This document shows, piece by piece, positions 1-64,000 of a stretch of 64,000 nt of DNA (positions are counted from its first letter, which is position 1; each line of letters opens with the position of its first letter). A model generated the notes under the pieces. The model did no database searches and was not told where the DNA came from. It saw only the letters and a list, made by a program, of their open reading frames with translations. Made by a program: the position numbers and the translations under genes. The stretch comes from Centroscyllium fabricii (Eukaryota): contig JBNRSN020000011.1 of assembly GCA_051313645.2 (NCBI GenBank), positions 114,824,001 through 114,888,000 on the forward strand, read 5' to 3'.

Positions 1-760
1 GTGATCAAACACTTCACCATGCTGTTCGCCATTTTCGGTCTCCCCAGCTACATCCACAGCGACCGGGGGTCGTCGTTCATGAGCGACGAGCTGCGACAGT
101 TTCTGCTCCAGAAGGGGATTGCCTCGAGCAGAACGACCAGTTACAACCCCCGGGGGAACAGCCAGGGAGAATGGGACGATCTGGAGGGCGGTCACCCTGG
201 CCCTGAAGTCCAGAGGCCTTCCAGTATCCCTTTGGCAGCAGGTCCTCCCCAATGCGCTCCATTCCATCCGCTCTCTGCTGTGTACCACTACCAATGCCAC
301 ACCTCACGAATAATTGTTTTCCTTCCCCAGGAAATTGACTTCGGGGACAGCACTCCCGCTGTGGCTGACCACCCCGGGGCCAGTCTTGCTTAGGAAGCAC
401 GTCCGCGGCCAGAAGACGGATCCCCTGGTGGAACGGGTGCACTTGCTCCATGCCAACCTGCAATACACGTACGTGGCATACCCGGATGGGCGCGAAGACA
501 CGGTCACAATCAGGGTCCTGTTGCCTGCCGGGACCACGATCATGGAACCCCCGGTTGAGCCTCAGCTCCACCAGCCACCGAACAGTGGCCCCCATACACA
601 CACACACCGGGGCCCTCGACATCAATGGCCGATGAACAGAGGTCGGACATCGCACCGCTGCCACCATTGGCGGACAACACGACCCCGACCCCGCAACCCG
701 AACCACCATCACCGGCACCCCGTCGGTCCCTCAGGCAGACACGGCCACCTGAGAGACTGA
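1..760 (+). pseudogene. Gypsy/Ty3 retrotransposon integrase C-terminal part, frameshifted
   Basis: rve-core motifs FGLPSYIHSDRGSSFMS and TTSYNPRGNSQ; the frame shifts to WQQVLPNALHSIRSLLCTTTNATPHE and PGPVLLRKHVR, typical of Gypsy integrases. Confidence 0.85.
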
Positions 761-834
761 TCACAGAATGCTAATTTGCTGACTGTGTTAGCGCATGTTC
801 ACCCCGCCGGACTCATTTTTAAAGAAGGGGTGAA

Positions 835-1103
835 TGTGGTAAACCTGTATTTCACCACTGTATTGTACCACTGTAATGGTACCATAATGCACCACTGTAC
901 ATATGTAGATATCGGTATACAGGAGCCTGCCTCAGCTGACCCACCTCTGACTCCTCCCCTGAGTCCAGGTATATAGGTAATTGCCTACCATCCCCCGGTC
1001 AGTACAGACCCGAGCTCAGCTGAGACACGCTCCATTCTATAGTTAATAAAAGTCTTTAGTTGAGGTAACTATTCATCTTTGTGTCTTGATTGACGATACG
1101 TCA
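835..1103 (+). mobile_element. 3' LTR of Gypsy element A, inserted into the 5' LTR of element B
   Basis: Follows the polypurine tract aaagaaggggtgaa; TG...CA ends (tgtggtaaa...tacgtca); internal TATA-like and AATAAA motifs. Confidence 0.8.
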
Positions 1104-2129
1104 CTGATGATGCTAGACTCTACCTCTGCATCACCTCTCTATATCACCCCGGTGCTATCCGATTGCTTGTGCTCAATTCCAGTCTTGGCTGAGGCATAAC
1201 TTCTTCCAGTTCAACACTGGAATGACCAAAGCCATCATTGTGGTGCCTGTGTCTTTAAGGATTACACTGGGCACTGCATTATGTGATGTCACCATGCTGC
1301 AGTACCTTTACCAACCACTATCGTGTATATAAGCTCGTGTGTGCAGTTTCTATTTCAGTTCTGTTATGCTCTGCTGTGAGTTCCTGATTTTACTATGACA
1401 GTAAAGATCACCTTGTTTTCACCGTTGACCTGCGAGTCTGTCATTATTGTTCCCAGTTAGCGCGGATCCAATAATGGCGACGAGGTTGGTCGAACACCTA
1501 GCTGTGCAATCGGCTACACTGAGAAAGGATGAAAGTTCTTGCCTAAACTTATCCATCGACCACCAAGACACATCCTGCACCTCAAACCAAGGAGGGGCAG
1601 TGCCTTCAACGGGAGGAACCCGTAGGCCTACACTCAACAACGGGAGTGGCGAGGCTCTTCACTCCAGGCAGCAGGAATTGGCATCTGGAGCAACCAAAAC
1701 CAACAGTAGCCAGCAGAAGCTCAACGACAGCAGGCAACAGAAATCGGCAACAGCAGCCAACAGAATTCACCAGCAGCAGCCATCAGCAACAGCAGCCAGC
1801 AGAAACTCACCGACAGCAGGCAACAGAATTCGACAACAGCAGCCAACAGAATTCGACAGCAGGAACCAGCAGAGTCCAGCATCGACGACAGTCAGCAAGA
1901 TCCGGCAAGGAAGGCCAACAGCGCGCCGGGTTTCCAGCTCCACAGCGGCAGGTAGGCCACTGAGCACAACCCAGCTAACTGAAGGGGTCGTCGAGAATCA
2001 GGGTTGGTTCTCCGACCAGCAGAAAAATAAGAAAAAAAAAATCATCGCGACCAGGTGTTAAGCATAAAGCTTTTGCTCCGACTGCGGGCGGAAGCTAAAC
2101 CCAGCGGGGAAGAGGCGCACAAGGCGGGG

Positions 2130-2470
2130 AGACGCCATCTTTTGGTGCGAAAACGCCGGAAGAGATGCGCAGGGGCGGGACCAGATGCCATCTTAGCATG
2201 GGAAGAAAACCGAAGAGACGCGCAGGGGCAGGACCAAACGCTATCTCAGTGCAGGAAGAAAACGGAAGAGACACGCAGGGGCGGGACCAGACGCCATCTC
2301 AACGTGGGAAGAAAATGGAAGAGACGCGCAGGGACGGGACCAGACGCCATCTTAGCGCAGGAAGAAAATGGAAGAGATGCGCAGGGGCGGGACCAGAAGC
2401 CATCTTAGCACGGGGAGAAACCAGGAAGATGCCGGAAAAGACACAGAGGTGTGGGACAAGACGCCATTTT
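2130..2470 (+). repeat. 53-bp tandem repeat in the leader of element B
   Basis: The motif (a)cgccatct recurs at 2185, 2238, 2291, 2344 and 2397 (period 53); most units also carry ggggcggg. Confidence 0.85.
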
Positions 2471-2486
2471 ACCCCAATAAATAAAG

Positions 2487-3660
2487 ATGGATCAAGAAAA
2501 TGTACCACAAGAGGCAGCTAGAGCCCGACAAAATAGAACAACACCAAATGGGTTTGGGATGTTTCAGTCCAGGAGAGAGGACTGGAAAGCATACTTAGAA
2601 CGGTTCGATATATACTGCGAGGTACAGGCAGTAACCAACAAAAACAAACTAAAAGTTTTGTTAAATGCAGTAGGTCCCGAAACTTATGGGCTACTACGAA
2701 CACTGGTAGCTCCAGAGAGACCAGCAGACAAATCACTTCAGGAAGTGAAACACATTTTAAAAGAAAATCTAAACCCCACACCCCCTTTTTTCGCGGAACG
2801 ATTTAAATTCTTTAAAAGGGAACAACAGAAAGGGGAGTCACAATCTGAATACCTGACAGAGCTTAGACGCTTGTCAAAACACTGCGAGTTTGGGGACGAG
2901 TTACTGAACTATTTAAGAGAGATTTGTTTGTGGCATCATAGATGAGGCCACTCAGAAGAGATTGCTGGCTAAAAAGACGCTCACGTTAGAGCAAGCCATC
3001 GAAATAGTCACAGCCCATGAGGCAGCTGCAGCAGGGGCAGCACAGTTAAGAAACAGTGGGGGTTGTGTGGAAACCCATGAAATTACGATGCGCACGTAAA
3101 AGTGCTACCGGTGTGGAAAGTCCACACACGATCAAAGCAATTGCTGGGCCAAAGATAAGGATTGCAGGCAGTGTGGCAAGATAGGCCACATTGCAGCGGT
3201 TTGTCGGTCAGGAAGACAAACAAAAGGGGTAAGGCGGCAAACCCAAAAGCAGGGCGGGGCCAGGAAGGTCCACAACATTACTGAGGACGGTTCGGAGAGC
3301 GAACCAGATGACCTGGGCAGAGAACATTGGGGGCTGGGAAGCCTAAAAGTCCACAACATGGGCGCACAAGCTGACCAGGAGGTTATGTGGAATTACCTCA
3401 GGGTGGCAGGAGTACCCATATCAATGGAGCTAGACACAGGGTCAGCTCTGTCAGTTATAAATGAACAGTTTTACAAAAAGACGTTTAAAGGAATACACGG
3501 GATAAAAGTTTAGGACTTTGGGGAGGTTGCCCGTCTCAGTTCGATACGAAGTTAATCAGACTAAAGGTCTTTACCTATATGTCTTGAAGGATGGTGGAGC
3601 ACCACTCTTGGGACATGAATGGATAAACAAAATCCATATAGATTGGAACTTGACCCATGA
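2487..3660 (+). pseudogene. Gypsy gag (CCHC zinc knuckles) and aspartic protease, disrupted
   Basis: EDWKAYLERF...AERFKFFKREQ gag motif; KCYRCGKSTH...C and CRQCGKIGHIAAVC knuckles; MELDTGSALSVI protease motif near 3423; LLGHEW flap; frameshift near 2920 and a stop near 3098. Confidence 0.85.
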
Positions 3661-4717
3661 CTTACACATAAAGGGCGAAGAAAATAATACAGCCACGTCA
3701 GACAGACTGGATGCACACCAGAGGCATATCTCCCGTCTGACTCTGGGGCTACAAGAAGCCCGAGACCAAATTGATTTGTTGCGGACTGCACAGAGCGAGT
3801 GGAAGCATCAACACAGACGATCACGGTTGAACGGAGCACTTCAGACAACTGAAGGAGGGGCTTTGAGTGAACTGACCCAGGGTCCTGATCTGGCTGAACC
3901 AAAAGACGGCACATTGCCTTATGGTGCTGGACTGAGTTATGCACCTCCATCACGGGTATCGGCAAGCACCCCAGACACACACAGGGGCTGCAAGGACTTG
4001 GCTAACAATAACCAGAGCCCAGTAGTCGACTCTAAATCTGGGAAGAACGTTAATAAGAAGAAAGGTCTTCTAAATAACCTTCCTGTGATTTCCAATAGGA
4101 CTTCTACTTCAGAAAGTTGCTCAGTCCCTGATGGTGTCTCTACTTCAGAAATACTCAAACTTGAATTGAACGATAAGACTCATGTCAAGGACAAGGAGAT
4201 CAGTTGTCTCCGGATTAGTTTCGAAGGTCAAGTGAAATTTCTGCAAACTGAGCTACAAACCTCCAAAGCTACAGTGGCTGCTTCACAGGACAGGAATGAG
4301 TCACTGGAGGAGATGCACAAAGAAATGAACCAACTTAAGGTGCAGATGCAGGAGTTGCATGAAACAAACAAGGCACTGCAAGACTATTTGGATGAGGCCA
4401 AGGAACAAAATAAGGATCTTCAGACACAGCTGAGCTCCAAAATAACTGCCTACGAGAGCAAATTGGAGCAGCTCTCAACTGGCAGGGAAGAAAAGTGCTT
4501 GGTGGCAATAGCCAAGCAACAAGAGACTGAGAAGAACCTGTTGGTGGCAATAGCCAAGCAACAAGAGACTGAGAAGAACCTGCTAGTAGTGCGGAACCTT
4601 CTTAAACAGTCAACTGAAGAGGTTGATGGACTTAAGGAGAAACTGGCTGTAATGGAGCAGGAGAAAGAGCTATTGGCGGAAGGTAAAGCGGAAGTGGAAA
4701 GAAAACGTGATTGCTGA
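3660..4717 (+). CDS. Open frame continuing the protease C-terminus, encoding a long predicted coiled coil of unknown origin; occupies the normal pol position
   Basis: ORF 3518-4717 (399 aa), rich in E/K/Q/L heptads, with a 42-nt internal duplication (VAIAKQQETEKNLL twice); no RT, RNaseH or integrase motifs before the PPT. Confidence 0.5.
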
Positions 4718-5744
4718 ACTCGGGAAACTGGGATGGTTGGTGGGGACAGCTGAAGAGCAAGGCTATCCAGAGATGACGGACGCCGAATGGCTTGGAGGAC
4801 ACGACTACCAGTTTGCCGATGAAAGCCATACAGTCAAGGAACCGACCACGAAAGCAAAGAAACAACACCGTCGGAGAAAAACTAGAAATCGTTAAATGTT
4901 AAAATTGTTAACAATGTTAGAACGTTCAAATGTACAGAGTGGATGTAACTAGAAATTGTTAAATGATAACAATTTTATCATTTAACAATTTTAACTATGT
5001 TAGAACATTCAAATGTAAAGAGTGGATGCACCATGTTAAGGAAGAGTACAATGTGACAAATGTACGTTAATTATTGTTGTAAAAATGTTATTTCAATTTA
5101 GAGAATGTAACGTGTAATGTTCGAGCTAAAAATATTGTTTGTATGAAAAAGGTTACACTGAGTGGAATGGTGTTAAAAATGATGGTAAGAGACTAACTAG
5201 CATCGAACAATGTATATAACAAAAGTTAACTGTTGTACCCCCTTGTATACTTATCATCGAACAATGTATGTAACAAAAGTTAATTGTTATACTCCCAAGT
5301 GTACTTATCATCGTACCTGTACGATTGAGTTAGGAAGGGAGGAATGTGGTGTATGGACAACATACACATATATACTGATGATGCTAGACTCTACCTCTGC
5401 ATCACCTCTCTCTATCACCCTGGTGCTATCCGATTGCTTGTGCTCAATTCCAGTCTTGGCTGAGGCATAACTTCTTCCAGTTCAACACTGGAATGACCAA
5501 CGCCATCATTGTGGTGCCTGTGCCTTTAACGATTACACTGGGCACTGCATTATGTGACGTCACCATGCTGCAGTACCTTTACCAACCACTATCGTGTATA
5601 TAAGCTCATGTGTGCAGTTTCTGTTTCAGTTCTGTTATGCTCTGCTGTGAGTTCCTGATTTTACTATGACAGTAAAGATCACCTTGTTTTCACCGTTGAC
5701 CTGCGAGTCTGTCGTTATTGTTCCTAAATAGCGCGGACCCAATA

Positions 5745-7380
5745 TCCGGAAGTCTGTAAAGTGCCTAATCGGAAGATGAGGTGCTGTTCCTCGAGCTTAC
5801 ACTGAGCTTCCGTGGAACAATGCAAGAGGCCGGGATTGGTGAGGTCATAGTGGGAATGGAGTGGTGAATTGAAATGACAGGTGACCAGAAACTCGGGGTC
5901 AGCCTTTTGGATGGAATGGAGGTGTTCCGCAAGGCAGTCATCCGATCTGCGTTTGGTCTCCCCAATGTAGAGGAGACCACATTGTGAGCAGCGAATACTG
6001 TATACTAAATTGCAAGAAGTACAAGTAAATCGCTGTTTCACCTGGAAGGGGTGTTTGGGGCCCTGGACAGTGGGAAGGGGGGAGGTATAAGGGCAGGTGT
6101 TGCATCTCCTGCGCTTGCACGGGAAGGTGCCGGGCGAAGGGGAAGGGGAATGATAGAGGAGTGGACTAGGATGTCTCGGAGGGAGTAGTTCCTACAGAAT
6201 GGGAGGGGAGGGGAAGATGTGTTTGGTGGTGGGATCATGTTGGAGGTGGCGGAAATGGCGGAGGAGGATGATCCATTGAATGTGGAGGCTGCTGGGGTGA
6301 AAGGGGAACCCTATTGTGGTTCCGGGAGGGTGGGGCAGGGGTGAGGGCAGAAGTGCGGGAGATAGAACGAAAACGGTCGAGGGCCGTGTCAACCACAGTA
6401 GAGGGGACTCCTCGGTTGAGGAAAAAGGAAGACATGTCAGAAGCACTGGTTTGGAAGGTGGCATCATCAGAGCAGATGTGGCGGAGATGGAGAAACTGGG
6501 ATAATGGAATAGAGTCCTCACAGGAGGTGGGGTGGGAGGAAGTGTAGTCCATGTAGCTATGGGAGTCAGTGGGCTTGTAGTGAATGTTGGTCAATAACCT
6601 ATCCCCAGAGATGGAGACAGAGAAGTCGAGGAAGGGAAGGGAAGAGTCGGAGATGGACCATGTGAAGGTGAGGGAAGGGTGGAAATTCGAGGCAAAGTGA
6701 ATGAAATTGTCTAGTTCAGGGCAAGAGCAGGAAACGGCACCGATACAGTCATCAATGTACTGGGAAAAGAGGTGAGGGAGGGGACCCGAGTAGGACTTGA
6801 ACAAAGAGTGTTCCACATATCCCACGAAAAGGCAGGCATAGCTCGGACCCATGCGGGTACCCACAGCAACACCTTTAATTTGGAGGAATGAGTGGAGTCA
6901 AAGGAGAAGTTGTTCAATGTGAGAACAAGTTCAGCCAGGCGGAGGAGGGTGGTGCTGGATGGGGACTGGTCAGGCCTCTGTTCAAGGAAGAAGCGGAGCG
7001 CCCTCAGGCCATCCTGGTGGGGGATGGAGGTATAGAGGGATTGTACGTCCATAGTGAAAAGGAGACGGTTGGGGCCTGGAAACTGGAAACTGTTAAAATG
7101 GCGGAGGGCGTCAGAAGAGTCATGGATGTAGGTGGGAAGAGACTGGACAAGGGGAGAAAAAATAGAGTTGAGATAGGAAGAGATAAGTTCCGTGGGGCAA
7201 GAACAGGCTGAAACGATAGGTCTACCAGGGCAGTCCTGTTTGTGGATCTTGGGAAGGTGGTAGAAGTGGGCTGTGCGGGGTTGGGAAACGATGAGGTTGG
7301 TGGCTGTGGGGGGAGGATCTCCAGAGGAGATGAGGTCAGTGACAGTCCTGGAAACGGTGGCTTGATGTTCGGTAGTGGTC
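5745..7380 (-). mobile_element. Penelope-like element: RT and GIY-YIG endonuclease, frameshifted
   Basis: MDVQSLYTSIPH, MGTRMGPSYACLFVG, YIDD, LPFLD RT motifs; FTCTSCNLVYSIRCSQCGLLYIGETKR GIY-YIG motif. Confidence 0.9.
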
Positions 7381-7559
7381 TTTTGGTCTCCACCTTTGGC
7401 TCTCTGTCAATTTTATTGTCTGATTATGCTCGTGAAGTGCTTTTGGATTTTTTACTACATTAAAGTCGCAATATAAAGGCAAATTGTTGTTGTTAAGTTA
7501 TATCTCTAAGTAAATTACCTACCCAAGCAGTTCAGGTGACATCATAAGCCATTATCTAC

Positions 7560-8030
7560 ACAAAGAAAAAAGACTACCATTTATATAGCACCTTTCACGA
7601 CTGCCGGACATCCCAAAGTGCTTTACAGTCAATGAGGCACTTTCTTTTGAAGTGTAGTCACTGTTGTATTTACGAAACGCGGCAACCAATTTGCGCACAG
7701 CAAGCTCCCACAAACAGCAATGTGATAATGACCAGATAATCTGTTTTTTTTGTGATATTGAGGGATCAATATTAGCCAAGACTTCAGAAAGAACTCCCAT
7801 GCTCTTATTCAAAATAGTGCCATGGGATCATTTATGTCCACCTGAGAGGGCAGATGGGGCCTCGGTATAACGTCGCAACCAAAAGACAGCATCTCCAACA
7901 GTGCACCATTCCCTCAGCACTGCACTGGAGTGTCAGCCTAGATTTTGTGCTCAAGTTTCTTGAATCTTGAATCCCACTGAAGAAACTTGAGAATCTTGAA
8001 TCCACTCCACAGAGCTACGGCTAACACTAA
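7560..8030 (-). mobile_element. SacSINE1/Deu-SINE-like SINE
   Basis: Reverse complement of the element at 59185-59620; L2-like tail (ttatatagcacctttcac) and Deu-like core (gtgtcagcctagattttgtgctcaag). Confidence 0.7.
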
Positions 8031-9189
8031 GAAACCAGTATATTTATAAACCAATTTTGCTGCTAAATGAAGCATTGGGTCTGAGGAGGTTGGACAGGTG
8101 CACTGACCATATTAATCATATTGGCCATGACAATCCACAGGCCTTCGGGTTTACTCCTGCTGGATATTGGACAGGAGTGTGCTAGAAGGCCCACATATTA
8201 GGCTGGGACCCAGATGCTGTATTCCAGCCACCGCTGCAGAAGTTTCAAATCTGTAAAAATGATTTGACAGAAATAACCAATAATTGATAGTTTTAAATAC
8301 TATATTACATAAAGTAAGTTGTCCTTCTGATCACACTTGTTTCTTGTGATTTTTTTTTTAAGGCTTGTTTGGCACATATTGGAACACCAGTCACTGCATT
8401 GCAATGATAGCGTTATTATGGTCAACTGCCGGATTGCTAAATTATCAATCTCAGTTGTACTGCTATGGGGAGGTAGCCTCGCCCATCCCCCTCTGGGGAA
8501 GGGGAAGAGTCACCTGAGGCTGTTGTCATATCTCCCAATGTTATATTTAAAATTCAAATAGTCAAACCAATATTGTGGTTGCCAGTGATGCTGGGCTGTC
8601 TGAATTCAATCCCAATCGTTCAGCCTGCACTTCCTTGAGACACCACTGTGGTTTCTTTTAATAATGAAACTGTGTTTACCTTGATAAATTTATATTATGT
8701 TGGGAACTTCACCATATCAGAAACCAGGTGATTAATATCGGCATTAAAAACTAGGCAGACGTTAAATTAAAGGTAAACGGAAGAAAGCAGAAGTAGATTC
8801 ATCTTTGCAGAACAAGAAAATGATCGATTACGCCAAACAGTTTAAAACTGTTGGTCCCTGCAATTTTTCTTCTAAAATTTAATTACAAGTATTATAAGCC
8901 AATAAAACAGAGTGAATTATTTCTTATTTAAAATGTTGCTCATGTCTCCCCTCTGCAAAGTGCCTAGGGATGTTTTTCCATGTTAAAGGCACAATATAAA
9001 TTGGTGGAATTGTACCTTGTATCAAAGTACAGGGGAACTGCACACCAGCAAAAGACTTCAGAAGAGGGAGAAGATGGTGAAAATATATATTTTTTAACTA
9101 TTCATGTCAGAGGATGCTATAGCAATTCGGAGCCTATGCCAATACCTAAACCCTTCCCTTTTCTATCACATGATGCAAAACTCCATGGT

Positions 9190-10640
9190 AATTCAATTCA
9201 ATTAAATTCAACTTTATTGTCATTGTACAGTGCACAAGTACAGTACAACAAAAAGTGAGCTTGCAAGCTCCTAAGATACAGTGCTAATAGTCATTAAGTG
9301 TGACATTGAAATGTAACAGTGGTGCAAGTAGTCATAATGTAAACAATGTAAGTGTAAACAGTGGAGGTACACAGTATATATATTGCACAGCTCCCGTAGG
9401 TTAAGGTGACTGTAGTTGAGGTAGCATGGGGTATTGATCTAGGTAAGTACAAAGTATACAGAGTTATAGAAACATAGAAGATAGGAGCAGGAGTAGGAGT
9501 AGGCCATTCGGCCCTTCGAGCCTGCTTCGCCATTCAATTAGATCATGACTGATCTTTCAGATTCGGTACCCTGTCCTTGCCTTCTCCCCATATCCCTTGA
9601 TCCCTTCAGCCTGAAGAAATATATCCAACTCCTTCTTGAATATATTCAATGAACCGGCCTCCACCGCCCTCTGTGGCAGAGAATTCCACAGGTTCACCAC
9701 TCTCTGGCTGAAGAAATTTCCCCTCATCTCAGTCCTAAATGGCTTTCCCCTTATCCTTAGACTGTGACCCCTGGTTCTGGATTCTCCCACCATCGGGAAC
9801 ATCATTCCTGCCTCCAGTAAGCCCAGGCCTGATAGAATTTTATAGGTTTCGATGAGATCACCTCTCAATCGTCTGAACTCCAGTGAGTATAAGCCCAATT
9901 GACTCAATCTTTCCCCATACGTCATTCCTGCCATCCCAAGGTGCAAATAGCAGATGAGCAAGGGCTGGGGAGCAAATGGGCGGATAGTGCAGTGTGTGGG
10001 GTTGGGGGGGGGTGCCGATGGTAGGCAGAGTTAGTGATGAGTGACAGAGTTCAGCTGGGTAACAGCCCTAGGGAAGAAGCTGTTCCTGAGCCTGGTCGTG
10101 CGGGCTCGAATACATCTGTAGCGCCTCCCAGATGGCAGGGGGGCAAACAATCTGTGGCTGGGATGGGTGGGGACCCTGGTGATGCCGAGTGATCCCCGCA
10201 GGCAACGTTTCTGGTAAATGTCCTGAATGGCAGGTAGCTGAGTGCCGGTGATGTACTGGGCAGTTTTGACTAGCCGCTGCAGGGCTTTCCGGTCAGAGGT
10301 GGAGCAGCTGCCACACCACACCGTGATGCAGTTCATCAGGATGCTCTCTATTGTGCAGTGGTAGCAGTTGGAGAGAAGCTGGGAGGACAGGTTGACTCTC
10401 TTCAGCCTCCGCAGGAAGTATAGGCGCTGCTGAGCCTTCTTGACCAGAGAGGAGGAGTTGAGGAACCATGAGAGGTCCTCCGTAATGTGAACACCCAGGA
10501 ACTTGAAGCTGCAGACCCTTTCCACCTCAGCCCCATTGATGTAGATCGGGTGTGTCTGCTGCCTCTGGACTTCCTGAAGTCCACAATGAGCTCCTTGGTC
10601 TTCTTGGTGTTGAGAGCCAGGTTGTTGTCAGTGCTCCATG
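9190..10640 (-). mobile_element. Rex1/Babar LINE 3' portion, interrupted by a CR1 fragment
   Basis: NNLALNTKKTKELIVDFRK, FKFLGVHI, KKAQQRLYFLRRL, RTTRLRNSFFPRAV; (ttgaa)n-type tail with tacaatgacaataaa. Confidence 0.85.
9465..9938 (-). mobile_element. CR1 LINE 3' fragment
   Basis: YGERLSQLGLYSLEFRRLRGDLIETYKI and RTRGHSLRI motifs; tail ...ctatcttctatgtttctat. Confidence 0.9.
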
Positions 10641-11001
10641 CCTGGATGGCTATAATGCAGTCAGAAAAAGTTGGCTGTGTACCCAAATCTCGTGAAACAG
10701 CACGAGCAGTTTAGAACCAAGAAATATATTCAGAATTTCAGTGCTCCCAGCTCATGACCACACAGTTTCCATATAGTGCACATTTTTCTGTATTTTGCTT
10801 GTTGTTTTTTCTGTATTGCTGTGTTTAACTGTGAAAATGTATCAGGAAAAACAAGAAAATTATGAAATTGCAGAGATTTTGCTAATTAATAAAGAAATAC
10901 AGCACTTGATACTTTAGTATCTGGTAAATGCATAGTTACCACTTCTTTAATTAAGTTTGTGTGTTGAAAATTGCTATTTTATTAATACTTGGCGATATTA
11001 C

Positions 11002-11480
11002 TGTCATAGGTTGGCTCTTCCCCTTTAACTGGTTATCACCTCGTTAGCTCTACTGCCTGCACCTGATTGAACAGCCCAGAGTCACCAGTGATAATCACGA
11101 GCTGTATATAAGCCCCTGCTTTCTACCTGGTGGTTGCCAGATCATTTGTGCTTTCTGACTGAGATAACCTGTGTTTTGTTCTAAGCTCTCTGATCCTGCC
11201 TGTGCGAGATACTGACCTGCTTTCTGGAATTTGGATTCTCTTCTGCCTGACCTCGTTTGGATTTGTCGCTCTCGTGGACTGACTACCGGTATTGATCTGT
11301 TTTTGGTATTTGGATTCTCTTCTGCCTGACCTCTGTTTTGAACTTGTTGCCTCCGTGAACTTTCTGCCTATATATCGACCCACTGTTACCTATGTCTTCT
11401 ACTGCTCAGAAATAAAGGCGTTTACTTCTACGTATGCTGTTTCGGTGTATTGCATTTGGGCCCAACCTACACCCGTTACA
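11002..11480 (+). mobile_element. Solo LTR
   Basis: TG...CA termini (tgtcat...gttaca), 5-bp TSD attac on both sides, TATA-like and AATAAA motifs, internal short repeats. Confidence 0.8.
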
Positions 11481-12030
11481 ATTACAGTGGAGAATGCTTA
11501 CATGCTGCCTAATTGTGATATGCATATCCCAGTTTCCTACTCACTGTCAGTGGTAATGCTGATGAATTAGACACGAAGACATATCTATCATTTATGTCCT
11601 GGTTGACTTTCTCGGCTCTATCTATACAGACGTGTATTTTCCTTTCCAAATATAGGAAATTCTGCAGATACGAAAGCACTGCAGCTTGTTTATCAATTTA
11701 AAAAAAATGTATTTTGAGCTATTTTTGTGCCCCTCAGAGGCTGCCAGTGCTCCTTGTGCTATCAGAGTGTGTGGTACGTACTTGATAACCTTCACAAGTG
11801 TACTGAAATATATTGCACTATAATTTATCAGGGATAAGTGGGCTAGATTCATGACTGGTCTTTCACCAGCATGCTATGAAACTTTATTATGTGCAGCATT
11901 AGTGATTATTTCACAAAGGCTAAAATACAAGGAAGAACTTGCAATTATATAGCACTTTATCACAATTTCAGAATGTCACAGAGTCCTGCACAATCAGTGG
12001 ATTACTTTTGTCATGCAGTCATTGTTATTA

Positions 12031-12800
12031 TGGCCCAGAAATTAGCCTTGGAGCCTTCCTGTGAGTGCAAAGTTCCAAGGTACACTTACCCTGCACTTTT
12101 GCCGTTTTGAAATTCTACGATGTGAACTCCCGAGTTGTACAGCTGGTGTAAGTTCTAAGCGACCTGCTGGTGCAAGTCAACGGCGCAATTAGTCCAAGAT
12201 ATCGCACGAGACCACGTGATCGGCAGGGAGCCAATCAATGGAAGCAATCCTCCATTCAAAACTTACACGGAGAAATCTGTGTACGTTTTGAAAAGGAAGA
12301 GCTTCAAAAACACATCTAAACACAAAAATAAAATTTTAAAAACACCACATTTTTTTAACAATACTCTAACTAACATAAATTACCTATTTTAAAGAAAAAG
12401 TAAAAATTTAGAATTTTTTTTTAAAGTCTTTAACTGGCCTAAAAGAATACTTACCTGTCTTTAAAGTTTAAAAAAAATTAAAAACCTGTAAAAACAATAC
12501 TTAACTTCTATAAAATAAAGACTTACCTGCTAAAAACGAGTGCTTACGTCTGATATTTTTAAGTGTAAAATCTTCAATACTTACCCCGATTAAAAAAACT
12601 CGAGAAAAAATCGGAAGTGCACTGCGCACCTCCTGGTGCGCAGGCGAACGCGATCCAGCTTGCAGCAGCTCTTGACCCCCTGCTGGCTGCCTTCGGAAAT
12701 ACAGGTAGCAGCTGGAAACGGCTGCTCCCTGCAATTCGGAGTTCAGGTGCGCTAACACCCGGCTCCAAAACCTCCTGCGCTCATCGGAATTTCTGGCCCA
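12031..12800 (-). mobile_element. PIF/Harbinger-type MITE, family A
   Basis: TIRs tggcccagaaatt / aatttctggccca; TTA target duplication; interior matches 13080-13796 in the opposite orientation. Confidence 0.75.
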
Positions 12801-13079
12801 TTATGTTGGCAAATGAGGCACCAATTTGTGAACAGCTATTAGCAAGTAGCCAGGATAATTGGAAAACTCTTCTTTAAATAGCGCCATGGGATCTTGAACA
12901 GTTGGGCATGGTTTAATGTCTCATCCAGAAGGCAGCATCTTTGAAAATTCTGCATTCCCTCAGCCTAGTTTTGTGCTCAAGTCGTTAGTGGAGCTTGAAA
13001 CCACACCCTTCTAATGAAGACGCAAGAATGCTGCCAACTGAGTCAAGCTGACACCTTTATATAGAGGATAAAAAGACAA

Positions 13080-13796
13080 TGGCCCAGAAATTGCAGTCAG
13101 CGCATATCGGGTTTAAGCTCTGGTGCGAGCGCACCAGAGCTTAAACCCGCAGGAAGCAGCCGGAGCGCACGCTTCGGGTTTTCCTATGCCGCCTAGGGTG
13201 GGGGGGGGGGGGGGGGGTCGCTGCTTCCTGCGAGTTCCAGCGCAGGAAGCTGCGAACTACGGGATTGACCAGTCTTTCAGATGTTTTTTTAAAGTTTTTC
13301 TACGGACCAAGAGCAGAAAAAAGCAGTCGTAAACACCCGTTTTTATCTGGTAAGTGTGTATTTTATTGTTTTCAATTGTTGTTTTTTCAGGTTTTTAATT
13401 GTTGATAACTTTAAAGACAGGTAAGTATGTTTTTAGACCTGTTGGAAGTTGAAAAAAAATTCTGCAAATTTTTATTTTTTCTTTAAAATAGGTTATTTGT
13501 GTTAGTTGGGGTAATGTTTAAAAAATGTGGTGTTTGTAAAACTCGCACAGATTTCTCTGTGGAAGTTTTGAACGGAGAATTGCTTCCACTGATTGGCTCC
13601 CTGCCAATCATGTGGTCTCAAAAGCCACTTTGCACTAATTACGCCCTTCAGATGCCCATGAAACTCGCATGGAGCTCTGACAAGCTGGGCGAACGGGAAT
13701 TTCTCAGTGCAAAAAAGCAAAACTGAATATGGGCAATTAAAGTGCGTTAAGCAGGTACTGCACCCGCACGAAGGCTCCACTGCAATTTCTGGGCCA
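13080..13796 (+). mobile_element. PIF/Harbinger-type MITE, family A
   Basis: TIRs tggcccagaaattgcag / ctgcaatttctgggcca; shared AT-rich core ctttaaagacaggtaagta. Confidence 0.75.
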
Positions 13797-13810
13797 TTAA
13801 TACATCATAA

Positions 13811-14409
13811 TGGCCCTGAATTGTGGTCAATGGTGAAGCGGCAGCGCTCGCCGCTGACCTCAAAGAAAGCTGCCCAAAAAGAGCTCGTGATCTCTGTGGT
13901 GTGAATGTCAGCTCTCCCGACTTTTGTTTGAATCTGATGGCAAATCAAGCGAATCTCCAGCGCTCAGCAGCAGTGATGTCATCAAGCAGGCTGAGCAACC
14001 AATCACATTGATGAATTTTCACCTGTCAGCAAATCAAGAAGTAAAATGCACAGATTCTAATTTACTTTTTAAAATAAATTTTACAGAGAGCAAAATAAAG
14101 ATTAGGACAGACACATAGGATTAAGGTAGAAGCTGAAATATCATAAACAAACTTTAAATTATTATTTTTAACAGCGATATTCCAGCATTATAGGGGATTT
14201 TTTTGTCCTTCAGTGTGATTTCAATTGATTGCTGGCTTTGGGAAGTTCCACAGCACAACCTGTGGTGGAGCAGGGAATGACTGACTGCAGCTTCTGGATT
14301 TCTGCATTTATCTGCACGTGCTAAATCCTGAAGTTGCTGTCAGCTCCGAGGGCTAATGACGGTGAACACTGATAGTTTCGTCATCATTACCACTGCAAAA
14401 TCTGGGCCA
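13811..14409. mobile_element. PIF/Harbinger-type MITE, family B
   Basis: TIRs tggccctgaattg / caaaatctgggcca; TAA target duplication; an inverted relative lies at 26025-26615. Confidence 0.7.
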
Positions 14410-15409
14410 TAAAGACAGTAGTTTCAAATAGTTCAATATGTTTCTCATGCATAAAAGAACATTGGTAGCATAGGTTAAAATGAACTACCAAGTTGTCAGT
14501 GTATTACAGTAATTGGGACACAAGGATTGAATGAAGGCTAATAACAACAACTGTCATTTTCATGAAAGCAATTGCAAAATACCAGAACTTTTGTTATATT
14601 TTGTAAACATTCTCTTAATGTATTTTGTAAACGTCTTAAAGGGGAAGGTAGCTTTTGGAGTAAGTGCTATGACTGAAATTGAACAAAGAATCAATTTACA
14701 GTCAAGAAATCACATTGACATCAATGAAAAGACATGGACACACTCCAAGAGCAGTCCCTTGAAGTCAGATCAGTACATCCATTCCACTACTTGATTGAGG
14801 AGTTGGCCATTCTTTGACCTTATCATCACACGTAGCCTTGAGGCCTTTATCACTGACATGGCTCTCTCTGGTCACTACTTTCCCACTCCGATGCAGTTTC
14901 CTGCCCACCCCAAAAACTTCCAATATTACATTGCATCCTGGGAACGATTACCCTCCGACCCTTTTGGACATGCACTGTCACACTCCAGCCTCACCCAAAT
15001 CTGGTTCACCACCTGGAATGACATTGACACATTTGTTAATCCAGGTAGAAGTAAAAGATCCCATGGGAGTAACATCACAGCATTGGTTGCAAATGACATC
15101 TTAAAGATAAGAGTGATGTATGCTCTTCTCCATCCTCAGACAATGATGATGACACTTTAACTGAGGATATCTGTTTCCATGGTGATGTGGCATACCCAAC
15201 AGAGTTTGGTTGAAGGAGTAAGAACTACATTGATTGAGTGATACTATGAGGTCAGTTATATTACACATTAAGATTTCAAATGGCAATGCATGAACAATAG
15301 ACCCCATGTTATAGTGCCAACTCCAATGTCCCTTTCTACCCAGGCACAAAGAGCCTGGATTCCAAATCTTGTTTAAATGTTAATGATAACCGATGGGTGA
15401 TCTGGATTG

Positions 15410-15615
15410 CACTACATGAAAGGGGGTGGAAGCAAATTCAATAGTAACTTTCAAAAAAGAATTGGGTAAATAGTTGAAGGGAAAATATTTACAGGGCTAT
15501 GGGAAAGAGCAGAGGAGTGGGATTAATTGGATGGCTCTACCAAAGAGATGGCACAGGCACAATGGGCCAAATGACTCCCTTCTGTGCTGTATCATTCTAT
15601 GATTATGATTCTATA
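15410..15615 (+). mobile_element. CR1 3' end fragment
   Basis: ggtggaagcaaattcaatagtaactttcaaaa...tctgtgctgtatcattctatgattatgattcta tail. Confidence 0.7.
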
Positions 15616-15701
15616 AGATGAAACATTAAGTTTTAAAGTGCTATCTGATAATTTGGAAATGTAAGTCTGCACTAGACTGCAGTTATACTGCAGAAGGAGT
15701 G

Positions 15702-16098
15702 ATAGAAACATAGAAACATAGAAGATAGGAGCAGGAGTAGGCCATTCGGCCCTTTGAGCCTGCTCCGCCATTCAATGAGATCATGGCTGATCATCCAAAC
15801 CCAGTACCCTGTCCCTGCCTTGTCCCCATATCCCTCTCAAACCTGCACCGACACATATCCCACCCTATCCCCATAACCCCACATATTCAATCCCCCTAAC
15901 ACTAAGGGTCAATTTATCATGGCCAATCAACCTAACCCGCACATCTTTGGACTGTGGGAGGAAACCGGAGCACCCGGAGGAAACCCACGCAGACACGGGG
16001 AGAATGTGCAAATTCTACACAGATAGTACCCGAGGCTGGATTTGAACCCGGGTCTCCAGTGCTGTGAGACAGCAGTGCTAACCACTATGCCACCCGTG
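15702..16098 (-). mobile_element. HE1-type V-SINE
   Basis: tRNA-like head with A/B boxes (ggtggcatagtgg...ggttcaaatcc), V-domain (tgcgtgggtttcctccgggtgctccggtttcctcccac) and a CR1-derived tail. Confidence 0.85.
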
Positions 16099-16649
16099 AT
16101 GTTAAAATGGTTTGAGAATACCTCCTGGGGTGAGCTCATACCTCTTGTACTTGCTGCAGTTGAGTCAGACTAATAGCCTGACTGTATATTATGCTATATT
16201 CTTTCTGTTGGTACACATCTAAAATAGCTTCACAGTAAAGCAAAAGTGGTGGTATTCCCATAACATTGTTTGTGGCTTTTATAAGGCATTAGATCGTAAG
16301 TAAATCTTATTAATTCTGCAGAAAAAGAATGTTCAGTACTTAAAAAGTTTGTTATAGAGCTATGGGATACATCACTCCTAGCATTTATTTTCCATTCCAT
16401 TTAATTATCACATGTCTGGGCACTGAAAATAACCCTCAGTCCCATAAAATAAATTAGATTCACTGAAGTATTAATGCACTTCTGTTTAGCTTACTTGACA
16501 CTTTAACTTTTTAAACATTTGACATTTACTGTACTAAGTAAACAAGAAATATGTGTTAGCTTAACAAAACCACGTGTCTGGCTATTAAGTGTTAAAACAA
16601 GTGAATTGCATAGAGCCTCTTTAACTCTACCTCTTCCCACCATGTCCCC

Positions 16650-17695
16650 TTGAAGGGTGTTTTTGTGACTGGAAGGCTGTTTCCAGTGGGGTTCCACAGA
16701 GTTCAGTACTGGGTCCTTTGCTTTTTGTGATATATATCAATGATTTGGACTTGAATGTAGGAAGTATGATTAAAAAGTTTGCAGATGATACAAAAATTGG
16801 CCGTGTGGTTGATAATGAAGAAGGAAGCTGTAGACTGCAGGAGGATATTAATGGACTGGTCAGGTGGGCAGAACAGTGGCAAATGGAATTCAATCTGGAG
16901 AAGTGTGAGGTAATACATTTGGGGAGGGCTAAAGGCAAGGGAATACACTATAAATGGTAGGATACTGAGAAGTGTAGAGGAACAGAGGGACCTTGGAGTG
17001 CATGTCCACAGATCCCTGAAGGTAGCAGGACAGGTAGATAAGGTGGTTAAGAAGGCATACGGGATACCTGCCTTTATTAGCCAAGACATAGAATATAGGA
17101 GCAGAGAGATTATACTTGAACTGTATAAAACTCTAGCCTGGCTGCAGCTAAAATACTGCGTGCAGTTCTGGTCACATTACAGGAAGGATGTGATTGCACT
17201 AGAGGGGGTGCAGAGGAGATTTACGAGGATGTTGCCTGGGCTGGGGAATTTTAACTATGAAGAAATTTGGATGGGCTGGGATTGTTTTCTTTGGAACAGA
17301 GGAGGCTGAGGGGAGACCTAATTGAGGTGTATAAGATTATGCAGGGCCTAGATAGAGTGAATAGGAAGGATTTATCTCCCTTAGCAGAGGGGCCAATAAC
17401 CAGGGAGCATAGATTTAAAGTAATTGGTCTGAGGTTTAGAGGGGTTTTGAGGAGAATTTTTTTCACCCAGTGGGTATTGGGGGTCTGGAACTCAATGGCT
17501 GACAGGGTGGTCGAGGCAGAAACCCTCATCACATTTAAAAATTACTTGGATATGCACTTGAAGTGCTGTAACCTACAAGGCTACAGACCAGGTGCTGGAA
17601 AGTGGGATTAGGGCGGAAAGCTCTTCGTGGGCCAGCATGGACAAGATGGGCCGAATAGCCTCCTTCTGTGCTGTAAATTTCTATGGTTCTATGAT
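16650..17695 (+). mobile_element. CR1 LINE RT 3' portion
   Basis: LFVIYINDLD, KFADDTK, WQMEFNLEKCEVIH, RRLRGDLIEVYKI motifs followed by the tail. Confidence 0.9.
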
Positions 17696-17974
17696 TTATC
17701 TTCCTCCCTCAGGCATGTGCCAATGCTGTCTGATTCAGCCAATCCACCTGACAACCGGCTCCACATTCTCATCATTCTCCGTGTTGTGTGAAGAAACCCC
17801 TCCTAAATTCTTTATTTGATCTGTTGGTGGCTGTCTACTATTTTAACCCCTTATTCTGAACTCGCTCACAAGTGGAAAGGAAGAGGGTTTACTGGTGACA
17901 TTTGGACTTGGGTCAGTAGATTGGGGGGGGGGGGGTTCTAACCTGGCTGGTGGTGGGTATATTTGTCCATACAC

Positions 17975-19893
17975 CAACAAACACATGTAGGGCGGAATTA
18001 GGCCGATACCCACTGATAATAAATATCCCAAAAAGAGTATTACATTTTTGGAATCACCTTAAATCTAGCCCCCAAGACTCCCTCCAGTTTAAAACCCTCC
18101 AAACCCAAGAGCGGAACCCAGAAGAGTCCCCTGTGTCAGTTGGTATTGAGACTAACTACCCCTACTCAGTCAAACCTTGACCAGTCTCAGATCAACACTG
18201 CTTTCCAAACACCAATTAGAGTGGACCAAATCATCAAAAAATGTAAAGAAACCTATTTGGAACATTGGGATAAAGCAACCAAAAACCAAAGCAGATTAGA
18301 ATGCTACCGTGCCCTAGAAAGAGATTATAAATTGGCAAACTATCTTTCAACTGTCAGAAATATAAAGCAGAGACAGACCCTCACCAGGTACAGACTAAGT
18401 GACCACCAGTTGGCAGTCAAAAAAGGAAGACAGAAGAAATCCTGGCAGCCAAGAGAAAATAGAATATGCGGTCACTGCTTGACAGATGAGGTTGAAACAG
18501 AGATGCACTTCCTCCTAAAATGCAAAAAATTCAACAAAACAAGGAGAACATACTTTGACAAACTAAGCCTGGAAATCCCAGATTTCAAAGAATTAGATGA
18601 TATCTTAAAACTAAAAATAATCCTTGGCGAGGGAGATAGGGCACAGCTTGGTGCACAATACGTAACAGCATGCCACAACCTGAGAGACAGTGAATGACCA
18701 ACATGCACACATGCACGCACACACAGGCAGAGACTGATCAACACTGATTAGAAACATAGAAACATAGAAAATAGGTGCAGGAGTAGACCATTCGGTCCGT
18801 CGAGCCTGCACCGCCATTTAATACGTTCATGGCTGAACATAAGAACACAAGAACACAAGAACACAAAAACACAAGAAATAGGAGCAGGAGTAGGCCAATC
18901 GGCCCCCCGAGCCCGCCCCGTCACCCAACAAGATCATTGCTGATCCTACCCTAACCTTCATACCACTATCACCCTTCTCCCACCCAAAGAACCATGTGAT
19001 CTCCTGGGAGAGGCGAAAAACCGGATAAAAACCCAGGTCCAATTTGGGAAAAAAAATCCAGGAAATTCCTCTCCGACCCCAATCCAGGCGATCGAAACTC
19101 GTCCAGGAGATCACTCAGGTCTTACTATACTAACCATAACTCAGGTCCACTTCCCTGCCCGCTCCCCGTAACCCCTAATTCCCTTGTCTGCTAAAAAAGT
19201 GTCTATTTCCGTTTTAAATTTATTTAATGTTCCCGCTTCCACAGCTCCCTGAGGCAGCGAATTCCATAGATTAACCACCCTCTGAGTGAAGAAGTTTCTC
19301 CTCATCTCAGTTTTAAAAGAGCCCCCCCCTTATTCTAAGACTATGCCCCCTAGTTCTAGTCTCCCCGATCATTGGAAACATCCTTGGCGCATCCACCCGA
19401 TCAAGGCCCCTCACGATCTTATACGTTTCAATAAGATCGCCTCTCATTCTTCTGAACTCTAAAGAGTAAAGTTCCAACCTACTTAACCTTTCCTCATATG
19501 TCAACCCCCTCATCACTGGAATTAACCGTGTAAACCTTCTCTGCACTGCCTCCAGAGCAAGTACATCCTTTCTTAAGTATGGACACCAATTGTTATACTG
19601 TTTGAAACTGCATTTAAACTATATATCTATTGATATTATTACTGATGCTGTTGTATATATTCTGTTAGTACTGTTGTTATTACGTCTATTAATGTACTAT
19701 TTTTGTGTATATTACAATGCTTTGGCAACAACGGTTGATACAATTCATGCCAATAAAGCTATTTGAATTTGAATTTGAATTTGTATGTCTAGATCTGCGT
19801 CTGTGTTCAATTGTATATGTCCTTTTTCTGTGCTTTGGCAACATAAGATGCGTCTTGTCATGCCGATAAAGCAATTTGAATTGAATTGAATGG
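17975..19893 (+). mobile_element. RTEX-like LINE 3' end, interrupted by CR1
   Basis: RAELGRYPL; LTRYRLSDHQLAVKKGR...RICGHC...ETEMHFLLKC zinc-finger; two similar tails catgcc(a/g)ataaagc followed by ttgaa-type repeats at about 19745-19890. Confidence 0.65.
18750..19590 (-). mobile_element. CR1 3' fragment with compound tails and a structured 3' UTR module
   Basis: [23 protein letters not shown]; stacked tails at 18750-18900; module at 18996-19114. Confidence 0.85.
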
Positions 19894-19899
19894 TGTTTA

Positions 19900-20600
19900 A
19901 TGGACGGTGATTGGTTTCTGTCTCCTCCTGATGCGAGTCCCAGGGTGATAGGCGGGGTGTGGGAGGCGGTGAGCCCTCCCTGCCGGTGGTCCTGGGCAGG
20001 CCAGGCGGAGGGCGCTTTGTTTCGATCCATTGCGGTAAGGAAGGGGCGGCGCCGGAGCTGCTTTCGCCGCAGCGTCTCCATTCATTCATTGATTCCTGCA
20101 GGTGGAAATGAGTGATCGGCAGACACTGAGCCCCGGCCCACCCACCCACACCAACCGCGGGGAGATGTGCAGCCCCGAGAGTCGGGCTGGCGGCCAGCAC
20201 CACTACAACTAGCCTGGCTTAACTGGACCTAATCCTTTTAGAATTATCTCTCTATATATATCTTCTGCTGCTATGGAGGAAAGTGCGAGCGAATCGCTGC
20301 CGGATCTGAAGGATTTGGAGAACAAGGTGGGACGGAAGACGCCCGAAGGTTTGCTGCGCTGGCTGCGGGAGGACACGGCTCGGCCCGCCGGGGACAAACT
20401 GGACCATCCCGGGCCGAGCGGCGAGCAGGCGGCGCCCGTTTGCGGGGCCGGCAACAGTCCGGGGAAGAGGCTGCCTGAGGGGCTGGCGGAGAAGATCCGA
20501 GTGCTGAGGCTGGACATGGTGAGTGAGAGAGGAGGGAGGGAGGGGGCGCTTTATTTACAGTATAAAGGTGCCCGGCTCGCTTGTGCAGGTATTTTAGAAA
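19900..20600 (+). promoter_or_regulatory. CpG island / probable promoter and first exon of LURAP1
   Basis: CpG-dense, non-repeat sequence with GC boxes (ggggcgg) around the start codon. Confidence 0.65.
20273..20518 (+). CDS. LURAP1: Leucine rich adaptor protein 1 (LRAP35a), coding exon 1
   Basis: MEESASESLPDLKDLENKVGRKTPEGLLRWLR...AEKIRVLRLDM matches the LURAP1 N-terminus; phase-0 donor ATG|gtgagt at 20519. Confidence 0.93.
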
Positions 20601-20859
20601 TACTGGGGGGCCAGGCTGTGATCTCATTTCTATTTATTTACCTTGGCCACACCGCCCACCTGTACACACAGCCTCCGGGGGAAAGTGAATCCGGAGTTTG
20701 ACATTTGCTGTCCTGTCTTGTCGGGAGCACTGACTTTAACCCCTGGGTGTGCAGACCTGCCAGGCGAGAACTCGCCAGCTGTCGGCTTCACCTTTCGTTG
20801 CATTTGTCTCCGGTCCACAGCTGATTAAAACCGCAGCCCAGAGTGCAGCAGGGGCGGGG

Positions 20860-21510
20860 AACAGTAATGGAGAGCGTGTGAGTGAGAGTGTGTGCCAGAG
20901 ACTGAGTGGGGGATAGTAATGCTGAGTGAGTGTGTGTGTGTGTGAGAGAGAGAGAGTGGGGGATAGTAATGCTGAGTGTGTGAGAGTGAGTGTGTGTGTC
21001 AGAGAGTGAGTGTGGGATAGTAATGCTGAGAGTGTGAGTGTGGGATAGTAATGCTGAGAGTGAGTGTGGGATAGTAATGCTGTGAGTGTGAGAGTGAGTG
21101 TGGGATAGTAATGCAGTGAGTGGGGGATAGTAATGCTGAGAGAGTGAGTGTGGGATAGTAATGCTGGGAGTGTGAGTGAGTGTGGGATAGTAATGCTGTG
21201 AGTGTGGGATAGTAATGCTGTGAGTGTGAGAGTGAGTGAGGGATAGTAATGCTGTGAGTGTGGGATAGTAATGCTGGGAGTGTGAGTGAGGGATAGTAAT
21301 GCTGGGAGTGTGAGAGAGTGAGTGTGGGATAGTAATGCTGTGAGTGTGAGAGTGAGTGTGGGATAGTAATGCTGTGAGTGTGAGAGTGAGTGTGGGATAG
21401 TAATGCTGTGAGTGTGGGATAGTAATGCTGGGAGTGTGAGTGAGTGAGGGATAGTAATGCTGGGAGTGTGAGAGTGAGTGTGGGATAGTAATGCTGAGTG
21501 TGTGAGAGTG
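20860..21510 (+). repeat. Minisatellite (gggatagtaatgct plus a variable GA/GT spacer) in LURAP1 intron 1
   Basis: About 20 copies of gggatagtaatgc separated by (gt/ga)n spacers. Confidence 0.95.
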
Positions 21511-22261
21511 TTGTAACAGGAGCTTCCCGCGGGCAGTGTGAGCAGCCCAGACCGGTTTTGCGGCTCTGAGGAAAGGCGAGCATTGCTCCACTCCTCCCCT
21601 GCCAGGCTCCGCGGTTCCTGCTGCTAAACAAAGCGCCGATGCACCCGGCCTGGTTGCATTTAAAACAGACGCGGTTGCTACCTGAGTGACATTAACCCTT
21701 TCATCTATTGGAGGTTTGTTTGTCATCCCCGCCCCCCCCCCCCCCGTTGAAAATCACGGAGGCCCGGGTGATTAAATGGGCCAGCACTTGATGCCAAACA
21801 GTGACCGGACCGGCCAAGGCTCCCCCCCCCCCCCCCGATACCAGTGCTGGGCTCTCGGCCATCCTTGGCGTGTGGTCTCCTGTAATTTTGCAACTTGCTA
21901 TAATAGTGAGGCTGCTTTCACTCCTTGTTATTGGACCGAGTTCGCGACGTTTGAAAGCGATTGCATTCATCAAGTCGGAGCTGATGGGTAGTTTTTTTTA
22001 ATGTTGCAAATGCGTCTTTAGTTTCTTTCTGTTGGAAGATTGCCTAATTTTGCAGTGGCATTGCTAGAGTTGGTCTAGTAACGCAGCACTTCTTCATGTT
22101 TCTGGCCCCCTTCAGAATGAAATTCAGCCGAAACATATGGATGATTTAATAGCAGGTGCATGAGTAAATTAACTAAATCGTATGGATCAGCTTTTTTTTA
22201 AAATCCATTCTTTTGCATATTAGGTCATATTATGCTGGCGAGGGCGGGATTCCCTTTTTGC

Positions 22262-22600
22262 AGGATTCTGAGGTGGATTGACAGGATAGATGCTGAGAGG
22301 ATGTTTCCCCTGACTGGAGAGTCTAGAAATAGGGGGCGTAGTCTCCGGATAAGGGGCTGAGATGAGGAGGAATTTCTTCACTCTGAAGGTTGTGAATCTT
22401 CGGAATTCTCTACCCCAAAGGCCTGCGGACGCTCAGTCTTTGACTATATTCAAGGCCGAGATCGATAGATTTTTGGACTCTAGGGGAATTGAGGGACATG
22501 GGGATTGGGCGGGAAAGTGGAGTGGAGGTCGAAGATCAGCCGTGATCTTATTGAAGGGGCCATATGGCCTATTCCTGCTCCTAATTCTTATGTTCTTATG
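22262..22600 (+). mobile_element. CR1 3' fragment
   Basis: MRRNFFTLKVVNLRNSLP; tail cctattcctgctcctaattcttatgttcttatg. Confidence 0.85.
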
Positions 22601-22954
22601 TCTGACTTTGCCCAGCCAGTGGACTCGGAGACCAAACCACACCCTAGTCTATTAGTTAATTCAGCCCACACACACTAGGGATTGATTCCAGCATCTATCT
22701 CATCTTTAAGTCTAAGTACCACCCAAGTTCATCGAGCTGATGCAAGCATTGGAACTTGTTTACTTTTTTTGGATCTTTAAGTGTTGCTTAACTTTTCTAT
22801 TTCTATTTACTGCCTGCTACATCTGTTTCTTCTCAAGCAATTTCATTTTTTCCTTTCAATATTTCCCCCTAATTTCGCTTCTGATCTAAGCTAACCTTAT
22901 AAATGCCGATTGTTAGAAATGAATGGACCCTGGTTAGACCACACTGGTAGTGTT

Positions 22955-24512
22955 TACATAAGAAATAGGAGCAGGAGTAGGCCAATCGGCCCCTCGAGCC
23001 TGCTCCGCCATTCAACAAGATCATGGCTGATCTGATCCTAACCTCAATTTTATTTTTACTCTCCATCCCGCCCAAACCCATGTGATCACCCGGGAGAGGC
23101 GAAAAACCAGATTAAAAAACCCAGTGGCCAATTTGGGAGAAAAAATCTGGGAAATTCCTCTCCGACCCATCTAGGTGATCGAAAACTGGTCCAGGAGATC
23201 ACATGGCCGATCTGAACCTAGCCTCACGTCCACTTACCTGCCCGCTCACCATAACCCCTAATTCCCTTTACTTCCAGGAAACTGTCTATCTCTGTTTTAA
23301 ATGTATTCAATGTAGTAGCTTCCACAGCTCTCTGGGGCAGCAAATTCCACAGCCTCACCACCCTCTGAGTGAAGGAGTTTCTCCTCATCTCAGTTTTGAA
23401 ATGGCAGCCCCTTATTTTAAGATTATGCCCTCAGTCCTAGTTTCACCCACCATTGGGAACATCCTCACCACATCCACTCGATCAAGCCCTCTCAATCTTA
23501 TATGTTTCAATAAGATCGCCTCTCATTCTTCTGAACTCCAATGAGTAGAGGCCCAATCTACTCAGCCTCACATCATATGTTAGCCCCCTCATCCCCGGAA
23601 TTAACCTAGTGAACCTTCTTTGCACTGCCTCGAGAGCAAGTATGTCCTTTCTTAAATATGGATACCAGAACTGCACGCAGTACTCCAGGTGTGGTCTCAC
23701 CAATACCCAGTACAACTGCAGCAAGACCTCCCTGCTTTTATACTCAATCCCCTTAGCAATAAAAGCCAACATTCCGTTGGCCTTCCTGACCACCTGCTGC
23801 ACCTGCATATTAACTTTTTGTGTTTCCTGCACCAGGACCCCCAGATCCCTTTGCACTGAAGTACTTTCCAGTTTCTTTCCATTTAGATAATAACTTGCTC
23901 TATTATTTTTCCTGCCAAAGTGCATAACTTCACACTTTCCAGTATTATACTCCATCTGCCAAATCTCTGCCCACTCACTTAGCCTATCTATGTCCTTTTG
24001 CAGGTTTTTAATGCCCTCCCCACTCATCACCCTCCCTCCCATCTTTGTGTCATCCGCAAACTTTGATATGTTGCACTTGGTCCCTTCTTCCAAATCATTA
24101 ATATAGATTGTAAAGAGTTGGGGTCCCAGCACCGACCCTTGCGGAACACCACTAGTGACTGACTGCCAGTCTGAGAATGAACCATTTATCCCAACTCTCT
24201 GTTTTCTGTTAGAAAGCCAATCCTCCACCCATGCCAGAATATTACCCCCAACCCTGTGATTTTTTATCTTGAGTAATAATCTTCTGTGGGGCACCTTGTC
24301 AAATGCCTTTTGGAAGTCCAAATACACCACATCCACTGGTTCCCCTTTATCCACCCTGTATGTTATGTCCTCAAAGAACTCTAGCAGATTTGTCAAACAT
24401 GACTTCCCCTTTGTAAAACCATGCTGACTTTGTCCTATTAAATGATGTTTATCCAAATGCCCTGTTACTGTTTCCTTAATAATGGATTCTAACATTTTGC
24501 CAACCACAGATG
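22955..24512 (-). mobile_element. CR1 LINE RT portion with structured 3' UTR module
   Basis: Long open frame with QHGFTKGKSCLTNLLEFF, YLDFQKAFDKVPH, GVPQGSVLGP and KFADDTK; module at 23078-23206. Confidence 0.92.
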
Positions 24513-25550
24513 CCAGGATATTTTCGTATTTGGGAAATGTGCTATCTCTCATATAATGGGAGCTATGTATCCCTCTGTTTTGTCTTACTTGTCCCATCAC
24601 TATATAATTGTGTGTGATTCATCCAAGATTTATCTGCTGTTTTGTAGGATATGAGCAGTATATTTATGACATAGCTAACTGCATCAGATGAGGGGTTTTA
24701 GCAATGACGAACAGTATTCAGATTCAGAAACAATGTTTTTTGGAGGTGGATAAATACAGAAACCATGGTGTGGGGGGGGGGGGGGGGGGTGTAATTTTAA
24801 CTCCTTGACTGGCAGAAACTGGACTGGTGGGAGGCAGTTAAACTAAAGTAGGACACATCCACTCCCCCCTCCTTTCAGACCCCCATCTGGCTGACTGCAA
24901 TTTTAAATTGCTTGAAGCCGGCAGGTCCCACTTTAAACATGAAGGTTGGACTCTGATGACTTAATTGAGCCTGATTTGCAATTTTAACCTTGGGCATGGG
25001 GGAGGGGTGGCGGTGTTACATAGAAACATAGAAGATAGGAGCAGGAGTAGGCCATTCGGCCCCTCAAGCCTGCTCCGCCATTCGATGAGATCATGACTGA
25101 TCATCCAAACTCAGTACCTCGTACCTGCCTGTTGTACCAGAAGAGGCAAAGCTAGTTTGTTTCTCATTTCCTATGGGCCAGGAGGCGGCGTGCTCCTCTG
25201 AGCCCCAGAGGGAAACCTGGAGCCGTCCTTGCCCCAGAATTCCCCTCCGCTGGACTTGCAGTGTGATGGAGACCGTTTGCTTTGGTCCCCAGCGACTGCC
25301 TCCAAACTGCACGATTTTAATGTCCGGGCGTTCACTTCCCACCGACTTCCTGGCCCTTGTGGTTGGGAAGCAACATGCTAATAAGGCCCAGGCCATTAAA
25401 ATTGAGCCATTGCTACATTCCTGCCTGGGTGTGAAAATTGACCATTGTCTGCACGTGCTTAAATATTTCAAATATTTTTCAGAAAATACTGGAAGATAAG
25501 ATTTTATATATTCCCACCACCAAAAAGTATTTTCTCCTCTTTAATTGCAT

Positions 25551-25838
25551 TGTAGCATCGCCACTAGGGGGAGACACTCTGGTCTCCCCAGGACGTTATA
25601 ATCCCCATTCCAGAGTTGGTCCCGCCCCTGTTTCCCCATTGGGCAGTTGGATCACCAGTCCTGGTTCCTGATTGGTTCTGCGGGCTGCTAGTCAAAAGCC
25701 CCATGATGCTTTGCGGTTTTGTGCCTTTTGTCAGTCAGTTGTTTTTGGATTTGAACTAATAAAGACCTGTAAAAGTTTGCTCCGCCATCTTTCGAAGCTT
25801 TATTGAATTTAAAGAGTGGGGAACGGCCGTTCCCTACA
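25551..25838 (+). mobile_element. Solo LTR in the LURAP1 intron
   Basis: tgtag...ctaca inverted termini, 4-bp TSD gcat, internal AATAAA. Confidence 0.75.
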
Positions 25839-26024
25839 GCATCACTCGTTCAGTTTTTTTTAATCTTCATTTATTCCGTAGAACGCAACATTGTGTTTGG
25901 AAGATTGCCACATTAAAAATGTTAATCAAGATATCCTTTATTTCCATCAGCTAGTGGTACTGTAACAATCGTGTGAAATTCATAAATCTTTTGCACAAAT
26001 TGTGTGCCGCTCCTAATGAGATAT

Positions 26025-26615
26025 TGGCCCGGATTTGCAGCTGTAATGATGGCAAAACTGTCAGCGTTTGCCGTCATTATTCTGGCGTCCACACATACGC
26101 AGTTAAATACAGAAATCCAGAAGTTGTTGTCTGTGATTCCCTGCTCCTTCACAGGATGCGCTGTTGAAGTCCTCACAGATGGAAATCTTATGACGCTTGA
26201 TTTGATGTGAATTTCAACTTTTTATGCTCTAATCTCACTGTAAATCCCCCCCCCCCCAAAAAAAAGTTAAGCCTTGTTGAATGAGATGTAAATGGGTTTT
26301 TAATGGCATAGTAAGTTATAATTACTGCTGAACAACCTCTCTGGCTCTGAAAAACGAATTTTATATTTGTGGAATATTAAATTTCTCCATTATGATAAAA
26401 ATTCCCATAGATTTTTTAAATAATTAAAACTTTTTTAAGCTTATGATTTTTCATCTTCTACCTTAATCCCAAGTGTATGTCCCAATCTTTATTTCACTCT
26501 CTGCAAAATGATTAGAAAGTGAAGGATAATCAGTACTTTTTATTTCCTGGTTTGCTGTCCTGTGAAAATTCTTCAATGTGCTGCCACTTCGCCACTAACC
26601 GCAACATCCGGGCCT
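26025..26615. mobile_element. PIF/Harbinger-type MITE, family B
   Basis: TIRs ggcccggatttgc / gcaacatccgggcc; subterminal sequence matches the reverse complement of 14350-14409. Confidence 0.65.
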
Positions 26616-29239
26616 TTGGGTTTTTCTTTAGACTGAGTCAGTGCAGTAGCATTTTTTGAAAGCAGAGGAACGGTGTTGCATTTTGTCATTCCATGTTACA
26701 TTTGCTAATGTGGAGTTTTCAAACCAAAGACCCGAACAGAGCACCGGAATAAAAGAAAGTTCACTTGCAATAATCTTTTGTGGGAGAAGGAATTCCCGTG
26801 ACATTCAGTGGAACATTGTCATCTCAGAAATTTTCCAGAATCATTTGCAGCCGTTAGAAATCCGATTTAAATTAGCCTAAAATCAAATGATTCAAACTCA
26901 CAGAAGCAAAACTATCATTCAGAAAACTAGATTACTTCCAAGCACTTCATGCTAGATGATGGGAGATGGACAGGAGCTTCCCAGAGAGGAGGATGTTAAT
27001 AGGCACAAGATTTGACGCTTTTATTTACAAAGCAAAGAGAATATTCACCATGGGAGGGTTGCAGTAAGTCTAATTTTATGAAAATCATACAATACCTTTT
27101 TAGTATCAAAGTTTACACACTAAGTATGGTTTTACAGTGTATACTATAGTACACATCTCAATAGTTGCAGGTAAATGCAATGAGGGTTATGCATAATTAT
27201 ACAGATCTATACATTAGTGTTTGGTATTGGAGCTGGTGTTATCCCTAGTCAGGGGGTCCTAGTGGCTTGTGGGGAGATGGTGGGTTGTAGACTGCAGTAT
27301 TATTTGGGCCCTGCTGACACTGGAGGGCGCATGTAATCCTAGGCATGGCCTGGCTGTGGGTGGGTGGCTGGCCTCCAGGAAGGTGCCAAACATCTCCTGG
27401 TGTTTCTCCAGATCCATTAGCAGCCTGTGCATTACTTGATCTGACTGGTAGATGTCCCATATGCTTAGACTGCATTTGTTGTGTTTGGATTTTGGCATTA
27501 TCTTGCTACCAGGATGGAGATCTGTGTGAGCTCGAGAGGGACAGGTGTTCATTTTCCACGTAGTAGGCTGGGTATACAAGGACTTGGGTTCAGAGGAGTG
27601 GTTAGCACTCAGCAGCCAGCAGCACTTTTGTTCAGGAGGGTGAGGTAGGATCAGCATGTAAGTAGGAATGTGTGTTTGTGGTCACAGTTCTGCCAGGGCT
27701 GGGTGAAACTTACCAACTTTGGGCAAGGTGAGGTTCTGTGGTGTAGACGGTCAGCTCTGAGGGGGACAGTTTCCATTGGATTATAGGATCCTATATAAAA
27801 TGACAGATTTGACCGTAATGCAAGTAGTTACATTGGGTGATACAAAACCTGCCAGCCAGCTCATGGTGATAAAGCTGTTCCACTGGATCTTGATGGTGGA
27901 CGCCCTACCAGAATTATTCAAATGGGTCACAATCTGGTGTAAAAAGGACAAGGACCCCAGTGCTTGTGCATCATGCAGGTTGATATCCCTCTCAACTGCG
28001 ATTATAAAGTACTACAAAGATTCCATGGAGCAGAGATGAGGGAGATTATAGAAACAATTTAGTCCTCAATATCGTAGACTGAATCACTGGTCAAGCAAGC
28101 TATCCATATTATCTGTTTTCCCTCAATCCCCAAAGAAACAAGTGAGTGAAGCATGAATTTATGATCTAGTAGATTTTCTAAATGTTCTGAGAGCTATTGC
28201 CTTTATACATTAAAATCTGCATAGTCAGAGCGGAAACTGCTTATCAGGATCATTATTACGTATATGCAGGCAGTGGGCGGTTGTAACATTTTGCCAAATA
28301 GCCAGGTTAATGATTGATTTTTGGCTAATTAAACTTTAGTTATTCATAAGGGCTAGGTTGTTTGAAAATTATTGTCAGATATTTTTCCCGGCTAGTGCAT
28401 CTGTTTATTTTTGTATGGGTATATTTAATGCAATTTTTGGCCAATGGTGCATAGCCATGTTAATATTTGCAGTTGTAAATGCAAGGGAAATAAATGGGAG
28501 GAAGGTACGTATAACTCCAAAGCAAACCAATGGAGCTTTCTTCTCCCCTTTGCTGGTAGTCACGGCCTCGTGTGAAGCTGAGCCAATAGGCCAGGACAGC
28601 CCAAGGTGCTATCTACAAAAGCAAAATGCTGGAAATCCGAACTAGAAACAGAAAATGCTAGAAATACTCAGCAGGTCAGGGAGCATCTGTGGTCGGTGAC
28701 CTTTTTGTCAGAACAGTCAAGGCGCTATCTAAATGTGCTGAGTTAGTTGATCTCAGCCAGACCGGTCGTGGCAAATTAAAATGAGCCTTAAGTTCACAAG
28801 TGTAAGGAAGGCAAAAATCAGCCAAGGCTCCCACGGTCCAATAGCCTAATATTGTTCACGTATGAATGGCCACCTGAATTAATTGTTGAAGAGTGGCTGG
28901 TGCCAGTGGAACTGTAGTTTATTATGTTTTGGCTTCTTCCGAAAAGGAAAGAGAATTTTCTATCAGCGGACTGGAAGTCCCATTCTGGGATTTCATATAT
29001 TCATTCTTCTGTGAAATCCTGGAGTATGACCCAGCACTTCATTTAAAAATGCAGGTCTGCATTTCACAGTGCTACAGTAATACACATTCAGGCTCAGTGA
29101 CTACTGAACCTCTTTTTTTTCCCCCAGAAGATGTTTGCCACTTGGTGGAGCTTCCTCCTATACCATTTGTGGCAGATTGTGTATTGAAGATACTCTGTCA
29201 GAATTGTTCCCTGTTTCGAATGGTGTGAAGTAAGGATGT

Positions 29240-29790
29240 GTAGTGGGCCTAGTTCTATTCACACTGGAGCAGCTGGAAAAACTTCTTCGCATTAGATGAC
29301 AGGACAAGGTCACTAACCACGAAGTACCAGAATGTGTTGACAGCACCAGCAGTGAGGCTATAATAATCAGTGCTCGGTTCCATAGGGCTGGATATGTTGT
29401 TAGACTGGACAGCGTATGGTTGCTGAAACAGGTACTTTATGGAGAACTGATGGATGCCAGCAGATTGCACAGCAAAGGCACTACAAGGATACACTGAAGG
29501 TTCACTTAAAGCAGTGCAACATGGTCTTGGGGAAACTCTGACCACTGCCAGGCAGCGGTGTGAAGGAATGAAGAACATTGTGCTACATCACCGTGGCAAC
29601 AAGAGGCGAGAGATGAAAGTGTTGGCAACATCAGAGGGGTCAACAGGCGGCCCGGCACGAACATGGTTGTATGAGGCTTGTAGTAGAAAATGTCTGTCCC
29701 ATATTGGCCTGAATAGTCATCAACGCACTCACCTGCACTGCTCCCTTCATTGTTGGCACCACCATCTTCGTGTACAGGGACCCACCACCA
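29240..29790 (+). mobile_element. Decayed RTE/BovB-like LINE 3' fragment
   Basis: C-terminal CSRKCLSHIGLNSHQRTH motif typical of RTE ORF ends. Confidence 0.55.
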
Positions 29791-29864
29791 TGACACCCTA
29801 CTACTTCACACCATCATTGGGGAAGATATTTGTGATAGTGGGCAAGCTTTATAGAGAGATACGA

Positions 29865-29985
29865 TAGCAAAATACTGCGGATGCTGGAAATCTGAAATAA
29901 CAACAGAAAGCACTAGAGAAACTCAGCAGGCCAGGCAGCATCGGTGGAGAGAGAGATAGAGTTAGCGTTTCAGGTCGATGACCTT
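29865..29985 (-). mobile_element. Penelope-like terminal-repeat fragment (related fragments at about 28615-28712 and 39900-40378)
   Basis: gcaaaatactgcggatgctggaaatctgaaat...ctcagcaggccaggcagcatc; degenerate hammerhead stem II-GAAA remnant. Confidence 0.65.
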
Positions 29986-30671
29986 TTTTATAGAGATGTT
30001 TGCACTATTTTCCAGCTAGGCGATGAGTATTTTTGGCAATGCCTCATCTATCGGGTCTATGGTTCTGTTCTGGAATACAAGATGGGTATAGTTGTGTAGT
30101 GGTTATATTACTAGATTAGTAATCCAGAGGTCTCGACGAGCAATCCAGAGTGTGAGTTGAAATCCCACCATGACTGACTGAGAATTTGAATTCAGCTTTT
30201 TTTTTTAAATCTGGGATTTAAAAACTGATATCGGTTAAAGTGATAGCCGTCTGATTGTCATAAAACTGAACTGGTTCACAAATGTCTTTTTAAGGATGGA
30301 AAGGCAAAGGGGGTTGGAAATAGACCTTTTAGGGAACCTAAAAAAAGCCTGTTTAAATGCCAATTAATGAAAGCCTTCCTGCATTGACCTATTTTAAAAT
30401 AGTTTCTCCGATATTTTAGGTAGCAGCAAGGAGCTTCTCTACATCACCTGGCCTCCTGGGCAGGCAATAATCACCCCAAAGTAATTATGATTGCTGTCAG
30501 ATCTTTGAGCCCTAATTTAAAATGCAGATGAAATTATAAAACTGAATTAATGCTATTAATCTTAGAGGAGTGTTCTCTGTAGTAAATGGAGGCTATTTGG
30601 AGCTTTGGGTTTCCTTTCTTAATCATTGCACTTGCATTTCTGGTGTTAGTGATCAATCACTTGAAGAACAG

Positions 30672-30806
30672 ATTCAAAGACCCCACACACCCCAGCCACA
30701 GTCTGTTCACCCCCCATCCCTCCGGGAGACGCTACAGATCAATTCGCACCCGCACGACTAGATTTAAGAACCGCTTCTTCCCCAGGGCTGTCAGCCTCCT
30801 GAACTC

Positions 30807-30846
<40 letters not shown>

Positions 30847-30987
30847 CCGGTACCTGCACACCTGAAAATGTACTTTACTGTATGCAATTTGCATGTAATT
30901 TATTTGCACTACTCTCGGGAGCATCGAATCTTCGTCTCGTTGTATTGTACTAGTACTCTGCAATGACAATAAAACTTGAATTGAATT
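30672..30987 (+). mobile_element. Rex1/Babar LINE 3' end
   Basis: KDPTHPSHSLF...RTRTTRFKNRFFPRAV; tail nearly identical to those at 56811 and 63225. Confidence 0.85.
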
Positions 30988-31004
30988 ATTTCCCAAGCAA
31001 TGCA

Positions 31005-31580
31005 ACATAAGAACATAAATAGGAGCAGGAGTCGGCCATTCGGCCCTTCGAGCCTGCTCCGCCATTTAATAAGATCATGGCTGATCTGATCTTGGCCTCA
31101 ACTCCACTTCCCTGCCCGCTCCCCATAACCCTCGACTCCCCTGTAGTTCAAAAATCTGTCTCCGCCTTGAATATATTCACTGACTCAGCCTCCACAGTTC
31201 TGAGGTAGAGAATTCCAAAGATTCACGATCCTCTGAGATGAAATTCCTCCTCATCTGCGTCTTAAATGGGCGACCCCTTATTCTGAAACTATGCCCCCGA
31301 GTTCTAGATTCCCCCACGAGGGGAAACATCCTCTCAGTACCTACCCTGTCAAGCCCCCACAGAATCTGGTGTTTCAATAAGATCACCTCTCATTCTTCTA
31401 AACTCCAATGAGTATAGGCCCAACCTTTCCTCATAAGACAACCCCTTCATTTCCAGGAATCAACCTAGTGAACCTTCGCTGAACTGCCTCCAATGCAAGT
31501 ATATCCCTCCTTAAATAAGGAGACCAAAACTGTACGCAGTACTCCAGGTGTGGTCTCACCAACGCCCTGTACAGTTGTAG
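31005..31580 (-). mobile_element. CR1 3' fragment
   Basis: [20 protein letters not shown] and RTRGHSFRI motifs followed by the tail. Confidence 0.88.
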
Positions 31581-31767
31581 CCTCTTTAAATAAGGGTCAC
31601 TCGAAGACCCTTTACACACATTTTACATTTGATATACTTAACATTCAACTGGGAAAAATAATATTCCAAATATTTTCTCCCCAATACAACACACACTAAC
31701 TGTTGATGCTCCAATGCAGAGAGTCCTTCTCATCAAGTTCCTGATCTCTGCTGTGTTGTTTGGGAGA

Positions 31768-31825
31768 AATGCAAGAAGTCACACAACACCAGGTTATAGT
31801 CCAACAGTTTTATTTTAAATCACCA
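31768..31825 (-). mobile_element. 58-bp Penelope terminal-repeat fragment with 12-bp TSD
   Basis: Matches the copies at 55473-55530 and 61977-62031; flanked by ttgtttgggaga on both sides. Confidence 0.75.
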
Positions 31826-32253
31826 TTGTTTGGGAGAGAAGAGGCAATGAGCAAAGGCTAGTTACTTTCCTCACAGGAAGGAAAATTGAAAGATTAATAC
31901 TTCCTAATGGCTAGTTCAAGAGTAGCATTGTGAAGGCCTGGGGAGTAAATATTTGGAATATTATTTTTCCTGTTTGAATGTTAAATCCTCAGGGTTGAAG
32001 TATATCAGATGTAAAATGTGTGTAAAGAGTATTTGAGTGACCCTTATTTAAAGTGAAGCTATTGGATATAAAGAATACTGGGACGCTGAGGGGAAGGCAT
32101 TTGCTATTCATAGTACTTGTCCTTGAAAATAACCTAATTTTATTAAGCATGAAACCGATCAGCAAGATATTAACTTTTTTTTAATTGCTTCTTTAGGCAG
32201 TAGAATGTGAAGCTGTTATGATTTTACCAGTAACTGTTCATTTTTACCATTAG

Positions 32254-32850
32254 GCATATCTAAGGGCGATTGATATCAAGATAATGCACCAGCTGATGGC
32301 TGTTAATGAAGGAATTGAGGCAGTGAAGTGGATTTTGGAAGAAAAAGGCACACTTGCCAGCAGATGCAGCAGCCTGACCAGCAGTATGTACAGCCTTGTG
32401 GAGAGTCAGGAGACCTCACGGAGAGGTAGCTGGAACAGCCTGCAGGATCCAAATGATAAATTGGATGGCATTTCCATTGGAAGTTTTTTGGATACTTTGG
32501 CCGATGATATGGATGAATACTGTCAAACCACCATAGATCCATTGTCCTCTACACACTCTAGCCAAGGAGGCCCATTCACCACAATGGAGAAAGAAATATA
32601 TTCCAATGAGACACACTGTCAACAAACCAACATGGCTAACAGCTTTTCGGAAAAGCAAGGGAACAATGTTGCTGATTACAATGTGGAAAGTAAATTTTCT
32701 CATGATAAACTATGCAAAGATGGTGGGAAACTAAAGATTCAAAAAAATGGAAAAATAGATTATGATGGTTGTAAACGAAATAAAATGCACATTGAATATG
32801 ATGCGCACTGGCACTGGGTGCAGTCACAAGATGATGTAACATTCCTGTGA
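32254..32850 (+). CDS. LURAP1: Leucine rich adaptor protein 1 (LRAP35a), coding exon 2
   Basis: Acceptor tttttaccattag|GCA; AYLRAIDIKIMHQLMAVNEGIEAVKWILEEKGTL...SIGSFLDTL...HWHWVQSQDDVTFL*; in frame with exon 1. Confidence 0.95.
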   Translation, partial: AYLRAIDIKIMHQLMAVNEGIEAVKWILEEKGTLASRCSSLTSSMYSLVESQETSRRGSWNSLQDPNDKLDGISIGSFLDTLADDMDEYCQTTIDPLSSTHSSQGGPFTTMEKEIYSNETHCQQTNMANSFSEKQGNNVADYNVESKFSHDKLCKDGGKLKIQKNGKIDYDGCKRNKMHIEYDAHWHWVQSQDDVTFL

Positions 32851-34497
32851 GGAGGTAGGGTTGACGCTGTTATTGGTCAATGCAGTGGTACTCAACCTCA
32901 TCTCAACCAGAACCACCATAGCACCGAGTAGACTCAAACAGCCAAGGTCAAAGTTATGGGTGGTCAGGATGGCAAAATGTAGAAAAACACATTTGGAGTT
33001 ACTCTTGCATTAAAATTCAAATGCTTCCAGCATCAGAACAGAGTAGTAACCTGAGAGATTTGGCAGTTTTAAGAAATCAGAACAGAAATGGAATTTCAAT
33101 CACAGACTACATTTTAGATTAGAACCACAGTCGGTGCAAGTAGTTGGTTTGTCACTTTGTTCGACAGTTGTCATGTAAATGCAACCATAATCTGGAGTCC
33201 AGGCCCAACCTGACACTGGAACAAAGCACAATTAGGCTGGGCCATAACTCTGGATTTACACCACATATTTAACATTGATATGAAGTAGAAACTATTTCAC
33301 ACGGACTCTCTGTAAATGCACTTGAAAGGAAACAGCTTGCTTTTATATCAATACCATTTATAATTTCTAAAATGTATTTTGGTGTTTGTGACCATTAACA
33401 GGGGTGGTGGGGGAGATGAAAATCTGGATTGTGGTTCTGAAAAGCCAAATATGACTGGAGCTACAGGTTGAGTACCACTTTCCTAATGTATAGGATTGGC
33501 AGTGATCTCACAGTGAATGGTATTATCACCTGCAAGATCAATAATCGGACTGTTTCCTACCTATTTCAACAATTGGAAACCATGATAATTGTAGTATAAC
33601 TATAACATTGGATGTACTTTACTTTGCAATACTACTATTTCTGAGGTGTTGGCCTAGCAGTTGAAAGATTATGCTTTTGTACATGGAGGTAAGCACTTAA
33701 TTAGTAAAATGCATCAATCAGTGATCTGGGGAGGGAAACATTCCAAGGTTCAGCAGGTTTAAATATTTGTTTAAACTTAAAATATTTGAGTTATTCTTGC
33801 AAAGCTATTCCTTCCTTGTGGATTATTCCAGCTGGGATTACCTGGTGCACGAGCCTTGTCTTCAACACTATATGGAGTATTTTTGTGCTAATATTCATCC
33901 CATCTGATTTGGTCAAGAGGGAAATTCTGGTTCATGTTTAATTGACATGTCAACTTTAAGTAAGTTAACCGCTCTCGTCATGGCTGGGAAACCTTTTCTC
34001 AAATGTCATTCGGTTCAACAGACATACTTTTCTCTTCAGGTGAGCAGAGATTAGAAAGGTCATTAAAACATTTTTTTTTTAATCTAGTAAAATGGAGATA
34101 TCCGCCCTCTGGACTGCTGTTGCATTTCTGCACAAATTACAGATATAACTACCTTTCACCGAGTTATTTACATTTGTGGTTTGCGATCTGATGTCTAACA
34201 TTGACTTTGGGAAGGTACAGAAAAAATATTTTTTCAGGAGATGTTGAATGACTTTTCTTTTGAAAACTGCAGAGATTTGCTGTTGCTAAAATAACTAGTG
34301 TTCTGCAATACCGTAGTTGCAGTTTGACCTGGTTTATTCAAATACTTCTGGAACACTGGCCTTTATTAGATTACAAATCACAGATTACTCTGTCCATTCA
34401 AAAAATGTGCAAGAGAATGAAAATGGACATAAATGCGTCAACAAACGAGCGGTTTTCTGTATACAGTTTGCAGCTAATCAAGAACACATTCAGCATT

Positions 34498-34878
34498 CAT
34501 AGAAACATAGAAGATAGGAGCAGGTGTAGGCCATTTGGCCCTTCGAGCCTGCTCTGCCATTCAATGAGATCATGGCTGATCATCCAAACCCAGCACCCCG
34601 CCCCTACCCTCTCCCCATATCCCTCGATCCCTATCGAGCCTGCACCGACACATATCCCACCCTATCCCCGTAACCCCACATATTCAATCCCCCGAACACT
34701 AAGGGTCAATTTATCATGGCCAATCAACCTAACCCACACATCTTTGGAGCACCCGGAGGAAACCCACGCAGACACGGGGAGAATGTGCAAACTCCACACA
34801 GATAGTACCGGAGGCTGGATTTGAACCCGGGTCTCTAGTGCTGTGAGACAACAGTGCTAACCACTATGCCACCGTGCC
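34498..34878 (-). mobile_element. HE1-type V-SINE
   Basis: Same head, V-domain and CR1 tail as 15702-16098. Confidence 0.85.
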
Positions 34879-37499
34879 GTATTCGAACTGTATACAAGCT
34901 TACACTCAAAATTGTGTGACCAAACTTGGATTTGGGGGGGGGAGGGAGGAAAAGAGAATCTTTTTGTTGCTTTATCTTGATTGGACCCTTTTTGAAATCA
35001 CTAAATTTAAACGTATTCATCACAGCATTAGGTCACACGTGCTGCTTCAGATAGTGAAGCACTGAATGAAGGTCATCGTGGGTTTTTGGAGGTGCAAGGG
35101 GCCAAATTTCCTCCCCCCCCCCCCCCCCCCGCAAACCTTCTTGTTTTGAGTTTTTTAGCATTCTTGCTGAGGGACACGGGTCCAGCTGGACGAGTTGGCA
35201 CTTTACTCAAGCCACTTCTCCTTGTATCTCCAAATGAAGCTAGTTGATGGGCTAAGCCGAAAGCCAAACCTGGACTGTGCTTCTGCCTTTTTATTTAGCA
35301 GGAGACTTCTTTGGACTGCAGTTACAGGAAATCTAGTGAGTGAGCTTAGAATGTGTTGAGGTAGGCACATCTCCTGCAGAGCTCAAGTCTGAAAACCTGA
35401 CCAATAGCAATATGTTGAAATGCTGTTTTCATGAGTAAAGGCGGTGCTTTTTATCATTTTGTATCCTGTTAGGCTCATAATGCATAGTCCAGATAGTAAC
35501 AATATATGCAAGCAGATGTAAGACAGCAAGGTGGAATAGCATGTGCATTAATGACAGTAAATCAGTCTAATAGGCAGCCATTTTTGGATTAATAGGGATT
35601 TGCCAGCTGATTCACTTTGGTCTCAGAGTGCAAGGTTTTTGGATTATCCAGTATGCTTATAATGGAAGCTGGGTATCAGAAGAAAGAATGTTTGGCTTAA
35701 TGAATTATGGATAAACCAGGTCTGACTCTGTATTGTTTTATGCTGTACTTCAAATGATTATTGTATTGTCAAAATATATTGATATTTATGCTGATGTATA
35801 AAGATTTGAAACAAAGGCACAAAGGTGATTGAAGTGCCTGCCAAACTTTAATGAAAGTAGGAAAAGAAAAAGAAACATTCTTCAGCAAAGCAACACAATG
35901 CACTAAAGTCTTAAAGTATGATGGTTGCCAAACCATGAAAATCCCTTATTTGTATGTGACGTGTATGGTATGTGTCTGGGTGTTGTATAAATTGCCAAAT
36001 TTAACCTGTTCAGTGATAGATCTTCAAATCAAGCCGACACAGACATGAGGGGCTGAATGCCCGCCTTCTGTGCCGTACATGTCTATGATCAATCCTGTGT
36101 GGGACTCGCTGCCTCATTCTAGCCAAACTAAGATTTGCAGTAAACTGCTTCATTCTATTGTTGACTCTGTTTAATACATTCCTTGGTTATATTTTACTAT
36201 AAAACTCAAAGCTTAGTTTTATGATTAAAATATAGTCATAGTGTGGTAGTATACCTGTGAATGTTACTAATGAATGAACAGATATCTTTTAAAGTGTTAC
36301 AGATCAATGCAGTAACAGCAATATTAAACTCTTCTGTTTACAAACTTAAAGCTGTGTGTAAATAGTTTGGATAATGTCTGGTCAAACATTGCTGGAATCA
36401 GATTCCTTGTTTGTGCTTTGCCTGTTTAGTTGGCCTGTGTCTTTGTCAGTTACTAGCTATTTATTCATTTATGATGCCAGAGGTTTTTAATACATCTTCA
36501 TGTAATAAATGAAAAGTCTACTGAGTGAGATGCACTAGAATCTTAACTAATGATCAATGTGATCTAGTACTATGGGACCGCCTAATTTATATACTTGCCT
36601 CGTGGGGCTACCTTTTTGTGAATTACCATAGACCTTTAGAATCTTCCTGTTTTTGTCTTGTGTGTAATGTACTGATTTTGTAGGTATTTTGGACCCCTCT
36701 AAAACGATGGATTTCCTGGCCTTTGCATACCATTTTATTTGCTATTTCCCGACATTTCATTCCACAAGGAGGGTTTTGAGTGTGTTACATACATAGTGAG
36801 CTATTTTAAGTTTAAACCAATTAACATTGCATTATTCTTAGTTCATGTAAGGGAATTTGAGTTCTAAGATGCTCCTTGAAAAGACTCGCATGGTAACTAT
36901 ATTGGAACACTGATTTTCTTTCCCTTTACCCCCCCCCCCCCACTCTGATTTTCCCTTCCCCCCCCCTCCCCGAGGAACTATCTAATTGATACAGAGCGCT
37001 CCCAAGTCTAAATGATCCCTGAAATTGAGATTGCATCACTTTATTTTGGACTCTTTTGTGCATCTAACAGTGTTAATCTGTAACAATGATAAATGTGTTC
37101 CATCAATCTGCACAATGCATTACTGAATGTATTTGAATAGTCATTTATAAACGAGTGGCTCTCCCATGGCATTTCCCACTTCAAAATTACATAATGTAAT
37201 TATAAAATAATTATCTAAAAATGGAGGGAGATCTGAATGTCACACAGCGACATGCCAAAGGGCTGGGAAAATGAGTCAAGGGGACTGTGGCTGCCTCATG
37301 CTTGCCATGGTTCCCACATTGCTTTGAGGCACCTTTTTTTGTGGCAACTGTTGGAACAAAAATAGGAGTGGCCCCCCAAAAATGGGTTTTCACCATGGGA
37401 ATCCTTCTGTACCCTTCTTCCTCCAATAACTAGGGGTGTAAGAGGCATTCGCTGGTCACCTGGTACCCTTGCACTTGAAGTTACAGACCTAGATTTTTG

Positions 37500-37745
37500 A
37501 CAAAGTATCATTACTCGCGCAGGCTGCAATTCACAGGGCAGTGATTGAATTGTCAAAGTGCTGCAAGGTGAGCTGCACTGAAGCTCCTCCACAGGTGTGA
37601 AGAGCACAAGGTCACAACAGCCCTAACTTCCATGCCTTTGGGTCCTTCCATGGTGCCACTGGCAACATCAGTTACAATCACCACAGATGTATAAAGCAAA
37701 TGATGGATGCTTTATGCGAGAGCAAGAGATTACATCTCGATGTGC
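37500..37745 (+). pseudogene. Decayed PIF/Harbinger (HARBI1-like) transposase N-terminal fragment
   Basis: With frameshifts it reads KVTTAL/NFHAFGSFHGATGNI...HRCIKQMMDAL...RARDYI, resembling the Harbinger L.F.A.GSFQ...D...HRCI..V.DAL motif. Confidence 0.55.
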
Positions 37746-39899
37746 TTTGAAACTGCGATGTAAAAGAACTGATTTTTGATAAAGGGTTTAAAATTAAAAT
37801 ATTTAAATACATAACACACTAAACAAAATATGTACTGGTGCAGAATTGGGAACAAAAGTGCAGGACCATAGCATCTTAGCACATCATAAAAGTGTTTTCC
37901 TGAAAAATCAGGGTGTGATTGGGGTGGGGGGGGAATGGTGATGCTTGGTAGGAGATGGTTCAGGGCACTGAATAAAAATGCACAGCATCAGAAACGAATG
38001 AAACTTGTGTAATACCCACTGGAAATGTTATGTTATAAATATATTTATGTTATGTTATAAATATATTTGTTATGTTATAAATCTTTAACTTAGACACTGT
38101 ATTATCATTGGCAACTTTAACCCAGGGATTTATAACAATGTGAAAGTGCAGCAAGAACTTTTAAGAACACCATGTTGCAAACAGTGAGGCTGCGCAGTCT
38201 CCAGCAGCAACCCTAGGACAGCTGACCTGTTTTTGGTGGGAAAAACAGGCCCCATGTGAGCCTTACATTTTGGGGGCGGAGAGACAATGGCCAGAGCTGG
38301 AGACACCGACTGGAAGAGAGAGGTCAGGAGCTTTGAAAAGAGGGCTTGGGAGGCAAATGGCTGCCATATCCTGTCCCAGGCTTCCAAACTTGGCCGCCGC
38401 CCTTCTTATTAGTAGCACTGCATCCTGAACTGGCTGGCTGCAAGTCACTAGTACTGGGGTATCGTCGTCTGAACCCAGATCTGCAAGGCAGAGGTCTGGG
38501 GAGAGCTGCTTGCATCATGCTGATGGGGATCTACTTGGAAAAGCTGCAGAGAGAGAGAGTCACCAACTCCAGCTGCTGTTGTGTGCTCTGCATCCAGAAC
38601 TCCAAGTGGGAGCCAGTGATAGTGAAGAGAATTCAACGAAGGGGTTTGGAGTCGTAAGTCTTGTAGACATTATACATACCATGAGCTCCAAGTTAAGCGC
38701 ACCAACAAAAGAGGCCTGATACAGGTTGTGTTAATTGAAAAAATTCTAGAGTGCACTCAAATTTGGACACCAGGACAGATTCTCCTTTGAATCCATGTAA
38801 ATGTATGTTTATTATGTCTAGATTCATTCCAATGTATACACAATGTCTAATTTAGTTCATTGACCTGTAATCTTCTTACACTGTTTGATGTTACACAGTT
38901 TTTATAGTTTTAACATCAAACAATCAAGTAAGATAATTAGAATTAAGCCATTGTGGTAGTGACCTCCTTACTGGACTATAGAATACGGCATATAACAGAG
39001 GCCACCTCTCACATATATCTAAAGAACCGTGAAGGGGTTACACTTGTAACCTTTAGGGAAAAAAAGTAAGAATTATGGTTCAGGTCTCAATGTGTTTTTG
39101 GACTGTAGTGAAAGCTACCAATGAAAGAAAATGACCTAATTGCTCTTGATCTGATTCCTTTCTTTATTTCTATATATTAATATATAAAGGAAAAGGGGTT
39201 TAGATGCTTTTACAATCAAACCATGCATGAGTTGAGCTATCTTGAATGGCTTTCAAATTTATTATCTGAAAAATATGAAACCATAAAGGAAAACTGCTAA
39301 AATGAGAAAAATCTGAAATTCCTCCCCATCTCTAGAGGTTGATGAAGCAACATCTCCAGGATATGGATCTTAACACTGGAATGTATATTCTTTGTACCTG
39401 ATTAGTTGCATCTCATGGGTATTCTTCCTGTGGACCCAGGTGTGTTTTATAGTGTATGGAAGGATCTGTATGTATGCATCCTTTTAACTTTCAATCATAT
39501 ATTTATTTATATATTCTGTTTTATAAAGAAGCCAGTCTCTCTTTTTTCAATAGAAACCCCTGACATCTTCTAGTCTGAGGAAAATATTACAATGTCTAAT
39601 CTCACTTGGAACTTTTTAGCTTTCTACTCTTAATCAAAGTTTCTGATTTCTGCTTTTCATGGAAAATGGAAGGTATCGTGCGATGCAATTTCCAAAACCG
39701 CAGTAATAACCCTGGAATCAGGTTGTGTTCTAAAACCTGAATTTGGTATATTTGATCATCGTGAACCAGGGGCCTCGTTCATGCTTTTTAGTCCTGTGAT
39801 CACAGCTAAACTGAATAATTTACTGCCATTCACATTTATTCCTACCTCAATGCTTTTATGAATTACATCCACATTCCCAATTCTATTTTCTCCAATCAT

Positions 39900-40378
39900 A
39901 TGAAATTAAACCCATTCAGCCTCTTTCTGTTACTTGAGAGAAAGCTCAACTTAAACTCGAGGAACAACACCTCATCTTCCGATTAGACACTTTACAGCTC
40001 TCCGGACTCAACATCGAGTTCAACAATTTCAGATCATAACTCCTGGTCCCCATTATATTTTTACCTCTTTATCCACCTTTTATTTGGCCTTTCTTTTCTC
40101 TATTGTGGGAGCCACCTCCCATTCTGCCAGGGTTTTTCACACCTAATCAACAGCTGTCTCCTGTCTACAGCATCATGTCTCATTTTGAATACCTCTCAGT
40201 CTTTTCTCTTTGTGCTGTCTTCTCTTTGTGCCCTCCCACCTCCCCCCGCCTTCCTGCTTGTTTCATTCCCCAGCTTTAGTCTTGATAAAGTGTCCGAACT
40301 CGAAATGTCGACTCTATATTTCTCTCCACTGATGCAGCCTGGCCTGCTGAGTTTTTCCAGCATTTTCTGTTATTTCTG
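39900..40378 (+). mobile_element. Penelope-like element 3' end
   Basis: KLEEQHLIFRLDTLQLSGLNIEFNNFR, homologous to the end of the element at 5745-7380; followed by a terminal repeat ending ccagcattttctgttatttc. Confidence 0.75.
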
Positions 40379-40877
40379 TAATGAACTTACCTGTTTAACA
40401 GTATTGGATTACCAATATTGGAATGAGATATCTAAAAATCAAATATATGTATATACTAGCATTTTTTCATGGCAAGTCAGAGGTTTTCTGCTATGGAAGA
40501 AGGATACACCTCTTCAGTGAAGGAATTTGGAAGGAAGTTTGCAAGAATTCTTCCTACAGCCAATGGAGTAAGTTTTTTTGGATTCCTGAGTGTTTTACTT
40601 ACCCACTTGTGTAGAATGAGATTTGTGTATGAATTAGAGGGGCCTGTATAGTTTGCTGGAAGTCTTAATTGTCCAAAAAATGGACTGGGATAGAGAAAAT
40701 GTTTATGGTGAAAAAGTGTTTTTTGCTGTGTTCAGGGCTTTTTTCTCTGTGAATTGTTACTCCAATGAAGAAAAGAAGTACTACTTGACCTGGTTCTTGG
40801 TAATGAAGTGTTAGGTAGGTGAATGTTTAGAAAATGATGACCACAGTATAATTAGGAGAGACATGTTAAAAGTTTAA

Positions 40878-41599
40878 GGGGGAAAAATTCATTAGCGACC
40901 ATTTTGGGTTGCTAACATCGCCTGGGCGCTAAATTTAGCACCCGGTGAAAAATAGCTCCGGCGATCGCGATCATCCGTTTTAGCGCCCCAAGAGGGAGGT
41001 GAAGTGCTAATTCAAGCGCTCCACTTCCTTCTTAGAGCGCTAACCCTGAATATCGGGGCGGTGCATTCTACAGTGCTACGCATTGGGCTATATGGCACTG
41101 CCACTTGGAAGAGCTCTGCCCGTCATTAATGGGGAGGGCCCAAGCCCACAACACTCTGGGGTCCTACCTGGACTATCTGGGAGCGGGATGTTGTGCCAGC
41201 AGCCCGGCACACAACGGGCCATGACAAGTAAGTCTGCTGATTGTTTTATTTTATTTTATTTTTTATTTTATTTTTTATTATATTTATTTATTTCCCTGTC
41301 TGCCAGCTCCCCTTTACTACCGCCCCGCGAACCTCCTGCTGCTCCCTTCCCGCCCCTGAATCAGTCACCGTCATCGCCCAGCACAGATTCAGGGGTCACA
41401 GGCCAATTTTGCAGGCGGGGCAAAAACGGGATGCTATACATGATGACGTCCTGCGAAGCGGGGTGCTACCGGTTATCGCCGCCGCTGAACTCCCGCTGAA
41501 TTTAGCAGGAATCGTTGGCAGCGCTGTGGCCAGGCGAAAAGTTGTTCGTGCCCCCTAGAGGCGACAACAGGAGGTGCAAATGCACCGAAACTCTAGCCC
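40878..41599. mobile_element. Harbinger-type MITE inserted into a CR1 fragment
   Basis: Degenerate TIRs gggggaaaaattc / gaaactctagccc; TAA target duplication; GC-rich subterminal agcgcc/ggcgct motifs. Confidence 0.6.
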
Positions 41600-42639
41600 T
41601 AAGATTATAAGGGACTATGACCATTGTTTCCATTGGCTGGTAAGACAGTAATGGGGCATAAACATAAGAATTACAGGGGAGATTATAAAAAATTGAATTT
41701 TCTGTAAGTTATTGAAGCAGAATCCCTATTTTCCTTTAAAATTAAATTAGCTCTGTTAAAATTAAATTGGCTCCTTTAAAATTAAATTAGCTCCTTAAAA
41801 AAAAAAAGGAATGATAAAAGGCCTGGAGAACAATATACTCCATTTAATCAGCTCCTTTCTGAAAAGTGAAGCAAAGTTAGAAAAGGCCTTTTGGCTTATA
41901 GAAGGTCGTACTTCTATTAACTCATGATAGGTTATGTTTCCATTGACGCTGGGAGTCTTAACACCTTTTTTGCCAGTTTAGTATGCCCCACGAGTCCAAA
42001 AACCTGCTAGTACTTTTTCTAGGCTGTTGAAAACAGTGAATTCTTTTTACGGTAAATTCACAAATGAACCCCAGCTCTTCACTTGAAAGGCTCCATTTAA
42101 AAGGTGATGCTTGAATTCTCATAATTTAATCTGCCCTTGGTACAAAACAGGGATATACTGCATTCCTGAGTTAACATTTCATGCCTAAATGAAGAATGAG
42201 CCGCTTTTGTGTGTTGGAAATAATGATTTCAGGAAACCGTCGCTATATTAGGGATAATAAAGAAACATTCATATACTAGGCTTTCAAAATACAGCATATC
42301 CCTAGTATTTGTTTAGGGGTATATTTACATATAGGAAACAATAAGCGCATCTTTGTACTGTCTTTTGGACAAGAATCAAATAGAAACCAGATTAATTACT
42401 TTCACAGGATTTGGTTCTCTGTACCCTTCTCAGTTGCATGTGGAGATGGCATCTGCTGTGGGCTGTTACATTTTCCTGATCTAAAACTAGAAAGTGTTTA
42501 AAAATGTCACGAGTAAGGGGCCCTTCACAATTGTCAACATTTTCACGAGCGTACAAACCGTACGCTGGGGGGGAGGGGGTCCGACTTGTCCGTACGCTTT
42601 TTTTTCGTTTAAATGTCTTTTTTTTAGTTTTTAAATTTT

Positions 42640-43290
42640 TTTTTTGGTTCCGGTTCCGGTTCTGGCAGGACGGCCGCCATCGGGCGGCTGTACCTCGACT
42701 CCTCTTCGTGGAGTCAATCCGTTCTGGTCGACCGCCATTTGACATCGGCGGTGCCGGGTGAGAGCCGGTGAGATGCGGGGCACAGTTCAGCCCCAGGACG
42801 CCGCATCAGTTCGGCCTCGGTCCAGAGTTCGGACCTCCGGGGTGTCGGGACGGCCTTGGCTTGGCGTTCCGGGGAGCCTGCGTCGAGCGCTGGAGCTCCG
42901 GGGAGCCTGCGTTGAGCGCTGGAGTTCGGAGCTCAGGGGAGCTGGGATGGGGCACTCGGAGAGGGCTAGGCTTCAGGCCTCAGGACGCTGTGCCCGGAGT
43001 TCGGAGCTCCGGGGAGTCGGGCTGAGAGTGGCCACGGAAGGAACAGTGGCAGAGCGAATTGACTGGGCGAGAGAGGACAATTTTACCAATGGTTGAGTGG
43101 CCAGAGCAGGAACGGGATCCACGATGATGGCGCCGAAGGATGGCTGACGTCTTGCGGGCTCGTTCGCGCCGGGCAGCTTAATTGTTGCGCGGTTGTTGTT
43201 GTTGTTCCACGGTGTGTCGGGTAGCAGTAAGCATTTCGTTGTATGGTGTTTGTTCGCTGTACAATGACAAATAAAATTGAACTTGATTGA
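42640..43290 (+). mobile_element. GC-rich non-autonomous element with a Rex1-like 3' tail
   Basis: Ends tgtacaatgacaaataaaattgaacttga, like the Rex1 tail at 9190; internal gagctccggggagcc repeats; no RT ORF. Confidence 0.5.
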
Positions 43291-43398
43291 AATTCCGCCG
43301 GTTTGAGAAGTGAAAAAAACAGGTTTAAAGGTAATTTAAAAAAAATTCCTTTGGAGATATTTGTTTGTGGTCTTACAGGTTGTAAATGTGAAGGTTTT

Positions 43399-43522
43399 TA
43401 TATATTTTGGTGATAGTGAAAAAAATCGGCAATTTGAACGCGATGTCGAGAGCTGCGAGAGCGGAGAGCTGGAGAGATCGCGTTCAAATCCCCGATTTTT
43501 TTCACTATCACCAAAATATATA
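43399..43522. repeat. Near-perfect inverted repeat (46-bp arms, 32-bp spacer)
   Basis: tatatattttggtgatagtgaaaaaaatcggcaatttgaacgcgat ... atcgcgttcaaatccccgatttttttcactatcaccaaaatatata; two mismatches. Confidence 0.9.
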
Positions 43523-43812
43523 GGGAGGAAAAAGGAGGAAGACATAAAGCAGGAATTTAAGGAACTAGGAAGGAAACTGAGAGACAAAACAAATAATGTC
43601 ACGATTTCTGGGATCCTACCAGTGCCACGGGATAGGGAGTGGAAAAACAAAAAAAGAATGAGAATAAACGCGTGGCTACAGGATTGGTGCAGAAGGGAGG
43701 GCATGCGTTTCGTGGACAATTGGGGATCGTTCTGGGGAAGGTGGGATCTGTATGACCGGGACGGCTTGCACCTGAACCGAAGGGGCATCAACATTCTGGG
43801 TGGGAAACTCGC
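43523..43812 (+). mobile_element. CR1 ORF1 SGNH esterase-like fragment
   Basis: EFKELGRKL...VTISGILPVP...INAWLQDWC...DGLHLN, homologous to 49033-49467. Confidence 0.8.
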
Positions 43813-44383
43813 CCATAGAGCTTTACAGCACAGAAAGAGACCATTCGGCCCATCATGTCCGCGCCGGCCATCAAGCCCTTTCTATTCTAATCCCATTTTC
43901 CAGCACTTGGTCCGTAGCCTTGTATGCTATGACATCTCAAGTGCTCATCCAAATGCGGTCGGGCTGCGCCTTGGGCCTTGCTGCCGCGGTTGAGGTTTGT
44001 CCTCCCGGAGGAGCCGGGGATGGGGATTGCCGTGCGGCTGGTCAGTCAGTGTGTTTACTGTCATCTTGTGCTGATTTTTACAGATCTGAAGTTCCATCAA
44101 CACACAAGGCCGCCGGCCCCCTGGCCCATGACCGCAGACAGTGACTCTGAGTAACGAGGATCCCCCTGATGAGTCTGCAGTCACTCTGGTTCCTTTCTAA
44201 ACCTCCCTGTGCTAATTAAATTCAATGGATGATGTTGGAAAAAATCAACATTTTTGGTGTACACTTCCAAGGAGGGAGGGAGGGGGGGGGGGGAGGGTCC
44301 CTAAGAGATTGTTGAATAAAAGTGTTTCTATTAAATGAAAGCTCATAATTACAGTAAAAATGTAGTCAGTGTGTTCTACAAAG

Positions 44384-46895
44384 AAACATAGAACCATAGA
44401 AGATAGGAGCAGGAGTAGGCCATTCAGCCCCTCAAGCCTGCTCTGCCATTCGATGAGATCATGGCTGATCATCCAAACTCAGTACCCTGTACTTGCCTTC
44501 TCCCCATATCCCTTGATACCTTTAGCTCCAAGAAATATATCTAACTCCTTCTTGAATATATTCAATGACTTGGCCTCCACTACATTCTGTGGTAGAGAAT
44601 TCCACAGGTTCACCACTCTCTGGGTGAAGAAATTCTTCCTCATCTCTGTCCTGAATGGCCTACCCCTTATCCTTAGACTGTGCCCCCTGGTTCTGGACTC
44701 TCCGACCATCGGGGACATTCTTCCTGCATCTAGTTTGTCCAGACCTGTCAGAATTTTATAAATTTCGATGAGATCCCCTCTCATTCTTCTAAACTCCAGT
44801 GAGTATAAGCCCAATCAACCCAATCTCTCCTCATACGTCATTCCTGCCATCCCAGGTATCAGCCTTGTGAACCTTTGCTGAACTCCTTCCATGGCAAGAA
44901 CATCCATACTCCGATAAGGCGACCAAAACTGCGCACAGTACTCAAGGTGTGGTCTCACCAAGGCCCTGTACAACTGCAGCAGGACATCCTTGTTCCTGTA
45001 CTCCAACCCTTTCGCTATGAAGGCCAACATACCATTTGCCGCCTTCACCACCTGCTGTACCTGCATGCTTACCTTCAGCGACTGGTGCACAAGGACACCC
45101 AGGTCCCATTACACTTCCCCTTCTCCCAATCTATTGCCATTCAGAAATAGTCTGCTTTTCTGTTTTTGACACCAAAGTGGATAACCTCGCATTTATCCAC
45201 ATTATATTGCATCTGCCACGCTTCTGCCCAATCACCCAACCTGTCCAAATCATCCTGGAGTTTTTCGGTTTCCTCCTTGCAGCACACACGCCCACCCAGC
45301 TTTGTGTCGTCTGCAAACTTGGAGATATTACATCCAGTTCCCTTATCTAGATCATTAATGTATATTGTGAATAGTTGGGGTCCAAGGACCAATCCCTGCG
45401 GTACCCCATTAGTCACTGCCTGCCACTCAAAAAAGGACCCGTTAATTCCTACTCTTTGCTTTCTGTCCGCCAACCAGTTCTCTATCCAAGTCAATACCTT
45501 GCCCTCAATCCCATGTGCCTTAACTTTACACACTAATCTCTTATAGAAAGCCTTTGAAAGTCCAAATACACCACATCTATTGGTTCTCCCTTATCTATTT
45601 TCCTAGTTACATCCTCAAAAAATTCTAGTAGATTAGTCAAGCACGATTTACCTTTTGTAAATCCATGTTGACTTTGTCCGATCCTGTCACTGTTTTCCAG
45701 GTGCTCAGCTATTACATCATTTATAATGGACTCTAGCATTTTCCCCACTACCGATGTCAGGCTTACCGGTCTGTAATTCCACGCTTTCTCTCTACCACCC
45801 TTTTTGAATAGTGGGGTAACATTTGCTACCCTCCAATCCATGGGTACAGTTCCAGATGCCAGTGAATGTTGAAAGATGATCAGTAATGCATTTACTATTT
45901 CTAGGGCCACTTCCTTAAGTACCCTAGGATGTAGATTATCCGACCCTGGGGATTTATCAGCCTTTAATCCCATCAATTTCCCTAACACCATTTCCTTACA
46001 AATACTGATATATCTCAGTTCCTCCCTTTCATCAGACCCTATGTTCTTCAACATCTCTGGGAGGTTATTTGTGTCCTCCTTTGTGAAGACAGACCCAAAA
46101 TATGCATTTAATTGGTCTGCCATTTCTTTGTTTCCCATTATAACTTCCCCTGCTTCTGACTGCAAGGGACCTACACTTGATTTCACTCATCTTTTTCTCT
46201 TCACTCATCTTTTTCTCTTCACATATCTATAGAAGATTTTACAGTCAGTTTTTATGTTCCCTGCAAGCTTACTCTCATATTCTATTTTTCCTTTCTTAAT
46301 TAATCTATTTGTCCTCCTTTGTTGAATCCTAAACTGCTCCCAATCCTCAGGGTTGCCTCTTTTTGGCCAATTTATATGCCCTCTCCTTGGATCTTCTGTT
46401 ATCCCTAATTTCCCTTGTTAGCCATGGTTGAGCCACCCTTTTTTATTCTTATGCCAAACTGGGATGAACAAATTCTGTAGTTCATCCATGGGGTCTTTGA
46501 ATGTTTGCCATTGCCTATCCATCGTCAACCCTTTGAGTGACATTCCCCAATCAATCCTACCCAGTTCACGCCTCATACCATTGTAGTTTCCTTTATTTAA
46601 ATTCAGGACTCTGGTCTCTGAGTCAACTACTTCACTCTCCATCCTAATGAAGAATTCTATCTTATTATGATCGCTCTGACCTAAACGGCCTTGTACAACA
46701 AGATTGCTAATTAATCCTTTCTCATTACATAATACCCAGTCTAAGATGGCCTGATCTCCGGTTGGTTCCTCGACATATTGTTCCAGAAAGCCATCCCGTA
46801 AATATTCTAGGAATTCCTCCTCCACAATATTTTTACTAATTTGGTTAGCCCAATCTATATGTAAATTAAAGTCACCCATGATGACTGCTGTTTCT
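44384..46895 (-). mobile_element. CR1 LINE ORF2 (endonuclease-RT), 5'-truncated and disrupted
   Basis: IMGDFNL, QAILDWVLCN, SDHN endonuclease motifs; NYRPVSLTSVVGK, GVPQG, KFADDTK RT motifs; tail. Confidence 0.93.
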
Positions 46896-47199
46896 GTTAT
46901 CTTCCTTATGATTGATATCACTGTTGGCATTGACTGCGTTAAAAGCCCTTCCAAACATAATGAGCTATACATGCCTTCAACCCAGCTTATCTCCAGTACT
47001 TGGTAAATTACTCATTAAAAGGCTCAGAAGGAGAAAATAAAACTCTGGTGTGTTAGCACTGTCTTACTGAACAGCTTAGTTGATTTTATCGAAGTCCAGC
47101 TGCATGAAATGGACAATTCCACATTTTGCTGCCTTTTATCCCAATTCCCAAATACAGTTAGTTCTACTCCTTTTCCAATGGAGCCTGTACATGATGGTA

Positions 47200-47830
47200 G
47201 CTGAAGGCAATGATGGGGCAAAGGGAGGGGGGGGGGGGGGTGCACAAGAGGCCAGAGTCAGAGGAACAGTTGTAGGGCTGGAGGAGGTTGCAGACATGGG
47301 GATGGATGAGGCCATGAAGGGATTTAAACATTAGTGATGAGGTATTGGAGAGCTGAGAGCCAATATAGGTCAGCGAGGACAGGAATGATTGGGCAGTGGG
47401 GCTTGGTGTGGTATCGAATATAGGCAGCAGAGTGTTGGATGCACTAAAGTTTACAGAAGGCGAAGGATTGGAAAATGACCAGGAGAGCATTAGAATAGCT
47501 GTCTGGAGGTGAGAAAGCCTTGAATAAAGGTTTCAGTAGCAGAGAGACTGAGGTAGGAGCAGAGGTGAGTGCTGTTATGGAGGAGAAAGTCGGTGATCTT
47601 TGTGATGGAGAGAATATGGGGTCAGAAATTTAGCTCTGGCTAGTATAGGATACCCAAGATTCAGCTGGAAACAGTGGCTGGGGAGTGGATTGAAATTGGT
47701 AGCAAGGGTATGGGGTTTGTGGTTGGGGCTGCAGCCAATGGCTTTGGTCTTCCCAATGTTTAGCTGGAGAAAATTGTGGCTTATCATAAACTGGACATCA
47801 GGCAAGGTCTGACAACACCCTGTGCAGACC
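47200..47830 (-). mobile_element. L2 LINE 3' fragment
   Basis: SHNFLQLNIGKTKAI and FKSLHGL.P...NLLQPY, typical of L2 ORF2 ends. Confidence 0.7.
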
Positions 47831-48489
47831 ATGCTCACAGAAGTGATCCTAAATAGAGTGCTTCTAAACAGAGTGCTAAAGTTGGAAATTTGGAGAAAGT
47901 GGGAATTCTGAGCAGCTGGAGAAGGAGGAGAGAGCAACAGGAGCAGCCGGAGATAAAGGTAGACCCCAGAGCGAGGTAAAAAATTCCTAAAGTGACGTCC
48001 GCACAAGGGAAGGAGTTGAAAAGTAAATAAATATTGGTGAGTAGCTGTTTTTTCTTAAGTCTTGAGTTTATTTCTACTAAGTTAGTTAATAGTCTATTAA
48101 ATAGAGGCATGGCAGGACACCTCAGTCCCACGGAATGCGTATCTTGTGACATGTGGAAACTGCAAGATGGTTCCTGTGTCCTGGACAACCACGTGTGCAG
48201 GCAGTGTCATCAGCTGGAGAAGCTCATGCTCCGGGATTTGGAGCTCGAGCAGCAGCTGGCGTCACTGCGGTGCATCCATGAGGCTGAGAGCTACGTGGGT
48301 AGCACGTTTCAGGACGTGGCCACCCCGCAGCGTAAGAGTGTGCAGGCAGAGAGGGAATGGGTGACCACCAGACAGACAAGGAGGACCAGGCAGGTAGTGC
48401 AGAGTCACTCTCTAACCGATATTCTGAATATTGATGAGGGCATTGGTTCCTCTGGGAAGTACAGCCAGAGTCAAGTTTATGGCACTGTG

Positions 48490-48912
48490 TGTTAAATCTA
48501 TCGCCATTGTTACGTTTAATGTTAGAAGGAGGACAAATGACGACAGACTCGGGTTAAGTTCTAACTGGGTGATGTTTACTGTACATGGTAAAATCACAAC
48601 TTAACCCGTGGCGCTTCTCGCGCCAACATATTTACATTAGCTTACAGCATAGTCTAGTACAGGACTAATAGCGAACTCATCGAGGACTGAGGACTAATCG
48701 AGGACTGAACAGGAACTACACTCGCGAGCTTATATACACACACGACAGTGGCTGGTAAGGGTACTGCAGCCTGGTAACATCACATGATGCAGTGCCCAGC
48801 ACCATCCTTAAAGGCACGGGCCATCGTATAGCACCGGGGTGATATAGAGGGGTGATGCTGAGGTAGAGTCTAGCATCATCAGTACATAGGTGTATGTTGT
48901 CCATACACCACA
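48490..48912 (-). mobile_element. Solo LTR related to the element B LTRs
   Basis: Reverse complement starts tgtggtgtatggacaacatacac like position 5345; TG...CA ends; 5-bp TSD ctgtg. Confidence 0.88.
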
Positions 48913-51256
48913 CTGTGGCTGGCTCAGCTGTACTGGGGGGAGGAGGAAGATTGGGACATCAATAGTGATATGGGAATTCAATAGTTAGGGGAACAGACCG
49001 GTGTTTCTGCAGCCACAGACCAGATTCCTGGATTGTATGTTGCCTCCCTGGTGCCAGGGTCAAGGATGTCACTTAGCAGCTGCAGAAAATTCCGGGAGGA
49101 GGGTGAACAGCCAGAGGTCGTGGTCCATATTGGTGACAACAACATAGGTAGAAAGTGGGATGAGGTCCTGCATGCAGATTTTAGGGAGTTAGGAAAGAGA
49201 TTAAAAAGCAGGACCTCAAATGTAGTAATCTCCGGATTACTCCCGGTGCCACGAGCTAGTGAGTATAGAACTAGGAGGATACAGCAGATGAACGTGTGGC
49301 TGGAGAGATGGTGCATGAGGGAGGGCTGTAGATTCCTGGGACATTGGGACTGGTTCTGGGGGCAGTGGGAGCTGTTCAGGCTGGACAGGCTGCCCCTCAA
49401 CAGAATCGGGATCAATATCCTTGTGGGGGGTGGGGGGGAGTTGCTAGTGCTGTTGGGGAGGGTTTAATTTAATTTGGCAGGGGGTGGGCACCAGGACCTA
49501 GCATTAGAAAGGAGAAACAAGGTGCACAAAGGATTTGGAGAGACAGATAGCACTAGAGTAAGAAATAGTACGGCATTAGGTGGTGCCAGACTAAGAGAGA
49601 ATACAAGAAGGTCTAAGATAGGGATACAGTGCATGTGTGTAAACGCCAAGCATGGTAAATAAGGTTGGTGAGTTGCAGGTGCAAATAGCCACATGGGGAT
49701 ATGCAAAAGGGCAGGATTAGGTACTAAATATTCCTGGATATAAGGTGTTCAGGAAAGATAGGGAAGGAAAGAAAGGAGATGGGGTGGCAGTATTGATTAA
49801 CAGGAATATTACAGTGCTGGAGAGAGAGGATGTCCTGGCGGGGTCAAGGACAGAAGGTATCTAGGTGTATTCTATAGGCCACTAACTAGTGGGAAGGATA
49901 TAGAGGAGGAAATTACAAAGAGATGCAAGAACTATAGAGCAGTGATATTGGGGGACTTCAACTATCCTAATATAGACTGGGATAGTAATAGTGTAAAGGG
50001 CAGAGAGGGGGAAGAATTTCTGAAGTGTGTTCAGGAGAAATATTTTGATCAGTATGTTTCCAGCCCAACGAGGAAGGTGGCATTGCTAGATCTGGTTCTG
50101 GGGAATGAGGTGGGTCAAGTGAAGCAAGTGTCGGCAGGGGACCATTTAGGGAACAGTGGTCATAGTATCATAAGGTTTAGATTAGCTATGGAGAAGGACA
50201 AGGAGCAATCTACAGTAAAATACTTAATTGGAGGAAGGCCAATTTTAGTGGATTGAGAACGGATCTGACCCGGGTAAACTGTAATCAAAGATTGGCAGGC
50301 AAAACTGTAATTGAACAATGGGCTGCCTTTAAAGAGGAAATGGTTTGGGTACAATTGAGGCAAGTTCTCACGAGGGGGAGAGGTAGGGCAACCAAAACCA
50401 GAGCTCCTTGGATGATGAAAGAGATTGAGAGTGAGATGAAGCAGAAAAAGGGAGCATATGACCGATACCAGGTTGAGGATAGAAGTGAGAACCAGGCTGA
50501 ATATAGAAAGTTCAGAGGGGGAAGTGAAAAAATAAATAAAAGGGGCAAAGAGAGAATGAGAATTGGCTGGCAGCTAACATAAAAGGGAATCCAAAAGTCT
50601 TCTATAGGCATATAAATAATAAACAGGCAGTAAAGAGGGGTGGAGCTGATTAGGGACCGAAAAGTAGATTTACGCATGGAGGCAGAGGGCATGGCAGAGG
50701 TACTAAATGAGTACTTTACTCAAGGAAGAAGATGCTGCCAAAGTCATAGTGAAAGAGGAGGTAGTTGAGATGCTGAATAGGATAAACATTGATAAAGAGG
50801 AGGCACTAGAAAGGCTGGCTGTATTTAAAATGGCTAAGTCACCAGGACCAGATGGGATGCATCCTAGGATGCCGAGGGAGGTAAGGGTAGAAATTGCGGA
50901 GGTACTGACGATAATCTTCCAATCCTCCTTGGATACAGGGGTGGTGCCAGAGGACTGGAGAATTGCAAATGTTACACCCTTGTTCAAAAACGGGTGCAAG
51001 TATAAATCCAGCAACTACAGATCAGTCAGTTTAACCTCGGTAGTTTGGAAGCTTTTAAAAATGACAATCAGGGACAAAATTAACAGTCACTTGGACAAGT
51101 GTGGATTAATTAAGGAAAGCCAGCATGGATTTGTTAAAGGCAAATCATGTTTAACTAACTTGATGAGTTATTTGATGAGGTAATGGGGAGGGTTGATGAG
51201 GTGTACATGGACTTTCCAAAAGACATTTGATAAAGTGCCACATAATAGCCTTGCCA

Positions 51257-51700
51257 CAGAAACATAGGAGCAGGAGTCGGCCATTCGGCCCCTCGAGCCT
51301 GCCCTGCCATTCAATGTGATCATGGCTGATCATCCAAACTCAGTACCCTGTCCCTGCTTTCTCCCCATATCCCTTGATCCCTTTAGCCTTAAGAAATATA
51401 TCCAACTCCTTCTTGAATATATTTAATGAATTGGCCTCTACTGCCTTCTGTGGTAGAGAATTCTATAAGTTCACCACTCTCTGGGTGAAGAAATTCCTCC
51501 TCATCTCTGTTCTAAATGGCTTACCACTTAACCTTAGACTGTGACTCCTGTTTCTGGAGTCTCCCACCATCAGGAACATCTTTCTTGCATCTAATCTGTC
51601 TAGTCCTGTTAGAATTTTATAAGTTTCAATGAGATCTCCTCACATTCTTCTAAACTCCGAGTACAAGCCCAACCGACCCAACCTCTCCTCATACATCATT
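51257..51700 (-). mobile_element. CR1 3' fragment inserted antisense into the long CR1
   Basis: CR1 tail and YEERLGRLGLY; flanked by the direct repeat ccttgcca. Confidence 0.85.
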
Positions 51701-52234
51701 CCTTGCCAGCAAAGTTGAAGCCCATGGAATAAAAGGGACAGTGGCAGCATAGATAGGAAATTGGTTAAGTGACACTGAACAGAGAGTAGTGGTGAATGGT
51801 TGTTCTTTAAGACTGGAGGAAGGTATAGTGGTGTTCCCCAGGGGTTGGTACTAGGACCACTGCTTTTCTTGATATATATTAATGACTTGGACTTGGGTGA
51901 ACAGGGCACAATTTCAAAATTTTCCTCTGACACAAAGCTTGGAAGTATAGCGAACAGTGAGGAGGATAGTGATGGACTTCAAGAAGACACAGACAGACTG
52001 GTGGAATGGGCGGACATATGGCAGATGAAATTTAACACAGAAAAGTACAAAATGATACATTTTGGTAGGAAGAATGAGGAAAGGCAATATAAACTAAAGC
52101 GTACAATTCTAAAGGGGGTGCATGAACAGAGAGACCTGGGGGTATATGTGCACCACTCGTTGAAGGTGGTAGGGCAGGTTGAGAAAGCGGTTAAAAACGC
52201 TTTCAGGTTTCTGGGCTTAATAAATGGAGGCATA

Positions 52235-52946
52235 GGGCCAGAACTTCGGGTCTCCACGGGTGAGTACGCGTTGGGTACTCATGCGTAGACCCAATGAAAG
52301 CATAGGAAACCGGAACCTCCATTCCTGCAAGGGAAGGGAATCATGGGTCGAATGCGTGTGCTGGAGAGGCAGCGCGTACGCCTGGAACTTCCGTTTTTTT
52401 CCAGGTTTCTCTGGGAGGGTAAATCTCCAGCAGCTACACTTTTATAAAAAGCAGTCAGAAGGCCTGCTTTTGACAAGGTAAGTGGTGAATTAAGTAAAAA
52501 TAAAACATTTTTTCTACTTTAAAGAAAGGGAAGTTTATTTTTAGCCCCGTTAGAAACTGTAATTAATTTTTTCAAAAATGTAAGTTATTGTTATTTTATG
52601 TAATTTATAGTTATTCTAAAAATGTGATTAAAAATAAATAAATATATATTTGAAGTTTGAGTTACGTTTTTGAGCCGAACTCTAATTCATAGATTTGACA
52701 GGCCTCCCTGTCAAATTTATGAATACAGATTCCCTGCTACCATTGGCTCCCCATGGCCCACGTGATCCCAGGGAATGCTTCGAACTAACTGCACCCCTGG
52801 GATATGCAAGCACTGCTCACCAGCAGTTGGAGCAGGCCCAGGATCGGAATCCCACGCGGGCCCACAGCGCAACGGCCGGCATGCTAGGTAAGTGCAGGTC
52901 GGAGGCTTGCACCTGCGGGAAGCCTCCAACCTGAATTTCTGGGCCG
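52235..52946 (+). mobile_element. PIF/Harbinger-type MITE, family A
   Basis: TIRs gggccagaacttc / gaatttctgggcc; splits CR1 at ggca-ta(g)|ta(g)-ag; inverted relative at 60158-60899. Confidence 0.75.
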
Positions 52947-54373
52947 TAGAGACAAAAGCAAGGAAGTTATGATGAACGTTTATAAAACACTGGTTTGGCC
53001 TCAACTGGAGTATTGTGTCCAATTCTGGGCACCGCACTTTAGGAAGGATGTGAAGGCCTTCGAGAGGGTGCAAAAAAGATTGATAAGAATGGTTCCAGGG
53101 ATGAAGGACTTCCGTTACATGGATAGACTGGATAAGCTGGGGTTTTTCTCGTTCGAGCAGGGAAGGCTGAGAGGAGATTTGATAAAGGTGTTCAAAATCA
53201 TGAGGGGTATAGATAAAGAGAAACTGTTCCCATTGGCGGAAGGGTCGAGAACCAGCGGACACAGATTTAAAGTGATTGGCAGAAGAACCAAAGGCAACGT
53301 GAGGAAAAACTGTTTCATGCAGCGAGTGGTTAGGATCTGGAATGCATGGCCTGAAAGGGTGGTGGAGGCAGATTCAACCGTGGCTTTCAAAAGGGAATTG
53401 GATAATTACCTGAAGGTAAAGTTTTGCAGGGCTACGGGGAAAGGGTGAGACTAGTTGAAGTGCTCTTGCAGAGAGCCGGCATGGGCGCGACAGGCTGAAT
53501 GGACTCCTTCTGTGCTGCAACCATTCTATGATTCTAGGAGCACTAGACTAGGTAAGAGAGTAGTTAAGGTGGACACTATGGGCTCACACCTGGCTGACAA
53601 TTAGTGTGTAAACATTAGTGTAAGCCAGTAAAATAATAAATGTTATTTTAAGCGTGTTCCTGTAGCAGCTGTTGACCCTGAAAAGTCAGGTGACATGCAT
53701 GTCAATGTTGCTTTTTGGACAGATGTAGTTTATTGGAGAATGGAAGGGCTGGGACAGATTTTTTAAATCTTTTTTTTATTCATTGATGGGATGTGGGCGT
53801 CACTGGCTGGCTAGGCGTGCATTTAGTGCCCATCCCTAATTGCCCTTGAGAAGTTGGTGGTGAGCCGCCTTCTTGAATCGTTGCAGTCTTATTGTTTTTC
53901 GCAGCGGTTGTTTACAACTGAGTGGCTTGCCAGGCCATTTCCGAGGGCATTAAGAGTCAACCATATTGCTGTGGGTCTGGAGTCACATGTAGGCCAGACC
54001 AGGTAAGGACGGCAGATTTCCTTCCCTAAAGGACATTAGTGGAAGGGAACAGAGATTGATCAGCTGAGCTGCAACCGAAGAGCTCTGGCTGCAGCCAGAT
54101 GTTTGAGCTCTTCCACTTCTTTGCCATCCTTTGTCGCCAGTCTCGCCTCCCTCATCTTGTTGAAGGTCCTGAAGGAGTGTGTGTATAACTTGTACCATTT
54201 TCTGGAGGTGCAGGGTGTGAAGAAACCGTACCCAATCATGTATTTGTAATAAGGATGTGGACTCTATTCAAATGTATGGTTTACTTGACCAAAAAACTAC
54301 CCAGTAAGCCTTGTGCATAGGCAATGGAAACTATTGCAACTAACAAAGAGAAAAGCTTGTCCATGGAGGCTTT

Positions 54374-55287
54374 GGAGTCAATTTTCATGGTGGGTTTTTG
54401 GGCGGCCGGGGAGGGAAAATCGCTAAAACGGGGGTCCGTGACCCCTCCCGCCAGCTTCTCGCCCGCTTGTCAGTTTCACCCGGCGGGTCTGATCGGCCCA
54501 CCTCTGTCCTGCCCGGCATCAGTGGAGATGGTCGTTAGGCTCATTAGGGGCCCTTAATTGGCACCGGTAATGCCATTTTAAGGGCCCATTGCCATTTTGA
54601 GCCTCTTCCCACGCAAAACCCGCCCGGTGGGAACACCGCCGTTGAAAGCTGGCGGACACACAATCGGCTTGGTGTCTTCCACCTTCGAGGCATTGAAGCA
54701 GCTGCCGCAGAATGGCTGGCTGGCCTCCAACATGCTGGAGGTCTAACTGTCTCCCTCGGATGCCCAAGATCAGTGGCCAAAAACCTTTAAACAACTTACT
54801 ACCCACCTGCTTGCCAGTGGCTCACAGAAAACGTGCACCGGAGCTGTCAGGAGCCTGCCTGTGAAACAAAGCACTTACACCTATCAATCATTGAGTGGGT
54901 GTTAGTTTCTGTTTACATTGGATTCTACTCTTAGATTCCACTGAAACCATAAACAAACAGACCAGACTAGTTAGAGCTGTCACTCATCGAGTTGCGGTTA
55001 CAATCTGTTTACATTGGATTATGACGTCAGAATGCCCTGAAACCACAGAAAGGAAAACAGCAGCCCACTTACAGCTGCCAATCATTGGCTCTGCTGCTGA
55101 CACGGTGGAAAGTCCGCCGGCTTTCTATGTAAAATGAATCAATTTGCAGGGGCTTCCCACACTCGGGGATTTAATTGGCCAATTGAGCCAAAATTGCATG
55201 GGACTTCCACACCCCTCAGAAAGCGGGAAGATAAAATGATCAGCGGGGAACCCACCCATTTCCCACACCTTCAGGAAAATTGACCCC
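54374..55287. mobile_element. Harbinger-type MITE
   Basis: TIRs ggagtcaattttc / gaaaattgacccc; ttt on both flanks. Confidence 0.6.
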
Positions 55288-55358
55288 TTTAGCTGTTGAT
55301 TAGATCTTATGCTCCTCTTTGTGAAAAGTGCCTAGGAACCACGTAGACCTACTCAATT

Positions 55359-55566
55359 GTGTGCTCTAGGGTTAGATGTGTATGAGATCGGATTTCTCCC
55401 CTCCCCGATATGTGATCTTTGAGTTCAGTCTCTCTCTGTTCACCTGACGAAGGAGCATCGCTCCGAAAGCTTGTGATTTAAAATAAAACCGTTGGACTAT
55501 AAATCTGGTGTTGTGTGACTTCTTGCATTTGTCCACCCCAGTCCAACACCAGCACCTCCACATTAT
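55359..55566 (+). mobile_element. Penelope-like terminal repeat
   Basis: TSD tactcaatt; shares sequence with 58043-58416 and 61977-62412. Confidence 0.7.
55440..55476 (+). ncRNA. Minimal type I hammerhead ribozyme motif
   Basis: UCAC-CUGACGA-A-GGAGC(auc)GCUCC-GAAA-GCUU-GUGA: stem I, conserved core, stem II, palindromic stem III and a CUU triplet. Confidence 0.75.
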
Positions 55567-56005
55567 TACTCAATTCATAGCCTCTTTGATAAGATAGCTA
55601 TGGAACTCCAAAGTGTCCTTGATTATGTCTCTTACATTTAATCACTGCTATTGATTGAGTTTGCTAACACTGAATCCTGTGCTATGTGTTGAAAGAAGGT
55701 ATTTGAAACTTTGACCACATGTTGAGACTTGGTCAAAACCCTAATTGCTGAGATGGCCGGTATGGCATGACGCACCAAGAGTGGATGAACAGGAAAAGTA
55801 TCATGTAAAGGGCAGATAGATATCAGCCTGGTCATATGACTGACCCGGGGATATAAAGGACTGAGAGATTAAGTGACTGTGCTCTAACCGGGTGGGTTGA
55901 TTCTCTACACAAAGATCTACAAGAGCTCAACCAAACTTTTCAATCATTTGGACTTGTACCAAGCGGGTGTATGTATTGTTTGCTTACTGTTGGCTAATCA
56001 AGTAA

Positions 56006-56412
56006 AATAGAACATAGAACATAGAAACATAGAAGATAGGAGTAGGCCATTCGGCCCTTCGAGCCTGCTCCGCCATTCAATGAGATCATGGCTGATCATC
56101 CAAACCCAGTACCCTGTCCCTGCCTTGTCCCCATATCCCTCGATCCCTATCGAGCCTGCACCAACACATATCCCACCCTATCCCCGTAACCCCACATATT
56201 CAATCCCCCTAACACTAAGGGTCAATTTATCATGGCCAATCAACCTAACCCGCACATCTTTGGACTGTGGGAGGAAACCGGAGCACCCGGAGGAAACCCA
56301 CGCAGACACGGGAAGAATGTGCAAACTCCACACAGATAGTACCAGAGGCTGGGTTTGAACCCGGGTCTCTAGTGCTGTAAGGCAACAGTGATAACCACTA
56401 TGCCACTGTGCT
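56006..56412 (-). mobile_element. HE1-type V-SINE
   Basis: Same structure as 15702-16098. Confidence 0.85.
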
Positions 56413-56473
56413 GCCATGCTTGCATTAACCAGCTGACTGATGCCTCATTTACTAGAGCAAAACACTTTCCCCC

Positions 56474-56707
56474 TAGGTTGATTGGCCGTGATGAATTGAC
56501 CCTTAGTGTTAGGGGGATTGAATGTGTGGGGTTGCGGGGATAGGGTGGGATGTGTGTCGGTGCAGGCTCGATAGGGATCAAGGGATATGGGGACAAGGCA
56601 GGGATCGGGTGCTGGGTTTGGATGATCAGCCATGATCTCATTGAGTGGCGGAGCAGGCTCGAAGGGCCGAATGGCCTACTCCTGCTCCTATCTTCTATGT
56701 TTCTATG
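56474..56707 (+). mobile_element. HE1-type V-SINE, 5'-truncated
   Basis: Reverse complement of 56020-56250. Confidence 0.85.
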
Positions 56708-56810
56708 GACTAATGTCACTGATATCTCCTGTTGCAGCCTAGAAAGAATCCGAAGCAAAGAAGTTCAGGGCTGTAGTGACCTTGACTGCAACAGTCAATG
56801 CTGTGTTAGC

Positions 56811-57230
56811 TCAATTCAATTCAATTCAAGTTTTATTGTCATTGCAGAGTATTAGTACAATACAACGAAACGGGGACTCGCCGCTCCCGAGAGTAGTGCA
56901 AATAAGTTACATACAATTGCATACAGTAAAGTACATTTCAGGTGTGCAGATACTGGAGTTTTTTGTTAGAGTTCAGGAGGCTGACAGCCCTGGGGAAGAA
57001 GCTGTTCTTGAATCTAGTCATGCGGGTGCAAATTGATCTGTAGCGTTTCCCGGAGGGCAGGGGGGCAAACAGACTGTGGCTGGGGTGTGTGGGGTCTTTA
57101 ATGATGGTCAGAGACCTATTCAATTGACGGTAACTGGGTGCTGGTGATTCGTTGGGCAGTTTTGACTACCCGCTGCAGGGCCGAGATGGTGCAGTTTCCA
57201 TACCAGACTGTGCTGGTTGTTTGCAGGTCT
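56811..57230 (-). mobile_element. Rex1/Babar LINE 3' fragment
   Basis: IIKDPTHPSHSLFAPLPSGKRYRS; (tcaat)n tail. Confidence 0.85.
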
Positions 57231-58042
57231 TGTTGCAGGACGTGACACACCTCTGTGACAGCATCCTAGAGAAGTGTGGTCTCCTTATGCATTGCTCCTC
57301 AGAGAAGTACAGGTATATTGTCCTGGGCCTATGGACGCCGTTGTGAGGGTAAGGATTCCTGTGAGCTCACCTTCTATCTGCTCTCTCTGCAGCTGAATTT
57401 CTAGTTTGTACCTTCCTCTGATTGCTGCTGCTCATCAACAGCAGCAACTTGCATTTATATAGCATCTTTAACAGGAAAAACGTTCCAAGGTGCTTCACGC
57501 GGATGTGATCTGATTAAAATCAACACCGAGCCAATGGAAGAGATAGGAGGAGTAACTAAAACTTGAACAAAGAGGCTTATCTTCCTCTAGCCAGAGTGGA
57601 ATTGCCAGACAGATCCACTTGCAAAAAAAAGTGTATTGCTGAAGGCCCATTAAGATCTCCGAAGATTGTACAGTCATTACAAACACTTTAAAATCGCCTA
57701 AGATGCCAAAAAACACTAAACTATCAGCAAAATGCTTCCCAAACTGTTGCAGTTTTACATGAGTAGGTGAGGATCCCTTTTAAATAGAGCATTAACGATT
57801 GCCTGGCAACCTGTACCACCCGTGGTTTGTAGGCAAGTTGTGAAACTGGCGGCAGCAGCACCGATTAGCATGAAAATGGAATTGGGGGTCTAAACGGTGT
57901 CAGTTGAATCTCAGTTAGGCCATCACTTGTTTCTGGTGCGAGTGTCGGCTGCCTAAATCCAAAAATTGGAACAGGCACATCTCCAGCAGTCAGTCGGCGT
58001 TATTTCCCCTTCAATTTTTATCTCCCTGTCACTCCATTTACA

Positions 58043-58416
58043 TGATGTGGAGGTGCCGGTGTTGGACTGGGGTGGACAATTGTAAGAAGTCCCACAACAC
58101 CAGGTTATAGTCCAACAGTTTTATTTGAAATCACAAGCTTTCGCAGCATAGCTCCTTCATCAGGTGTATGCAAAAGAGATTCATTTAAACACAGCATATA
58201 TAGAGGGAGAGAACAATGCAATCCTCTCAACTGTCCAACATCACACCTCAGCAGAGAGACACCCAAAGCAATCAAAGGTGTTGAACACAGCCAGGCACCA
58301 GCCTGAGATCAATGAGGTGCAGTCACAAAGGGTCAAATGTTGCAGTCTGGTGTCTGTGTGAAAACCCACAGAATGATTTAAAAAAAAAAAAAAAGATTTT
58401 TCTTGCTGGAAAAATA
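58043..58416 (-). mobile_element. Penelope-like terminal repeat with hammerhead motif (58131-58166)
   Basis: Reverse complement cacCTGATGAaggagctatgctgcGAAAgcttgtga; possible TSD atttaca. Confidence 0.7.
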
Positions 58417-58489
58417 ATTTACAGGCACCAATGGGGCAGTGGTGGAATGAAAATCGTCCCCACTGATTATAGTACTAAGCCACAGAGAT

Positions 58490-59152
58490 CAGAAAGTATC
58501 AGGTCCAATGTGAGGTTATTCACTTTGGTAAGCAGAATAGAAAAACAGCTTTTTTTTAAAATGGTGAGAAACTATTAAATGTTGGTGATCAAAGATAATT
58601 AGGTGACCTCATACAGGAAACACTGAAAGCTAGCATGCAGCTACAGCAAGCAATTAGGAAGGGAAATGGCATGTTGGACTTTATTGCAAGGGGGTTGGAG
58701 TGCAAGAGAAAGAATATCTTGCTACAATTGTACAGGGCTTTGGTGAGATCACACCTGGAGTACTGTGCACAGTTTTGGTCTCCTTATCTGAGGAAGGAGA
58801 TACTTGTCTTCGAGACGGCACAACAAAGGTTTGCTGGATTCCTGGGATGAGAGAGTTGTCCTATGAGGAGAGATTAAGTAGATTGGGCCTTTACTCTCGA
58901 GTTTAGAAGAATGAGAGGTGATCTCATTGAAACATTTAAGATTCTGAGGGGGATTGACAGGGTAGTTGGACGCTGAATCATTGAGAATATTCAGGGCAAA
59001 GATCGATATATTTTTGGACTCTAGGGGAATCAAGGGAGATCGGGCGGGCAAGTGGAGTTAAGGTTGAAGATCAGCCATGATCTTATTGAATGCTGGAGCA
59101 GGCTCGAGGGGCCATATGGCTTGCTCCTGCTCCTAACTCTTATGTTCTTATG
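58490..59152 (+). mobile_element. CR1 3' fragment
   Basis: [23 protein letters not shown] followed by the tail. Confidence 0.85.
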
Positions 59153-59184
59153 GTTCAATTCCTAATTTGTTCTGGGTTAGCTGT

Positions 59185-59620
59185 GGCTTAGGGGCTAGCA
59201 CCCTTGTCTCTGAGTCAGAAGGTTGTGGGTTTCAAGACCCGCTCCAAAGACCTAAGCACAAAAATCTAGGCTGATGGTCCAGTGCAGTACTGAGGGAGTG
59301 CTGCACTGTCGGAGGTGCCATCTTTTGGACGAAATGAAGCCCCGTCTGTACTCTCGGATCCCATGGCACTATTTCGAAGAAGAGCAGGGGAGTTATCCCC
59401 GGTGTCCTGGCAAATATTTATCCCTCAATCTCAATCAACATCACAAAAAAACCTGATTATCTGGTCATTATCACATTGTGGTTTTTTGGACGCTTGCTGT
59501 GCGCAAAATTTCCTGCATTGAAACAGTGACTACACTTCAAAAGTAATTCATTGGTTGTTTGTTGCTTTGGGACGTCCTGAGCTGGTGAAAGGCGCTATAT
59601 AAATACAAGTCTTTCTTTCT
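59185..59620 (+). mobile_element. SacSINE1/Deu-SINE-like SINE
   Basis: tRNA-like head (ctgagtcagaaggttgtgggtttcaag), Deu-like core, tail ggcgctatataaatacaagtctttctttc. Confidence 0.7.
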
Positions 59621-60157
59621 TTTCACTGCCTAGGCTCACACATGAAGATTGCTTACATGGCTGAGTTACTGGAGGGCTGCAGTGCCTGTGGGACTGTACT
59701 TCAGCAAGAACAGTCAATGCCTTTAGGAGAGCAGAGAAGAAGAGCAGGGAAAATGCAACTTGTCAGAAATTGTTTCATTTTGTAATTTAAGCAGTTTTTA
59801 ATGTAGAATAGTAATTGATTTTTACTTACAGATAGGGTAAGGGTCTAATGAAAGTTTTGTACAGGAAGGCATGAATATGTCTTCATCCCAAATATACTGC
59901 TATTCTCATGTCATCCTTTTCATTATTGTCTAATTATAAGACTCTGGAAAGCATGCTACAACTCTAAGGTCTATTTTCTATTTCACCTACATAACCAGAG
60001 TCACTGCTTTAAAAACAAATTAATTGTATATGAAGCACTTTGGGACATTTCTGAGATATAGTAAGGTGATAGGGAACGATAGGTCATTTTATCTTTTTCT
60101 TTCTATTTCCTGCCATTTTTTCTTGCAATTCCCACCTATTTAACATTTTACAGTTAA

Positions 60158-60899
60158 TGGCCCAGAAATTCGGGTCAGAGGCTTCCCACGTGTGCAAGCC
60201 TCCAACCTGCACTTAGTAGTGCGCCGGCTGTTGAGCTGTGGGCCCGTGTGGAATTCCGATGCGGGGCCTCCTCCAACTGCTGGCACGCTGTGCTCACGTA
60301 TCCTAGCGGCGCAGATAGTGCGAGGGAATAGTGGGCCACGGAGAGCCAATCGGAGCACAGAATGCTCCATTCATAAGTTTGACAGGAAGACCTGTCAAAA
60401 GTATGAAAACTACAGGCCCCAAAAATCACTAAATCTTCAAATAAATTAAAAAACACCCCCAGATTTTTAAAGTAACTATCAATTACATTAAATAACTATT
60501 TTAAACAATAATTTAAATTTTTGAAAAAATTAATTTTTTTCTGACTGGGCTAAACATAAACTTACCTTTCTTTAAAGTATTTAAAAATAATAAACCTGTG
60601 GAAAAAATGTTTTAATTTTCATTAATTCACCACTTACCTTGTTAAAACCAGGCTTTACATATTAAAATAGCAGCCGTAACTTTTTCATACTTACCCGGAC
60701 ACAGAATCTTATTAAAAAAAAAGCGGAAGTGCATTGCGCACGCGCTGCCGCTCCCGCGCACGCGTTCCGACCTCTGAACCCTTCTGTCAGGGGACCGGAA
60801 GTGCCGGTTTCGGCGCATGCACGAAACCAACACTTTGGATGGGCCTACACGTGAGTACCCAGCACGTACTCACCCATGGGGACCCGAATTTCTGGGAGT
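60158..60899 (-). mobile_element. PIF/Harbinger-type MITE, family A
   Basis: TIRs tggcccagaaattcggg / cccgaatttctggg; reverse-complement homolog of 52235-52946. Confidence 0.72.
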
Positions 60900-61769
60900 G
60901 TATTGACTCATCTATACTGTGAGGTTGTATCAATGTGCTGCTGAATTCACAAGTACAGATTAAACCTTGTGTACAGTAAAACAAGATAGACGATTACCAC
61001 AAATGGTTCTTTGCAAACTGATTGTTGAAGGAGCCCCTTGTAAAACAGCACCCCTCACAATACAAGTTATACTTCAGGGAGTTCTGTATTTGTGGGAGTT
61101 TGAGTTTCCCGTTTGAAAATTTATTCTCGTTCATGCGAAAATTTCTTTTGTGCTAACCAGTAAAGGAATTTCTGAAAAAAATCTAAAGAATCATTTTCAG
61201 TTGCCGTGCATATATTTTCTATTCATTTGTCATGTTGAGTTGAATGGATCCATTCATCTAATTTCTTTATAATTAGTACAATACAAATGTTCTTTGTAAA
61301 AATGTGAATTCATTATCTTGTTTTTCATACAGAATCATTTTTAATTGACACTTTGTATAAATCTCTTTTCAATGTTTGGAATTTTCATTATCTTTGGAAC
61401 AATGACCATGTTTAGACAAAAATTATCCAGCTCAAATAGTTTCATGGAAGACTTTTAAGGTTTGTAAGGCTTTAAAGGTACACTTTTAGGAGTTTGAATT
61501 CTTGTACACTTGAGTAGCCAGAGGGTGATTGTGATGGAGTCATGCAGTTTTCTCACTACATATGTTTTTTTGAATGATTTCAAAGACGCCATCTGGACTG
61601 GATTTATGAGTGCTCAAAACTTCACACTTGCATGAAAGTATGTGGCACCATTTTGGATTAGCACATCTTCCACTTGGATATATATGTTTATGTTAACATT
61701 ATGTTCTCGCTACAAAATCCTTGATAATGATCAGTGTAAATCCTGTTTTTTTTTATTGAACTACTCACT

Positions 61770-63195
61770 CAGCAGAGAGAGTAGACAATAATAATGCAAT
61801 AGATATAATTTACTAGATTTTCAAAAGGCCTTCGATAAGCTACCCCATAATAGACCGATGAACAAAGTCAGAGAATGTGGAGTCAGGGGACAAGTAGCAG
61901 AATGGATTGCTAGCTGAAAGCAGAGAGTAGTGGTAAAAGGTGGCAAAAGGTGGGTAGTGGTGTTCTATAAGGATCAATGCAAGAAGTCACACAACACCAG
62001 GTTATAGTCCAACAGTTTTATTTGAAATCACAAGCTTTCAGAGTGCTGCTCCTTCCTCAGGTGTGAGAGAAGTTAATTTAAGCACAGCATATATAGCAAT
62101 CTAATCTCTCCAACATCACACAGAGCAGACACCGAGCCGACAAAGGTGTTTTAACATATTCATCAGATCATGAGATCAATGAGGTACAGTCACGAAGGGT
62201 CAAATGTTGCAGTCTTGTCTCTGTGTAAAAACACACAGAATGATTTAAAAAAAAAGGGGATTTTCCTTACTGGAGAACGCAGCAGCGAACAAGACAAAGA
62301 TGACTTGAGTCTGGATGACTCTACGTCAGGCGGGGTCACATGTAGCGTGACATGAAGCCAATATCACAGTAGAGGCCGTCCTCATGGGTGCGGAATTTGG
62401 CTCATAATTTGGCTATAAGGATCAGTGCTGGAACCATTGTTGTTTGCAATTTATATTAATGATTTAGAGTTTGGAATCAAAAACACAATTTCTAAATTTG
62501 TGGATGACACTAAATTGGGGGAGGGGGAGATAGTCAATATTGAGGAGGACATTAATAAACTTTCAGAATGGGCAAATAATTGGCAAATGAAGTTCAACAC
62601 AGATAAATATGAGGGATTACATTTTGCTAGGAAGAACAAGGAGGTCACTTATTACTTGGAGGGTGCAAGTCTAGGTGGGGTAGAGGAACAAAGGGAATCT
62701 GGAGTGCAAATACACAAATCACTAAAAAATTGCAACACAGGTTAACAAGGCCATAAAAAAAGCAAACCAAGCACTAGGGTTTATTTCTAGAGGGATAGAA
62801 TTGAACAGTAGGGAAGCTATGCTAAACCTGTATTGAACCTTGGTTAGACCACACTTGAGAGTACTGCGTACAGTTCTGGCTGCCATAATATAAAAAGGAT
62901 ATAGAGGCACGGGAAAGGGTGCAGAGAAGATTTACAAGGATGATACCAGAAATGCGAGGGTATACATCAGCAAAGGATGAACAGGCTGGGTCTCTTTTCT
63001 CTTGAAAAAATAAGGCTGAGGTGTGACTGAATAGAGGTCTTTAAAACTATGAAAGGTTTTGACAGAGTGGATACAGAGAGAATGTTTTCACTTGTGGGGA
63101 AGAGAATAACTAGTGGCCATCAATATAAGATAGTCACCAAGAAATCTAATAGGGAATTCAGAAGAAACTTCTTTACCCAAAGAGTGGTGAGAATA
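61770..63195 (+). mobile_element. CR1 RT fragment interrupted by a Penelope repeat
   Basis: YLDFQKAFDK, LFAIYINDL, KFVDDTK and FRRNFFTQRVV motifs. Confidence 0.85.
61977..62412 (-). mobile_element. Penelope-like 3' fragment with hammerhead motif (62028-62063)
   Basis: 12-bp TSD ctataaggatca; reverse complement cacCTGAGGAaggagcagcactctGAAAgcttgtga. Confidence 0.75.
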
Positions 63196-63223
63196 CACAG
63201 AAACACAGAAGATAGGAGCAGGA

Positions 63224-64000
63224 TTCAATTCAATTCAATTCAATTCAAGTTTTATTGTCATTGCAGAGTACTAGTACAATACAACGAGATGAAGACTCGC
63301 CGCTCCCGAGAGTAGTGCAAATAAATTACATGCAAATTGCATACAGTAAAGTACATTTTCAGGTGTGCAGGTACCGGAGGTTTTTTTTTACAGTTCAGGA
63401 GGCTGACAGCTCTGGGGAAGAAGATGTTCTTGAATCTGGTCGTGCGGGTGCGAATTGATCTGTAGCGTCTCCCGGAGGGCAGCGGGGCGAACAGACTGTG
63501 GCTGGGGTGTGTGGGGTCTTTAATAATGTTCAGAGACCTCTGTAGGCAGCGTTTGAGGTTGATGCTTTCAATTGATGGTAGCTGGGTACCGGTGATTCGT
63601 TGGGCAGTTTTGACCACCCGCTGCAGGGCCTTACGGTCCGAGATGGTGCAATTTCCATACCAGACTGTGATGCAGCTTGTCGGTATGCTTTCGATTCTGC
63701 AGCGGTAGAAGTTGGAGAGGATGCCGGATGACAGCCTGGCTTTTTTCAGCTTCCTTAGGAAGTACAGGCGCTGTTGGGCCTTCTTAACCAGAGAGGAGGT
63801 GTTTAGTGACCAGGAGAGGTCTTCTGAGATGTGGACCCCGAGGAACTTGAAGCTGGACACCCTTTCCACCTCAGCCCCTTGGATGAAGATGGGGGGGTGT
63901 CCTCTGCTTTCAGTCCTCCGGAAGTCCACTATGATCTCCTTAGTTTTCTTGGTGTTCAGTGCCAGGTTGTTGTCGGCACACCATCCCACAAGGCGCTGGA
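63224..64000 (-). mobile_element. Young Rex1/Babar LINE 3' portion, continues beyond the window
   Basis: Uninterrupted ORF WCADNNLALNTKKTKEIIVDFR...FFPRAV; (tcaat)n tail. Confidence 0.9.

Follow-up and report, generated by a model that had tools for sequence, protein, structure and literature searches.

Comparison of copies and lineages indicates that a 119-nucleotide module, which in CR1 LINEs sits between the ORF2 stop codon and the terminal tail, is a conserved and selected RNA secondary structure, and modelling of its shape and place makes it double-ENE-like and a candidate member of that class of elements. The window, as we call the whole 64,000-nucleotide stretch of Centroscyllium fabricii DNA analysed here, holds two copies of the module, at 18996-19114 (-) and 23078-23206 (-), and the host genome measures 7.2 Gb.

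All stems of the original prediction, which had noticed both copies, were found again by sequence inspection and folding. On the sense strand the module lies 120-160 nucleotides 5' of the tail repeats and, in copy 2, about 125 nucleotides from the 3' end of the element. Minimum free energies were -50.2 kcal/mol for copy 1 (z -3.55) and -53.1 kcal/mol for copy 2 (z -4.67), and none of 200 shuffles was equally stable; since the reverse complements, which represent the plus strand, fold equally well (z -4.61 and -4.49), the strand is not decided by energy alone. When the whole 3' UTR was folded, the module formed a fold of its own, distinct from the hairpin that terminates the tail, and a covariance model search of the 64-kb window matched these two copies only. 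The copies are 81.5% alike, and both belong to 5'-truncated CR1 elements that carry the module in the 3' UTR. As had been predicted, the other CR1 tails of the window lack the module; we listed 12 such CR1-type tails, the second tail of copy 1 included. The CR1 tail found here, which we take to be of the HER1 type, would presumably fit a cartilaginous fish rather than a turtle or an amphibian.

The element carrying copy 1 (lineage A) extends over 18749-19589 (-) and comprises, as judged from alignments to other copies and from its ORF2 remnant, the ORF2 end, a 3' UTR with the module, and two tails. Its ORF2 stop codon (19141-19143 (-)) is separated from the module by a spacer of 26 nucleotides; sequence and lineage comparison place the first tail, with many A-to-G differences, at 18835-18945 (-), and sequence, folding and alignments place the second, which bears a separate terminal hairpin as well as short repeats, at 18749-18834 (-). 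The element of copy 2 runs from 22956 to at least 24520 (-) and contains a reverse transcriptase domain (RVT_1, E 1.9e-25), the 3' UTR with the module, an AAUAAA-bearing spacer and a terminal hairpin, the latter parts being recognized by alignments and folding. Module copy 2 belongs to lineage B1 and occupies 23082-23202 (-) by folding and covariance model, its outer stem extending to 23078-23206.

Folding, alignment and the covariance model describe the module as a three-way junction that bears a hairpin interrupted by two U-rich internal loops. In copy 1 (all coordinates on the minus strand), the 12-bp outer stem pairs 19103-19114 with 18996-19007, as also found by lineage comparison, and is followed by a single-stranded linker and by a side arm, GAUC/GGUC (19075-19093), which in the ancient lineage described below ends in a loop of the C(UUCG)G type. 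The side arm of the original prediction was a different one, obtained when copy 1 is folded by itself. The lower stem, GAGAGG/CCUCUC (19068-19073 with 19008-19013), has a 5' strand that is identical in eight of eight lineage majorities. Above this stem, ensemble folding shows a lower internal loop, AAUUUC/UUUUUCG (19062-19067 opposite 19014-19020), then a 6-bp middle stem (19056-19061 with 19021-19026), an upper internal loop of U6-7 opposite U5-6 (in copy 1, U7 at 19049-19055 opposite U5 at 19027-19031, an ENE-like core by descriptor and ensemble folding), and the upper stem CCCA/UGGG with its apical loop (19032-19048). Each of the four strands that make up the internal loops is rich in U, a telling feature that was absent from the earlier description. 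The apical hexamer AAUUGG (19036-19044), invariant across all eight lineage majorities, shows complementarity to a segment of the terminal hairpin, and the letter concerned is correlated between loop and hairpin (128/129 vs 5/114), which probably reflects one ancestry.

In the genome, an 18-mer from the 3' outer arm had 68,759 exact matches, a core motif of the copy 2 type 30,379, a lineage A motif 14,037 and a lineage C2 motif 2,769; controls gave 0 in every case. In 664 kb sampled by position, the window included, modules numbered 8 and tail motifs 65; of the modules, 6 lay in the 600 kb beyond the window. Most CR1 copies are devoid of the module, which is an accessory gain and not essential. 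We sorted 160 distinct module sites; lineage sorting set aside 24 that were ERV-borne and 13 that were partial, and assigned the 123 whole CR1-type modules to lineages A, B1-B3, C1, C2 and D; because 60 of the sorted loci had been picked for having escaped earlier patterns, variant lineages are over-represented. Copies diverge from the majority of their lineage by 1.4-5.6% (10% in D, with 3 copies), and C2, at 1.4%, is the youngest lineage. One diverged match led to an ancient LINE lineage, E, which also carries the module and is represented by 42 module-spanning copies that differ by 24% from their own majority, the sample having been drawn as the best 40 of 715 candidates. Among public sequencing runs, 14 of 24, under four organism labels, contain at least half of the module words, and contigs span the module in four of four runs and additionally in three of four RNA-library runs, such contigs being no proof of transcription, strand or 3' ends. 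Metagenome collections gave 45 pattern matches, none of them homologous to the module, and viral collections gave 0 pattern matches.

The notion of a selected RNA structure, put forward by the original prediction, is backed by the divergence of the module relative to its flanks and by changes that keep its pairs. Between lineage A and lineages B1 and B2, the module differs by 4-6%, the flanking spacers on both sides by 31-48%, the tail by 13% and the ORF2 end by 14-15% (module vs other segments, Fisher p 0.0002-0.01), so that both adjoining flanks are 5-8 times more diverged than the module. Between E and lineages A and B, the module differs by 13-19% and the flanks by 30-46% with many gaps. 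Among the 31 pairs, we counted three two-sided, three one-sided and one broken change in E vs A (p 0.0011), two, four and one in E vs B2 (p 0.0026), one, one and none in A vs B2 (p 0.038), and one, one and one in A vs B1 (p 0.11), where p is the chance of so few broken pairs when equal numbers of changes are placed randomly in simulation. Because these comparisons share ancestry, they amount to three independent double changes, two of which fall in the middle stem; the one-sided changes pass via G-U wobble on the sense strand. The E majority is noisy at two key pairs (G-C in 15/42, U-A in 18/42), and part of the E sample was selected by a motif that contains one key-pair letter.

Two compensatory changes had been claimed between the window copies. 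The exchange of G-C for A-U stood up as a true lineage-level double change (G-C in 20 and A-U in 51 of 92 rows), but that of U-G for C-G turned out to be one-sided, a minor CpG-type variant present in 4 of the first 100 lineage A matches listed and in 1/23 of the lineage sample. In an alignment of 95 copies, 94% of cells pair and 22 cells are two-sided, nearly all of these being one event; a result of 0 of 500 shuffles reflects one inherited change and was not counted as significance. RNAalifold retained only the outer and lower stems in the 95 decayed copies, and since MAFFT places lineage A one column off in the upper stem, upper-stem pairs were counted by script. The three-way junction, the side arm and the apical hexamer are conserved in eight lineages, C2 included.

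An ENE is a hairpin in which a U-rich internal loop beside G-C pairs binds poly(A) as U-A-U triples, according to passages of the reviews PMC7583470, PMC13541005, PMC8704770, PMC12707130 and PMC6379651, in which the double form has two such loops. The U7/U5 internal loop of copy 1 has the stem-loop form of an ENE. Ensemble folding predicts unpaired U-strands, all four of them, at 0.8-1.0 in lineages E, A, B1-3 and D but not in C1, and the lengths of the U-runs were kept from ancient E to the young lineages. Two C-G pairs stand above both loops in A, B and D, in agreement with the G-C pairs of ENEs; the C-G above the upper loop was lost in C1 and shifted in C2. Below the upper loop, a G-C pair lies two pairs down (directly below in E). 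The two loops with a short duplex between them have the layout of a double ENE, the lower 5' strand holding only three U's; under the lower loop, AA faces CG, and this part can be drawn with a bulge next to two A-U pairs. A descriptor for ENEs, which was composed after the module had been seen, matched copy 1 only in the window, gave 0 matches in 120 window shuffles and 1 in 5000 module shuffles, and matched 23 of 95 copies in sense vs 0 of 95 in antisense.

As far as described in the parts available of the ENE literature, TWIFB1 (the dENE of a rice hAT element) and other plant and fungal transposon dENEs likewise consist of a hairpin with two U-rich loops and a short duplex between, TWIFB1 also sharing the C-G pair above the upper loop and U5-A on the 3' strand; plant and fungal dENEs and the ENE of Evade are likewise found in the 3' UTR of intronless mobile elements. 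In Evade, the loop U's and the flanking G-C pairs are needed for the triplex, and deletion of the ENE led to less RNA and fewer insertions (PMC12501189, in the sections available). The module differs from dENEs in its host, a vertebrate non-LTR LINE whose copies contain no poly(A), in a middle duplex of 6 bp vs 10 in the dENE as far as excerpted, and in its lower loop AAUUUC/UUUUUCG, its mounting on a three-way junction and its fixed apical hexamer. Its lower domain has no match to the letters of TWIFB1 in Table S1 of PMC10855403, the part of that paper which lists the PAN and TWIFB1 ENE sequences. Against the same table, 11 nucleotides of copy 1, GGUUUUUAUCC (19023-19033 (-)), recur letter for letter on the 3' strand of the PAN ENE of KSHV, with which the upper domain further shares a 5' strand of CUGG/CCGG, U-run and CC. 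The PAN ENE is a single domain in a viral noncoding RNA, whereas the module has two loops and resides in a LINE, and the pair directly below the loop is G-C in the PAN sequence of that table, with U-A and A-U, then G-C, in the module. MALAT1 and MEN-beta, in the descriptions available, likewise have a vertebrate U-rich loop element above a purine/pyrimidine stem; unlike them, the module has no conserved encoded A-rich third strand, no tRNA-like processing signal was seen in it, and its loops are free of a C/G-register interruption. A search of the literature available found nothing joining ENEs or triple helices to CR1 or vertebrate non-LTR elements, a text search for the module motifs retrieved two unrelated listings and no relevant paper, and the part available of PMC13343379 mentions a UTR once and no ENE-like element.

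Taking this likeness together, we lean modestly towards the reading that the module acts as a double-ENE-like clamp on poly(A) which would raise the level of the LINE RNA. The LINE RNA would be polyadenylated at or beyond its tail, the poly(A) would fold back and thread the U-rich loops as U-A-U triples, and the clamped poly(A) would resist deadenylation, with the consequence that the intronless LINE RNA would accumulate and carrier LINEs would make more copies. Reverse transcription would still prime at the tail repeats, as suggested by stringent LINEs (PMC3747384, in the part available), so that the DNA copies would contain no poly(A). What we infer here is the triple helix, that the LINE RNAs have a poly(A) tail and where it lies, and the benefit to the carrier. 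Among the three functional options of the original prediction, its 'stability element' is the best backed, and that earlier interpretation is, as a whole, partly supported.

Several observations weigh against a clamp. None of the copies has a poly(A) end, no A10 run lying within 170 nucleotides 3' of the module (0/240 matches), and an encoded A-rich third strand, like AAUAAA, is not common to all lineages. AAUAAA occurs 3' of the module in 50/54 copies of B1, B3, C1 and C2 and in 0/69 of A, B2 and D, and its use would remove the CR1 tail. The lower loop, moreover, is non-canonical, its 5' strand having three U's only. In C1 and C2 one middle pair is broken and the upper stem is whole in 4/12 and 0/8 copies, respectively; the C1 majority folds differently in ensemble folding, and the ORF2 frames of C1 are largely open (2 stops in 3/6 long copies). 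C2 has lost the upper stem, yet it is the youngest lineage and has its 2,769 matches, which counts against the clamp. Both C1 and C2 gained a fourth U in the lower loop, which could represent a shift to one domain. The outer stem, the side arm and AAUUGG are conserved yet lie outside known ENEs, and the two-sided changes, being only three, are few; both points speak against the clamp as well, as do the scarcity of the module relative to tail motifs, the noise in the E majority, and the origin of the ERV copies in one capture at a distance of about 1 kb from the poly(A) signal of the LTR.

The module was also captured by an endogenous retrovirus. The CR1 3' end is present in 30 of 30 sampled copies of one ERV family (413 genome matches to an env-region motif used as a marker of family size), and the whole module in 29. 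The captured piece lies in sense orientation inside the env region, about 600 nucleotides 5' of the 3' LTR, which puts the module about 1 kb 5' of the poly(A) signal of the LTR. All copies share one 3' junction, and 24 of 30 bear a later deletion that stops about 13 nucleotides before the module. In the long form, the 5' junction repeats the last bases of the LTR, and the arrangement is as expected of an acquisition by read-through capture of flanking DNA. Each ERV copy carries on average 8.8 changes in the tail behind the module (6.2 of them A-to-G) and 4.1 in the module (0.04 A-to-G), with one ancestry for both; the copies represent one capture, and retention of the module may be a founder effect. 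A-to-G changes pile up in CR1 tails that are no longer terminal, namely in the ERV-borne copies and in the first tail of lineage A, a pattern that hints at ADAR editing made permanent by reverse transcription.

The ERV bears on an alternative that we regard as rather unlikely, albeit the strongest of those considered, namely that the module is a protein-binding cis element serving nuclear export, LINE particle packaging, or stabilisation via a U-rich-RNA-binding protein, with the junction and the apical AAUUGG as the recognised parts. Export elements (CTE, RTE, MTE) are known in env-less retroelements. Such an element would work without poly(A), would serve both a LINE and an env-interrupted ERV distant from the poly(A) site, and would account for the junction, side arm and hexamer being kept in all eight lineages, including C2. 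It leaves unexplained, however, the four facing U-runs, the loops closed by C-G and the PAN-like strand, and Rfam contains no matching family. The poly(A) clamp remains the reading that we prefer.

The distribution of the module among CR1 elements shows that it passed from an older LINE lineage to several CR1 bodies. In E, the carrier is another element of the CR1 group, with a distinct ORF2 end and tail, and the module comes after its ORF2 stop; a donor-type upstream piece related to E was found in 12 copies. Among these, composite copies have the module 255-256 nucleotides (3 copies) or 87-88 nucleotides (3 copies) behind the first CR1 tail, and two retain a tail of the old type. The first tail abuts the module directly, with 0 nucleotides between them, in lineage B, and in lineage A the junction between tail and module has other letters. 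The B3 bodies are 75-76% like copy 2 with a nearly identical 3' end, the switch lying near the ORF2 end. Rather less confidently than the clamp itself, and at somewhat below even odds, we propose that a poly(A)-clamping dENE on a three-way junction might be a long-standing stability cassette that vertebrate CR1-group LINEs can trade, ancient in origin, captured with 3' ends onto unrelated CR1 bodies and an ERV, and trimmed to its edges each time; this would imply that LINE RNAs with microsatellite tails receive poly(A) and are held in check by deadenylation.

The same exchanges could be read as those of a once-functional or neutral hairpin hitchhiking on successful CR1 tails, its conservation stemming from recent transfer or gene conversion. 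Most CR1 elements do without the module, C1 and C2 multiplied while it decayed, lineages swap tails, and a founder effect may lie behind its retention in the ERV, all of which would suit a passenger. We nevertheless consider this improbable, given a module 5-8 times less diverged than its immediate flanks, two-sided changes across E, A and B, deletions in both CR1 and ERV that end at the module edge, and an ERV tail that has accumulated about twice the changes of the module (8.8 vs 4.1 per copy) over one ancestry.

Flanks were determined for 214 whole modules: LINE sequence was found on both sides of 203, the tail only in 6, the 5' flank only in 4 and neither in 1, this single module without LINE flanks by the motif test resembling the donor lineage; 5' cuts inside the module are scattered over 8 places (model positions 35-80). 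A three-way junction and a 12-bp terminal inverted repeat might recall a ribozyme or a MITE, but a self-cleaving ribozyme, a stand-alone MITE or an RT recognition hairpin, all raised by the original prediction, is very improbable, given that no Rfam family matches over the module at E up to 1, no hammerhead core was found, cleavage at the module would be expected to remove the tail needed for priming, LINE sequence on both sides of 203/214 modules and scattered 5' cuts do not fit a MITE, and most CR1 tails (8 modules vs 65 tail motifs in 664 kb) do without the module and a separate terminal hairpin lies 3' of it. These three candidates were, taken together, largely refuted by the flanks, Rfam and the separate hairpin. 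The 3'-terminal stem-loops of HER1/HE1 and UnaL2 are likewise structures in the 3' UTR of CR1-group LINEs (PMC3747384, in the part available); a hairpin of that type is present separately 3' of the module, which is itself optional.

If the double-ENE-like clamp works as proposed, the ENE class would be extended to a vertebrate non-LTR LINE with some 70,000 copies, and RNA stability would be a trait exchanged among retroelements as a cassette. It would also bear on how the 3' ends of CR1-type RNAs, the copies of which terminate in short repeats, are finished, and the ancient, intact young and decayed C1/C2 forms constitute a natural variant series.

Two other features lie close to the CR1 copies in the window. 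An open stretch of 224 codons at 18023-18697 (+) has a translation that presumably resembles the C-terminal end of the ORF2 of another LINE. Between the two CR1 copies, at 20213-20701 (+), there is an open frame, GC-rich and about 160 codons long, that has a likely splice donor and no Pfam match; it probably represents a coding exon belonging to a host gene, and it adjoins an array of tandem units of about 30 nucleotides at 20900-21520.

Follow-up and report, generated by a model that had tools for sequence, protein, structure and literature searches.

Features of the window and its hammerhead motifs

The window analyzed here is a stretch of 64,000 nucleotides from Centroscyllium fabricii (contig JBNRSN020000011.1), whose genome measures 7.2 Gb. 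It contains an exon of a leucine-rich adaptor protein (LURAP) gene, an LTR-retroelement-like unit, a decayed Penelope-like element (PLE) and four insertions of another Penelope-type repeat, three of which carry a hammerhead motif (Table 1). The interval 20273–20521 (+) has no Pfam match and is presumably a further exon of the LURAP gene. The 3' end of the decayed PLE is interrupted by another repeat (5345–5744). Upstream of copy 1, a unique-looking segment (54900–55250, +) contains repeated CTGTTTACATTGGATT and one TGACGTCA, which together with CCAAT boxes we take to be promoter- or enhancer-like.

Table 1. Coordinates of the hammerhead motifs, the insertions that carry them and other features of the window
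Feature	Position	Strand	Remarks
LTR-retroelement-like unit	1103–5744		371-bp direct repeats 1103–1473 and 5374–5744 (96.5%) around gag-like frames
Second, decayed PLE (RT, linker Cys motif, GIY-YIG)	5745–7406	−	30–37% to the 890-aa ORF
Second family (CGUY helix III), truncated/decayed end	28647–28692	−	does not pass descriptor
Second family, truncated/decayed end	29864–29989	−	does not pass descriptor
Second family, truncated/decayed end	39942–40374	+	does not pass descriptor
Copy 4, 56-nt stub without core	31768–31823	−	begins at predicted cleavage site after 2 extra nt
Copy 4 TSD, TCTCCCAAACAA (12 bp)	31837–31826 and 31767–31756	−	sequence match
LURAP exon	32254–32850	+	Pfam LURAP, E 7.7e-47
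Copy 1, 5' TSD, TACTCAATT (9 bp)	55350–55358	+	sequence match
Copy 1, 5'-truncated pLTR end with ~35-nt tail	55359–55566	+	98% to L014 over 211 nt
Copy 1, minimal type I hammerhead	55440–55476	+	intact; predicted cut after U55472
Copy 1, 3' TSD	55567–55575	+	sequence match
Copy 2, 5'-truncated pLTR with tail, second subfamily	58043–58412	−	94% to L085 over 380 nt
Copy 2, minimal hammerhead	58131–58166	−	CUGAUGA from 58163; 3-bp stem I; G.G mismatch in stem II (58144)
Copy 2 TSD, TGTAAAT (7 bp)	58423–58417 and 58042–58036	−	sequence match
Copy 3, ORF end and whole pLTR without tail, third subfamily	61977–62402	−	93% to L133 over 435 nt
Copy 3, minimal hammerhead	62028–62063	−	CUGAGGA from 62060; stem I 3 bp
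Copy 3 TSD, TGATCCTTATAG (12 bp)	62424–62413 and 61976–61965	−	sequence match

An earlier note, made from the sequence alone, had reported the three motifs, and all were found at the positions and on the strands that it gave. They share the core and differ, as the note had described, at N7 (C, U and G in copies 1, 2 and 3) and in loop II (AUC, UAU and AGC), with the catalytic bases fixed. Copy 1 reads in full as stem I UCAC (55440–43), CUGACGA (55444–50), one extra A, stem II GGAGC/AUC/GCUCC (55452–64), GAAA (55465–68), GC, U16.1 (55471), U17 (55472) and GUGA (55473–76). Stem II is mismatched in the other two copies: the mismatch of copy 2 is private, with G at this position in 1 of 229 parsed copies, and two substitutions in copy 3 leave C.A mismatched at 62044 and a G.U pair at 62040. 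The features by which PLE minimal hammerheads are recognized are present, namely CUGANGA, GAAA and UH with stems I and II, an extra base between positions 9 and 10.1, G10.1–C11.1 and a palindromic 15.2/16.2.

The bare pattern CTGANGA..GAAA matched the window eight times against 6.6 expected, which is chance level. A full structural descriptor recovered two of the three copies, copy 2 failing through its mismatch, and gave 30 matches in 100 randomly drawn 10-kb stretches of the genome (1.0 Mb in total), 23 of them with GCUU, against none in each of five shuffles. Rfam produced no hammerhead match at E ≤ 5. Folding z-scores of the single motifs were weak (−1.64, −0.76 and +0.92), and stems I and II formed in the fold of copy 1 only; a cofolded pair of motifs produced a strand-swapped dimer instead of a helix III dimer, which is uninformative on dimerization. 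From their sequence, the three motifs are predicted self-cutting type I minimal hammerheads of a Penelope-type element.

Published minimal hammerheads from the pLTRs of metazoan PLEs (Cervera and De la Pena 2014, PMC4209133) are alike in being type I, in CUGANGA followed by an extra base (after A9 in the published consensus) and GAAA, in a stem II that opens with G10.1–C11.1, in the 2-nt palindromic 15.2/16.2 and in a short stem I. Most of them, too, stand alone within a truncated copy, and some lie on opposite strands. The earlier note had considered the AAGCUU palindrome with its CUU triplet unusual, which is not the case: GAAAGCUU is common to the shark motif, Chrysemys and Philodina (2 of the 56 motifs in Fig S3 of PMC4209133), and U17, the U at the cleavage position, is present in 24 of the 56 as counted from the PDF text. 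The UCAC/GUGA stem I is likewise common to the shark, Petromyzon and Strongylocentrotus motifs (PMC4209133). The table and alignment of that survey include no shark.

The motifs lie in truncated insertions of an autonomous element

Copies 1–3 are 5'-truncated, TSD-flanked insertions from three subfamilies. Copy 1 is 95% identical to the intact element L358, and its 3' stop is the position of the ORF start codon; copy 3 retains the last ~20 codons of the GIY-YIG ORF (tblastn match to ORF residues 863–890). Copy 4, which the earlier note had overlooked, lies upstream of the LURAP exon and is probably in a LURAP intron, in antisense orientation. Only copies 2 and 3 have a same-strand partner motif in the neighborhood, namely each other at a distance of 3.9 kb, and both are damaged. 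Isolated copies decay with no partner motif nearby, and copies 1–3 are most likely inert.

Each window copy has close relatives across the genome, whose 5' parts continue into an ORF. An N-terminal ORF probe located 30 loci, 13 of which had a same-strand hammerhead upstream. Six long copies, selected for a hammerhead-ORF junction, were fetched: an uninterrupted 890-aa ORF was present in three (L355, L357 and L358; 880–883 of 890 aa identical), and four (these three and L354) had a hammerhead on both sides, 3,188–3,217 nt apart. Intact elements are organized as pLTR-ORF (890 aa)-pLTR with one hammerhead per pLTR, a spacing of 3,216–3,217 nt and the ATG 92 nt downstream of the predicted cut. The family is young, with intact ORFs. 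The earlier assignment to Penelope-type minimal type I hammerheads with a palindromic helix III was right.

The 890-aa protein matches RVT_1 (Pfam, E 1.5e-9) and, below the Pfam cut-off, GIY-YIG (E 0.0013), and it contains DKG, YIDD, a CX4CxxC linker and VVY-C-C-YIG. The linker motif, CHSNLCKTC at residue 752, fits the CX2-5CxxC RT-EN linker common to Neptune and Nematis. The best named homologues are from sharks (78–90%), followed by turtles and ticks. Copies of the family have one of two fixed 3' ends, ~56 or ~92 nt downstream of the cut, with or without the tail (present in 24 of 52 unbiased copies), and their 5' truncation points are variable, often with an inverted arm. Assembled contigs from four runs (four organisms, their RNA status guessed) cover the motif-to-ORF region at ≥80%, but they are not counted as expression; all 24 runs compared consist of assembled contigs, in which RNA ends and strand are unreadable.

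The layout with RVT_1, linker Cys motif and GIY-YIG matches PLEs of the Neptune/Nematis type (Craig et al. 2021, PMC8557442). Likeness to EN+ PLEs as described there and by Arkhipova (2013, PMC3846280) extends to the defining single ORF with RT and C-terminal GIY-YIG, the CX2-5CxxC linker, two Cys inside GIY-YIG, partial tandems, an inverted 5'-truncated arm, an optional 30–40 bp tail and TSDs. The shark copy number differs in exceeding the ~37,000 given as high for Naiads (PMC8557442). The parent is an autonomous Penelope-like retrotransposon with Neptune-type motifs, by which its clade is tentatively placed.

Copy number and comparison with retrozymes

Genome-wide, the intact motif has at least 132,323 exact matches, with none for the reversed control. 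The corresponding numbers are ~4,000 in coelacanth and ~9,000 in Xenopus (PMC4209133), and the total is comparable to the 126,247 canonical motifs of axolotl (PMC7229834; bioRxiv 10.64898/2026.07.22.740005); it is about the largest among the published figures compared. The literature listings consulted included no paper on this shark family; Lunse et al. 2016 (PMC5785218, as summarized in the review PMC6765202) may list shark motifs, and the supplements of the bioRxiv preprint may name the families of its one chondrichthyan.

The earlier note had likened the copies to short, TSD-flanked, retrozyme-like units. The TSDs (9, 7 and 12 bp) are confirmed, but the insertions derive from an autonomous element by 5' truncation, and the sample contained no tandem arrays of them. 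Non-autonomous retrozymes that amplify themselves via tandem transcripts and circular RNAs would be short, TSD-flanked and very numerous with little ORF, as these units are. Animal non-LTR retrozymes share the type I hammerhead and the link to PLEs (PMC7229834; bioRxiv 10.64898/2026.07.22.740005), and a pLTR origin has been proposed for them in the preprint. A few short same-strand pairs also exist (L012, and two of <1 kb seen by eye among the first 100 matches listed). Nevertheless, we regard this explanation as highly improbable: intact autonomous parents exist, and in place of a discrete unit length the 5' ends are continuous from +7 to beyond −890, running into the ORF. Among 36 motifs in 1.2 Mb, same-strand pairs closer than 1.5 kb numbered 0 against 9 on opposite strands, and tandem hammerhead monomers of 150–450 bp were absent from the window and from the 1.2-Mb sample. 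The motif is, moreover, minimal, whereas those of described retrozymes are canonical (PMC7229834). For copies 1–3, a retrozyme identity is largely refuted.

Constraint on the hammerhead core

When the majority sequences of seven subfamilies are aligned, 29 of 37 columns within the hammerhead show no variation, compared with 3 of 30 just upstream. The eight variable columns are N7, loop II and three stem changes that keep pairing, and the chance of their missing all 11 core bases is ~0.04. The block downstream of the motif is equally conserved in the same sequences (78 of 87 columns), so that the conserved columns are not, by themselves, a specific sign of catalysis. In 34 parsed copies from unbiased stretches, N7 was C in 20, G in 9 and T in 5, and core positions had single changes only. 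Other common variants lay in loop II, in stem II (A/G opposite U, 19/15) and in stem I (A/G opposite U, C/T opposite G). Decay among inserted copies includes CpG changes in stem II (23/229) and at G12 (9/229).

A second family, in which helix III is CGUY, shares the core and has both bases replaced in 7 of 10 pairs, in a comparison of eight hand-picked rows whose covariation rests on two lineages; an upstream PLE endonuclease match was found for one of seven second-family hits. These sequence comparisons suggest that the core is probably under constraint at the level of lineages. Most differences among the three window motifs were inherited with their subfamilies, and stem II is decayed in copies 2 and 3; therefore, nothing points to selection on these particular insertions.

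NUU cleavage sites have low activity. In the energy model, AAGCUU pairing that includes U17 reaches −4.3 kcal/mol compared with −2.5 kcal/mol for the shorter palindrome; the extension would pair the cleavage base, and the U17 variant may be nearly inactive.

Genomic 5' ends at the predicted cleavage site

Exact copies of the cleavage triplet with its downstream block, which represent read-through, numbered 173,215 (reversed control 0). An end was scored at a base when the match of a copy began there and the two preceding bases failed to match. There were 1,268 ends at the predicted cut, 879 at −1, 807 at +1 and 936 at +2; the distribution is far from flat by chi-square, with an excess at the cut of 1.45-fold over the three neighbors, and the ends at the cut equal 0.7% of read-through copies. 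Real ends or restarts accounted for 29 of 30 loci examined at the cut, 23 of them inverted joints, and the +2 set was similar. The excess is open to sequence effects and is treated as minor in our main reading; fossil cleavage as the main claim was rejected, the excess being only 1.45-fold.

Unbiased 5' ends fell at the cut in 3 of 52 cases (2 loci) in one set and 0 of 29 in a second. Within these 81 ends, whose boundaries are blurred by a few bases and in which the arms of one insertion are not independent, 75 were upstream of the cut and 28 lay 25–52 nt upstream, at the front edge of the motif, with few just beyond. Nearly all copies read through the cut, so most copied RNAs were presumably uncut, and many may have begun near the motif, possibly at a pLTR start site. 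By these counts, cutting, if any, affects under ~1% of copied templates. As a separate observation, a TATATA run is located ~35–40 nt upstream of CUGA in three of the seven subfamilies and is missing from the others; it could place a start site near the stub pile-up.

The front-edge pile-up of 28 ends would also fit a motif maintained for its fold or for protein binding at the transcript start (5' UTR, promoter edge or RT recognition region), with a U17 form that barely cuts. Conservation that begins at stem I and runs unchanged to the ATG fits such a role, the AAGCUU register could trap U17, and published minimal hammerheads cleave poorly (PMC4209133). This account has some chance of being right but is unlikely, given that the columns invariant between the two families are exactly the catalytic core, and that related PLE hammerheads cleave as dimers or with protein and lose cleavage when the core is mutated (PMC4209133, PMC11167929).

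It is rather doubtful that a minor fraction of templates is cleaved by the hammerhead in living cells, with run-off at the cut leaving stubs of 56–94 nt such as copy 4. Copy 4 does start at the cut, as do the surplus among the 1,268 ends, the three random ends from two loci and the three tandem restarts at the cut base in one locus (L298–L300). The surplus is nevertheless small relative to read-through and to the three control positions, the second unbiased set has no such end, junction classes are alike at the cut and at +2, and paired arm ends are also found at +1. Stem I complementarity, moreover, supplies GTG(A) microhomology for inverted joints at the cut base, as judged by eye; a separate automatic scoring of microhomology was limited by subfamily mismatch to its single reference.

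Individual loci with starts at this base include L298–L300 (G000:C1:60514816-60514903), where the tandem restarts are 30 nt each and stand beside an inverted arm, and the inverted insertions L231:8820-9000 (both arms) and L198:864-1028 (one arm).

Discussion

We consider it very probable that the window motifs are pLTR hammerheads of an autonomous Penelope-like retrotransposon, residing in likely dead 5'-truncated insertions, and that the motif likely works only in the parent RNA, with predicted weak cutting as a dimer or with the element protein. The protein would nick the target through its GIY-YIG domain and prime reverse transcription internally at two 3' points, by analogy with the anole element PAc. 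On the same analogy, the template would usually be RNA that has not cleaved itself, and premature ends would produce stubs. Two hammerheads of one transcript may pair through the AGCU palindrome and cut, which would free a unit RNA of 3.2 kb and strip it of the 3' priming site; cutting would therefore process or limit the transcript and be unneeded for insertion. Any such cleavage, in the parent transcript, would be weak and dependent on the dimer or on protein.

Anolis PAc, a Poseidon element (Frangieh et al. 2024, PMC11167929), is alike in its two 3' end points past the hammerhead, the tail marking two RT start sites, and in uncut RNA as the main template. Its hammerhead is protein-assisted and dispensable for insertion in vitro: ribozyme mutants retain the ability to insert, and uncut RNA serves as the main substrate, in agreement with the mostly uncut templates suggested here. 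PAc differs in belonging to another clade and in an ORF that starts inside the hammerhead, whereas the shark ATG lies 92 nt past the cut.

The window stubs belong to a very abundant shark repeat, and the original find is correct but mostly ordinary: the class is a described one and the claimed novelties fail, which leaves two points of note, the very high copy number and a weak hint from the distribution of 5' ends. It is possible, though we think it improbable, that the ~400 extra ends at the cut are a trace of hammerhead cutting in vivo, that the front-edge pile-up reflects transcription start and that the ribozyme is a rarely fired 5' UTR switch that strips the priming site from full-length RNA. 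If so, the RNA ends of the element would be preserved, as in a fossil record, in the 130,000-plus copies. The parts of PMC4209133 and PMC11167929 consulted contain no in vivo evidence of PLE hammerhead cutting. Intact ORFs together with at least 132,323 motifs make this family valuable material, because they permit per-base mapping of insertion ends, which bears on whether PLE hammerheads cut in vivo.
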